Of a stretch of DNA of 64,000 bases, positions 1-64,000 are shown piece after piece. The stretch comes from Marsupella aquatica. Taxonomy: Eukaryota > Plantae > Marchantiophyta. Under the pieces are notes generated by a model. The model ran no database searches and was not told the DNA's origin. It saw nothing but the letters and a program-made list of their open reading frames with translations. Where the stretch lies: NCBI GenBank assembly GCA_973895155.1, contig OZ316891.1, forward strand, positions 4,807,708 to 4,871,707, read 5' to 3'. Each line of letters starts with the position of its first letter. The first letter of the stretch is position 1. The position numbers and the translations under genes were made by a program.

Positions 1-1609
1 CTCACAACCGATGTATCCACGATCAGGATCTCAAACTTCCTGCCTTCACTTCCAGCGGTGGAGTAGGCATTCCCCTCACAACGAATCAGTCAGTACCCTC
101 ATATCCAGGCTCTCATCATGCAATGCAAGATTGGTCCTATAATCCGGACCCAAGATCCTCTACCAAAAGGGTAGAGCCTCCTCACTCTACTGCTTAAACA
201 GCCTAATGCGCTCGGGAGCTCAAAACCTACTAAGTTCGGCTTTGAGAGGTGTGAGAGGCCGGATCGACTCTCCTTCCTTATATCCGGATTCTGCTGTGGT
301 CGTGCCTGTGTTTGACTTATGGTTTTAAAAACTTTGGCAATGGACAGCTGTTGTTGAGTAGAGTCTCAGTATAAGCTTTATATCTCATTCAAGGCTTATA
401 GTAAAAAGTTCCGGGTCGATCCTCCTTCTCTAATATCAATCCGGATTGACCTCAGATGGGCTTGAAAGTCTCATAACACTTCAAAGTAGTCTTCAGGTCC
501 CTCTTCAGCCTCATTTGAGATCTTAAACGTAAAAATTCTAAAATTTATGGTTAGTTAACCCTTCTTTCATAAACATCCTTATCTCACATGCATTGAGGGC
601 CAAGAGGAGAGGGCCGTGGGGAGAGAAGTGGAGGGACGGTTTTTTCTGCTTTATTCCTTCCATTTGCAGTTTTGGTACTTCCCACCCCAAACACCACGCT
701 AAATTCAAATATCGGCCATGCCATTTTCTGGTGCAACTGAGAGTGTATTATATGTTTTCATAGAGATAACACAAAACAAAAGTAGTAAAAGGGAGACCTA
801 AATTTCTTGTCATTGCAAACATTTACAAAGGCTCCTGTAATGTGGAAAGTGAAAATTTTGAAGTATGTTCATATCCTCCAACGCACACATGAATATTTGT
901 GAAACTTGAACTAAAACCCTTGTTTTGGGGGCATTATGGTTAACAATGTTTTGTAAAGTGTATTAGACAAGCCCAACCTTGCGGCAATCTTGCTCCCTCC
1001 CTGACAAGCCCCAAGGACCTTGCTCCCTCCCCCCGATGACCTCACTCCCTCCCTTGACAAGCCCCGAGATGCCTACCGTCCGCGACCCTCCCTCATTCTT
1101 GTTTGATCTAATATTCTCCTCTTAATTTGGGGGACTTAAAAAGAACAAGAGGACAACAACTGAGAAATGAATCACTTCCAAGATTTGGCTTTTAGACTTC
1201 ATCATAACCGTTCATATCAAACGACCGGTTCACTTTGGCTTGAAATGAAGGTGAACGGTCACTTGTATTTGACTCCTCCCAATCCTACATGGACTGGAAA
1301 GCAATTTTGGCCAAAGTTTAGACCACCTCTGAAGGTGGTATTTTGAAAGGACCTCATTCTCTGTCTCTTCTCATTCTGTCAAACACTATTAGATGCATTA
1401 TCTGATGGTCACCACCTTTTTGGTTAGGAGAGTCCCTCCTTAAGTGTCTTTTGCTCAACTTGTATCTAAAAGAGAAGGTCCGTATCCAGATACAAGTTAC
1501 CCCATCGTAAGGATGTTGCACCACAGCAATTTTTAATTTTATTGCATCACTGACAACTACTGGAGTATACTAAACAAACACCTTTGAACATAACTATGTC
1601 AAAGGTAGA

Positions 1610-1742
1610 TCTATCACTATAATACTGAATCCCGCCCAATTTTGTCTGGGATTTCATCATTCGCCCTGTTACAAAAAACATTATTGGCGGGAATCATTTG
1701 TGCCGTTAGATTGCGTCTTAGTTGTCTTTCAACCGTGCGATT
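1610..1742 (+). mobile_element. Helitron-like 5' end or long TIR, copy 1
   Basis: Begins A|TCTATCACTATAATACTGAATCCCGCCCAATTT. Inverted homolog of 4167-4287. Confidence 0.55.
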
Positions 1743-1775
1743 AAAAGTTTAGTTGACCTAAAATAAGGGTTCCAC

Positions 1776-2108
1776 ATGGGAGTTTATGCTCTTATTCATA
1801 ATTGTATATGCTCTTGTAGAGAATTTTGCACTTACAGATCTAAGAGGAAACCTGGTCCCTTGATTCTGATGGCTAAGATGCTCTCTAGCATCTGGAAGGA
1901 ACGGAACACTGCTGCCTACTCCCAATTCTTGGGGAGGCTCCCCGGGTGGGTGGTAGTGAGACAAACTTCCATCCACCTTACCACGATGTTGGACAGCAGT
2001 TCGTCTGATAAGAAACGGAAGCAACTCAGGGACACTATTGCCCAACTACACGGAGTGCTCAAACCTTGGGAGAATTTTCACACCATTCTAGGTAATGCTA
2101 GAGTGTAG
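1776..2108 (+). mobile_element. Degenerate LINE (L1-type) ORF2 3' fragment
   Basis: LSSIWKERNTAAY matches the W-x-I-W-x-E-R-N motif of plant L1 ORF2 C-termini. No reverse transcriptase domain is visible. Confidence 0.45.
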
Positions 2109-3732
2109 CGTACTATCTAGATCCGTATGTTTGGTATGTGTGCTATATGAGCCGATAAGGTTCCGTTAGGTTTGTGTGAGAGGGTAGTTCTCTCTTGTGA
2201 GGCATTGAAAAGTTATCTTTCAATATTCCACTTGTATTCCATTCTCTTGTGTTTGTGATGTGGTAGTGTGACTATGTCTAGATGAAGGTGACAAGCAATG
2301 TATGTTGTGTAGCGATGTGTATGCGCACGACAGAATATTGAGACCCCAATTTCTCCTAACACTGATGATACAGATGACTAACACTTGGGACATTGTGCCT
2401 GGGAGATTTCTTGATGTTTGAGACTGGCTGGACAGCCTCGGTTGGGTGACCCAGATTTGGTGGATCACCTTTAGATGCTCGCAGGCTTAAACTCCCCCCC
2501 CCCCTTAGTGAGGGGTTTTTTTATAGTTGGAAGAATGGTAATGTGTGGAGTAGACCGAGCTGGACCCATAGGTGCACTTTTTAGAGTAGTAGGGTGTACC
2601 CCCGGGATACTAGTGAGGAGGGTGTTTGGTGGCTGTGCCATATCCCCTGGCCGGACTAGGGTGCCGGTTTTCTCGGCCTCCGGGCGTGGGGCTTGTTATT
2701 TCTTTCTTGGGTGGCTTTCGTCCCCTTGCGTGTTATTGACGGCCGTTGCGCCCTTTTCCCAAAAAAATTAATTGTTTAATGGAGCAGTCTTTGCACCAAT
2801 AAAGAGTGCAAAAAGAGAGTGCATAAGTCCATTTCCATCACAACACATCAGAGGGATGTGCTCAATAGACCCTCTCCGGGAGGTATTTTACTTGATCAGC
2901 CCCCTCCAGACTTTTTTGCCCCAATCAGCCCCCTTATTATGACCCGTACCCTTTTCCCTGTGTAAGGCAAAACTGCAGTTTAGGTTGCCATGCCACCACG
3001 CATGGTCGCCTCCCGTAGTTGACCATGCTACTCCACATTGTCGGGGTGCGGTTTAGGGTCAAGCACGAGAGTCATTTGTTGGGGGTGGGATCAACATTTT
3101 TTGTTGTTTTACAGGGTGATTGAGGCATCGTTCATGGAGGTGAGGTGTCGTTTGGTGCTGGCGGCAGGTCATTTTGGGGAGGTTCGTGCTTCGATCGTGT
3201 GTACATTTTGTTTGTCACTGCGGAGGAGCGGTTGAGGTCTCAGTTGCGGCCCATTGCTAGGATAGAGTAGTGTTCATTCACCCCATTCTCCAAGATTTCT
3301 TGAAGATTGTAGCATTTAAGTGTTTGACAGAATGAGAAGAGACAGAGAGGCTTTCTTGACTTCAGACCTCAACGGGAGCAAGTTGTGGCTACGAGCAAGC
3401 AGCAAGATTCGGCAAGCTTGTCTGACTTCTATTCCCCCTAAATTCTGGCAACTTTCATTTTGCTTGAGATTTTGTTTTTGTTTTCATTTTCATTTTCATC
3501 ATCGGTGGGCTGTTTTGGTTTGGTGAGAGTGTCTCCTTCCTCTGCTGTTCTTCAATATATTCCACAGGAGGATTGTCCGCCAATGTAGCCCAAGATAGTG
3601 TTGAATCTTGTATTTTCTGCATTATGTTGATGCTCAGAATACCATAACATGAATAGCTCTTTGCAGTGTACATCATTAATTCCATCCATTCTCTAGAAGT
3701 GCTCTGAAAGCTCCATTCCATTCTTTCCCTCA

Positions 3733-3894
3733 AGGACTCTCCACGTTTGGCTTATTGACAAAATGAAAAGCAATGAGATCTTTTTGGGAGAAGGAAACTA
3801 TTTCAAGCTATTTAGGACTCTCCACTTTTGGCTTATTGGCAGAATGAAAAGCAATAAGATCTTTTTGGGAGAAGGAAACTACTTCAGGCTGTTT
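3733..3894. repeat. Tandem duplication, 81-bp unit x2
   Basis: AGGACTCTCCAC...GAAGGAAACTA starts at 3733 and 3814. Confidence 0.9.
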
Positions 3895-4166
3895 ACTAAT
3901 ACTAACTACAACATCCTGGAGGCAGGTACGGAAGTGAGGCAGCCATTGACGGGTGCTTAGAGGCATTGATGATGATAGGGGAAGGGGTACAGAGGTGGTG
4001 AGGTGCCAAGCCTTTGGGAGAGAGGGTGAGGGGAGTACATATGCGAAAGGCTGTCCCACGCATCAGCCGTTGGTCAGCCCAAGGGGAGTACGTACTGACA
4101 TTGGGTGGGAGGGCGGCGGCATAGTGTGGGAGGCACAACAGGCTTTCATCCGGGGCTCGTTTTGGA

Positions 4167-4287
4167 GATTGCATGGTTGAAAGACAACTAAGACAAGATC
4201 TAACAACCAAAAATGCTTTCCGCCAATAATGTTTTTGTAATGGGACAAAGGAAGAAATTGGGCGGGATTCAGTATTATAGTTGTAGA
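4167..4287 (-). mobile_element. Helitron-like 5' end or long TIR, copy 2
   Basis: Reverse complement begins A|TCTACAACTATAATACTGAATCCCGCCCAATTT and shares ACATTATTGGCGG and GTCTTAGTTGTCTTTCAACC with copy 1. Confidence 0.55.
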
Positions 4288-4581
4288 TTATCAACCACTC
4301 TAATGAGGGATTGTGTCAAAATTATTCCCATAGTCCGTTTACAAACTTGAATGTAATGACCAATATTTCTTGTCCAATTGTTACTTCATCACTAATACAT
4401 CTCATCAACAACTATGATAATGGATCCTAACTGTCAAAATGAATTCTGTGGTCTGTTTACATACTTGAAAACGGAGGGATGAGACACTACCTTCAAATGT
4501 ATTCCGTTGGTTTTGACATGCTTAACTTGACTGAAAGCTAGGGGGGTGCCCTTTGACACCATTCCTCCTCTGTACATAATC

Positions 4582-4639
4582 ATGGGACTAGAAGGCCCAC
4601 TACAGTAGAATATGGGACTAGAAGGCCCACTACAGTAGG
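4582..4639. repeat. Tandem duplication, 30-bp unit x2
   Basis: ATGGGACTAGAAGGCCCACTACAGTAG occurs twice. Confidence 0.9.
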
Positions 4640-7600
4640 AGGTGGGGGTTGTGCACAATTTTAATGACACTCAATTTTTTTTACAATGATGCTTTTCTTG
4701 AAGACAATAATTGGGAGGCAATCAAACATCACACGCCATTTTTACACTGTCTGCTATCAGAAAAGTTGTGTAGTTGTGTAGTTTTGTGGTTGACTGTTCT
4801 GTCAAACAACTCAAAGCATATTTTTGCCTTTGCATTCAAGGTAGTTGAGGAACTACAATGCAAGCTATGACACAAGGAATTATATGCATTAGACAACAGA
4901 AACCATTTTGTTGCAGTGAGAATCTGTTGAACAAGTTATAAAAGATGAGATTGGGTCTTATTTTCACGCTTATTTTGTGGGTTGCAATGCAAGAACCAAA
5001 CAGAAGTGGCATGTTGCTATTTGTGACCTGTACACAACCTGGGCCAAATGTGAAAGGTAAATGTATTACATTTGCAACTTACTGTAAGTTCAAATTATTC
5101 AAGAGTAAGAGTGAGACATTGGAAATGTTTGCACCATGCCTTGCAGGCTATGAACTTTGGGTACATCAAATTTGGTTGTGGTCCCAAATATATGTAGGCC
5201 TGAACGCCCAGGCACTATCCCTTGCCCCCCTGGCTTGTCCCAAATCACACCACATGTTCCAAATTGTTGCTCTCAAAAGCATATATGGTTGTGGCTGCCA
5301 TTGCCTTTTGAAAATCTTACAAATGGGACCCATATAAAGTGTGGCAATATATAGAGGACAGGAGTGGGGATGGGAAGGCGCATTGGGCTCAAGCATCTTT
5401 TGTGGTGCTTAAGCCTGGACCTCCACATTATTCACATCAAACAACCATGTGAAATCATCATAAAGATCTAACTCACCTTTTTTCAATTTTGTATGTTTCA
5501 TCTCTGTTTAAAAAAGTCATATATATACAGCACCCACATGATTTGTTGATTGTTTTGGTGCCTTGAATATTAACTTTTTGAATACCTATTCAATTTCTAA
5601 TGTAAATCCATTTCATTGACTGAATAAAGTGATGTAGGTGGTGAAGACCTCCCACCCCAGCATATTGGGGGCAGGGTCGATGAATGGCAGGGCCCTTTTT
5701 GCAGAATTACGAGTCCAACACAGGTGCAAGACATCATACCAGGAGAATTGGGGAGGTGGCAGGCGATGGGCAATTCAGCTCTTTGGTCATACACCTAATA
5801 ACTATTATTTATTACACTTTGAATAACACTAGAGTATTTACAATTCAAGAAATGAACATAACACATGAGGTAACACATTGCCTGAATGGACACCCTCTAT
5901 ATGGAAATCCATGTGTTTAGGGAAGGGGTGTCTGTTTGGATCCCGTGGAAAGTAAATAAGATGAACAAGATGGATTGTGGCCTTTCATCTATCAATTAGG
6001 CTATTTAACTAACCAGACACCAAGAAACCAAACAGTTTGACCCCGGGCTTGACAAACTTGCCCTGCCCAGGCCAAAACACGATTTCTTGGTGGGCATTTT
6101 ATGAGTATATCAGGATAGCCATTTGCGGTTTGACAAGAAGTGAGCAAGAAAGGGAATTGTCCCATGAAAGAGTGGTTGCTGTTGAAGTCCTTGGACAAGG
6201 GCCAAAGGAAAAGAACCAAGGTAGATAATATTGAGGCAGGGAGTTAAAGGGAAACCAAGTGGGGGAAGACAAATCCAATTGAGGTTGGAAGAAAAGAGCT
6301 GAGAGGACTAATTGACTCCAAAGAGTGGGATTGCTCTCCTCAAAACCATTTCATATGGGCAGTGGGGGGAAGGCAACAACCTAGGTAAACATTAAGGAGC
6401 AAGCAAGAGGGAAGAAGTTGACGCTTGGGTATATTTCAAGGTTGGTTAGTGCATTCCTTCATAAGGTTGCTTCATGGGTAAATTTGGGCTTGTTACTAGG
6501 AGTTCAAATTATTGGGCTTCCATTAGAGTTTCTCTCTGCGACCTCACATATGGTACCGTCCTTGTCCTTGCAATAGAAAAAAATGACTCTTTTTAAAGTT
6601 CAGATATCTGATTCCAAAGTGAAATAGTGCATTCCCTCACAGCTTAGCTTCAGGGTGATGTTTGCCCTTAGGAGTTTCATGCCATGGGGTTTCCATTGGA
6701 GTCTCGTTGGCTACCCTCACATATGATATTTTCATGGGTCCTTGCCATAGGAAATTGATTCCTACTTTTATTTTCTATATATTGAGAATAAAAACAATAC
6801 TGCAACTCAAATGAATTCTCCTAACTAATGGGGGAGATTTGGAGGTGAGGGAAGAGGATACCTTCGCAGGCAACGTTCATCATTAGTTCCACCATTGTTT
6901 CCTTTGCTACCTCACTCACTATAATTATTTTCTTGATCTTTGCAACAGGAAATTGATTCCCACTTTTGCCCTTTCATTGTGGAGAATAGAAGAGGATAGA
7001 ATTTCAAATCTCCTATTCTAAGTGGGGTTGTCATTATTACATTTCTGTTTCCTTTGCTAAACTGTAACACATGATACATTCTTGGTCTTTGCTTCAGGCA
7101 GCTGATTTCTATTGCTGTTGCTTTCCACACCCACAACACATGTATGGTCTCTCCAGGTCCTTGTTGCCAACTATATATCACATAGCCAAAGAACAAACAA
7201 GGGCCAAAGAGGGAGACCCACTAAAGGAGAGAAAAGGCTCTAGGTCCTTGTCGCCAAATAATTAACATACTGCAAAGCAACAAAAGTAGTCAAAGGGGAA
7301 GACCCAACAAAGGGGGTAAAGCAAGGGCGAGAAAACAAAGAACAACAAGCGCCAAAGGGGGACACTCTACAAAGGGGAGAAAACAAGGCACCTTTTTTTT
7401 GTAATTGTCGATTCCTGTTTGTTTCTGCAACTGGATTCTGCGAAGCTAATGATTCCAAAGGCAGGTAAGACCAAATAGAGGGGAGAAAACAAGAGAACTT
7501 GTTCTCTACTCTTATCCTTAGAAACTTTGACTCATACTGTTGCTTTTCTCGACGAGAACAGAAGAGGATAATAACTGGATTCTGCGAATCTGAGCATCCC

Positions 7601-7714
7601 AAAGGCAGGAGACCAAATATAGGGGCGAACAACAAGTTGCTTTGTTTTCTTTTCTGTTGCTGTTCTTGATTCCTGCTGTTGTAGCTTTTCCTCGACGAGA
7701 ATAGAAGAGGATAG

Positions 7715-8071
7715 CAACTGGATTCTGTCAATCTAATCGAGGGAGGAGGAGGAGGAGGAGGAGGAGGAGAGAAAGGGCTGAACACGGTAGCATTCTGGGC
7801 GTTCAAGTCGTGCCTACTGATCGTCTTCGTGACATTGGCAATTGGATCGTTCCTTCTCTACTGGGCCACGTTTTGGGGCAACCGTCTGCTCTGCCTGGTG
7901 CTGGATGTGGTCCGGGGCGTGGAGGATCGGCTCGTTTGGGGCGTCTCGCAGACCGGAGCGATCGTCGAGAATTGCAGGCGAGCTCTGGAGAGGGTTTGGG
8001 GCATCGCAGTCGCCGTGAAGGACCAAATCTACGATGTTCTGGAGGGCGGTCGCTCTTTGCCTGCGCCTTGA
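7715..8071 (+). other. GC-rich stop-free frame lacking an ATG (poly-Gly plus a hydrophobic helix); possible exon or leader ORF
   Basis: Reads QLDSVNLIEG9EKGLNTVAFWAFKSCLLIVFVTLAIGSFLLYWATFWG...LPAP-stop. It follows an AG at 7713-7714 and precedes a donor CAG|GTGCGA at 8101. Confidence 0.25.
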
Positions 8072-8283
8072 TTAGAGCCGGCTGCAAATTCCGCCCCCAG
8101 GTGCGATTTGGTTTGGTTGGTTAATCGGTTGGTTGGCTCGCTGTCTGGCTGGTTGGCGTTTGATCTGCGTGAGGAGTCGCTTGGCATTCGCTGCGCTTTT
8201 ACGTCTTATGGGAAACGAAACCCTATTTCCTCTTCTGCACGCGGTTTTTGGGGGCTTTGGGGCATCTGATGGGGAATTGAGGG

Positions 8284-8573
8284 GGTCAAGGAGTTTCTAC
8301 GGGGTAATTCGGTGAGGTCTGGACTTGTGATGTGGTAGGTGGTGATTGTTGAAAGGAATGGATGCCAGTCTGCCGTCGAAGTTCCTGCGTTAGAGCAAGG
8401 GTTCAATTGAGTACCATTATTTTGAGCGTGAGAGGTCAAGGCTTTTCTTTGGGGTAATTCAGTGAGGTCTGGACTTGTGACGTGTAAATGGGTGATTGTT
8501 CGAAGGAATGGATGGCAGTCCGCCGTCGAGGTGCCGGCATTAGAGCAAGGGTTCAATTGAGTACCATTCTTTT
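8284..8573. repeat. Tandem duplication, 150-bp unit x2, with further degenerate copies to about 8770
   Basis: GGGGTAATTC at 8301 and 8451. TTAGAGCAAGGGTTCAATTGAGTACCATT is present in both units. Confidence 0.88.
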
Positions 8574-10302
8574 GGGCACCCGTCGGGGAATTGAGAAAGG
8601 TCTGGCCTGGACTCATGATGTGGCAGTGAACGAGAAGAGGGAGGGATGTTCTCCTGTTATTCGTGCGGGAATCTCTTGGGGAATTGTGTGAGGGGCCAGC
8701 CCAGAGGACTTATGATGTGGTGTTGGTGATGGTGGTTGACAGGAAGGGATGTTGGTCTGCCGCCCGGGATTCAGAATAATCAAGAAGGAATGAAACGAAG
8801 CGGGAGTTCAAAAACCAGGTGTGAGATCTTTCTTTGTGAAATTGATTGTCGGGCAGAATTTGGCTACGGTTTGCGAAGGTTGAATTTCTTCCCCGTTCAT
8901 CGAATTGAAAGAAGGGATTCCAGTTAGTGACACTCTTCGGTAGCAGAAACTGACCATTGAATTTCAAGTGGATGTTGAAAATTATGCCACGCTGGTGTCA
9001 TTCTCGTAGGGTTGAATCCCGCTACTCTCCTGATAGCGCGTACAGCCTTAAGGAAGCCGTAATAGCTGCGATATTATATTTTCCTCTGTCCACACTGGGC
9101 ATTGGCAGATTGAGTATATAAGGGATCCTTCAACGGTCGCAGTTTGTCTTATTTGTTATGAACAGCCTCCATGACGACATTAACATGCGCAACAAGGACA
9201 CGAATCGAGTCTTTAAGGGTTATTCTTTCCGCAAGAAGTTTCTTGTGGTGGGTTCGGTGCTACGATCAATTTGAAAAGGAAGCCAAACAAATTTGTTGAG
9301 CATTCCATACCTCTTTATATCTGTGAAAGTGAACAAGTTTACTCGTGGAAGGTTTTCGGAAGGTTTGAAGGGCTCTTGCGTGCATTCATGGGAAACTCGA
9401 GTGCGTTCTCCTAGCACTTGTCATTGAAGAGTGGCAGGTTTCCAATTACATGTAGCAATCTCTAGATTATTTCTGATTTCAGGACTGTTGATTCTTTCCG
9501 AAACACTTCTTCTGGCTAAGTTAAATTGTCCTGCTCCTTTTGGTTTGATGATGTGATGGTCATCGCGGCACCTTACCTGGTCGTCTGTCTTTGTCTCCGA
9601 CATTTGTTGCAAGGTAGATTCCAATTGATGCATCTGAGCTGGATGCCTGGTTTGCATTGTTGTTGGGTCTTTGACAGTAATGTTTGTGGTGGTTGTAGTG
9701 TCTTATGTGATTTTCTTACAAAATTCGAGGCCATTTAGGGATTCAGGGGCCCTTTATGTGTAACTGGACCCTTTTCCTGAATAGCTTGCTGTTTGCAGCA
9801 CAGTGCAACATGCCCCATGCGAAAGAGCTCTGTTTGGTGAATTGCTCGGGTTCAGCCCAATATGCAAGTCATCGGCCTGTCTTCACATCAAGGGTGTGGA
9901 CAGCCATTTGCGCTTATGGTTTGGTTGATGTGGAAGGTTCTCCTGGAACACTTCACCCATTCCACATTTAGGAACTTACTCGGAAGAAAAAGATAAGATC
10001 ATGTAAGAAATTATCTCACTAACATGTAAAATTTAGTGCTATCTCGGCCCTGAAACAGATTATGTGAGCTTATGGATATCGAATTCATAACCTTGCGGGT
10101 TAGTACTGATCTTCCAGTGTTTAGCACATTGCTGTTTGGCTGGTGGCGCTGTATGAGTATAATTGCACTGTGTTCATGTTTCGCGAGAGTTAAGTGATCC
10201 GAAGGACGTAGAAACGGAGTTGAGGTCGTTGTAAGTACCATCCATTCGCCACAAATTGTCCGTGTGTTGGGGCAGAAATTTTCAAAACAATATCTACAAG
10301 AT

Positions 10303-12769
10303 ATGAGCCAAAAGGTTGGGGAGGGGTTAGGCGTATGTTAGTATTCGTAGGGTTCCAGTACTCATTGCATTATTCGTACATATTAGCTCAGAATCTTGCA
10401 CCATCATGAGCTCAGTTCAAAATCATGTGCGACTTGGTTTCTGGAAGTGAAGGTTCCTGTAGTAATCGGAGAAGTAGGTCTTCGTTTTAACCATGACACA
10501 TGGTTCCGTCGACAAGGAAGCTTCTGTAGCCACAGGCTTTGTACTACGTGGGACGAGTTCAATGGTCTGATAAGCTTGTGTTTTTGTTGGATGGTGCAGA
10601 GTCCGGGTAGTGTGGGATGAGGACAACTTGGACTTTTTAGAGGCTAATAAAACTCCCAAACAGAAGATTAACGAACCTAAAACACCATATCATGCTCCTG
10701 AGTCGGAAGATGGTAAGGTTTCTTTTCAATTTTTGATCCTCTAAAATGTGAGTTTTACTTTCTTAAAGTTGACTGAGGTCTTGTACCCTTGCTCGTCTAG
10801 AGATAGGGACATTTCTCATAAAGAAATGTGGGTATGCAGGACTTGTAAGTCCAAGTCCCACTCATGACAGTGAAGCTATGGCGGATGCTGTCCATGCGGA
10901 GGCCATTCGTCGTGCTCTGATTGTAGCCTCCAACAGCGAAGCAGGCACTAGTCGACGGCGTGGCTCCGGCTGGACCTCTTCTGAGGACGAGGGAGATATA
11001 GAAGAGATGGACCATGATAATGAAGGTACATTCTTTGTGCAAGTCAAGAAAAGCAAGGCTTCCATAGGTGTACGATCGGCTCTTGATTAGTTTTGAGCCT
11101 ATATGAATAACTGAAGCTCTTGAATATGAGCAGCTTCTGGGTTATATTTTTACGATATGTCGTTAATCGTTGAAGTTTTTATTTGTCATTTTTCTAAGTT
11201 GGTATGATGTAGTAAGTAAAAGGGACCCAACACCAACAGTCCTGTCAGCTATCACATCACTTACCAGAATGAGGTACAATTACTAAAGAGGGTCTACTGC
11301 CAAGAGAAAGATAATCGCTGAACTCAATTTAGGTCCGGGTTAAAAACCCTAAACCCCTTCGTTGCTCATTTATGTCGGCTCATCCGTTTTCCCTTAGAAG
11401 ATAGCTTCTGTATTGTGTTCAGGTGCATCCAGCGTCCTACTTGCATCTGCATCAGCCGGCAAGCCATTTCAACTTGTCTCAGTAGCAATGTCTGTAATGG
11501 AAATGATTGCCAATCATATCCATGGTTGGTAAACTGAAAATTTGGCCAATTTTTGTTTGGTCTACTTTGCGACACCCTAGGACAAGATGCACCTGGGTCC
11601 TGACTGAAAATTTATCAAGAGCAGTGGACTGGTGGTTCCAACTTCTTGATGTAGCAAATCTTGAAAGCATTTAACTCGGTTATTGTCACATAAGCTACTG
11701 GCGGGAGACCAATGGAAAGGGAAATGAACAGAATTCTGGCTGAGAAGTCATGAAATCCGTTGATTACTTCTCGTTTCTGTTTCAGTGCCTTAAAAGCCAC
11801 CAGAAAATACGCTTCTTCTTGAAAGAGTCTGCCCTTAGTGTGGAAGGCTTGGATGAGCGTATCTGTAATGGATGGTATAAACTGCAGCAAGCATTTTACC
11901 GAATCGTGCAGTAGTTATTGCCTCATCCTTGTGCAGGATGAGAGTGCAGTTACCCAGTCTGTTGCATCCTATTATGCTGACCCTGACGTTGTTAGTCTTA
12001 GATTGTCTGAAACTTCTTCGCTTGGTTTTTATCACTCTGGTGGAAATGTACTTTTTATACTTGCAACAAAGAGAATATTCTGGGACACCTGAACGATATG
12101 GAAGACGGTATCTGATGTAATCCCATATCCTGGTCTTGCCAGTGAAAGACGGAGCTTCCAAGAAAGTGCAGCTCTTGATCTCTTTTTGGGGCCTTCGTAG
12201 AGATGAATATAGTTAGGACTAATCGTAAGTTGTGTTGTATATTCCTGGGCCTCTTCTTCTTATTGAGCCTTGATTGGTGTCTTCAGGCTTTGGAGAACTG
12301 TGCCTTGTCATAGGGACGTTTATAAAATGTGACAGCTGGCTTTGGGCATAAAGTGGTTTAGTATGAATATGACAGATATAAGATATCCCTTCTTTTCGGT
12401 TGATTGTCCACAGTTCACACTTGACGCAGAGTAAAAACTCGTGTACTCATTTATTTAGCAATCGGTCTGGAAACACTCATTGAAGGGCTTCTCTTTTTAC
12501 ACTCTGAACTGACGTGACTTGATTTAGGTCCAGACTCTAACGGCCGACGTATGAGTTTTGAGGAGCATCGGCGTGCGCACTATGATGAATACCGGAAGGC
12601 AAAAATGCTAGTTGGGCATGAGATGAGCGACGAGGAAGCTGAAATGACAGGAGTAGAAGGAGAGAGACATCAGCCAGGAGGCAGTTGTAGTAGACAATCT
12701 CAACAAGATCATGAGTCAAGCCTCAGCAGAAGTCTCGGTGGTATTGACCTACAAGCAGCTGAGATGTGA
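10303..12769 (+). CDS. I-2: Protein phosphatase 1 inhibitor-2 (I-2/IPP-2), about 187 aa, 4 coding exons
   Basis: Exons 10303-10325 (tentative, MSQKVGEG), 10600-10712, 10840-11025 and 12528-12769 join through GT-AG introns with matching phases (564 nt). The protein has the PP1-docking [15 protein letters not shown], an acidic GWTSSEDE tract and [14 protein letters not shown], all typical of plant I-2. Confidence 0.92.
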
Positions 12770-13921
12770 TTGATCTGTTGTGTTATGGCGAGCTATTCAT
12801 TGGAAGGTTTGCTACAGAAGATCATGCCTGCTGGAGATTCTGAACCGTTATTACCTTGGAACTCTCAATCAAGCGCTGTCTATTTAAAATACCTGTTCCA
12901 TTTTATAAGATTCGTCATTTTGTTTAGACAACTATGTACAAAACATTTTGGTTCTAATGTTACTGGGTTTTTTTTTTGTGAGTCTGTCTCATCTCCCTTT
13001 TGGTTGTCTGCCATATTCAGAGCCATTATCAGAGAAACCACAGTAAAGGACTACTCGAAGGGAACGTCAAAAGGATCGCTCCACTTGAAATTGCTGTTGT
13101 GGAAGATTCTTGCTGGTACCGGTATTGGTGGTGCTTGCGTCGTCTTTGCAGTAATGACAAAGATCAAAGGCTGACCATCCAAATCAGCAGGTTCTGGCAA
13201 GGTTGTAGTGGAGGGCGAATCTTGCAATAAATTGTTTTCCAGCCTATTTTGAGATTGGAAATCACAATCCAGCGCATTTGGCCATCTTCTGATGCGTATT
13301 AGTTTTTGCATCCTTTTGATCCCTAGCTCAGGCAAAATCTCGAGGTGGGAAAACTTTGGGTTCTGGATGAGTGCTGCGATGGTCAGTTTAGTCTTTTGAG
13401 CAGACAGCTTGACGATTGGAAAAGTCAAGAGATGATGAATCATCGAATGGAATCACGATAGGGAATTGTCTTTCTTGGTGAATGGAGAAGAATTACAGTA
13501 GAAGAACTGGATATTTTTTTGTCTTTTCAGAGGAACCTGTTTTGAGCAACCTGTATCTGCTAATAAAGGTCGTCATGCATTTTCACGTGTATCCGAAAGG
13601 ACACGATTAAATTGCATCCCATTATTTCACCACCCAAACGAATGTCGGCTAAGACAAACTACATCATATTTCGTTTTGGCTCCAGAATGCCAACTGGAGG
13701 GAGACTTGATAACGTTGGTGACCAAGTTTTGTTACCCATATCTGGAATTACTCTCAGTTTGGGACACCAGTGTAGGGCTCTAAAATTCTCATACCCTACC
13801 AAGAAACTGCACTATATTTCCGAATTTTGAAGATTGAATGTTGGGTATTTGCCCTTCATGGTTCTCCATATTAGGTAGACTGGTGGTTTCTAAGAGGGTG
13901 TTGCCAATGTTTCAAACCTGA

Positions 13922-13923
<2 letters not shown>

Positions 13924-13968
<45 letters not shown>
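13924..13968. repeat. (AG)n microsatellite
   Basis: Uninterrupted AG run of about 45 bp. Confidence 0.97.
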
Positions 13969-13971
<3 letters not shown>

Positions 13972-14941
13972 GGTGAATGGCCCATCTGTGGTGATTGAGG
14001 ACCTACTCGATCCCAAGGGTCACCTCATGAGGACCTATTTGATCCCAAGGGTCACCTCATGTGCATTTTTACTCTGGTGGGTAAATAGTGGCATTGGAGC
14101 TTGGAACGGCTTGGCCCTTTCAAGCCGGTCGGCTCACTTTGCAAGCAAGTCCAGCAGATGAGACAGGAAGACAACAGAGAAGGACACCTTAAATGTGTCA
14201 TCGATCACGATCGAAAGTTGGGAAAGTTTACGAGGAAGATGGCTAGCACTACACATGATGGCAAATATTCCACGCATTGAGGTTCTTGGATTCTTTGGAT
14301 GCTCGTGCATGTGGTGAGATCTTTGGTTTGATAAGAACGCTCCTTCATTTTGCATAGCAATTTCCTGTGATCGCAGTATTGAAATTCTTGAATACCTTGG
14401 CTGTACTTGCAAAAGCTTAAGTACTTTGTTTGGTCAGGGTATCTCCTTTACTACACTTCGGGCACCCGTCCCTGTGTCCAAAAGATGAAGCAAAGGTAGT
14501 GGTAGTCCTAGAAATATAGTGAGGTGTCCCCCAAAATGATTGACATCTGTTAGTTTCATAGCTAGTTTCATCGCGCTTCTTCTCTTGTAGTTGTTTAGCT
14601 GCATCCGCAGGTGACGGTCCTTTCTGTGGTATCCGACTGTCGAGAATGCCCAGACGGTTTGATCTAACACACATCTACTTTTCCGTTGTTCTAGTTTTTT
14701 CAGTTTCTTCCTTGATATTGATGATCATGCTTCCATTAGTTTACTGTTTGTTAGAATGGAAAGCCAAAATGGTTGGTGGAAGGAACTTAAAAACTCCTTG
14801 GGATCTTGTAACAGACTGCTCAAAAACTTACTTGTGGATCCCCTAACAGACTGCCTTGCCTTCAGAGTACGCAAATCCAGAAATTGTTGCTAAGTTTTCG
14901 ACTTGGTTCTCTGCCAATCTAGTAGTTAGGACTTCGTCACC

Positions 14942-15371
14942 ATGCCATCTTGGGAGCCACCGTACCCTACACCACACTGGCGTCTCCGGAGGTTCTTTTC
15001 TACCCCTACAAATTGGGAGCCTCCACGACCAGTCCTTGTTCACGGGCATACATATGCACTGACGGATGAGGTAAGAGCCAAATTCCCATCATCGGGACTA
15101 CATCTCATTCCAAGAGAAACACCAACGGCTCTCTTGGTACCAGAATTCACAGGCTACGAAGATCCCAGAGAGGCGGAAAAATGGATCACCGTGTTCTGCG
15201 AATGGACCATCATGTGCGGCATGTCTCAGTGCCTCTCCAAGGAGCTCCTCACCGAGTATATAAGGAGGGCTCTGCGCCACATACCTCACCACCATCTCAT
15301 GAAGAAAACTTTTGAATCATGGAAGGACCTTCTCCGAGACTTCTTTATAGATATGAATATCCGTGAATCTT
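14942..15371 (+). CDS. Exon 1 of a chimeric gene: retrotransposon Gag (capsid)-like domain
   Basis: ATG ORF containing PEFTGYEDPREAEKWITVF...ESWKDLLRDFF, which resembles the Ty3/Gypsy Gag F-x-G-x-x-D-P-x-E-A-x-x-W and W-x-x-L-x-x-x-F motifs. It ends at a strong donor T|GTAAGT (15372, phase 1). Confidence 0.6.
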
Positions 15372-15669
15372 GTAAGTATTTATTCTAGCTTCTCTCTCGG
15401 TCTCTCTCTATGTTCTGTCAAACTATGTCTTGGGTGACTCATGTGTACCATAGTTCCTAGATACAAGAGTATATAGCCTTGGCTTGTACTGTAGATGTTA
15501 TCTTCTGCATCTTCGATTATCAATATCCTTTTTGATAACGTCCTCTTGCAGTCTGACCCACGATGTTGCATGGAGCCAATTGTTTCTTGATGAGATTCAT
15601 TAATTGGCAGGAGAAGTATTCAAATGGTTACATTTAGGGCTGACTGATCTTGTGACTGTTCACTTGTAG

Positions 15670-16988
15670 TCTCAAGTTTTATGGCTTGGTACTGGTTGAA
15701 AAGAAAGGATGTTCCCATCATATGGTTCTCTCACACAGAGTTGAAGTTAGCAACAAACTACTTCGATTCCAATCTCATCGTAGGTGAGAGTGATAAGTCC
15801 AGACTCATTAAAGGGTACATGCCCAACAGAAGCCCTGTAGTGGTGAAGAGGCTCAAGAAGGGTGTTGGTACGTCCATTCAAAAAGTACTCAATGAAATCA
15901 ATGTCCATAGATACCTCACCAAATTGTACCATGGAGACGTCTGTCGTCTGCTGGGCTACTCCACCTGTCCGGAGGATCCGCTCCTCGTCTACGAATACAT
16001 GAACAATGGCAATCTGAGAGAGCACATGAACGAGAGATACGGAGACTATATCTGGCAAAACGCTCCTTGCAGGTTAGCGATACTGATTGACATTGCAAGC
16101 GGCATTGGAGAGCTTCATTACAACAGCAAAATGCCAGTCTATCACCGTGACATCCAACCATCCAACATTCTCCTAGACAACAACTATCGTGCCAAAATAT
16201 GTGATTTTGGCGACGCAGTGGTTGTTAAGAGTGAGGAAGACAGGCACAAACACCCAGTATGTGGCTCACTCGGGTACTTAGATCCAGTCTTCAGATCCAC
16301 AGGGCGGTGTGATGATAAGACGGATGTGTATAGCCTTGGAGTGATTATGCTTGAACTCGCCACAAGTTTAAAAGCATGGGATCCATTTCGGCAAACAAAG
16401 TATGGAATGAATCCTTTTCTCGTTGGGTTGATGATAGAACGGATGAAAGATGGGACTGCAGAAGAGTACTTGAGGCCAGGCAGGCCATACTACATTGGAA
16501 CGCCATACAACATGGAAGGGACTGCCATAGTGATAGAATTAGTTCGTGTGGCACTGTGGTGCTGTTGCCCAGTTCTACGACTGCGACCTCGTGCTGATCA
16601 AGTGGTGTCCGTGTTCCTTCAGATTCAATCCCGATGGGTCACCCCGGGACTGAGGGCCATTCAGCAGATCACAGAGGGAGGCATCATGCCCACCCTCTGT
16701 GGTCCTCTGGAAGCCATGCCTCTCGGTGACAAGAGACCTCCTGAGAAGGAGAGGCCTGTCTTCTTTATGAAGCTTCCCGAGTCAGCCGTAAAAATTGACC
16801 TCCCCCCTCAACCGAAAGCTCAGTCAAATTCACAAGCTCCTCAACCAAACAATCAACAACTCCCTGCTGGTAACAATCAATCTAAACCCCAAGCACCTGG
16901 AAAGAACAATCAACCAAAATCAACGCCACAAAATCAAACAAAAATGCCTGAAGGCAAACAATCCGGGAAGGAACAGCCAAAAAAGTAA
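15670..16988 (+). CDS. RLK/Pelle-family (WAK/LRK10L-like) kinase domain, atypical, with a Gln/Asn/Pro/Lys-rich tail; exon 2 of the chimera
   Basis: 435-aa ORF from 15681 with FSHTELKLATNYF, VVVKRL, LLVYEYMNNGNL, HRDIQPSNILLD, DFG, GSLGYLDP and DVYSLGV. The acceptor TTGTAG at 15664-15669 is in phase with the upstream exon. No signal peptide or transmembrane helix. Confidence 0.92.
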
Positions 16989-18349
16989 TTGCCAACTACA
17001 TACGCCAAAAATGAACCAAAAATTCAAGAAGGAAATAAAGCCGCCAAAGAGTGACCAATCCAACAGGCTAACATCCAGACCTCCTGGATATCAATCAGTA
17101 TTTGAATAAATCCTCAAGATCCCTCATTTTGTATCATTGTAACTTTGGCGTCATTCAAAGCAGATGATCATTGTAGATGTCATGGTTTGATCATTACATA
17201 TCTTTCCTTCTGATCAGAAAGTCTTTGCCATTGGCCAATCCTTTGATCATAAAGGCCTTCTCTTGGTGTGAACATGCCTTCTTAGGCTTCCAGTGGAAAT
17301 TGAAACCTGCATGGATGGCACGAAAAGATCTTTTCCATATATTAGATACGGAATTATCACTTTAGCCATCATTCCTTTCCTTTGCCTGGCATGCTGATGC
17401 CAAATCCCTTCAACTGCTTATCCAAGGGAGTAAGTTAGCCACGATCAGGAAGAGCATACCACTGAGTTGCTGTTGTTCGCGATGGTACACTGTGTAGGGA
17501 AGGATCCACAAGATGATGGTAAATAAAGGTCATTCATGATTTTGATGTAGAAGGGAAGCCCAAAGGATTTGCATCCCCATTTGCACTAATACTTGTGAAC
17601 TTGAAAGAGCTTAAGCTGGTCTCCCCAAAGTGCAGTGCTGGTTGCGCGGCTGCAATATTTCTATGACACAACTTTTGCAGCAGTAGAGCCTGAGAGTAAA
17701 CATGATTTGAATTAATATGTCCATTCATGTGTGCCTCACAAAGTGATTTATTGATGTGACGAAAGTGCTGAATATGCACTTTTGCTGCTGAGTTTGGTAA
17801 TGACTTGGCCTGGATTTAGATCCAGACTTTCCCAGATTAACATATTTGCTTCTGGCACCTGCACTCCTTATTCTCAGATTGTTATTTTTTTTGGGGGGGG
17901 GAGCTTTTTCTAGTTGGATGTTTTGGGCATTTTGTTTAAGCAAAAATAGTACTGCAAGCTCTTTCACTCCTTATTTGAGTGGAGTATTTTGTTGTTCTTT
18001 AGGCATTTTGTCATTTTCTTAGAAAAGAATAGAATCTAATCGAAATGGATAGGATGTAGGTGACCACTTCCTACACATTTTAAATAAAGAATGAGTACGT
18101 TTTGTAAAATTTGCCAAGAAGTTACTTAACCCAGAAAACTACCCATAAAACAGCAGGTGAGTGTTTCCTATTCTCCTCCACTTTTAAGCTTGTCCTGTTC
18201 TGAGCTCTGAGCTTCATTTGGGAAAGGCCATCTGGGACGCATAACACAGTTTCACCCTGGTTCTGAGCATGCTCCCACCATTTGATGTCATATCAAACAG
18301 GAACTCACCTTGAACTTGAATCTAAATGTTAACACACCCTCAACTGGAA

Positions 18350-18540
18350 AGTAACTTGCCCAGACCTTGAATCAAAATGTTCAAGAGTAACTTGCCCTGA
18401 CTTTGAATCCAAATGCTCAGAGAGTAACTCCGCTGAACTGGAATGTTCAAACAGTAACTCACTTTGTGAGTGAATCCAAATATTGTTTGGCTGCTCCTGT
18501 TGAAACAGTAACTCGCCCGGTGATTTGAATCCAAATGGTG
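18350..18540. repeat. Degenerate minisatellite, about 36-bp unit
   Basis: Recurring AGTAACT(T/C)GCCC...TGAATCCAAATG, about 5 copies. Confidence 0.7.
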
Positions 18541-21500
18541 GTTGGTCATCTTGTTCGAGATCTCACTTCAGCCTCTTTAGGACTAACTCTACTGACTAAA
18601 CAAACTAAGTGCTAAATATTGGACATGGAAATTCATTGATGAAGCAACAAAAAACATTCGAGTTACTGGATGCACATCCTGGCACCATATACTTTTCGAG
18701 AACATTGTACATTTTACTCAAAATTGCCTACTGTACATCCCTTTAGTGTATTGTGTCAGCCTTCTGTTGAAGTTAGTCCTGGAAAGTTGAGAACAAACTA
18801 CAGTAAATACAGTATGTGTTTCATATATGACGCCTTGGTAATTTTTTAGGTCGAGCACGATCTTCGCGCTTCACATCCCCAGGCAATAGGGACAGGGATT
18901 TGAGTAGAGACCTGAACGAGCGTAAAATTATGTATTCATGTCCTTGTCGAGAGAGAATAAAAAAACGTTTTAAATTACACCCATAATGAACTGTTATCTG
19001 TAGTTAGTAAGTCTTGTAGTCTATTGTTGTTGGAAGCAGACTGACGAGGAGCTGAACATGCTTTACACTGATGAAATTTATGTGGACTGAATGAAGCCTG
19101 TTGCTACCTCATGCCTAAAGATGGAGCTCGAGATGAACGAGGTAGAGGAAATCATTGAGATGCTCTGTGTGATTCAGTTGGAAACCATGAGATGCTGCGT
19201 GTGATTCAGTTGGGAACCATGTCGCTTCTAAGACAACCAAGGAGGAACCAGACAAAACATCATTGAAGATCCAGGAGGGGAATAGACCTCGAAGGAAGGC
19301 AAACCGTGATAAGGAAATCATGCGCATGAGTTTTCACAATTTGGAGGCATGATGAAAAACAATCTATAAAATGTCAGCATGACACGAGCGACCCACAGCA
19401 CAATACGGTATAGAGTACCATCATTATAGCACCTCAATTGTCTATACCGTAGACAACATGGTGAAGAATAAGTTTGCCCCACTGATTTCATTCTTCAATT
19501 GAGGTTGAGACTTTCATAAGTTATGGGAGGAGTTGCACATGTGGATCAGAGCTATTTGGACAGCATGCCAATTTCCATTGTCTATTCGCTATGAAAACTT
19601 GGGTCTCCTTTCGCTGATTCAATCCTTGGTTATTACAGCAGCAAAAATGGAGCCTCATTGGTAGCAACACAACATTAAACGTTGGGTACTGCTTTGCTCG
19701 TTGAGAGTGTGGCTATGATCTAAGCAGGGTTTGAATTTGTCTTCTGAATGGAGGTCAATCTCTTGAGAGCCAAGGTTCCAACCTTTTGTTTGGGTTCTGC
19801 AGTGGATAGACTCCACAAACCATTGAGCCCCTGTACCAGCCAGTCTTGGGGCAGCTGGTGTCCAGATTGATTTGGGCCCCATATATAACCTATACTAACG
19901 TCAGAAATACTGGGTAGCGTGCAGCCAGGCATGGGGCTAATCAATGCTAATCACATTGATTAATTAGCATAGATCTTGAGGTTAGTCCTCAATTTGAGAT
20001 GTGGGCCTGACCGCAGAACCTAGACCATATTACAATGCCACCAAACCCCAAACTCTGAGGGATTGCGAGGGAAGACATTCAGCATGGAGGTCGGGCTTTG
20101 GGTAGAGGTGGTCAAGCCTAATTTTTCTTTCTTCTCTAAGTACTTGACTGCATGCATTGTCACTCTGTAATTGTGCACATATCCAAAAGTGCATACACTT
20201 AACTCCCTGTGCCCATTAGGTAGTGTATATTGCTGATGAGTGCAAGCCGGGTGGGTAGTGCATATTGTGGAGAAGAGCAAGCTTGGGCTGTTTTCCAAGA
20301 GCGTAGAGTGAGACATGGGCAACTGTGCATGGTATTATTCTACACTAGCATATTGTTGAGAACTCTAAAATTACAATCAAAATCACTCATTAAATATGTC
20401 ATTAGACAACTTTCAAAGGACCAAGTGGTTTTCTAAACTGAAGGTCCTCTGAAAACAGCAACATTTTAGCACAGTATGTGGAGATGTACAATTATAGATG
20501 GCAAAATTTCATACCCTATTAAGGTTAAAGTAGTTTTGTCACAAGCAAAATCTGTAAATTTGGGGGCATAAAATTCTTATGAGATTTGTATTGAGGTAAC
20601 CCCTAATGAATTAGGGCCTGGGCCATTAAACAAATTATGGTCTTGGTAGTATGTCATGCACTACACCAATCCATACCATGATTTAGGGTTTAGGGTTTGA
20701 ACCCCGTTATTGTCGTTAAATAAATGAATTCCACACCCTATATTAACAGATTTTGATGTGTAATTACCTATAGGGGTATGTCAGGGGTACGTCAGTTAGC
20801 ATTATGCCACGTATGGTGCTGTTTTGACACCCCTGGAAACCAGCCATAAGCCGTACCAATTTTCGCTGGCTGGAATATTATGATCAGGTAGAGTTTACGT
20901 TAATGCGTGCTTGTCGATTCAGTTTCTTTTGTCATTATCCCTGGTGGCTTCTGTCGATTCAGCTGCTTCCAAAGTATCCGCTCATTGGTGTCAATTCACA
21001 GTGAAGTTCAATGAAATTAACGAAGCCTGAGGTGTGGAGCGCATCATTGCATTGCCGGCGAGTTTAATATACACATTTATGAACTGAGGGGTGCAGTAAT
21101 CTTGAGCGAAGTGGCGCTTTAGCTTCTACTGTAGTTATTATATCATAACGTGAAGCATCCTGTGAAATAATCTCAATTCTTGTGAGCGCATCGCATCTGG
21201 GTGTTACGGCTGCCTGGGAAGTAATATCGCAATCAGTCCCACATCCCAAGGCGAATCTCAGCAGCGTACTGTAACGATATGAGCTTTGATGTGAACTGAC
21301 TCCTCCCGAGTCCGCCCGAGTCCCCAGACTGCAGCACAGGGACAAGCCGTACTTAGCTCATCTAATACTACAGTATAATTTATTCCCAGATGAGTTCGTC
21401 TGATTTTATGTTCGCCCTCCAAGTGAATATTATCGTGGGGTGCCCGGGAATCTCAACAGACTCTAGAAGTGTGTGAGAGTAACCTCAAATTTCGGGGAGG

Positions 21501-22842
21501 ATTTGCCGTTCTCGTAATTGCAAATCAAAAGGCGGCAGCATGTGATGCCCTGTGTGTCGTGGCAGCATGCGGTGAACTGTGTTACGTGGTATGTGCAATT
21601 TGATTTGCAATTACCGAGACAGGAGGATTTGACCGTTAATCTTATTAGCCTTCTCTTGTCACTCATCCTTGCTCCGGATGTCTTCGAGGATAATATGGCG
21701 TAGAGTCGTGCGTGTCATGCAGTATCCTTTCCATTCAATTTACGTTAGTTGCCGTCGTTGCAACTGTTGAGACCCATCTCTTGGGCCTTGAAGAGCGTCA
21801 GCAATGACGGCTCTGCCCATTTCTCTCTCCTTCGACCTTGAAGACCTTCAATTAGAATTCCGAAATGATCTCCTCTACTCGGTCAAAAGAGGCGGCCCCT
21901 TCGTCTAGCCTATGGATTTAAGGTGCTTCACATACATTTCTTGTTTTAGAGCAAAGAAATTAACTTGTCTCCACCGCTCCGCTCATGTATTAGTGTGGCA
22001 AGAAGTTTTAACGAAGACAATGTAAATCGTGCAAGTGTGTTCAGTACACCAGTTTCCAATCGAGATTCATCTCTGCACCAGTAAATTTGAGGCATATGTT
22101 TTCTCTCACGTGAAAAAGCGGCAAAAAAGTAGAATGAGAGACTTGACAATTTTCCTGTCGCGAATGAAGGGCTGGTTTTCATTTGAGAGCGCACAGGTAT
22201 CGCACACGCAGACATAATCAGAGTAACCCATTTAGCTCGTAACAGAGGCAGATAGAGAGGTACAGTCATCGGAGACATTGTCTTCCAATTTCAGATAAAT
22301 GTTTACTTGACTGCAAGTTTCTCACGGAACCAATTGTTTTTAAGTGCTAGTTCCCATCCAATTTTACTCCGTGTTTAGGGAATAACAGTATCCTCGCCTG
22401 GATTGCTAGTGTTAATTAGGACGCAAAGATTCAACGAAGTATTTCAAGTCAACTCGAAGAGCAAAATCAAAGTAACTCTGAAAGATATCAGAAAGGGAGC
22501 TAATTTCAGAGATACGCTTTACTGCTTTTCCAAGAAAAGCCCTCACAAAAAAATTACACCTTCACCACTGTGTGCACTACTGTAGCGTTTTCATTGAGCA
22601 CGCGTACAATTCTAAATTGTTCTAGCAAGTATGTACATGGAGGGAGGTAGCGATCTTTACAACCTCTCTGATACCCTAAGAAGTATTCACCGTATTCACA
22701 AAATGGTGTAGCAATGCACTTCATTGACGCTTCCGATTTCCAATCTAATTCTCGGTGAAGCGTAAATTTATGCTTTCCGATCTTCACTTTCTACTAAGCT
22801 ATTTCGAGCTAAACTATATCTGCTGCAATGGAGCCAGTCAGT

Positions 22843-23965
22843 TTACCGATATCGGTAAGCGTCATATGATCTGTAGTGGTGATCGCTGTAACTGGGGTAG
22901 TCATACGAGCTCGGATAGCTATAGCTGTGTTCGTAAGATGGACTCCGGCTATAGTAGTCGTAGTCGTAGGAACTCGACGAGGGACGATAATAGTCGTAAG
23001 CTCCAGTGCTATAGCTTGCATAATCGTGGGAGCTGTCCCAAAATTGGGCGCTCTTCTTCGCTTTTCGGACCTTGCGAAGTACTTTTTCGGGATTGACATA
23101 TCCCCTCACAATCACCCTCTGTCTCGGCATGTCAACTTCGACCGAATCAACGTCTGCACTCCACAAACAAAACTGTCAGACATCTTGAGTTATCCTTCAA
23201 CTGGTCACTGAACTCATTCGAGTATGCTAAAAATGAATGTCCTGGGACGCCATGCATTGCATGCCGTGGAGAAAAATCATGCGCGATGATCAAAAGCAAC
23301 TGCGAAAGGATCATTGCTCACCGTCAACATGCTTGAGCGATTTTCTCACTTTCTGTACACACTTCTCGCAGCACATGGATACGTGCAATACAACCGCACT
23401 CTGCAAGTCACAATGAAATAGTGTCAGCTGGAGCTTCCGAGTACCATGCGAAGTTTAACAAACATTCATGAACTATGTTGGCGAAAACCGTCAAGATAAA
23501 ATGTTGTCAGAGCTTATCTTACCTGGTGAGACCTGCCGAGGGAACCGTCGTAGAATTGGGAATTGTAGACCGACCGGCTGTAACCGAGGTCGGATTCCCT
23601 GTACACACTAACGGGCTCCTCGTAGGGAAGCTGCAAGAAGCAACAACGGGAGATGTTAATCCATAATCCTGCGTTTCCAGGAAACTGAACATCCAAACAC
23701 AATAGCAGCATTCTCAAACAGACTACCGCTTTTGGGCCACAGAAAGTGCGTCTGGTAAGTCGGGAATTTCAAATGCAGCAACAGACTTCAATCAACACGA
23801 TACAAATTCTACTGCCTCTCCGAAGTAGTAAGTTAGTGCACTCAGGCCTCCATTTAGCTCAAACGCCTTCTTTACTCCTCTACTGGCCATGGACATCAAT
23901 GAGCAAACTAAATGAACACAATACAGTTGGCGAGCTGGAAATTGACATACCTCCAAGTAAGACAT
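22843..23965 (-). CDS. Heavy-metal-associated (HMA) domain protein, about 170 aa, Tyr/Ser-rich C-terminus, no CaaX
   Basis: Exons 23965-23951 (MSYLE), 23630-23523, 23400-23322 (SAVVLHVSMCCEKCVQKVRKSL) and 23153-22843 (VDSVEVDMPRQRVIVRGYVNPEKVLRKV...). All introns are GT-AG and in phase. Confidence 0.9.
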
Positions 23966-24246
23966 GTTGTGTTCTTTGTAGTCTTCTCAATACCAGGTGT
24001 CCCGGTACTCTAGACAAGTTCACAGAGCAGACTCAATGCGAAGAACGCGTTTGAAATCCGCCAATGTATCGAACACAGCTCAGATCGGCTGCTCAAGTAG
24101 TAATCAGCAACCTCGATGGCCTGGGTGCGCTGGGGAGCATGAGATGGAGAAGAACTGGCTTGAGTGGCAAACAGGTAGAGAAAGGCGAATGGATAGGCGT
24201 GCAGTGAAGTCGTGAAAAGTGATGTCTGGGAAGGTGCAGAGGCCTC

Positions 24247-24255
24247 TATATATAA
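24247..24255 (-). promoter_or_regulatory. TATA box of the minus-strand HMA gene
   Basis: TTATATATA about 285 bp upstream of the ATG, followed on the minus strand by a pyrimidine-rich leader. Confidence 0.45.
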
Positions 24256-27200
24256 TTGCAGATGGGAGACGAAAGTCCGCTGAATTGATCTTCCTCAGGG
24301 CCCACGAGAAAAGGGACCCTGGAATGCAATCTATGGCTGGTATCGATCCGAGCAATTGACCAGCAGACGGAAAAGGTTACTGGATCCCACCCTATCTCCA
24401 CTACCCAATGGAACGAGGACGTCTACCCGTTGTCTACGCGGCAGTCTAATTTTAAACTCTTCCTGCTCTACTTTCCAAATATCTATTTAATAGGCAGAAT
24501 AGTCCGGTAAACGCTCAACCCCCGGACGATGCGGGAAAAAGCATGGGGGAAGAAAAAAAAATTGCTTTGTGTTTGTGTTGATGAGACCTTTCACTGGTTC
24601 CGCGACTTTTCTGAAGGCCTGGCTAATCCAGTCAAACACATAAGCCTTTCAACTGGTGGGGTCTAAAAATTCAATCAGATCTTGAAGGAAAACGTCTTCA
24701 ACGAAAGTCATCATCCCCCATCCCAAATGTGCTAGGTGCTAGTGTGCCTCCGCAGCGGCTAGCTCCCTAGAGGATGTTCCAATTCCACTTGCCGATCTAG
24801 TTTTGATCTTTGATGTGGATCATTAGCTTTTTGTCACATTTGCTACGAATGATGTGGACCTCGGTCCGGTTGGGTTAGTTTTAGTCCCTCTTTCTTGGTT
24901 TTTAGGGGTTCCTTATTGTTCATTTCTTACTTTTAGTTTCTCTTTTTCGATATTTTGAGGTTCCTTTTTGTTCACTTCTTTTAGGTTTGGTTTTGTCCAC
25001 TTGGACCCTCTTTTGTTTGTTCTTGTGTACAGTGTTTGGTCCCTTTCTATAAAAAGTGTGTGTATATTATAAATGTGCTGGGATTTATGTAAGTTTTATT
25101 TAATTTAGGAATGCAAGTTCACCAGAAAAAGTAATAGATTGAATAGAAGCACAAAATAGCCAAACAGACACTCTCCCCAAAATGATTGCCTTGGTGACAG
25201 CAGTTTACTTCTATCATTGAAGCCCCTTCGTCGAGTAAGTTTTTCTTACTTTCATGCAACTCCACTGAATTCAGCAAGTAAATTTTCTTGAAGTATGACA
25301 GTTTCCATTCCTTCAAGAGAATGTTACAAGTTGTCCGAATTGATTGGAGTTCTGATGCGAATTCATGAAAACGCCATACACAGTTCATGACCATTTTATT
25401 TGAATCATATAAATAGCCAATTACAGGTATTCGTGCATGATGCCCTTCAAGTTTGAAATGGAATGAGATCAAATTAACGGCATTTTCTTTTGTGTCTCCA
25501 ACGACTACACGCTGATTAACTGCAAGTCTCCAGCTGGATGACTGTATGTAGTGTTTTGCGGATAAAAATTCTTAGGCCCAGCTAAACCCACACCTCTCTG
25601 ATGCGTTGTACAATTTGTACCAACCCCTCTGATCTAGACTACGTGTGTATCTGTGCACAGTAAATGATGCGCGTAGTCAGAAGCTATGGGAGCCTTTCAA
25701 GCTGTAGGATTATGTCTTGTGTAATCTACGTGTTAAACAATATTATCGAACCGTAGCCAGCTGCACGGCAGTGAGTAAACGATCCATGGGAACGTGGAAG
25801 CCTTGAAAGTGGTTACGTGTGGGAGATTGGGAATATGGGATGCATCAGCGTTTCCCACTTTCCCGCTCCCTTCCTCGTGCTGATGATATGGATGATTATT
25901 ACTTTACCATGTAAGAAGTCTACAAAGTTGTGGGAGTCCCACCAGAAGATCCAAATCCACGTACATCCAGAACTCGAGGACCCCAGAGTGCCTCCCGGGT
26001 TCTCCGCCACTTCTCAGCCTCTCAGGCCCGCTCTCAGGCTGTCCCTCATGAGCCTTTTTGCACCCCTTTTCCATCTCTACTCAATCAAGAGGGACAGATC
26101 TAAAGCCCATGTAAAAAAGCTCTACTGTATCCGACAGTAGTAGAGGGTGGACCTACAGTTATTGGGTGGAGAAAGGCGTTCCATGGCCGTTGTGGGCTTT
26201 GTGGCCCTGTCTGGCACCGAGCCAGACCGAGAAACGGCCAGCCATGCCGTTTCACAATGCACTTTCGTTTTTTTCAGTAAGTTGCAAAAAAGAAACAATC
26301 ATACAGCCAGTTGCCCAGACCGACAGACACAAGTACAGTCAAACCCAACAGGCTCCAGTAGATCCTTCACCCCTCGAATTTAGAGTCCCTGGGCCACAGC
26401 GGAGAGACACCCTGGAAAGAAAGTTTGCCAAATAAGTACAACACAACAACTCTCCCAGACCCTCAGCCAAAAGAAAGAATTCCTGGCACCTCTGTATCTC
26501 GTTAGCTGTGCATAGCATAGATGATCGACGGGAGATATGACGCGTTTTGTGTAAGATGGTTCCATCGGCCGTCAATTCTCGTCCCACTAAGGGTAGCGAG
26601 TAGCGGTGGCCTTAAATTTTGGCCCCCAAGTGGGCAGGCAGAATGATAGCTCGGAGATATTTGCCGTGCTGGTCTGTGCTGTGTCCCGAGGAGGAATGGC
26701 TGCGGAGCCAATCCCAAGTGGAGGCGTTGTAGCCGACATTCTGTCAACAGGGCTTTGTTAGCTAACGAATTATTGTGACCGCTGCATCAGTGCCTTTCCC
26801 GCGGCTACAGTCTGGACGATTGATTAATTTGTGAAACAAATTGGGACTGCAGCTTTGTTCCATTTCCGCGGCTACTGTTGGACCGGTGGGGTACCGTAGC
26901 TCTCACAAATGTTGGAGAACACCATTGTATTTGGGCGGCTGAGAAATTCTGTACAGCTACAGTTGGGACACCGCTTGAGCTGGCTCCGGATGTTTTGTTT
27001 GCTAAGAGGGGAAAATTCTTCGAATCAATGATTAAACAGCAGTGAGCCAGCCCAGTGGACGCAACGTCCAATTCAATATGTTTGTTACTCAATGGAAGTT
27101 GAAACATCAGAGCAGGTGTTCAGAAGTTGGCGTCTGGAGAGAATGTGCTGGATTCCTTAGTAGATCCTTAAACTGTTTCCACTCGGTGACTCGGTGGAGA

Positions 27201-28882
27201 AACGCGCCTTCGTGCTGGGTGCAACATTTCAACCAAAAAATGAAAGTGAAAAAGGACTTGGGTCCGCTGATGATCTACAGTTGTGGGAGCCGCCTTTGCA
27301 TAATTGTCATGCAGAAGCTTCCGTCATTAGAGCAACATCATTCTAAGTTATCTGTTTCTTCGAATATATATCAGGCTGCAGAAAAACAAAAATGGCCAAA
27401 CTGGGGAGACAGGATCCCAAAGGCAGGAGACCCAAACAGGAAATGAAGACAAGGATCCCAAAAGGCAGGAGACCCAATCTAGGAAAGAAAACAAGCAGAA
27501 ACCTAGTAAACCCAAAGCCAAAAAGCTTGCCTCCAAGTGGGCTGAATTTGAAGAGCCGATTTCATTGAACCAAAAACACGATTTACAACGAAATTATCAT
27601 TGGTGAAAGTTTACAGCTGTTGGGCTCTCCACGCTTACAAGTCATTGATAATCTTCCAACTGGATAGCAACAACGGAAGTAGCTGGTTTCTTCGAGGAAA
27701 ACACGCCTTCAAGTTGGCTGAATATTTCTACACAAGCCGTCAAATCAAAGCAATCCGGTGAGATTTTTAAAACTGGAACGCATGATTTGACGGCTGTGGA
27801 GACTACTTGTTGTCTACGAAGACTGGTCGACAGATCGACAGAGAAGGACAACAGATGCTGGCTAAATTGGGGAGTCCTGTCGAAAGAGTTTTTCTACAGC
27901 CGGAAAGTCTGCGTCACCTAGCCCAGATGGGCCATGCTCGTGTCTTCATGCGAATGTTTCTTCGGAAGCTGTGTTCTTTCCACTGTTCCACTGTCGACAT
28001 CGATAATTACTTTAGTGAAGTTATCTGGACGCTTTAGCTGTGCAATCTTAGCCCTAGGTTTTGTGCTTTGCAAACTTCCTGGAAGCGAAGGTTGCTTTCT
28101 CGATCTCCGCCGTGTCTACAGTAAGAAGCGTCTTCTAGTACAGCAGTTGACTTCTTTTACACCATGCCGACAGTGGAACAGTGAGAATTGGCGTTCGAAG
28201 CAAGATCCTAATTTCACTGTAACAGGGTATCCAACAGTGCATTAAAAATTTCACATATATTTCATTCCCCAAGATTCTCCAAGAAGTACACGGATAATCA
28301 TTGTTGCCGGCCACTTCAATGTATATGATTTCGGTGGGCTAGGACTACTATTCCCACAGCTCCTGGTGCCAAGAGAAGATGATTGATCCCATGACCTGTC
28401 GGTCAATTCAAAACAATTTTCAGCTGTTCGAAAGCAAGCTGTCAGAAACAGAGAAACCAAAGCCCAATTGAAAAACACACGCAATTCTACAGAGGGCGAG
28501 CTTCGATTGAGTCGTGATGAAATGAATGAGAAAACAATGTGTCTGGCGACTGGTGAATTGGAATGACAGCTTTGACATGTAATTCAGACGGAAAACTACG
28601 AGAAACATCTACAGTACCTTTTGTTTTTTCCAGAGTTTTCTGTTCGGGATTTCTTTTGAGAGAGGTCGTTCTAGTAGTATATCACAATGCCCAAGGGCAA
28701 AAAACGCCGAACTGGGAGACATGGTCCCAATGGCACTGCAACCCAATGAAGGGAAGGAAAAGAGGGGAGAGGGCCAATTTGCTTATACTGTGGTTTCTAT
28801 TCGAGTCATCAGCAGTATGCGATGCGAGAAGACACGTACAAGGAATTCACTTTCTTTCCTTGGTATTTGGCAAGGTTTGGTC

Positions 28883-28966
28883 GAGCAATGAGTCATGACC
28901 AAGCCACTGCCTGAATCAAGAGCAAGCCACGTTGGGTGGGGCAGTGGCTTGCTCATGACTCAGCTC
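28883..28966. ncRNA. pre-miRNA-like hairpin
   Basis: TGAGTCATGACCAAGCCACTGCC (28889-28911) pairs with GGCAGTGGCTTGCTCATGACTCA (28940-28962) at 22 of 23 bp. The loop is 28 nt, and a basal GAGC/GCTC extension follows a 2-nt bulge. Confidence 0.4.
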
Positions 28967-30073
28967 CTATGACGTGCCTTCGGTGGAAAGACAGGAATTC
29001 CCACCCTCCATCACTGAATCAACTCCCACCCCCGCCCCCCAATTTGCTACTTTTCCTAGGCTAATGTTCTCAGACCGCCCCTATGCTGTGCAACCATTGG
29101 AATTGAGAAACGTCGGCTTCTTTTTTTTGGCGAGGCTAAGCAAGGGGTGGCTGGGTTGGCCGGTGGTCAAGGTAAGGTGGTCTCGTAGAATTGGCCCCAA
29201 TACGTGTTTCCTCCCATATTGAAAGTTCAGGAGAGGGAACTTCCTCACTTCCTCCATATGTCCTCCCTACCCTTATTACCACATTTACTTGACCCCCTTC
29301 CTCTTTGGGTTACCCCTTCTTCTTCTACTTTTTGGTCATGCCCTTCGTGTCATCCAAGTTCAAATCTAGGGGCCTAAGACCTACAAGAAGCATAGCAATT
29401 GATAGTTTAATTAACCATATGAAATACAATGATACATTCAAGTGTGCAGAAGAACTTAATCAACAGTGGGACCGCACCTAACTGGAAAGCCCCTATAGTG
29501 TAAAACATAAACAACGGTATATAAGCATACATAAATTAATTAACTATAACAGTCATTCACATGGAAACTCGTGTAAAAAAAAACAAGCCTATGATATTTC
29601 TATTTAAGTGTGTTCCTATATGTGCATAACCTGATGCATTATAACTCCGCTATAAAAAAGACGTGTACAACAGTTCATGATACAAAATTGTTTGCCAATA
29701 AAATCTGATTATGCACAATGAGATATCACCTACAGTAACTCCCAAGTGACTAACTAAGCCAATTCTTCTTGTAAAGCATGAAGTACATGCACAATTTCCA
29801 GCTGTTATTTGGGGCTTGTAATGGCAGATCCCACAATTCCTCAGTAGGATTCACATTGATGGATCAGACTCCTTGATTTTTCCAGTATTCCAGAGTTTCT
29901 TGGGCGCAAACTATATAATAACTGCACAATTGGAATTGCTTTTTACTTGCCAACAAAATTTGAAAAAGTGCAATAGTCAAGTAAGTGATCAAAATTCCCC
30001 GCAACCTGCCAGTGTCCTATGTAGAAGTTCTATGTGCAGTGTCAGTCTATTAATGTTGCAGCTCTTAGATATA

Positions 30074-30235
30074 TGCATGATGGACCCCCAAAAATGAAAA
30101 TTGTTACTTGATGGGGCCCTAAGTGATCTAGACTGTTGATCTAGACAGACCTTAAATCAAGGTACACAAAACCTCTGGGGTACCATCAAGTAAAATTTGC
30201 CATCATTTTAGGGTCCATCAAGCAAACACCTCCCC
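30074..30235. mobile_element. MITE with imperfect TIRs of about 45 bp
   Basis: Left TGCATGATGGACCCCCAAAAATGA...TTACTTGATGG pairs with right CCATCAAGTAA...TCATTTTAGGGTCCATCAAGCA. Confidence 0.65.
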
Positions 30236-30641
30236 ATGAAGATTCACCTCGTGTGGTCGTCGAGGCTGCCATGTAAATATGTACATGCATTTCTTGTGCA
30301 TGCAGCCTAACGCAAACTAAGTTTTTGGCACCTGCGTAGTTGGGGCCTGGTGATATGGTTACACTGGTTGTGTGGACTAGGTTTACTGCAGTAAATATCT
30401 GCCTTGTGCTCTGCAGTTAGCCCCGGGGCAGTTAGAGTGGAAGAGTGGACATATGAACAATTTATTTGGGAATATGAAAACCTCTCAGATGCTGAAACGT
30501 GTTTCCCTTCATTATTTCTGGATTGGTTTACTTCGGTAAGTTTCTGCGGTTCAGTTCGAGGGGGAAAAGGGGACCGTCGAACAATTTTCTCCATGGGATT
30601 CGTACGCCTATCAATGGCTGACTCGTGTCATATTTTCTCAC

Positions 30642-30919
30642 TGTGTGGACTAGGTTTACTGTCGTAAATCTGTGAAGATTGCCGGGAAAAATCATCGGCG
30701 ACTGATTTTGCTCATCCGGTTTTTCCTCGTTTCAAAGACGGACGCGTGTTGGATTTTGTCAATCCGCGACAAAATGATCCGATACGGTACTTTTTGTGGG
30801 ACCCGCGTAGACGCTTTGAGTGGCCCACCATCAACACTGCGAAATCGTCCCACGTGTCGTCCATCCTTTAGTAGACTTTCGTCACTATTCGTAAAAACCA
30901 AAGAAAATCTAGCCCACAT
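30642..30919. mobile_element. Putative MITE
   Basis: TGTGTGGACTAGGTTTA at the left end and the inverted AAAATCTAGCCCACAT at the right end. A further copy of the left motif lies at about 30369. Confidence 0.4.
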
Positions 30920-33100
30920 ATTTAGCTCACTAGTACCGGTTTAGAAGCGTGTTGCTTCAAGAGTCTTCTTTCAATGCTTGTTTTCATTTTTACTCCTTTT
31001 AACTATGAGTCTCAGTTTCAAGGAACCTTTGGCAACGGAGATAGACCTCATGCAAACATCCAAATTTTCTCGGAGAGAATATTTTGCACTAAAGCACACG
31101 TAAGTTGTAGACCAGAAAGTAACCACTGAAGGTGGTTGAATCTGTGGAGTGGGATTTCTCTGCAACTGGTCATATAACGTATTCAGATCCACTTTACCTC
31201 TTTAGATATGGCCCTAACGTTTTCTTCCCCACAAAGTTCAACCCTGGTTTGTTTTTCAAACCTACGACAACTCCAAACCTTCCCTCTTAGTTGCTCCTCA
31301 TACCAAACGGCTCCCCACAACCCCATCAAACTAAGCTACTTCATGTGCTGAGGCTTCCTGCACTCTATTTTATTAAAAGCTGAATACTTTGCCACTCTTT
31401 TTTGTTCTATTGTTATGCTGTCAGCTTTTCACTGCTGGTTAACAAAAGTAACTTTAGCTTGAAACAATCAAACAGTCCACATCTGGCTAGGTTCCAACAT
31501 TAGATGGTCATTTGTGTCACCTACAAGTCTAGCCGCAGCCCCCCTTGCAACCCTTGACATTGGGTTGGGTCGCTTATTTGCTCCCAACCCAACCTGCACT
31601 GCTACTTCCTGGTCCCCTGCCCCACTTGGTTGAGGGTGGGAGAGGATATTGAGGTTAAGTTGAGGATGGTGAAGACCATTAAATGATGAAATTGGCAGAA
31701 TGTTGACCATTGGACCATTCCAAGCTAATCTGAGTTACTGTGATTAACTGGCCACAGAAGAAGGTGGCAACATAGTAATAAAAGTAAAAATAATAATGGC
31801 AAAGTATATAATTGAACCAAAAAGACTGGAAATGTAGTAAATAGATTTCATGGTTCCCAAACTCTCCTTCATCTTTTACATGGTTATAGACCTTGCTAGA
31901 GGTGTAGCCTAAAGAGCTGCTAACAGGTATGTTCTATTCTCTTAGTTTGGAGTGTATGGAACATTGCAAACTAACCATGTAAGCATCTCATCCAGATACA
32001 CCTGAGGCCTTGTATATGTTGAGAGCCCACTCTTTTTAAATAGCCTAGTTAGTTGAAGGAATTGAAACATGGAAGCTGAAATAACAAAGCATTCATTTAT
32101 TTCCTTCACTTTAACGATTGCCCATTGATGGTATGCAATCCAGCCACAAGTACCCTACCCAGCGTCCTCACTTGTTTTCTTCCAACCTATCATGTGCAAA
32201 GTAGAGATTGATTTCTTGGGTTTAGTGGAAGACTTTTAGAAAATTGTGTACTAAGAATGTTATTGTTTTTAAAGCCAACTTTGAGCATTATAATAAAACA
32301 TAAGAGAAATGTGAAGTTGTGAAACCTTAAACAGTGCAGATTCCATCCATGATGGCCAAGATCAGGATCGGAGGAGAAGAGAAATGTATCACTGGGTTTA
32401 AACAAAACTCAAAACAACCAGGAAAACAATGTTTCCAGACATGAGACACAAAACACCAATAAATGCTCTTCCACAAAGAGTGTCTATTGGCCCACTAAAA
32501 ACGTTTCTGCCTACAAAGTCTAGTAGCCCTGTCCCCTAGTCCAATGCCTCAATTTCAAAATTGTGATTCATGTTTGTAATGGTATGTTGGAACAACATTT
32601 ATACCTTGCCATTTGGATAGATTTGACATCAAGATGATGCATTTGCTACCCTCCTCCCCCAAAAGCAAGATCCTCACACATTCATCTGCTGGCAATAAAA
32701 CATGCTTTCTGTTTACCAAAAAAGAAAAAAGTTGGCAGACATTCTGCTTTACCAACCTCTAGTTGATGCTTAACTAAAGAAATCGACACCTACCATGGGT
32801 CTTAGTACGTGTATCTGTTGGGTTCATGTGTATCTCAGTCAACTTTCTGCATCTGCTTCTGCAACAAGCACCAGTGTCTGGGTCAAATGTTGTAATGGCC
32901 TTCAGTGGTTTACCTGTGGATGATGATAGAATGATCCTTGACCTACCATGCATGTCACTCCGGCAGTCCTGCCCTAAGCTTTACCATGTTGTGTCACACG
33001 TAATGAGGAACGCACGTATGCAATTTTGGGGGAAGACATTATGGATTGTATATATTCAAATTGTTTCAGTGTTTATAGTTTAACAATTCAAGGTGTGTGT

Positions 33101-33492
33101 GACACTGGTGGTTTTGGAAGACAATATCACAGACCACACTCAGCAGCAAGAACAATGTTTTTCCCAGTATCCAAAGCTGTTTGGGCACCAGGTGGGGGTG
33201 GGGGGAGCGGAGGATGGCCAACGCCGGTGGTTTTGGAAGACAACGTCCATATTGTCTTCAAAATACACTAGCAGGGTGAGCAATTTTTGTCTACCTATCC
33301 CGTTAGGGCAGGGGAATAGCCGACATTTGTGGTTTTAAAAGACAATGTCCATATTGTCTTGAGATTACACTTACCCTCTTTTTCCAGTGAGAGTATTTTT
33401 TGCTCACCCATGCTGTTTGGGCGGGGATGAACTGTCAACACTGGTGGTTTTGGAAGACATTGTGAAAGTTGTCTTCAGATTACACTTAGCAT
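33101..33492. repeat. Four spaced repeats (period about 100-120 bp) with a palindromic core
   Basis: GTGGTTTT(GG/AA)AAGACA recurs at about 33107, 33227, 33329 and 33444. The last three copies carry the AAGACA-N-TTGTCTT dyad. Confidence 0.75.
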
Positions 33493-36400
33493 ATCTGCCA
33501 ATGAAAGTATTATTTGCAAGTAGGGTGCCGTTTTGGCCAGGTAAATGGCACATTGCACATGACAATTGCACTCAGGCTTCCAAATTTGCACACCGTTTCA
33601 AAAACAATGGAGTACAGTGCCATTTAAGACTTCAATATCTACAATTCAATTATAATTATAATTGCAATTGCTACTCCCTGACATGATTGTGCTGCTATCG
33701 CTGCTGCTATCCTAACTTGTTGCCACATTGGTTTAAACTAAGTCAAGTGCTTATTGCTACAACAAACTTTATAACAACAAGAGCATCTAACAAGTCATCT
33801 AAATACTTCATACCGACTCCAGATTGACCCTATGATCATTTGCTCTGACAGGAGCTCAACAGCAGCCAATACAGATGAATCATTCACTTCTGATTTTCAT
33901 TGGATTGGACTCTAAGCAAAACATGGAGATTGGAAAAGCGATGAAACTCTATTGCCTGTCTTGATTCCAAAGGGAAGAAAATAACAAAATTTGTTCTAGT
34001 ATATCATTTACTCAAAATTGCAATTAAGGTCCAAACAACAAACCCCAATGCCTAAAACAATTGAAATTAAAACCAAAACTGCCTTGATTCAACCTTGCCA
34101 TTGGTACCTCATCCCATACCCCCTGTCCCTGGCGTTGCTTTTCCCCACCACTTTTCCACACCACATGTTTGTCCGCTCTCCTCAAATATCAAGTCTCAAA
34201 AAGACCTAATGGAAGAAAACATCAAATACAGTTTAACAACAAAGAATGTATTCACATGGATGTCCCCACATTTGATTATCCTAGACTTTTCATAGTTTGG
34301 AATGTGCCAAAATGAGCGGCTTGGACCAATTTACAAGGACAATTACCACCATGCAAGCCATGGAATTTGACCAGGCACAGTCATTGTGAAATTGAGCCCG
34401 ATAGTCACTATCTACCTAGTTTGGCCCGTTTAACCCCAAATTTCATTTTAGAAGGACTTTTAGAAGAACATCCTGTAGGGCTCATTTAAGAGGGGTTGAT
34501 TAGGCAGGAAATTTTTTGAGGGGGCTGATCAGGTAAAGTTCTTTAGGTAGGGGGTGTACTAAGCATATCTCTCATTTTATATCCACCACTTTGCTCTCTT
34601 GGCGATTCTAATCTCCCATGAAATGGCTTGTTGGCATCGTTTGACTCGTTCACCAATATTTCCATGTGAATCGTTTTGCATGGCTCTTTGGACAGGTGTT
34701 GGATATTGGTGGGTGCAAGTTGCACCCATGGAGAGATGAACACCTTTACTTCACAAATGTAAGATTTCCAACAAATGAGTGTACCTTAAAGCTTAGGAGC
34801 ACTGTCTTTTACACTCACCAGATTTTTCACTCAAGAGTGAGTAAAGATAAGGTGGCTTCGTGTGAATAGAATGAGAACGAACAAATTTACTGGTGTCATG
34901 ATAACTTCAAAAGTGTTCATCTTTCCAAATCCCCTTTTCATAGTTTGCTGAATCTCTCAATCTCTTGCTCATGTGGATTTTTGCCTAGAGATTTTAGTTG
35001 ACCAAGCTTCCTAGCTAACTGACATCACATTCTCTCTCTTATAATTGTATGGGAAGATATTTTCCTTCCTTCTTCGAGAAGACAATTTATCAATGCAATT
35101 TCTAGCTCACCCGACCCTAACTGCCCTAAGTCCACATCATGAATTCCACTCTGAGAACTAGGGTGTTTTTTGGGGGAAGGAGCTAGGAACACTTTTATGA
35201 CAGACAAAAGAAAAGGGTGCCAAGGAGAGCTCATTGTGTTAGAGTGGCTACAACAAGTTGGGGCCACTTAAGAGTTTGTTCCACCAAAGTAAACTGCAGG
35301 GCCACTTCTTGTTCTAAAGATAGGCTTGAGACCAGAAACATTTTCAAAGCCACTTACCCTTTAATTGAATGAAGGAGCCAAAATTTGGGTAAATGTTTTG
35401 GACCACTCAGGGAGGTGATCCAGATTTCTACACAAAATCAACATTCCACATCAACATTTTCTTGGGACCACTGCTTGCCATGTAGGATTGGTAAATACCA
35501 TGCCTGAATAGGCCCCCAAAAGCGAGGCCAACTGTAGCCGATTCCACTCATTATATAGTCCCGATTGAATCTAAAAGGGAATGAAAAGAAGCTCCCCAAA
35601 GGTTTAGTAAGGCCATCCTAAGTCCACTTCACAAGTATCAGTCTGACCAGTATGGTTATTTTGTTTAGGGTTTTTGTGGGGCTGGGGCTCTTCTAGGAAA
35701 GACTTGTAAACAAAGGACAAGGGTGCCAAGGAGAACACATTTTATTAGAAGAGAGAATGATATCACTCTGAGGCATAGGTTTTGAGTAAAAGCTGGTGCT
35801 GATTGATGAATTGGCCTAATGTTGTACAGCGTCTACAGGACCCAAGTCTCTCCTAAAAAAGCCAAAAGACCCATGAATCGAGGGAGTTGGAAACCCTAAA
35901 GTACATAGAGCTGGGAGAGGGTCCTAGTAGGAAGAAGGAGCAGAAGAAAACACTTCCACATTGGTTCAAATTGTAGACCGATATACACCAGCTGATTATT
36001 GGCTTATGTTATGCATCTCACCAACTTCCAATTTTCTCAATGAACTACAGGATCACAGTTTGACAACTCATTTATGCATTAAGTCTGGTCTAGAATCTGG
36101 ATCTTCAAATAGGATAATGTCCTGGTTAGAGGGCATTGTGGGATATAATGCCCTGAAAAATGAGGGCAGTAGCCCGAGTTTTGAGGCATTATTTCCATAA
36201 TGCCCATAACTAGGACATTAATGTACGTAAAAACTTGAGTGACTTTTTGGTAACAAACAAGAAAAAGTGAATCCCTGAAATAGAAAATTCAGATTAAAAG
36301 GTCATCCAAGAAGTGGTTGCTATGGAATTGGCCAAAAATATACCTTCTTGAGTTATATTAGATTCTATTCATAGATATTTTGGTTGTATCACCATATAAG

Positions 36401-36538
36401 ATTTGGTTATCATCTTGAGATCTTGACTAAATTTAATTGTTTTTTTTAGTATGGTAAAACTATATTTAATTTTTACTTTTACTATATTTAGGGTGCTTTG
36501 TATAATCCCCTCCTCAAAAAAAAGAGGTGCATTATGGA

Positions 36539-36640
36539 GAATTAATGCACTCAAATATACACAGAGAAAAGTCATGAAGGTCTTTAGGAAGAATTAATGC
36601 ATTCAAATATACAAAGAGAAAAGTCATGAAAGTCTTTAGG
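36539..36640. repeat. Tandem duplication, 52-bp unit x2
   Basis: GAATTAATGCA.TCAAATATACA.AGAGAAAAGTCATGAA.GTCTTTAGG occurs twice. Confidence 0.9.
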
Positions 36641-36775
36641 TATGTGTTTCACCTTTTCAAATGACTTTTGAGAATAAGCTTGACATGGATTAAAAAGTTG
36701 ACTCCTGTTGACATGAACCAAGATCTCTCGCCATGACCCAAAAGGAGACTTCTGTCAAGCCACAAGGACTCAAGA

Positions 36776-37049
36776 GAGATATTTGATGGACCCCCACAAT
36801 GCAAGGTGTTACTTGATGGATCCATGAATGATCTGGATAGATAGACTTCACATCATTGTACCTAAAAAGGATACTCTTTGACTTGTTGGGCCTCCTTGTT
36901 CTTCTTGGGGTCTTTTTCGCCCCCCCTTAATTGGGTTCTTTTGCCTTAGGTACCCATCTTTCCTGGTTTGGCGTTCGTGTATTTTTGGCATTGTGATATT
37001 GATATATAAGTAAGACATTACAATTTAAGGGTGCGTCAAGTATACCTCC
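36776..37049. mobile_element. Second copy of the same MITE family, with an internal T/pyrimidine-rich insert
   Basis: Left TTTGATGGACCCCCACAATGCAAGGTGTTACTTGATGG and right AAGTAAGACATTACAATTTAAGGGTGCGTCAAGTATACCTCC. About 130 extra bp at roughly 36870-37005 compared with the 30 kb copy. Confidence 0.5.
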
Positions 37050-39210
37050 CTAAAGACTCTTTCGCAAAACATGGATACAGTCCAATACACGGAGGAAAGT
37101 ACACGGAGGAACTAACCGTGTACAGACCACAGTCAATGTGAGGGTCGTAGATTCGAGTATTCACCCTGACGTTTCCGTCCTACTGCGTGTTACGGTACGG
37201 AAATGGGCGTGTGTGAGTAATAAATAAAGTGCCGGTCCGGGCATCTACCGGCGCCGGCACGCCAATCAGGTGCTTTCCCGGAAATTCTGATCCATCGAGT
37301 GTCATTCCAGGCGAGAAGGCCGGTATCTGTACGGGCACTTTCAGATGCCAGGTGTCAGCTGGCGCGGGGTAAACTAGAGGATAATTTACCTGGCATTACC
37401 GTATGTTACTTTACTTTTCGCTTGTCTTTCGGTGGCCTTACTTTTTACCGTTCACGTAATAATCGGTGCGCCAGGTTTAGGGGCACCTTGAACTTTTCTA
37501 GCTTGAGCAGTGATGGGCAACTTTTTCGCTTGACCGGGGAAGATGTAAAATAGGCATTATGGGATTGTTTTGAGTTATTAACCAGACTTATGTTGTGTAA
37601 CTTGTGATCTTTAACTTGCCATGTGGGTATGACCACTAGAGTAAATCCAGATCCAAGAGTAAATAACTAACACCACCAGAAGTTTCTGCCAGAAACAATT
37701 GGTGCATTAAAACTTTCAGGAGTTTCAAAATTTGATCTCTTTTGATTAACTAAGGTCAAATAGTTGGTTAGGATGGACACCTTAGATAAAAGGAGCAGTC
37801 TGTGGCTAGTGCCCTTCAGAAAGTTAATTAGAAAGTGTTTGTGCTCAGATCCATTAAATGAAACATTACTATACAAATGGATTTAATAGGCAAACAAGAA
37901 GGACGAAGAGAGGTCTGTGTCACCCTATCTTCAATCCCTTCTTTGGACATGTGCGGTTTTCTAATGTAGAGCCGACGCCTTAATCTCGGTCAATCCTCAT
38001 GCCCTTTTTGTAACAACGGGTGTGTGTTGTACCACAGAGGGCTCAGGATGTTAATCTTAGCATAAATTTCTAGACAAATCCCTCTTCCTACCCTCTTCCC
38101 ATGCAGTTTACTATGGAGCTTTACCTGGATTTTCAGTTTGTTGCTCAATAGGGGTATAAGTTCTTTTGCATTGTTGAGGACTCTAGGGCTTTTCGGCTCT
38201 TTGCTTTTTTCTTCTGGTTTTCCCCCCTTTATTGGGTCTCTTCCTGTGGGATCCTGTCTCCAAGTTTGACTAAGTTTGTTGGCAATATACACAAGTTCAA
38301 AAGGATCAACAAGAACTATTGCTGAATCCCAACCAAATATTTAGACTTTCTTTTGAGGAAGAGCTGCCCTACCTCAAGGTGTTACATTTGGTTTCTCACT
38401 CTGCGTATTTTCATTCTTCTGCAAGTGATGACAGATTTGTTGCTTGACATCTAACCTCAGAGGTTAATTACACTGCTGTCTTGCCTGGAACCGAAGCAAA
38501 TCAGGTTTGCACACAAAAGATCATCAAACTGTTGAGGAGCTGAGACAAATTTTCAGGTCTTGTGTTGTGAAACTTGGATATAAAATTTACAATGCCTAGT
38601 TGTAAGAGTATTTTAAGCCTTTTGTTTATATTGTTTGTAATGTAAAAATGACATCTACAGAAATAGTTTATGGCAGTACACTATAATCTAGAAAAGGGAA
38701 CTTGATAGTCCTTGTGGTGCATTGTTTTTCTGCCAACCAATGTGATGTAGGCAATTTCAGCACATATTTCTGCACATACCTTCGTTGGGGTCATATGAGA
38801 ATGATGTTGTTCCATATAGCATACTCATCCTCGAACATGAAAAGTTATTTTGTCCTCTAGCAAAAAGTTTAAGTTTTTTAGTGAAATATAGGTGAAATAA
38901 TTTTTTTGTGGCAAATATAAATAGGACATTGATTAGGAAGCGTGACATTGAAAAGTTGTGCAGATAAAGTACAAGAATAAAAGTACACATGTAAAGAAAA
39001 ATAATAATGAACAGGAAACATTTAAGTCTATGATATTGGGTTTTGCACATACTATACACTAGTAAAGATACTTGTGTATTTATCTTAGGTAATGACATTC
39101 AAATGAATTAAAATTATAACTTTAGGACACAAAACCATGAGTAGAACTTAAAGACATGAGGAGTGCGCTTTAACTAGATCATTTCTTTTTCACTAAGGGC
39201 TAGAACTTCC

Positions 39211-39588
39211 GTGAGCTTTGTTAAAGGGTGGATGATCAAAAGTATAGCAAAGATTGAAAAATTTAGAGGGGTGCCAGATTAAATTCAAAATCTAAAGTAT
39301 ACAAGGGATGCACCTTGGTAAGACACATTGAATTAAAATACACAAGAAAAGAAGTTTGAATAAGGCAAAATACTGGAAGATGGATTCACCATATAGCAGT
39401 GAGCTTTGTTAAAGGGTGGATGATCAAAAGTATATCAAAGATTGAAAAATTTAGAGGGGTGCCAGATTAAATTCAAAATCTAAAGTATACAAGGGATGCA
39501 CCTTGGTAAAACAGATTGAATTAAAATACACAAGAAAAGAAGTTTCAATAAGACAAAATACTGGAAGATGGATTCACCATATAGCAGT
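39211..39588. repeat. Near-identical tandem duplication, 188-bp unit x2
   Basis: GTGAGCTTTGTTAAAGGGTGG starts at 39211 and 39399; only a few substitutions separate the copies. Confidence 0.95.
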
Positions 39589-42500
39589 TTGATGTTCAAC
39601 GTTCATATTACTTTCTTGAATACCCATGCATACACATAGCTAGGAAGGGTGCCCTGTATCCAGACTCCCCTATACCTGTTCTTACTCACAAGCATGGCCT
39701 AAATATGACAATTTTGTGCTAGCAAAAAAATTGTGGCATTTACCTTCACTATGTGGAGTAGGTCATGAATTGTAGACTTCAATTGGAAATTATAGTGTAG
39801 ATTCCTGTCTGGTAACCATCAGGTTCCATACTAAATAGGACTAGAGCAATCTCTTACTGATTGATTAGGCTGTTCATGTAAGCCGATATATTGCTTATGA
39901 GCTGGCATTGTTGGGTTCTGCCCGCAGGCCATGGTTATTTTTTTTGCAACAGGTGCAAATTCTTCATTGGGCTTCCTCCTGCTCTCTCTGCCTGCCCCAG
40001 GAAAAGAAGCCCTACCAAAAAAACCAATATATTGACCAAGGGTACTACTTGTTCTTGGGGGGGGGGGGGGGGGGGTCCAAGTAAGCCAAGGTTGCCACCT
40101 GGCCTACCATGATGGCCTACCATGGATTGCCACCCAAGTTTATTGACCCTTGTTGGTACCAATTATGGTTTGCCAAGCCATGCTCATAATATCTTTATGA
40201 GTGGCCTGGACAGAAGCATTTAGTCGGAATGAATTGAAGCTTCAGAAGAGATTCTAAATTCAAGATTGATATATTCCAGGAATAAAATATTGTGTTTTTC
40301 AAACCACATAAAGGTACCCTCCTAGGACATTCACTATTCTGTGTAGGGCCAAGGCTGTTGATTTTGGGGACTCTAGACATATTGTCCATCATGACTCCTA
40401 TACATTTTGCTACGAATCTTTACAAGGCCATGAAATTTGCTACTGTAGTTTGTCATACATACTCTACCACTCGTTTTAATTTAATTAATACTTTGTCATC
40501 TTTTTAGCTTGGGTTAGGATTACTTAACGGGTTCCTAGAAGCCTATGAAATTATGAGCTTATTGGGTTGTTTGTTACTGGAATGTATTTGAGCAACTCTA
40601 TAGCTGATTGTCTGAATACAAATTTATTCATGGGTGATCCACGATCTAATATTAGTATCCAACAGTGAAAGTTTGAGGACGTTGTAAAAACACGCTTATG
40701 ATTGAGCTTGCATATCATCCTCTGTCACAATACTCAGTTTACTAAGGAATGTTCATTGTATGGGGTAAGGAAATAGAGTACATGGTCTGGGGTACTAACA
40801 AAAATAGTGTGAAGAAGATTGATGCATGGAAAATAAAACTTGAATGAGCTTGGGGTGTGCTTTAATGGAAAAAGCATGCTAACAGCATGCAACTGGTTTT
40901 GAGTAGTTCACCCTGTGATAATTTGCTCCCCATCCCAGAATACTTTGGCGTCCTAAACTAAACTGATTGGTAGAGCCCAAGAATATATGCCGTCTCCAAT
41001 TAGTGTGAGCGATACTTTACAAGAACTAAGTGGTAGGAGGTTTTTCTTGTTATACATTTACTCTTAGGTCTAGGGTTACAACTGTAACCTTAATTAGAGC
41101 TAAGTTTAGTTGAGGACTTGGTTAGGTTAGTCATGTTACACACTATATTCAAAATAATGTTTGTTTGGATAGATGAAACTCAGGCTCATTGTCACGGAGC
41201 CAGTTGAGAGATAATGAGATACTGTATTGTAGAGACTTGGTATGGTTGACAGACCTAGAGTGCAATAAAGCTCTTGTGTGTTCCCATGCATGTAGCCTCA
41301 TCTGAGGTGAATCACATATCTCTTTGTGTCGACTACCTTTATATTAGATGATCAATCATGGGTTTGGCGTTGTGAATTTTGTCTTTGCTCAACATTTTTA
41401 TCTGTGTGAGCTTAAATCCGAGTCATTCAAATGGGGGAATAGGCCAGGCCACATTTCAATTCAATTGAACTTGGGGGTCAAAATTGCAGAAACCATTACT
41501 TATCCAATTTGTTTCCTTAGTGGGTCCCTTGTTTGCCTTATGTGTGCATTTTTCTTCTCAAAAAGTTAGACTTCCTCTTGAGATGGTCTTAAAAGAACGG
41601 ACCAAGGGGCCATTTTTATTCAAGGTCTTTGCATTTAGTACCTCCAGACCTGACACATTTGATCTCAGGCAATCTAACTTTAGTGTTGTTGGGGATAATT
41701 CATATCCCGAGACACCATGCACATGTGAACACCATACAAAGTAGTTGAAACAATGAGTACGTGATTCCCCTCATGACCGAGGCTATGTCCACGGGAAAGC
41801 AAGAGACCTTTACTCTCTCTTGCTGCACTCCAACAATGAACTGAAGATCCACTAGGGACTGACACCAACCCTGACTATATACACAATAACACTACCGCTA
41901 ACCTTAGCTAAATCCTAATGTGAATTAAACTAATTGCGGTTAGCTATAGAGTCACAAGACTAAGAGCAATACCTAACAAGTGTGTGCAACTGGCCCTCCG
42001 CTTGGCCCTCTACTTTGCCAGGGGCTTTGCATGGATGGAGAAAGATTGATACCCCACAATGGCGTAATTCCTGTCAGAAAAAAGGTTACCGGTGTCTAAC
42101 CTTTTCTACTAGGTGCCACCACTTCCATAACCCTGTGCCCAGAAATTCTTGCCCGATAATCTTTTTTCAGGGCAGGTATTAAGTATGATAATGACTGTTT
42201 GGGCTGGGTTCTAGTTTGAAACCTATTTCCACAAAGCTTAGGAAAACTTCCAGGTTATTGTCCTTTACTATTTCTTCACTTTCTGGTCATTGGTTGTCCT
42301 CCTTTAGTATTTCTTCACTTTCTGGTCACAGGGTTATAGACTAGTAACCCATGACAAAACCCTCATTATCCTATACATAAAGGCCCCTTGAATTGACAGG
42401 TGACTCTACACTCTCCATGGGGATTGGCAAAACAAACTCCTTAGTTCCATCTCAACTAACTCGTGGGTAGAGCCCAAAAATGTATCGTGACTCGAATCAG

Positions 42501-45500
42501 CTTGCTAAACAAACTCCACTCCTCAGGTCCATCTCGAGTTCAGGAGTTCTCGACTTGATATTAGTGACTTATGGGTAGAGCCCAAAAATGTACTTTGACT
42601 CGAAGTAGTGTGTGTAACATTTATCGAGGTGAACAGTGCAGGTGCCCGAGGAAGGTGCCCGAGGATGGAGCTAATATTTGTAAGGGACGGTCAGGAACCC
42701 AGCTCAAGAGCGATCGATGCATGCGGTGAGAATACACAAGACAGTGCTGACAGACACTCGGCGGCGCAGGTGGTACTTTCTTACGTGGGAACGGGCATCA
42801 AGCTGCCCGTTCGGAACTGGGCAGACATAGGAACCGGCGCCCAGCTGGTCGTCGAGAGTAGAGACCATCTGCGGCAGGTGGCCATCGTGTCTGGTTGGGC
42901 CCAATGTTTGAACTTCCCAGCGCTGTCGGGGGGGCTGCCCTGCCCAGGTTGTCGTTCGGCTCTGCTATGACTGTCCGGTCCGTATGGTACCTAGTAAAAT
43001 TTTAAACGTAGACAAGGATTGCGGGTACCTGCCCGTAGGCTTTTGTTCAGAACTGAAAGATTCCAAGATCTTTTACCAGTCAGCAGCTGGTCGCGTCGTC
43101 CTCGGAAGGGGTACGGTCATCGGGCTGGACGTACGTACCAGCGGAGTACAAGCTAGAGCCGGGCAGGCTCATGATTGGTTATAAAGTAAAGTAATTAAAG
43201 CTCTACGGTAGTCTTTTGAACTTTTTCCCCACTCCCGGATGCCAGTTTGGAGAAGCGCTACTACTACTAGATTCACCTTGGTATGAACAGGCTTGACATA
43301 GGACATGGTATGGTGCTGGGTTGTGATGTGCATTTACCAGGACGGTTTCATAATGCTCCCTATCACTTGCTAATACACTCAACTGCAAAGGGTCTCTTAG
43401 GCATTAATTTTACAAACAAACTTTCTTTTTAATATTTAAGGGGAAATATGTGAAACCCCATAGAATTGGAAGAATAGGCCACAATAGTTGGGAAGAGTCA
43501 ATTATAATAGTTGAACTCAAGACCCATTAGTCTCTACTCAAGTGAGCTGCCACAAAGTCATGTCTCTTTGGGCCAACAAACTTAGCCCACTCGTAGCAAT
43601 TTTCATTGCAAGGTCAAGTTTAGAGTTGGAGTTGGATTAGTCAATGAACACACATGACATATTTCATAGGTGGGTTTTATGTGCAGTTACCACTAAGGTT
43701 TCGTATTGCTCCCTCGCATTTGGGAATACACCCAAATGCAAAGGTTTCCTAGGCATTAATTACACTAAAAACCCTAGCTCATTGGTAGCAGTTTTCATTG
43801 CAAGGTCAAGTTTCAAGTTTGTTAGCAATGGTTTAATGTTTTGCACAAACCCCCATCCCCAAATTCAGGCTCACCAGAACACTTCACAAGGAACCTGACC
43901 CTTTGAAAAATTGGACATGATTCTCTCAACCGCTATCAATAGGAAACAGGCAGGGTTAACATTTACCAGTGGAACCCAAAAGGTCCTCATCAATAGGGCA
44001 TGTCAAATCTCGTTTACCCAATTTCTTTGGTCAGTAATTGCATGGAAGTCTTATCCCTTAAGCTTAAACATTCAAGCTAGCTTCACCTGTTTCACTTTGA
44101 GATAGGTCACAACTCCTGCTTGTAGATAAACTCCACACCATTGAATCTTCTCATTATCTTAAGGGTATGGGTGCGATTGCACTTGCAGAGACCATCTCAA
44201 AATTTATCAACCCAAAACCACTGACCCCAATTTTCTCAGACAATACTATTCACAAAGAATGTTTTATTAAATTGTATTTTTTCATGTATTTTTTCTTTAT
44301 ATTCCTATGGATGATTATGAACCATCACCTCCCTGCAAATCTGGCCCAGCGTTGATGAGAGTTTGGCTCACTCATCTTTGTCCATGTGGAGGGGTATCCA
44401 ACTTCAGGCTCGCCACCTCTGGTTCACCGCCCTCAATATTAATATTATATCCCATAATCCCCTGGGTAGGTTGCCCTACACTTATTGGTCATATTGATTT
44501 TGCTCACTTTTTTGAACATTAGGTGATAATAGCCCCTAAAAACTTCGAGCTCAAGTCCCGGGTTTAAGGGCATTAGATCCCACACTACGCTCCAAAGTAC
44601 GAATAAGACATTGCTATAATGCTATGTACATTTGTTGTACCCTCATTTGAATTACGCGTACGCTTGGCATTTGAAACGATTAGCGTGAGCTGCCATTCGC
44701 GTGGTCCTCACACAGGGGTATGTATGGTCACCCGGCATTAAGTCCGTACCAGCGGACCGGCCCTTGTCAAACTTCGTGCAAGCGCTCCGGTAGCGCGGGC
44801 AGCCTCGTCTTAGAATTCTTAGAATAATAAATAAATAAGAAGAATAGAATATAAGGGTTACGATAGTCCTTTGAACTTCCCTCCAGAACCGGCAGCCCGC
44901 GTTTCCCGACGCCGGCGAAGTGGCAGCGTCTCTGACATACGGGTAGGCAAACGCGTGCGTGTTTACGGTGTGGTGCTTACGTACTCCAGAGCACGGTACC
45001 GCTAAAACTTTGGAGCTAAAACTTTGGAAGCGAGTATGAGAAAATGCTGTGTGGAATGTTTAGGACTTTAGGGTGCCCGTAGCTGTCTCCAGCATTGGGT
45101 GTTGCCCCGCCCTCCACCGACCAGGGGCACCCCCAATTAGGAGGGCCCAGACACTACTTGACGCCGCCTCTAATCCCCCGCCTTTTCGTTTCCCCCCGCC
45201 CTGCCCGGAACGCGTTTCCCAAGTGAACTCCAATTTTAGTGTATAGTATGTGTTGTTTAGATTGTGGGATCTAAGAGGGCGTCTCAAATTTGAAGTGCCA
45301 CCTACAGTAGAGATCCCCAACCCCCAATTCAGTGCGGATGTGGGTCTAGAGTGATAGACAAGCTTTTGCAAGTCTGTCACTTTACTTCCGGGAAAGTGCC
45401 ACCCGAACCAAAACCTACTGTAGAGCTAATAGAGGTCTCAAACCTCAAATTGACTGGCGCACACGTTTCCAGATTGAACCCCAATGTTGTTAATCGTATA

Positions 45501-45555
45501 GTGATATCTTGTTTAGATGGTGGAAAATGATAGAACTCTCAAACGTAATAATTCA

Positions 45556-45725
45556 GTAGACAGAAAAAGTAATAGACAACCAAACTCATGATCCATGAAT
45601 TTTTGTTATGAACATTGGTCACACTCTCAAACCTAGTTTTTTTTGGACCTTAATATAGTAGACAGAAAAAATAATAGACTACCAAATTCATGATCCATAA
45701 ATTTTTGTTATAAACATTGGTCACA
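45556..45725. repeat. Direct repeat, about 69 bp, about 101-bp period
   Basis: AGTAGACAGAAAAA.TAATAGAC...AACATTGGTCACA occurs twice. Confidence 0.88.
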
Positions 45726-47760
45726 TGCCATGACCACAGGTTACTATATTTGTAGAGAAATTTTTTGTGAAAAAGCTATGGCCAAAAGTCATCATCCTTA
45801 TCTGTGAAGCTTTGAGATGCCCTAATGCCCACAAGAAATGAGAGTTCAGGCTCAAGTTTTGAGGCGCTATTATTGTTAGCATTGCTAGTAAAGCAGGACC
45901 TTAATAGTCTGAAAGGTCTAACAAAAAAACAGTGGAAGTATTGTAAATTCAAACATCTTTAGTGGTAATGTACTTAAAAGTTTAGAAAGCACAAAAAAAT
46001 GCAAAGAGGAAAATAAGGAAGGGCATAAAGTACTGAGAAATGTTTTGTGTGTAGGGCATTGTGGGATATAATCCCCCCAAATAACCAGGGTTTGAGGGGC
46101 TATTATTACCCGTAATTGTGGGAACAGTACTTTAATACACTTAATTACCTGATAGATTTTTAAAACTACTTTAGTAACGGTCGAAAATAATCTTTCTCGA
46201 GAGGTGATCCAAAGCTTGACGGGGCATTATTCTTCAATAATGCACTCAAAAAATACTAAAAGGCACTAAGTTTCTTAAATGACAAAACTTTACTTTGCTT
46301 GTAAAATAGTGAATCTTGAGATTAGTAGTGACCTAGCAGAGTGTAAGGTAAGAGAGACTGGGGGATTAACATGATATAAATCTTGACTGATGTACTGGTT
46401 GTTGTACTAATCTAAACATTATAATGTGTGTGAACCCAAGGACCTTTGCAGCTTCCAATTCAAAGTGCTGACAGGACCTAATCAATAATGGGTGTGGATA
46501 AGAGCAGACTGTTACAATTTAAGCTACAATAGGCCCTGGCCATCTCCCTTAAACCACACATGCCCATATGAAAGTGGTCATTCTTGTCTAGTGGTGGGCA
46601 GTATGCTCACTATCAACAGGTTGGGAGTGGTCACCTTTTGTGGTGAGTGCTCCACCATTTATCTGAGCATACTGTTCCTACTAAAACTGAACCTGTGCAA
46701 TGTATAATGAACGCTACGGGTAGCCCGTAGCTCCCCGTAGCTCTTTATAGGTGCAGTTGTGTTTAAGCTTGACACAAGCTTTGGTCAAGAGAATATGCAT
46801 ATATATACCTATATTTGATATTTCTAAAAGTTTATTGTAGTGGATTGCCCAGAGTACAAGGCGGGTTATGGTTAGACAAAGAGAATTACAGGTCATTACT
46901 ACCCAAAAAGCGATAAATTATCCAACACAACCCAATGAGTTAATATTGAAAATCTATGTTTGGGAGGAGCATTGTGCTGATCCACACCAGTAATGCAAAG
47001 TCAAGATTCAAAACCCATCGCAGTAAAACAACAACAAATTTTGCTCTACACCCCCACAATGACATACATTTTTCAATGCCCAAGAGACTGCACTCAATTA
47101 TGGGGCTTTTTTATTACTAGATAGATCTTAATGTTGAAATTTATCATAGTGAAAAGGCTTGCAGGCACCCAGGTTGAGTCTTGCCCCAAGAGCAAACCCC
47201 CAACCCCCTTGTAAGAAAGCAACATATACATTCAAATTTGTGCACAACCATTTGCAGCCATGGCCGGGATGGGAGTGCTCAGGTCCAATCTTGGGCATCC
47301 AGGCAGGATAAATGGTAGTCGGTTGAAGGGCCCCACCATGCCCGCTTGTTGTGTGTAGGCATGTCGGGGCAGACTGGGAAAATGGCTTCCATGTTTGTGA
47401 TACACGAGAACAATGGGAGGCCATATTTGGCTATGACAAGCCAAGCCCGCCATGACCCCTCCCAACCTCTCTGTTTGGCAGACTGGTGGGCTCTTACACA
47501 CTTGCTTTTCTGCAGTTTTGGATATAATTTTTTGGATCTCTTGCCCATCAATGTCTTCTTTTGGACTATGGCCTTTCTAGAGGGCGTTACACTGAGGATC
47601 TCATTGGATAGGACCCTCATTTTGAATTTTGCCTTTCTTCAGGGCGTTACATGGTTCCCCTTTAGTTTTGATCCAAGTTCCTTTTTATAAAACCTTTTGC
47701 CCCACTATGTGTCAACAAGGGATTATTTCTCCTTTTTTAAGGAGAAAAGGAAAATGCCAA

Positions 47761-48083
47761 CCAACTGGCTTTGGTCAGTTGGCCAGAGGATGAGCCTAGA
47801 ACCGAGAGGTCCCAGGTTCAATCCTCCCTCCACACGTGTGGAGTGTACGTGTGTGTGTGTGTGTGGGTGGGGTGTAGTGGTGGGAGTGTTGATTATCCCC
47901 TCAGCCCCTAGATGCCCGCTTTGGGGTTCTGGTTTAATCCTCTCTCCCTCCTGGTCTGGGTCCCTGTCGGATCCCTGGGTATTGGCCCTTTGTGGCTACC
48001 CTACATAGAAATGAATACTCCAGAGTAGGATGTCTATCCTCTGTTGGATGGGCCTGCTTTAGGTTTTCAAGGCAAGAAACAGG
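47761..48083 (+). mobile_element. tRNA-derived SINE with a 15-bp target site duplication
   Basis: A box TGGTCAGTTGG (47772-47782), B box GGTTCAATCC (47815-47824), internal (GT)n. Flanked by identical AAAGGAAAATGCCAA at 47746-47760 and 48084-48098. Confidence 0.75.
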
Positions 48084-51000
48084 AAAGGAAAATGCCAATT
48101 TACTAAAAAGGACCAACCAAAGAAACTGAATAATTGAAAAGCAAAAGAGTCCATGAGTGGATAAACAACAAAAGAAGAGGGCTAATGCAAACGCCCAAAA
48201 CGTACAAAGAGTAAAAACTAGGAGGTAAATATCTACCACTAGGATAGTGTGATGAACTTGGGGGTTTCACTTCCACAAAAATGACACATCACGTGCGACA
48301 AATGATAGGGTTGTTTGATTAGTTCGAAGGGAAGACTTAAAATGTTTTGCAGAAGAACAATAGGGTCTCTTAAATTCAATTTTGAAACTTATAAGAGCAT
48401 AATGGTTTTTCTAACAATTTGGGAATATTCCAAGAATATTCCAAATTTATAGGGGTTGAAAAATAATTGTTTTCTTCCATTTTAGGGGGTCCGAGGCCTA
48501 AAAACGTCCCAGGGGATGGGGAAGCATCCATATAGTGAGACCCCCGAGGTGATGAACTGAATGGTCCACATCTAATGTAGTAAGTAAGTCTTCAAGTGGG
48601 ACATGGATATACTCTAAGGGGGCAAGCCACTTCACTTTGACTCTTGTTTTGGGTTCCCTTTCATCTTCCCCCCAAAAGGGAAAGAAAACTAAAGTGACAA
48701 AGTAAAAGACAAGGGATGATTTCATTCACTAAGGGATTTCCTCTCTTATGTTCCCAGTTTTGCAAAAGAGCAGTATGTATATGTGCACTTTGGCTGTTAA
48801 TTGCAATATCTTGGCCCGGGGTCCTCACTTCTTTCTTCCAACCCATCACCCATGAATAAGTATAGGGTTTTATTATTGGGTTTAGCGAAAGACTTTTAAT
48901 TTTTGTTGAATACATTAGGGTTATTTTAATCTAGTTTTGAGTATTATAAGAATCATAAGGTTTTTAAAACCAAATTTGGGAATATTCCATTAAGTTAGGA
49001 GTAAAAAAATTATTCAAAAAAACTTTATTGACTTAAGTTTTAGGGTGTTTATTCCTGTGCGTGATATGGGACACCCCTTGGATTGAGGCCCCTGAGTATC
49101 TTGGGCTTGCATCAGGATCCAAACTAGGATGTTGGGACCCAATAATCATGGGCTTGCATCACAATCTTGGAATATAATATCTTGGGCTCGCATCTGAATA
49201 TCAGGATCCAAATGTAACAACTGAAAAGGGATATAACAATGGGTAAATAATGTAGAGGGTCTGTTTACAAATAAGTTCAATTAGCTTACATATAGTGAGG
49301 GCCCAGGGACCAGGAAAACTTTAGAGGCCCCTGAAAACTCATTGTCTCAACCACCAACTTTGCCCCTTTCTTGCGAATGGCAAAACAATGTGTTCTCCTG
49401 GCCTGCCAGAATCCATGTAATTATGATAGTTGGCAAGCTACATGTTTGCATCTTAGTGCCATGAACACTTGAGTAGGAGTATGACAAATACACTGACAAA
49501 TACACAAACTGGGGCAAAGTGAGTACTCTCCTGGAATAGTCCATGGCCTGGCCCATGGGCTAGCGACCTTTCAATTGGGCTGTAAGTGGGATGCTGAATT
49601 ATCAATGGTCAAAAGTTTGACTCCGGAGCATTCCTTGGAAACTCATATATTGTTACCAAATTGGGCCACTCTTCAATGCTGCCCCTTATCGTGAGCTGTC
49701 ATGCATAGAAGGTGAAGACATGAGGGTGTATATCTTCAAATTTTAAAAGCTGACTATCATGCACAGATCCAAATAAGGGCAGAGTTTTCTCCATATCAGT
49801 TGGCTCAGCAAGCATTAGTCCAGCATTAGCAATCTTCATTGTGGCAAGTGAGGTTCCAAGCTCAACCTTCATCAACAAACCAACTTTTGCACCAACCCCC
49901 ATCTCAAAATGGAGTTCACCACAGACCTTTGCAGAGAAAAACTGATCAATGCGAACAACTGGAAGTCCATTTTTTTATCACCTAAAATAGATTTAAGTAG
50001 GTAGCAACATCAACAAGTGGAACTGAAGGGGTTGAGACAAATGAGCTTCTCAGGAGACTGCATCAATTAGTGTAGCCCTGGGTTTGTAATCAATGAGTTT
50101 CTCAGTGACAATGGGGTTCAGCAGAGCACTTTACACACAAAAGACTTGGAGGTCTCTAACTTTTGAAACCTGCAGACAACATCTTAGCTTGGAAACCAAG
50201 GGGTTGTAATGACTAAGTTAGTTCCTTAGTGGAAACCAACTGAAGGGGTTGTAATAAGTTAGTTCCTTAGGGGACCACATCTATTGGGGTGAGCTAGGGT
50301 GTTTTAATAAATGAATTTCTCATCAATAGTGTAGTTCACCAAAGCACTTTGCACATGAACTACTTGACACTCGAAAATGGAGTACCTCTGTATCACCCAA
50401 ATTGAAAGAGCAAAACAAGACAACGTCTAAGTGGAACCCTCCACTGTAGGTGGAACCTGAAGGGTTGTAAGAAATAGAGTCCCGAGGAGACAGCATAAGA
50501 GTGGGACCCAAGGCCTTTCGATAAATAAGTTTCTTAGGAAAGGGGACGTGAGTTAAAGCTCTGGGGGGGGCTTGTGTGATCTTTTTGGGGAAATAATGGT
50601 GTTGGGATCGAAAACTTTACATTTCCCCCCTTTCCAACTTTCATGAACTGCCTCCGGCAATCATTTTCCATTTTGCCCCCCCCCCCCCACCCTTGCCCGT
50701 GGGCAGGTCTTCCTCGTATCCTCCATGGCGAGCAAAATGGTCACATCGTACGGAATACAAACGGCTGTGAGGGGTAGCCACGTTCTGCTCATTTAGTCGC
50801 CCAAATTGGTTGTCGACACGTGGTCATGCTCCACCCCCCACCCTTCCCCTCCCTTCCCCACCCCCACCCCTTCGAAAAGTTTCGTTTCAGGCCCTGCCCG
50901 ACCCTGCCCTGACGTGCCCGCCCGCTGCCCGTCGTCGTTCCCCTCTGATCTCCCGGATGAGCATAAATACATCCCCTCGTGTCGATCAGAATTATCCCAA

Positions 51001-51444
51001 GCAATTCTTCTCTCACTCTCTCTCTACGCGCTCTCCCTTCGCATTCTTCTCGGTCTCACTGCTGTTCACTATAGCGATTGTTGTTGTTTCGACGATTCTC
51101 TCTTGTTCGATCTGTTACTTACCTCACACTGTCCAATTCGTCCAGTCTCGGTTTTCCTTTGGGGTTTGGAGAATCTCTTAGCTTGGTGATTCCAAACCGT
51201 TTTGCCTTCCTCTGTCTTCTGTGTGAAAAGTGTACAACTGTGCTGTGATCTCGAAGCTGTGTTACGCGCTGCTACTCCTGCGAAGTGATCGAGCGATTGG
51301 TGTTGTTGTTGTAAACTCTACGACGACGACGACGATTTTTCTGGTCCGAACGTTGTTTGATAGTACGAAGGCTGTTCGGTGCTCAATTCCGAGTCGTTTG
51401 TTCCAGATCATCGGAGTTCCAGGGTTTTCAGATCTTTAACGAAA

Positions 51445-53155
51445 ATGATGACATCAAATGAAGTAAGTTCTCGAGTCTTCTCATATCTTCCTTTTCTTCT
51501 CTCCTCCTGTCTCTCACGCGCTGTGAATTGCGGATCTGCGGGCTGCAGAAGTCTCAATCCATCTCCTCTCTTCTCCTCTGTCATTACCTTCGTAGGTGTG
51601 AATTTGGGATAGTCCAATGAGAAATGGCGATATCGAAACTTTGACAAGTATCAAAAGCTGGGTCCCGTCTTTCCTCGAGCAACCCACACTCTAGTTCTCG
51701 CAAGCTGGATCATCCTTACATTTCTTCAGTGTCCCTCCTTCAACCCGGTCCCCAAGTTTAGGTTGCCTGTGGTGACAATGTCCATTTTTGGACAGAGGCG
51801 TTTGCCCACAACCGGCGGGTATGTTATAAGAAACTGAATACGGGTCTTGTAATGAGCCGTTCAGCTTCATCACTCACCGTTTCCCAGGTTTTGGGCCTCG
51901 GGATTCTCAGATGGCTCTCAAAATTTACTTCATTCTGTGAACAGAGTTTGATTCTCTAGAACATAGTACCAAGTTCGATATTCTTTGTGAACAGAGTATG
52001 CACTAGTTCGACGCCCGTGGTGAACTTGTCTCCAGAAATCTATGTCGAAGGCTTCAATTGTGAAGCATGTCGGCCACCCCAATTACATGTAGTCATACTA
52101 CTACTAATTTAGACCACATTATAATCTAATCCTTGTGCCTAAAGCTACACCTGTTGTTCATTCTAGTTCGTTACACATTGGCAGTTGATTTTCTTGGTCC
52201 AATCTTCGAATTATGTTTGGTTGCACGGACTGATTTCCTCTCTCTTGGAATTGCAGCTCTTCTACGGTGATTCTGAACCTATCTGGGTGGTAGATTCTTC
52301 GCCTTACCCACGAAGGTCTTCATCTTACTACAGTGGTCGTCCGGCATCTGCGGGTTACTATCGAGGATCATCTTATGGCCGCAGTGGCTCGGATTACTAC
52401 ACTGGCGATCGTTACTCAGACATTGACGGCTACCGCGGTAGCGAGTACTACCGTTCACGCCCTGAATACTACGCGAATCCTTACTATTCGGGTTCACCAA
52501 CTTCCGTCTATGGCGATACTTACGATGAGACGTACTATGACTCCAAGCCATACGAATACTACGATTACCGGAAACCTTCGGTAAGTGCTCGTTCAGCATC
52601 CACCCATTCGTTTGTGCTCTTCAAATATTAAAGTGGCACGGACATTCTGTGTCCTGGGTGGGGGCCTCTGTGAAGTGGACGGTTTGGTAGCAGACAGACA
52701 TGTTTAGTTGTGGTTCCTTCTGCGATGTGGACGGTTACAATCACAGCCTAATAGTTGATTCTGGAAGAGGTGTTTGGTGTTGGTGGGCAGTAGAGTGTTA
52801 AAGTTTGTCCTCGGTGGGGGCTGAACTGATCAGTTCGCTGGTCCTTTGGTGGGTTGGGAGTGATGAGACGCTGTTGAACGTGCATTTTTGTGAAGTGAAA
52901 TGGACGGCGTAAGACTTAACGTCTCTCCCTTGTGTTGTGCAGACCCTTGTGTTGAAGGTTCCTATCTGTTGCGAGGCTTGCTCCGAGGCGGCACGTAACG
53001 CTCTGTTTGAATTGAGAGGTGTACAGGGCGTGTACTGTGACGTAAGGAGGGAAAGAGTCACGGTTACCGGTACTGCTGCTCCTGCAGATGTTCTGGCGGT
53101 TCTCAGGAAGCTCCACAAGAGGACTCGAATCTGGGGTGATGAAGATTATTACTAA
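51445..53155 (+). CDS. HMA domain protein, about 184 aa, Tyr/Ser/Gly-rich N-terminal region, no CaaX
   Basis: Exons 51445-51462 (MMTSNE|GTAAGT), 52257-52580 (Tyr-rich) and 52943-53155 (TLVLKVPICCEACSEAARNAL...RVTVTG...VLAVLRK). Both introns are phase 0, GT-AG. Confidence 0.9.
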
Positions 53156-55940
53156 ACTCGGGTCGAGTAACTTCACATACGAGCAGTTCGGCAATTTTGG
53201 TTCAGTCTAATTCGGCGGTGCCATCGTGGTCGGTGGTTGTTCATTTGTACAAAGTAGAATTTAGCATGTGTCAGTTTTGGTAGCTTTCTCGAGCGGTGCA
53301 TCACGTGTAGTTTAGATAATTTTGTACAGCAGTGTAATCCTTCTGAAGCCACATTTTGAATCTCACGTCGGTTCCTACTTAACGATTTTTGCTGGGGAGA
53401 ACTGGGACGTCATGTTTACTTCATGGAAGTGCACAACCTGAGGTGGACTGAAATCATGGTTTCTCCCAGCAAGATAGAAAAGTCGCTGAATTTGGGTAAT
53501 ACGGATTTGTTTAGACCTCCAGAAAAAGTTGCCTGGCCATTTGAGGACGAATTTGAAGGGAGTTTGCAGCTTGGGGTCGCCTTCGTCCTACCGGAAAAAC
53601 CTCAACTTGGTCTTGGCGAGGCATTGGATGCCGAAATTCCGATTTTAGTGGAACTAGTTTTTGGATACGGATTACAACGGATAGGCCAGTCACCGGATTG
53701 GTATTCTTTTTGTGATAGTTCCACATTGGCCTGTCACACTACACACAAAGTTTGTGTACACAGTTTTGTGATAAAACAGATTTTTGATGCACCGTACACA
53801 ATGTGTCTTCGTTGTCGCGTGATTCACACATCTGCAGTCATGGATGGTATGACTTCGTACTTGTGAATGTTTCCGTTAGCTTGGTTGATGCTGACGTCGA
53901 TACTTTTCTCTTCGTCCCGAGTTTGTTGCACATTGTATCGTTGGTACTCCTGGGTTTTGCATGGTATATTTGTAAACTTTCTTCACCTTGGTTGGCACAT
54001 CTGTGACCCAAAAACAAAAGATTCAGAGCTTTTGCATCTGATTTATGCGAACACTACATTTCTCGGACTGTATTTCGCTTTCGACTTGAATTGGATAGTT
54101 GTAAACAATCAACTTGGCTGGGTAAATTGACAATTGAAACAACCGGATCAATCCACAATTCCAGACTGTTGCATCGGAATCCGAATCGGAATTCGGCATT
54201 TCGATTCCAGACTGTTGCATCGGAATGGGAATCGGATTTCTTTCTTGCATTGGTTGCGTGTAAGCCCCGAATCTTTAGTCTTGGCTGGATGAATTGAAGC
54301 TCAAAACTTGGTTAATGTTATGAACGTTGACCAAGTAACCACTTTCATCAGCCGAGGAAACTCAGATATGTACGGGAGTTTACAGGCGGAAACTACGCCT
54401 TCACGAGATTTTGACTTGATTAATATTTACTGATGGAGCAGTTGATTGAATATTTTGTTGAACTATTAACACGTTGATTTCAGACCGTGACTCCCTAGAA
54501 TTATGAAAAAATGGAAACTGACACTAATGTGATAATACGGTAATGCCTGGTAAGTATAGTCCTCGCTACTGTCAAGTATAGTCTCGGATGACAGCTCGTG
54601 CACCTGACTCGTATTATACTTCAAATAAGAAAAGACACGTGGCCAGCACGTATAATAGGTGCACAAGTAGGGCACTCTTCTTCTTAGTCCAGTCAGATTC
54701 GAAAACCGTCGATTGCCTATCTGTATTTCATCTACATTATAACACTTGGCAGATGAGACATGTAAGTGAATTCCTCACCTATCCAAATCGGGAAGACGTC
54801 AAGAAACGTTTGGTTTTCCATGCTTGGATCTTCATAAAACTCTGTTCTTCTATTTTCCAAACTAGAATAGCCAAATAGCAATCGTCAAGCAACAACTCGA
54901 GCTAAGGAAATGCTCCCAACCAAGCTTGCCGAATAGTACAATTCCACCAAGGTTTTCAGTCATTTCACTCTCAGATGGTTTTGAAAGAGAACCGAAAGGC
55001 AAATGGACAAGTTCTAAAATTCCACTTCTCCATGTTTTCTTTCTCAATATAGATCTTTGGGCTCTAAAATTTTTAAACGTTTCCTTAGTACTACCTCTGC
55101 CTTGAGATGGATGGAACAGAGCACATTTGGGTCATCATTTGATGGCACTTGAGGTAAACAATCTGGTGTCTGTTCAATGCTACAGGAAATTACTTTAACC
55201 TCAAATTCAAGTTGTTCGACTGATTGCAACTAACGTGATCAGTGGCAATGAACTTTCCCTCTGAGCCTTTGCGGTATTTTCGAATTTAGGTACCTTATGA
55301 AAGCCAATTTTTGTCAAACAGAAACGACGTTTCTCTCTGAAACTGTGCAGAACTCACTGTAGGAAAACACAATCAATTAACAAAGGCCAGATGTTACATC
55401 CCATTGAAGCGTCATCTCAAATCAGTCTTGTTGTGATTACCTCTTCTATCCGAGTAACGTACTTGGTGTTCTGGCTCACACTTGATGGGCATATATCCAG
55501 TTTACCTCCAATGTTGCTCACGGCTAAATAGTGGTATGTGCAATTCAGCATCAATCCAAAATCCGCTCTCGTGCTCTGCTAGATTCAATCAGAATCCGGC
55601 ATTTTAAACCACGAAGAACTCAAGAACTCAGGAACTCAGGACTTTTCTCTTCGTCCGGCTCTCTTCCTGACCGTCAAAATCAACCCGTTACTCTGCACGA
55701 TTTGAGCATCCCAAGATAATTTTTTCATTAATGTGCAGAGCATTTGACGAACATTTTGGCGAGGTTACAAACGACAGCTAAATGATAGTCTTTCTGCGTC
55801 TGCGACAAGACTCACTTGTATATACAGCGACTCCCTTCATCAGCAGAGTCAAGGTTGTAGAATGGAAGGGGAGGAAAACTACAGCTCGTACCAAGTGATC
55901 ACAATATCCTATGCATGCAAAAGGATACAAAGCAAGTACA

Positions 55941-56153
55941 GTGGATGCTCAAAATCTTTATCGTTGAAGGTTTGCAAAAAGCGGGGAAAGTAGATGCTCA
56001 AATTCCTGATCGTTTTAAGGCTCTTAGAAGTCACTAAATCGAGTAAAGTGGATGCTCAAAATCTTCATCGTTGAACGTTTACAGAATCACTAAAGCGAGG
56101 AAAGTGGATGCTCAAAATTCTTCATTGTGCAGGTTTTGACAATGAAGAATTTT
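55941..56153. repeat. Four repeats of about 50-57 bp ending in a perfect 15-bp hairpin
   Basis: GT(G/A)GATGCTCAAA x4. AAAATTCTTCATTGT (56114-56128) is the inverse of ACAATGAAGAATTTT (56139-56153). Confidence 0.8.
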
Positions 56154-57199
56154 CTGCGACAATGAACAAGAAGAATATTGCTTAAGGTATTCTGCAACAA
56201 TGAAGGAAGTCTGCAACCTGCATTCTCTGACGAGGGAAACCTTAATCAATACGAGAGAACCCCAATTCTCTAACGAGGGAAACCTTGAGCACTACTTGCG
56301 AGCCTTCTACCAGAGTGACCACCAGGCAAAAACTGGTTTGCAGGGATTTAAAATTGCCCATCTTCCACCTGTGACTGATAAACGTTCACCTTGAATCACG
56401 ACGTCCAATGCTATCGAAACAACTTCCAATCCAGTAAACTCCATTTCGATGCCATATTACTATACATCAAGGGGACCCGTCCAACCGTGGAAAGTCTGGA
56501 GACTGCTCCTTCCATGGTTGGAGTATTTTCTTGCCCGTCAGCATGCCGATTTGCCGACCCACCGGCCAGGATGTCTTCTTGTGGACTGGATCCCAATAGT
56601 GTCAGAGACTCAGATGAGCTGTGTTTCAGCTTTCGGTGTCTACTGGACCAAAATCTGCAAATATTTCGGTGTCTACTGGACCTTTTCCAGATTGACGGAT
56701 GCAATGGGTGCAATCGGGGCAATCCGATGGAGTCTACGGCCTGAATGGAAGAGCTCGTTCGCTAGTGGGAGAGCTCCACGAGCTTCACAGGACAGATTTT
56801 ACTCGGTTTTTTCTGACTCCGAGTTTATCCTCCACTGTACCGCACTACTAGTTTGTACCTTCAGCCACGTGACCTCCATGATCTGATTGCCATTCCGAAA
56901 AGGTCAGGTGTAGAAGCTCGTTCGAGGTAACAGTATCAGGCTGAGGCTCTGCAGTAGGCTTTAAGAAAAATAATTTTCTTGTCTTTCGTACCAAGTAGCA
57001 GCCTGGAGATCGGGGTGCTGGAAGAGTTAAGAGGAGCCGTTGAAGGTTTGAGGAAAGTTCGACCTGAAGAAATTCATATTGTTGGTCGTGCGTGCTACAT
57101 TTCGCCCAGAAGGACCAAGAAGTGAAGCTGCGGGCCGGAGCGTCTCTTTGCTACTCTACATTTTCTTTCTTTCTTTCTGCGAGAAGTCGAGAAGGAACA

Positions 57200-57726
57200 A
57201 TGAAATCGGTTGAGGTCCAAGCCAAGCTGCCGTCCGACCAAACTCCAGAGGCCAAAGCAGTGCGATCCAAACTGTTTGATCAGTTTGACCCAAATGGCAA
57301 TGGTTATCTCTCGTTAGCGGAAGTCGACAGGGGTGTTCGTGATGTTTTGGGCCTCGATGATGTGTTTCACGCCAAGGCTGCGATCATGAGAGCATTCGAA
57401 GCTTCCAAGAATGTTGGAAAGAGCAAAGCCAAGTACGGAGCCGATTTTGTGGAGCGCTCGGAGTTCCGCTTACTCCTCCTCTACCTCGGCAAATACTACG
57501 AGCTGTACGAGATGTTCGAATCGGTCGACAGCAGTGGCGACAAGAGAATCAACAAGGCAGAGTTCAAGACCGCTGCTGCTCATTTGGAGAAGGGGGAATC
57601 AAGGTCGAGAATGCTGACGCTGAGTTCGACAGAATCGATGCCAATAAGGGAGGATTCGTCCTTTTCGACGAGTTTGCCGACTGGGGACTCAAAAAGCACC
57701 TCCACCTTCAGGCTGACGAAGAGTAA
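57200..57726 (+). CDS. Flagellar calcium-binding protein (FCaBP/calflagin)-like EF-hand protein, with a 1-nt frameshift at 57592-57596
   Basis: LPSDQTPEAKAVRSKLFDQFDPNGNGYLSLAEV...RAF...ADFVERSEFRLLLLYL...ELYEMFESVDSSGD parallels trypanosomatid FCaBP as recalled. Adding one base in the G5 run restores (W)GIKVENADAEFDRIDANKGGFVLFDEFADWGLKKHL...stop (175 aa). Either an assembly error or a recent pseudogenisation. Confidence 0.85.
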
Positions 57727-57756
57727 GAATTCAGTATGTAGCTATAGATTCAGCTC

Positions 57757-58037
57757 CAGTAGAGATCATACAGCTTCCCGATAATGGCCCTTATGACATG
57801 GTTCTTAACCTGATCAAGCTGCTGTTGTGCCTGCTACTTGAGCTGTCCTGTTTAATGCACTTGCGCAACTTCCTTTCGGTCATTTGTTATGTACCTCTAG
57901 AATCTGCTCTAGTAGAGATCAGAACGCTTTCCAATTTGATCCATAGGACGTGGTTCTTACCCTGATCAAACCTTCTGGTCCTGAGTGCTACTTCTTGCGC
58001 TGTCATGTGCTATGGTCATGCGCAAATTCCTTTCAGT
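57757..58037. repeat. Diverged duplication of about 153 bp downstream of the FCaBP-like gene
   Basis: AGTAGAGATCA...TGGTTCTTA.CCTGATCAA...GCGCAA.TTCCTTTC.GT occurs twice. Confidence 0.75.
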
Positions 58038-59409
58038 TACCTCAGATGACTGTGAATACGTCTGTAGGGAATATGGCTTATTGTCCTGCTGGAACTTCTG
58101 CCTGGTTGGCTAGTCAAATCCATTGTGATGACACTGTTGACAAACTAATTTGGATTCGATAAAAGTATGTCCACATTGATCTATGTGTGGCCATTTTAAA
58201 ATCTTCTTCAAAATTTGGGGATGTGAACGCGGTAGAGTAAGAGTGAAGTTATTGGCTTAGAAATGGTCAATGCACGTTAAGAAAGATAATGCCATCGGTT
58301 TTGCGAATGTCATCCTTGAGCTCTTTCAAAGGCTCCCTCGGTCTCTCTTTCTGCATGCCGTTGACGGTCAACCCGACTGGAAACATGGAGAGCATGGGTA
58401 CTGAAGCTTAGGTTCACGGTTTGTCAGGATTGCCCTCGTTTATGTCGTTTCTTTTGCTCTTGTTCGAGAGATCATTGGTTTCAAACTCCTCCTCTGTAGG
58501 CAGTAAACTTTGAAACTCCGAGTATTGACTTCAGTTTATAACGCTTTTCGTCAAAAAGCCGAAATAATCTTATACCAGTAGCTGAGTGGAGCTATACGAG
58601 TGCCTTGCGCCGATTTCGGCTTCGCAATAACCATTGTAAACTTCTGAAGTCCACTTACCGTCATAATGCTCGCTGCATTTGAAGTTTCTATAACTGTGGG
58701 TTGAGGATTTTTATCGAGTTTCAAGTGTTCAGTTTTTCTTTATCTGGGAATGGCTCGATCGAAGTTAGCAGTGGAGAATGACGCCTTCACCAATTGCAGG
58801 GATAGAAGAGGCCCAAAAGTGGTTATCTGCCTGATCCGTCATGATTTTAGGCATGGACAGTACAATTAGGAGAATTTCAGCGCATTCATCACTTTTGGTT
58901 ACAACTCTCCGTGACGAAGACAAATTGTTCCTCCATAAGCTTTCAAACGAATGAAGCTAGGCCACGGTAGGCAAGGAAAATGACGATTTGAAATTGCAAA
59001 TGCTATCGTCTTTTGGATTCATTTGCAATTGTCCTAGTCCACTTTTGACAGATAATGGATTCAGATTAAATGGCAGATCATACGTGCCTCCGTTCAGAGA
59101 ATGGAAGTCACAAAACCTGAGGATATACGCGAATACCCAACTTCATCAATGTCACGATTCGACACAACGTCGTTGGCACTGAAAGAAACCAATTACCAAA
59201 AGTTGTGGTCCCTGCTTGGAGAACTTCAACATCCAAATGGAGCATGCAGAGAATCTGCATAGATGCATGAATGAGCGACCAACATATGCCGGCCCTCGTG
59301 ACAGGTCGTAAAAGAATTGAATTGACACATGCCAGAAGTTTTTCTATTTGTCAGTGCCTTCTTCATTGAAAATTGTATCACTCGAAACTTATTTCAGAAG
59401 TCCGTGGGA

Positions 59410-62025
59410 CTAGTCACTTTGCGATGATCTCATCTTATATGTAAGAACTGGTCTTAACAAGGCTACAACAGTACAGAGATTAGCTGATACCAGATCTGCA
59501 ACAACACAAGCAGCATCCTTGTATGCCTCAGGTCTCTCTTCGTACAACAACGCCTTGTCGTCACATACTACACGAGACCCTAATGGAGTAGTAGTGAGGT
59601 CATTTGCGTTGGGATGGCGAACCTTCCCACCTATTCTCGCAGCAGAACGAGCTAGCACCCGCCCTGCACCATGTGCCAGAGACCAACCGCTGTTTGCAAA
59701 CTGCACTTGCTCAACTGGTTGCACAAGGTAGCTAAAAGCACCTCTGGAACCAGGAATCACTACTGGGCCTTTGTCTGAGGGTGCAGCGCCTTTCCTGTGT
59801 AGCCACAGACTCTTTGCACGAAAACTCTCGTCGGGAATCCCCACCTGAGGGAATCGGAGAACACCAATGTCAATTTCTTGCACACAAGTAAAGGCTTATC
59901 CCATTATCGCAAAGATATTCTATTAGACAAATCAGCAAACCTACATATTGCCATCCAGGGACCACAACAGAGGTTATGCTGCAGTTTCATCCAGACCATG
60001 AGAGAATATCTGGAAGCAGATATCTGTTATAATTGGGAACTTGGTTTTGAATAACGATCCTTACCTCCACAACGCTGTTGTGGGTGATGTCTAATAGAAT
60101 ATCTTTAGGACTGGCATTTAGCTGTTCTAAAAGTCTTGTAGCAATTACACGTCTGTTGACTTGTGCCCATTTGCAAGCCTGGTCATGTGCAGCAAGGTAA
60201 TCCTGGGCCTCTCGTGACTCCTGCATGCAGGAAGAGAGTTATGGTAAGAGCGGAACTGACGAATTGAAAAATGTCCGTCAAGGTTGCGAAACAACTTGCG
60301 CGTGTCCGAACTATGAAGGAGTTTGAACACGTCTAGAACACATCCCCATGATAAGAGAACGAAGACATCGACAGAACTGTTTACCACAGATATCCCCGCT
60401 GAGCCAGCTCGTTCAGTATGTGTTTTGAGAATGCTTTGCCCAAATCCTCGAGAACCAGAATGGACACAGAGATAAACATCTTCATAGTTCAGTCCAAGTT
60501 TCTGTGCTAGATCCGCATCTTCAATACTCTCTATAGTCTGCAGCATTTATCAATCATGGAAATCACATCAGCCATGCACGAGTCTTGTTCTCAAGGATAG
60601 GTCAACTTGTTACAGCTGAAGAATATGAGGATACCTGCAACTCTGCAAAATGATTGCCCCTCCCTACAGTCCCTAGGGAATCTCCGTCGAAAGGAGTTGC
60701 CTGGACCCCAGCCAGGGCTAATTCACCTGGAAAATCTCACACAAATGGACATGCCCATCAGGGACTGAGAGAACACGGATTTTGACAATGCAAGAGCCAT
60801 AAGGGTAACATAACGATACATGTAAGAAAGGAAGAGTACATCACCTGCAGTATCACCATCCCATGGTCCCTCCAGCTGCAAACTGGCAGCCCAGCGGTCT
60901 AATGTGCGAGATTTGCTACCTGCAGAAGCTTTTAAGGATGTCTTTGCTAGTAGCATGCCACAACCGATGTCTGAGCCAACGAGAGTTGGATAGATGATTC
61001 CCTGAGTTGCAATTGTAGCCCCAATTGGACACGAAGCTCCTACATGCAAGTCCGGGAGTCCCACACCGAGTACCACGCCAGGTAATGCAGCTGCCCATTT
61101 CAGCTGCTTCAGTGCCTGTACATCCACAAAGCTATCCTTTGCTAGCACTATGACTTGCGCAGTTGCACTATCATTACCGTGCAGCTGATCTGACATCCAT
61201 CACATACCCAGTGATCAGGAAGGTACATTGCTAAGGTGATGCAGCACTTACTTCAAAGATGGCATTGAGGGACTATTTGATGCAGAGGATTTCGAAAACT
61301 GGATTGTTCTTGTTCCAATGGACAGATTGTAAGTCAAACCGGAGTCAAGAACAAATTCGGATTCATACTACCTAGCTCTTCCAAGACATCAATTCCACAA
61401 GCCAACTTCTGACATTGTGTCTGTCTATGTTCGCAACTTTCACTCCTGTCTGGCCGACCTTCTCTCAGAAAAACTTCTACTCAGAAAAGTTGCCCCCATT
61501 CAATCCACAGAGTCTTTCGTATTGAAACTGCACATCCAAATGAAAACCTCACAAGGAAATATTTAGAGTGAATTTTAGCAGTGGTATCCTGTTATTCTTG
61601 ACCTTACGAACACAGACCCCTCATTTATATTGCAAGCAAACTAGCAACGAGGAAGAAGGGGGATGAGTAGGTATCTCGGGCAGTGTACCTGGAACTTTAT
61701 CCATCACACAAGGGTCCCCTGCAGAAACGTACAGAGTTCCACCTAACCTAATTTGGGCCTCAGCGTGATCCTGGTCTCCTGCAGAAAGCTCCTCTCCTCT
61801 CGTGTTGAAGAGCCTCAAGTTCGTCAGAGGGATTCGCAATTTGTTGGCAGCCGCTTGTTGAACTTCCATCAGTACAGAGGAAACCATCCCGCCGCTGCCT
61901 GACGCACCCGCAACGACAGTTTTTGAATCTGTACGCTTCACATTGCGAACCAGCTTCAAAGCTATCTTCTCCTTCGAGGCCGGAGCAGAGAACGTGACTG
62001 GATTTGCATTTCTCTCCTCCTCCAT
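59410..62025 (-). CDS. rtcB: RtcB-family RNA ligase, release-factor-H-coupled (RtcB2-like) subtype, with an N-terminal DCX/ubiquitin-like domain, about 505 aa, 6 exons
   Basis: Exons 62025-61689, 61189-60845, 60726-60635, 60537-60385, 60220-60065 and 59844-59410 (1518 nt, GT-AG, phases consistent). Motifs: GLPDLHVG, YPTLVGSDIGCGM, LGTVGRGNHFAELQ, VHSGSRG, DITHN, WLHRKGAAP, IPGSRG, SLAHGAGR, LYEERPEAYK, LRPVLTYK. Confidence 0.93.
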
Positions 62026-64000
62026 GCTTCTCGCAGCGAATTCCTCTCGCACTTTGGCTCTAGTAACAAAATGCGCCAGATAGAACTTTCGAGCAAATTT
62101 TTAAACCAGTCTGTCCCGCCCAGATCGAAGTCAGGGCTGCGTCTATTCACTCTTTCTCGGACTGTGATCAATGCTCAATGCCCGGATCTGAAAAGGATCG
62201 ACAGAGCTGTGACCAATACCCAATGTACGAATTGGTCGATTTACCGGGATTTGTGGTCACGGTGATTCCGCTTATCCAGGACGAGACAGAAGCAACCACT
62301 AAATTCGGAAAATCGATTCCACAAGTTGAGTACGATTGTAATTGGAATCCAAATTGTGGACACCTTCGCAAACCTTTGCTCCAGAATTTTCAGTGCCTGG
62401 TGGAGCACCCCGGCGATGATCCCCTTGCCTCTACTTCTGAGCTCTTGAAGATTTTGTTGGATAAGATTTTGGATATAGATGCAAACCTCACCGAATCAAC
62501 CTCAGCTATTTGACCCCCTCGGATTACGGTCTTCCTACTAGCCTGCCCTCTCTACCCTCACGAGATTGAGTGAGATCACTAGTTTCGAAACCTCCAAGAG
62601 AAGTGTCTGCGAGGAACTCAATTGTTAGCCGTCGTTTCTTTGAAGACTTTGCCATCTACTGTACAGCTGGCCTTTCTCTACTAAGCAGTTTTGGAAAAGC
62701 CCAATTCGAAATGTGGAGACTGTACTCACGCTTTTAGCAACAAGAAATTTCCTTCTTCGCCGTGTGGTACAACAGGGGAACCCTCCTTAATTTAGTTATG
62801 TCTTAGGGAACACTTCTCCAGATGAAAGCCTACAAATGAGACAGTGTGAGCGTAGGCTAGACCGTGTGACGTGGGACTCACGTTTTGTGTCATTTGTCAC
62901 AGGGCGTGTGAGAGTAAAAGAAAAAGTGCTGCGTAATTTTTGACCTTGTCCAAAACTAATCTGATGATCGACTTGTGGCACCGTTATCGACTTCCCTGAT
63001 GGAACTTCTTGGAATCATCGAGATCGGCAGCAAACACACAAGGTATTTTGAAGCCTTTGATGTCAGAGTTGAATTCAATGACATCATCATGTGCGTTGAT
63101 TACTCTTTTGAAACAGTAATCTGTTCAGGTTGTTCGGATCTTCACACTCCTAATTCTTAGCCTTAGAAATCTTACTGTAAGGGACTTGATGTTTTCGAAG
63201 GTTTGAAAGGAGTCTCAGTGCATCAGTTTGCAGATGGCGCTATGAGTCGACCTCTATGTGCAGGATTGTGTGAACCTGAGCAATAGGATTTGTTCAACGT
63301 ACAGGTGGACAAGGCCACCAGGTGTGCAGGTGACGCTTTTGCCTTAACTCTTGCCTTGTCGATCTTACGATGGCAATGGGAGGCAACAGTACTGGTTTTC
63401 GCTTTGCTCTTCACGAAAGGACTGGCACGGCGAAATTTTAATCTTAAGCTCACCAGCCGGGAATTCCATGATCCTCGAAGAAAACTTTTCATCTGCATTA
63501 AGATATGTACTCTCTCTTCTGTCGAAATATTCCAGTAAACTTCTTTTCCAGTCCTGTGATTTTACTTGCAACGATGGAAAAGCACGGGATCTCAGAGAAG
63601 ATCTCAATACAAAGCTGGATCGTTCCTTTCTTACCCGATGCTATTTAGTAGATCGAGAAGCAGTACTACTGGCCCGGGAAACCACAGCTAACCGAACCAT
63701 GACCTCTTCTCTCCTTCGCTGGCGGTGCCCAGGAGAGCATGAAAATGTAACCGAACCATGACCTGACAGTTCGCGTTGATAAACCAAGTTTAACATCGAC
63801 ACTGCTGACCTGGGAACCCATACCATATGGTTGGTGGAACGTATTACAGCTACTTCGAGAAATTATTGAGAAATCGTTTCTCAGTCAACGGTCACAGTAT
63901 CCCCAATTGACTTGGATTGCGTCCTGATTGCAATTAACAAACGACTTGCGTGCCTACTACAGTCTACCGAACGCATTCGAGTCGATTCCGCTCGCACCGT

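Follow-up and report, generated by a model that had tools for sequence, protein, structure and literature searches.

The gene found at 14942-16988 on the plus strand of the window (that is, the whole 64,000-nucleotide stretch of Marsupella aquatica DNA analyzed here) is best explained as a liverwort host gene in which an RLK/Pelle kinase carries a captured Gag N-lobe that would act as an interaction module controlling the kinase, a reading to which we assign a probability of roughly 60%. The fusion of capsid N-lobe and kinase is likely old, common to liverworts and captured once, in an early liverwort. The features of the gene are listed in Table 1.

Table 1 Features of the predicted capsid-kinase gene (coordinates counted from the first nucleotide of the window).
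Feature	Position	Strand	Description
Exon 1	14942..15371	+	143 codons and one further base; leader rich in Pro with duplicated WEPP, then capsid-like domain
Leader, residues 1-37	14942..15052	+	Pro-rich, low confidence (pLDDT about 45 over residues 1-30)
Predicted retrotransposon-type capsid N-lobe, residues 38-141	15053..15364	+	AF2 model, ESM neighbours
Intron (predicted)	15372..15669	+	298 nt, GT-AG, phase 1, GTAAGT...TTGTAG, 39% GC
CTGAC branch-like site	15640-15644	+	Inside predicted intron
Exon 2	15670..16988	+	Linker helix, kinase domain, tail, stop codon
F-x-x-W-Y helix, residues 147-151	15678..15692	+	Conserved
RLK/Pelle kinase domain, about residues 163-462	15726..16625	+	Pfam Pkinase 2e-28
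Tail, residues 501-582	16740..16985	+	Low-complexity, P/Q/K/N-rich; sequence not conserved among orthologues

An in-frame TAG at 14927-14929 precedes the ATG of exon 1. As the sequence-only reading had proposed, 143 codons and a single T are followed by the donor GTAAGT at 15372, and the acceptor TTGTAG, with the CTGAC motif upstream, restores the frame: the joined exons form a coding sequence of 1749 nt, or 582 amino acids, with no internal stop. When the 15 AG dinucleotides between 15500 and 15760 were scanned, only the acceptor ending at 15669 yielded the 582-residue protein; the AG at 15750 gave 555 residues, and the remaining 13 of 15 led to a stop by residue 163. The joined protein is 65% identical to the M. 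polymorpha isoform P0012 over residues 25-500, with 7 gap positions, and its alignment to Mp3g00080 runs residue for residue through the exon junction; the collinearity with Mp3g00080 and its Riccia orthologues bears out the in-frame fusion of exon 1 to the kinase that had been claimed. The two annotated isoforms of Mp3g00080 (598 and 599 amino acids) differ by one alanine exactly at the equivalent junction, a difference pointing to a tandem acceptor observed at the transcript level. Four unspliced, read-through proteins of the family (P0006, P0014, P0087 and P0009) diverge from the family alignment at the junction, at residues that fit a phase-1 GT donor. Because these four proteins leave the alignment there, we infer, from protein ends rather than from DNA, that other subfamilies have the intron at the same position and in the same phase and that it is ancestral. 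The gene is thus likely spliced from two exons, the chimera being well supported by homology and its splicing at this locus being predicted.

In the AlphaFold model of the window protein (mean pLDDT 70; 80-89 over residues 71-140), the N-terminal domain consists of a YAL strand, a P-x-F-T-G strand and helices at residues 75-91, 96-110 and 127-137. Compared with 48,161 chains, this model had as its first match residues 41-121 of the dArc1 N-lobe (Z 6.1, 3.1 Å, 76 aligned residues), a score to be read with the caveat of the search tool that a Z below 8 can be reached through a common helical arrangement without kinship; retrotransposon and retroviral capsids made up 9 of the 12 top rows and 22 of 50 rows, and the unrelated DusB scored Z 5.1. 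A second model, that of the M. polymorpha paralogue MARPO_0024s0045, whose domain is 32% identical to that of the window (pLDDT 85), likewise placed dArc1 (residues 47-121) first among the 48,161 chains (Z 6.0, 2.5 Å, 70 aligned residues). The only three chains to reach a Z of at least 5 with this model were dArc1, twice, and a Copia capsid N-lobe, capsids accounting for 16 of 50 rows. Short strands are found in both models at the YAL and pre-PxFTG segments, as are three long helices, with a lower-confidence loop at the position of the third Arc helix (the core of the Arc/Ty3 N-lobe has four). The two strands and the buried aromatics are the best-conserved residues of the domain; in the window protein F69 and W81 are 12 residues apart, a spacing equal to that of the buried F52 and F64 of dArc1 in the accessible part of PMC6938703.

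The search of the ESM Atlas is independent of these structures. For the window domain, the three nearest neighbours (0.93-0.94) bear no family name, and the named ones, at 0.90-0.91, are DUF7041, DUF4939, DUF1759 and Retrotrans_gag. All named neighbours of the paralogue belong to DUF4939, DUF7041, Retrotrans_gag, Ty3_capsid and DUF1759, at only 0.76-0.83, and the shared features numbered fewer than 170 in both searches. DUF7041, DUF4939 and DUF1759 are Gag-related families.

Foldseek, which the sequence-only reading had suggested as a check, returned no match at E≤0.001 against PDB or BFVD; realignment of the 137 candidates retrieved with the paralogue model brought human Arc N-lobes to the top three places (Z 5.2, 4.6 and 4.5, the next being 2.7). 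In the PDB lists, the best TM-scores normalised to the query belonged to an Arc N-lobe at rank 3 (TMq 0.41) and of dArc1 at rank 12 (TMq 0.34). A Pfam scan of exon 1 gave no match at E≤1, including to Retrotrans_gag, Ty3_capsid and DUF4939; HMM profiles built from 8 and 13 family sequences recovered no capsid among PDB sequences, only chance matches, as did a PDB search with the exon 1 sequence. A complex prediction with four copies of the N-lobe scored 0.00, the alignment being unused and the fold uncertain. The Ty3/Gypsy Gag-like motifs and the domesticated capsid domain that had been claimed find support in the models and the ESM neighbours, at a level below Pfam and profile detection, and as an N-lobe alone. 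Taken together, the two independent models and the language-model neighbours lend the capsid origin support of moderate strength, and the domain very probably derives from Gag. The donor was likely of the Ty3/Gypsy class, to which the nearest structures trace back; this assignment goes no further than likely because Copia N-lobes come within some 1-2 Z units of them.

No C-lobe with a major homology region follows the N-lobe. The FS motif of the kinase begins about 25 residues past the last N-lobe helix, which leaves room for one helix only and hence none for a C-lobe or nucleocapsid. In agreement with the earlier claim that neither pol nor a pair of LTRs is recognisable nearby, 69 of the 74 window ORFs of at least 100 amino acids showed no transposon Pfam domain (the five set aside being the gene's own two and three antisense ORFs inside the gene), and no long direct-repeat pair flanks the gene within 1-40000. 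Equally absent are the usual ectodomain and transmembrane helix, as had been noticed: the highest 19-residue Kyte-Doolittle mean ahead of the kinase is 0.99 in the window protein and 0.61-1.26 across the 15 family members compared, none of which (0/15) has a transmembrane segment before the kinase, and no GUB_WAK or EGF Pfam domain was matched in the family proteins. Because there is no transmembrane helix, the kinase is likely cytoplasmic.

What occupies the space between the two domains is the F-x-x-W-Y helix, whose distance to the kinase FS motif is identical in all 15 members and which lies 19 residues beyond the last N-lobe tryptophan in 11 of them. Going by the end offsets of the structural alignments (the aligner left the motif itself unsuperposed), it comes to lie no more than about one residue from the aromatic face of the first C-lobe helix of dArc1, a face described in the accessible part of PMC6938703 as Y126, Y129 and M130; the i/i+3/i+4 spacing of the motif is generic for helices. 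Its derivation from a WAK transmembrane segment was considered and is not supported, the end of that segment lying about 45 residues before FS in four WAK-like proteins against 12 here.

The kinase is of the plant receptor-like type. Its closest solved relatives include BRI1, BAK1, BIK1 and PBL2, then IRAK4, and all 56 matches of a kinase sequence search carry kinase Pfam domains, those with names being plant RLK-type or generic kinases; Mp3g00080 is the best match and the best non-liverwort single-kinase matches are WAK-like. The window kinase keeps the beta-3 lysine (K203), the alpha-C glutamate (E219), the HRD aspartate (D304) and the DFG motif at 322-324 (D322), and has a degenerate Gly loop, HRDxQ in place of HRDxK and no subdomain VIII glutamate. 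Across the family, HRD is present in 15 of 15 members, DFG in 14 and GxGxxG in only 7, and the subdomain VIII glutamate is lost in all 15. Kinase activity may be low, the Gly loop and subdomain VIII being degenerate.

Relatives with the same architecture, a search for which had been suggested, were found in Marchantia, Riccia and Calypogeia. Exon 1 alone retrieved three longer proteins, all of them liverwort kinases with 62-67% identity (from Riccia fluitans, Mp3g00080 and from R. sorocarpa). When 1.84 billion representatives were searched by HMMER with a single sequence, 7 matches were obtained: five are family members, including two from the leafy liverwort Calypogeia fissa, and the other two, a CD22-like protein of a shark and a repeat protein without a name, were set aside as products of their repeats. 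The profile search, in which 7995 candidates were scored, gave 11 matches, all liverwort kinases with the same N-terminus. Five named liverwort species have proteins annotated with the joined architecture, and three copies were found in M. polymorpha, MARPO_0024s0045 and MARPO_0049s0006 being the paralogues found. The named matches included none from mosses, hornworts, algae or vascular plants, and scans of metagenome and viral contigs brought up no relative; the 7995 candidates scored in the profile search are too few to show absence outside liverworts. The candidate chimera of the sequence-only reading is well supported by homology as a fusion, probably spliced, and is not peculiar to this locus.

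In a quick, midpoint-rooted IQ-TREE analysis of the kinase, the 15 members (a set leaving out near-duplicates and partial proteins) fell on one side of a branch with SH-aLRT 100, opposite 24 other RLK kinases, all of them drawn from the kinase-search matches. Three main groups emerge alike from the N-domain tree and from the kinase tree, and the window protein is placed with Mp3g00080 and the Riccia orthologues. The fusion predates the split between Marchantiopsida and Jungermanniopsida, which is roughly 400 million years old. P0005 and P0015 of R. sorocarpa (R1sor_027425 and R1sor_027430), which are near-identical, have close locus tags and include one truncated kinase, are likely a local duplication. 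For the M. polymorpha members P0004, P0080 and P0082, one and the same longest contig is on record (30,125,287 bases), and Riccia fluitans P0003, P0079 and the P0083 cluster likewise share one longest contig, hinting at paralogues on one chromosome.

Exon 1 is under purifying selection. It differs at 9 sites between contigs of related haplotypes, and the selection test that had been called for, applied to the 8 sites that can be classified, gave 7 synonymous changes and 1 replacement (pN/pS 0.04, binomial p 1.8e-4). The ninth site falls in a net loss of 3 nt beside the donor in the second haplotype, where the frame is kept. Synonymous and replacement changes stood at 11:1 in the kinase and 6:3 in the tail among the 40 of 83 rows listed. 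Judged by sequence identity, the N-domain is conserved about as much as the kinase, with 62-65% identity to orthologues (kinase 61-68%) and 31-39% to paralogues (kinase 37-42%). Within 14400-17400, runs X3 and X4 each hold two sequence versions at the exon 1 donor and in several non-coding stretches, one equal to the window and the other diverged, which may stand for a second haplotype, a homoeologue or a mixed sample. None of the four runs containing this stretch is listed as RNA, and their contigs show no exon-exon joint, a result that does not bear on expression.

The leader is the more variable part. By alignment, that of Marchantia and Riccia is longer than that of the window protein, and other subfamilies have none; a search of 8001-15100 turned up neither an upstream exon for the longer Marchantia leader nor a remnant of it. 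Two WEPP motifs are present in the window leader (14951-14962 and 15014-15025), and the orthologues have a single copy in a leader 42 residues longer.

Elsewhere in the window, a multi-exon gene for an RtcB tRNA-splicing ligase lies on the minus strand at 59413-61199, where three ORFs match Pfam RtcB. A 238-residue ORF on the plus strand at 57068-57784 encodes an EF-hand domain of the FCaBP (flagellar calcium-binding) type (E 3e-30) that could, as a guess, relate to motile sperm. A weak heavy-metal-associated (HMA) domain at 22846-23175 on the minus strand (E 7e-4) is below the Pfam cut-off. A (GA)n microsatellite is located at 13923-13969, about 1 kb upstream of the capsid-kinase gene, and tandem duplications of 81, 144 and 188 nt are found at 3733-3894, 8284-8577 and 39211-39586.

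Published expression data cover two of the M. polymorpha genes. Among the entries listed in supplementary file 11 of PMC9946954, as far as that file was available, Mp3g00080 is up-regulated in cold, cold+salt, heat and heat+mannitol, and Mp3g20270 is down in six conditions. Mp3g20270 also has a log2FC of -3.6 in the 6,944-row table of differentially expressed genes of PMC11436993, in which the TMV comparison was judged from file order; Mp3g00080 is not in that TMV table. Gene identifiers of the family were absent from the main texts searched and from the supplements of PMC6290024 and PMC11906373. In the database records covered here, the family proteins are named only kinases or hypothetical, and the N-domain has no Pfam name. 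No published description of a capsid-kinase fusion in plants was found in a search that left subscription journals and bioRxiv supplements outside. Domesticated half-capsids and kinase fusions are each known, and a conserved plant family that unites the two appears to be undescribed.

Several other explanations were weighed against the preferred one. That exon 1 is a stray transposon fragment lying upstream of an independent kinase gene, with no joint translation, deserves next to no credence: the joined architecture is annotated in five liverwort species, the second haplotype keeps its frame despite the net 3-nt loss at the donor, and exon 1 is under purifying selection. More substantial, though still unlikely, is the idea that the fusion is real and the N-domain a small helical bundle of another origin that has converged on the capsid N-lobe. 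This would account for a best Z of 6.1 that unrelated helical folds approach to about 1 unit, for the want of a significant Foldseek or profile match and for the one capsid helix that is unmodelled. It sits less easily with the finding that models of sequences only 32% identical share both their top match and the capsid region, with the share of capsids among the 48,161 chains (22 of 50 and 16 of 50 rows) and with the structure-independent language-model search, in which the named families were of Gag type only.

The N-lobe might instead, as the sequence-only reading had also suggested, be an integrated decoy or sensor that co-assembles with the Gag of an active retrotransposon, or binds an effector directed against it, its clustering then activating the kinase as an alarm for transposons or pathogens. 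Such a role would be in keeping with the regulation of full-length PEG10 by the N-lobe-only RTL8, as reported in the accessible part of PMC10516033, with the rise of the orthologue Mp3g00080 in heat and cold (PMC9946954, in the part available), with the log2FC of -3.6 of Mp3g20270 in TMV infection (PMC11436993) and with the presence of Gag domains among NLR fusions (PMC4759884, likewise in part). We nonetheless hold it to be quite unlikely, because purifying selection and stable orthology prevail and the domain is too diverged for a sequence match to Gag. The one-to-one orthology between Marchantia and Riccia and the three M. polymorpha copies betray no arms-race turnover, and neither rapid turnover nor diversifying selection is apparent (exon 1 pN/pS 0.04). 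Mp3g00080 is missing from the TMV table, and the 7 HMMER and 11 profile-search matches include no Gag protein, so that surfaces for co-assembly have likely diverged far. The corresponding scenario, in which an early-liverwort N-lobe would co-assemble with the Gag of stress-activated retrotransposons, or be clustered by it, and signal through the RLK/Pelle kinase as a capsid-sensing alarm directed at the plant's own retroelements, appears to us just as doubtful. Another proposal is that the N-lobe caps the kinase intramolecularly through the F-x-x-W-Y helix, stabilising or autoinhibiting it, or that the protein is a scaffold of low activity whose N-lobe has no external ligand. The fixed WY-to-FS distance (15 of 15), the 19 residues from tryptophan to helix in 11 of 15 members, the invariance of the N-domain's own N-terminal strands, the loss of the subdomain VIII glutamate in 15 of 15 and the GxGxxG motif in only 7 of 15 would all suit it; set against this, HRD (15 of 15) and DFG (14 of 15) are retained, as are the beta-3 lysine and alpha-C glutamate of the window protein, and the proposal overlaps with the preferred explanation. 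As a separate account it strikes us as decidedly improbable.

Under the preferred reading, that of a captured N-lobe controlling a host kinase, exonisation at the phase-1 intron would have replaced the receptor ectodomain and membrane anchor with a capsid N-lobe. The cleft of the N-lobe would be a docking switch closed by the conserved YAL and PxFTG strands; a partner might open or cluster the N-lobe and so bring kinases together, and the clustered kinases could trans-phosphorylate one another in signalling linked to stress or to development. A module for docking or clustering is proposed because the cleft of dArc1 and Arc binds a strand or peptides and because the YAL and PxFTG segments and the aromatics are the best conserved. 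Lacking a C-lobe, the N-lobe would not assemble into a capsid.

The domestication of capsids has been well studied in animals (Arc, PEG10, PNMA, RTL8) and in yeast (Drt2 is among the structural matches). If the fold assignment is true, the liverwort family would show a retrotransposon half-capsid in place of the ectodomain of a receptor kinase, an arrangement both old and conserved, and the question is directly testable since M. polymorpha has three expressed or annotated members. Of these, Mp3g00080 (MARPO_0007s0010) is the orthologue, and MARPO_0024s0045 (MpRLK-Pelle_WAK_LRK10L-3) and Mp3g20270/MARPO_0049s0006 (MpRLK-Pelle_WAK_LRK10L-7) are paralogues; all have the same architecture of N-domain and kinase, and the window protein differs from the Marchantia members by its shorter leader and longer P/Q/K/N tail. 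The WAK/LRK10L-type database label carried by two of them hides the missing ectodomain.

Among known systems, the window domain is most like the Ty3/Gypsy-derived N-lobe of Arc and dArc1, with which it shares an N-terminal strand and a helical core. According to the accessible parts of PMC6938703 and PMC8121366, the hydrophobic cleft of the dArc1 N-lobe is filled by the protein's own N-terminal strand, the same cleft of mammalian Arc binds partner peptides, and isolated dArc lobes oligomerise while the mammalian lobes are monomers. The window N-lobe differs in its low identity to Arc and dArc1 (12-21%), in one helix seemingly replaced by a loop and in the fused kinase; Arc, moreover, keeps its C-lobe and forms capsids, whereas the window domain, known here from sequence and models, lacks one. 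An N-lobe-only domestication such as this one is also described, in the part of PMC10516033 available, for mammalian LDOC1 and RTL8/FAM127 (Pfam DUF4939), half-capsid genes that are of independent origin and for which that part describes no catalytic domain. In the ESM searches, DUF4939/FAM127 clusters rank with the closest neighbours that bear a name. The SCAN domain of vertebrate zinc-finger proteins is another capsid-derived interaction module in multidomain host proteins, and comes from the capsid C-terminal domain and is fused to DNA-binding fingers rather than to a kinase. With WAK/WAKL proteins and receptor-like cytoplasmic kinases the family shares an RLK/Pelle kinase with the FSxxEL motif; in contrast to WAK/WAKL, it lacks GUB_WAK and EGF domains as well as any signal peptide-like or transmembrane segment, and in the tree with the 24 comparison kinases it forms a clade of its own. 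The kinase-fusion resistance proteins of cereals join a kinase to an unusual domain, and kinase-fusion and NLR integrated-domain proteins are typically young and variable. The window protein resembles these immune fusions in having an unusual domain joined, Gag-type domains being found among NLR fusions in the accessible part of PMC4759884, and differs from them in that its fusion is old, low-copy and under purifying selection.

Follow-up and report, generated by a model that had tools for sequence, protein, structure and literature searches.

How did a gene whose product resembles the bacterial RNA ligase RtcB2 come to reside, interrupted by introns, in the nuclear genome of the liverwort Marsupella aquatica, and what may it be doing there? 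These questions are raised by a locus within a 64-kb stretch of DNA (the window), for which the first-pass annotation had proposed horizontal acquisition, either by transfer of bacterial rtcB2 directly into the plant lineage, with the partner gene prfH left behind and introns gained, or from another eukaryote. The presence of RtcB2 in eukaryotes has been known since 2022, when Tian et al. (PMC9304027) reported 98 eukaryotic RtcB2 sequences, mostly from fungi and plants. What the present analysis adds is a predicted ubiquitin-like domain, a single group spanning eukaryotes and an orthologue in an experimentally tractable moss, and the locus is accordingly read as part of an old eukaryotic family, retained in patches, and no longer as the outcome of a gene transfer specific to plants.

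Structure and integrity of the gene

The gene model extends from 62025 to 59410 on the minus strand and comprises six exons, predicted to yield 1518 nt of spliced sequence encoding 505 amino acids (aa) and a single terminal stop. The borders of the five introns (499, 118, 97, 164 and 220 nt; phases 1, 1, 0, 0 and 0) are all GT-AG, and all nine motifs sought were found in the translation: LPDLH (at residue 157), DIGC (186), GNH (251), HSGSRG (284), THN (355), HRKG (377), PGSRG (392), HGAGR (419) and EE.PEAYK (463). The features are, in the direction of transcription:

61689..62025, minus strand: exon 1, aa 1-112, with a short N-terminal leader and the predicted ubiquitin-like domain; 73% identity there to the Calypogeia fissa protein P0001
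61720..61968, minus strand: predicted beta-grasp (ubiquitin-like; DCX/KHA-like) domain, aa ~20-102
61190..61688, minus strand: intron 1, GT-AG, 499 nt, phase 1
60845..61189, minus strand: exon 2, in which the RtcB domain begins; LPDLH (157), DIGC (D186, C189)
60727..60844, minus strand: intron 2, GT-AG, 118 nt, phase 1
60635..60726, minus strand: exon 3, with GNH (N252, H253)
60538..60634, minus strand: intron 3, GT-AG, 97 nt, phase 0
60385..60537, minus strand: exon 4, with HSGSRG (H284)
60221..60384, minus strand: intron 4, GT-AG, 164 nt, phase 0
60065..60220, minus strand: exon 5, with THN (H356, N357)
59845..60064, minus strand: intron 5, GT-AG, 220 nt, phase 0
59410..59844, minus strand: exon 6, with WLHRKGAAP, IPGSRG, HGAGR, EERPEAYK and the stop
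59671-59673, minus strand: codon of H419 in exon 6, the predicted guanylylated histidine

The six exons, five GT-AG introns and intact frame described in the first-pass annotation were reproduced by splicing and by a tblastn search with the Calypogeia protein, which maps to these six segments with 73-87% identity. Three alternative acceptors of intron 1 and an acceptor of intron 5 at 59877 were also tried, and each breaks the frame. In a second, closely related organism (two runs), all seven listed indels fall outside the exons: four are intronic (two in intron 1 and two 1-nt insertions in intron 5) and three lie upstream. Among 40 of the 65 substitutions there are 8 synonymous changes per 373 synonymous sites and 7 non-synonymous changes per 1142 non-synonymous sites, which gives a ratio of ~0.3. 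A single 18.6-kb contig covers the entire gene, and the run from which it comes may be the source of the window itself. That we are dealing with a plant nuclear gene is thus borne out by bryophyte orthologues, the intact frame and the exon-avoiding indels. The exon junctions are predicted from the DNA sequence, which is the one point in favour of a mis-joined model; orthologues in five named bryophyte species, branching as expected, argue against contamination, and the intact frame, the indels missing the exons and a non-synonymous rate of ~0.3 of the synonymous one argue against a pseudogene. We consider the chance that any of these three explanations is correct to be negligible.

Several other features of the window may be mentioned. 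A gene for an EF-hand protein of the FCaBP (flagellar calcium-binding) type occurs at 57200-57727 on the plus strand (Pfam, 3e-30); its last EF-hand shifts frame after ~57590, so that either the gene is frameshifted or a pseudogene, or the assembly is in error. An uninterrupted 446-aa protein kinase frame at 15648-16988 on the plus strand (Pkinase, 2e-28) resembles the domain of plant receptor-like kinases and has a Q/N/P-rich tail, and an open frame at 8206-8709 on the minus strand contains two copies of a stretch of ~45 residues, which points to a local tandem repeat.

Assignment to the RtcB2 clade and the active site

The Pfam family PF01139 was matched by all five RtcB-coding exon frames. 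Against TIGR03073, the Calypogeia protein P0001, used as a proxy, scored 346.9 (cut-off 271.8) and two window exons taken singly scored 134.2 and 73.5; against NF007153 the proxy reached 406.1, slightly under the cut-off of 407. We also built our own profile from 78 GTDB RtcB2 sequences, against which the spliced window protein scored 462.9, near the value of 508.3 for the E. coli RtcB2 and well above the 133-203 of 12 other RtcB paralogues. In agreement with this, a quick mixture-model tree separated 72 RtcB2 sequences, including that of E. coli, from three outgroup sequences with an SH-aLRT value of 99. The profile scoring thus upholds the original assignment of the predicted protein to the RtcB2 (release-factor-H-coupled) clade, and an identity of ~25% to the archaeal/metazoan tRNA-splicing RTCB, as against 42-50% to RtcB2, sets it apart from the former. 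A 2026 review (PMC13247085) holds that RTCB has been lost entirely from land plants, a statement that in its context refers to the archaeal/metazoan type; as a statement that land plants lost RtcB, it needs qualifying.

The metal-binding and guanylylation motifs are retained, as previously annotated. Alignment to Pyrococcus RtcB (Asp95, Cys98, His203, His234, His329 and His404), with the roles of the ligands taken from PMC10630183, indicates that the metal site (D186, C189, H253, H284 and H356) and the GMP-accepting histidine (H419) are all present, and 13 of 13 active-site positions are conserved in all 55 eukaryote-type sequences compared. A predicted model of the whole Calypogeia proxy, which is 86% identical to the window protein, has a pLDDT of 91.9 and matches solved RtcB structures (Foldseek against Pyrococcus RtcB, E 1.8e-28).

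A predicted ubiquitin-like domain at the N-terminus

Exon 1, which has no Pfam or NCBIfam match, is predicted to encode a ubiquitin-like (beta-grasp) domain (the N-domain) that was absent from the first-pass annotation. Modelled alone with AlphaFold (pLDDT 84.5), it adopts a beta-beta-alpha-beta-beta fold, and its top Foldseek matches are SUMO1, PB1, ubiquitin and FAT10 (E ~1e-3), with TM scores by target length of ~0.55-0.74 against single ubiquitin-like chains. Weak Pfam matches were obtained for some of the 25 aligned homologous N-domains (KHA in eight, DCDC1-type models in seven each), the copy from the window itself matching neither kind of model. Searches of the ESM Atlas gave scores of at most 0.89 (CIDE-N, KHA and other ubiquitin-like families), which we treat as leads only, and a homodimer prediction scored 0.01.

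A profile of the N-domain found 437 matches among 1.84 billion representatives, and 51 of the 144 new sequences examined also have the RtcB domain; several of the top matches are DCDC1-type repeat proteins. A word-based search with the same profile, which was crowded, returned eight sequences. Within the set of 309 sequences used for phylogenetic analysis the profile matches 51, every one of them in the eukaryote group, and the domain was found in none of the 78 GTDB bacterial RtcB2 frames (read from stop to stop). RtcB2 proteins with the N-domain occur in chytrids, Mortierellales, a basidiomycete, an aphelid, Nuclearia, Capsaspora, Amoebozoa, Heterolobosea, a euglenid, a kinetoplastid, labyrinthulids, the green algae Bryopsis and Ostreobium, and bdelloid rotifers. 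The domain also heads proteins of other kinds, namely two dual-specificity-phosphatase-like proteins (P0283 and P0299), a methyltransferase (P0343) and two chytrid proteins without a Pfam match (P0231 and P0232). The homologue from Ancoracysta (P0141) has ~370 residues without a Pfam match before its RtcB domain, and that from Ostreobium (P0125) has ~90 extra residues before the N-domain, either a targeting signal or a gene-model artefact.

Distribution among bryophytes

The window protein is 86% identical to that of Calypogeia fissa, to which it is sister inside the bryophyte group in our trees. Its best matches (best 120 of 2544) are from liverworts, i.e. Calypogeia, Riccia fluitans, R. sorocarpa and Marchantia paleacea, and the cluster of the next match contains the Physcomitrium patens protein XP_024369469 and a 520-aa member found on 366 contigs, each of at most 2255 nt, consistent with transcripts. 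Since the bryophyte group contains both liverwort and moss orthologues, the gene predates the split of these two lineages, and so does any domestication of it. No named hornwort, vascular plant or streptophyte alga, and likewise no Marchantia polymorpha, Ceratodon or Sphagnum, is among the matches listed (best 120 of 2544, 120 of 6061 and eight of eight), which comprise cluster representatives only, so that absence is weak evidence. The best full-length non-bryophyte match among those listed is from the fungus Hyaloraphidium (46.8%), and the RtcB domain is ~50% identical to many bacterial copies. Metagenome contigs scanned with a bryophyte alignment yielded 55 loci, none with more than 48% identity, and thus no second plant locus for intron comparison. 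In the ESM Atlas the first cluster retrieved with the moss protein is 98% eukaryotic, with Ascomycota commonest; it may be the moss protein's own cluster.

Phylogenetic position and origin

A FastTree analysis of 309 sequences places all named eukaryotes on one branch with a support of 99. In a tree inferred with IQ-TREE (LG+G4) from 49 chosen sequences, the 29 of eukaryote type and the 20 bacterial ones fall on opposite sides of a split (100/99) that is kept in 100% of 200 bootstrap trees. The bacterial sequences were drawn from the best 80 of 573 obtained from 22 of the 64 parts of the GTDB scan. In an enlarged tree (best-split count), a branch that includes none of 79 GTDB or E. coli sequences gathers 81 of the 82 sequences carrying the N-domain, the exception being P0335, a long branch placed among bacteria; 19 of the 100 sequences on the eukaryote branch have no N-domain match. 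As judged from these sequences, the fused gene arose once in eukaryotes, which we consider well supported.

Inside the eukaryote branch, fungi with Nuclearia (99/90), the Amoebozoa-type sequences (96/92) and Heterolobosea (97/94) form coherent groups, the pattern expected under vertical descent. Conflicts with the species tree also occur: Capsaspora joins ulvophytes (94/93), and the kinetoplastid and the bdelloids branch away from their kin. The bryophytes have a long stem and stand apart from the ulvophytes in the best tree. With the backbone held fixed, we regrafted them on all 89 branches, using 5000 resamples, a number below that recommended for IQ-TREE. A position beside fungi (p-AU 0.09-0.43), labyrinthulids (0.29) or Bryopsis and Ostreobium (0.25) is not rejected, and that on the stem of the group likewise survives. 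As for the root, the test retains 57 of 95 positions, and the mixture-model tree, the source of our outgroup-rooted results and a quick tree only, is rooted inside fungi. We infer the bacterium-to-eukaryote direction, the date and the route by which bryophytes came to the gene.

These results bear directly on the scenario of a plant-specific acquisition from a bacterial donor, which does not hold up well: the gene belongs to a eukaryote-only group extending across supergroups, and its N-domain is not found in the bacterial copies. A direct transfer of rtcB2 into the plant lineage might draw on the ~50% identity of the RtcB domain to bacterial homologues and on the survival of a split joining bryophytes and bacteria against other eukaryotes (p-AU 0.356 in the free test, 0.097 with the fixed backbone), but it would require an independent fusion of the same N-domain, it would have to be reconciled with the eukaryote/bacteria split held by every bootstrap tree, and 36 of the 38 positions within bacteria are rejected (the other two with p-AU 0.053 and 0.060), each of the 38 costing at least 30 log-likelihood units. 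Because of the eukaryote-only clade, the shared N-domain and these rejected placements, we regard it as highly improbable. More weight, albeit short of an even chance, is due to the possibility that the ancestor of mosses and liverworts obtained the gene, with the N-domain already attached, from a fungal or protist source and not via the green lineage. The fungal or labyrinthulid neighbourhood allowed by the regrafting, the separation of bryophytes from ulvophytes in the best tree, the match to Hyaloraphidium and the lack of a named streptophyte alga among the matches listed would all fit. Against it, the sister position to Bryopsis and Ostreobium is allowed as well, the bryophyte stem is long with no donor supported, and the absence from streptophyte algae rests on the best 120 sequences, cluster representatives only. 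A single early acquisition followed by heavy loss, perhaps with some eukaryote-to-eukaryote transfer, is likely a better fit than direct transfer from a bacterium to a plant.

RtcB2 loci without PrfH

According to Tian et al. (PMC9304027), PrfH is confined to bacteria, and a tblastn search of the window with three PrfH proteins (best E 0.47) agrees with the earlier remark that no PrfH partner is encoded there. Of 80 bacterial RtcB2 loci, a release-factor GGQ motif accompanies the ligase gene on the same strand in 46, nearly always immediately downstream, and both tested neighbours of this kind pass TIGR03072. The remaining 34 have no adjacent prfH-like motif (five of them have less than 700 nt downstream), so a stand-alone RtcB2 is not unusual and, as far as these sequences indicate, occurs in bacteria as well. 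Loci of Myxococcota without a prfH-like motif (same strand, 1.5-2.5 kb downstream) are L005, L009, L010, L013, L015, L018, L024, L026, L047, L051, L053, L058, L062 and L064. RtcB2 is further found on viral contigs, at five loci, none with the N-domain. Four place with bacteria; the placement of the fifth (798 aa) is unsure, and it was excluded from the repeat tree. Viral contigs L108-L111, one of them 608 kb long, carry a bacterial-type RtcB2 with a GGQ motif downstream.

Predicted biological role

Our preferred reading, to which as a whole we give an even chance, is that the protein is an RtcB2-clade ligase with a predicted ubiquitin-like domain, descended from one early bacterial acquisition followed by many losses, and that in the cytosol it would reseal small-subunit rRNA nicked in the decoding centre. 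The sequence retains the two-metal site (D186, C189, H253, H284 and H356) and the H419 that would take GMP. By analogy with the RtcB family, the enzyme would be guanylylated in an Mn2+/GTP-dependent reaction, pass the GMP on to a 3'-phosphate and join this end to a 5'-OH. The substrate would be a nicked small subunit, not tRNA, judging from the E. coli RtcB2, the only tested member found, which mends the break between A1493 and G1494 of 16S rRNA, repairing nicked 30S subunits but less than 2% of damaged tRNA (PMC9304027). PrfH may be dispensable, since 30S and vacant 70S are repaired by RtcB2 unaided and PrfH only speeds up, about threefold, the repair of translating ribosomes (PMC13166195). 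The N-domain begins at about residue 20 and leaves little space for a transit peptide. Stalled 80S ribosomes would be split, before repair of the 40S subunit, by the cell's own rescue factors, Pelota/Dom34-Hbs1-ABCE1. More speculatively, the ubiquitin-like domain might serve as a docking module to damaged ribosomes or the rescue machinery, replacing the operon link to PrfH. Counting against a role in decoding-centre repair, Tian et al. (PMC9304027) state that no equivalent of colicin E3 acting on eukaryotes is known.

The main rival on function is a general cytosolic ligase for RNA breaks (tRNA halves, mRNA, many rRNA sites) arising under oxidative, drought or nuclease stress. Human RTCB and Trl1 mend many rRNA breaks (bioRxiv 10.64898/2026.05.26.727988), a long stem of its own and an extra domain mark the eukaryotic group, and the bacterial loci without an adjacent prfH-like motif suggest that the clade may have other uses. 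Yet the E. coli RtcB2 is strictly specific for nicked 30S (PMC9304027), tRNA ends are already handled by Trl1/RNL in plants and fungi (PMC3400036), and the patchy retention would better suit a conflict-specific role; we thus hold general repair to be rather unlikely. The known 16S rRNA substrate (PMC9304027) and the long N-terminal extension of the Ostreobium homologue could instead be taken to suggest repair of bacterial-type ribosomes in plastids or mitochondria, but the folded domain starts within about 20 residues of the first methionine in the window protein and most homologues, in many of them within five, which makes an organellar role quite improbable.

Returning to decoding-centre repair in the cytosol, a bolder version of it, unlikely as it stands, would have the ubiquitin-like domain dock on split or ubiquitin-marked 40S subunits in place of the link to PrfH, the enzyme being eukaryotes' own ligase since about their last common ancestor, kept mainly among bacteria. 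If true, the lineages retaining it would be bryophytes, early fungi, amoebae, bdelloids and siphonous algae, and undiscovered bacterial or fungal toxins nicking the 18S decoding centre would be implied.

Ribotoxin repair exercised without PrfH had been suggested as a possible new role of the window gene. The idea had already been published as a prediction, namely of 40S repair without PrfH, in the Discussion of Tian et al. (PMC9304027). These authors left open what would cut the eukaryotic decoding centre and how damaged 80S would be rescued without PrfH; with an intact orthologue in Physcomitrium patens, where knockout is routine, and the N-domain as a candidate link to rescue, both questions become testable.

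Comparison with known systems

In the literature searched, subscription journals lying outside its coverage, we encountered no earlier mention of the domain fusion or of a single eukaryotic clade, and nothing on RtcB in Marchantia or on liverwort RtcB and horizontal gene transfer; the few papers that mention RtcB together with Physcomitrium, with bryophytes, or with ubiquitin-like domains, fungi and RNA repair deal, judging from their listings, with other subjects. An RtcB tree of 1,183 sequences, including protists and three diplonemid clades (PMC12699882), may already show this eukaryotic clade. We have further drawn on PMC6514570 and PMC10946435.

With the bacterial RtcB2 of the E. coli rtcB2-prfH operon (TIGR03073; PrfH, TIGR03072) the window protein has the clade and the active site in common, and it is 42% identical over 380 aa to an E. 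coli RtcB2 encoded next to prfH. Unlike its bacterial counterparts, the window gene has spliceosomal introns, a predicted ubiquitin-like domain of ~85 aa and a place on a eukaryote-only branch, and no prfH accompanies it in the window. The archaeal/metazoan RTCB (HSPC117) and the E. coli RtcB1 have the same fold and metal/GMP ligands, whereas human and Pyrococcus RtcB are only ~25% identical to RtcB2 of the window type. Beyond RtcB2 itself, the N-domain profile matches the DCDC1 doublecortin-like and KHA ubiquitin-like domains most closely; in contrast to DCDC1 and KHA proteins, the RtcB2 of the window carries a single copy attached to an enzyme. Finally, the window gene is very likely of the same kind as the eukaryotic RtcB2 set of Tian et al., whose Discussion names no species and presents neither a tree nor a domain architecture nor a test.
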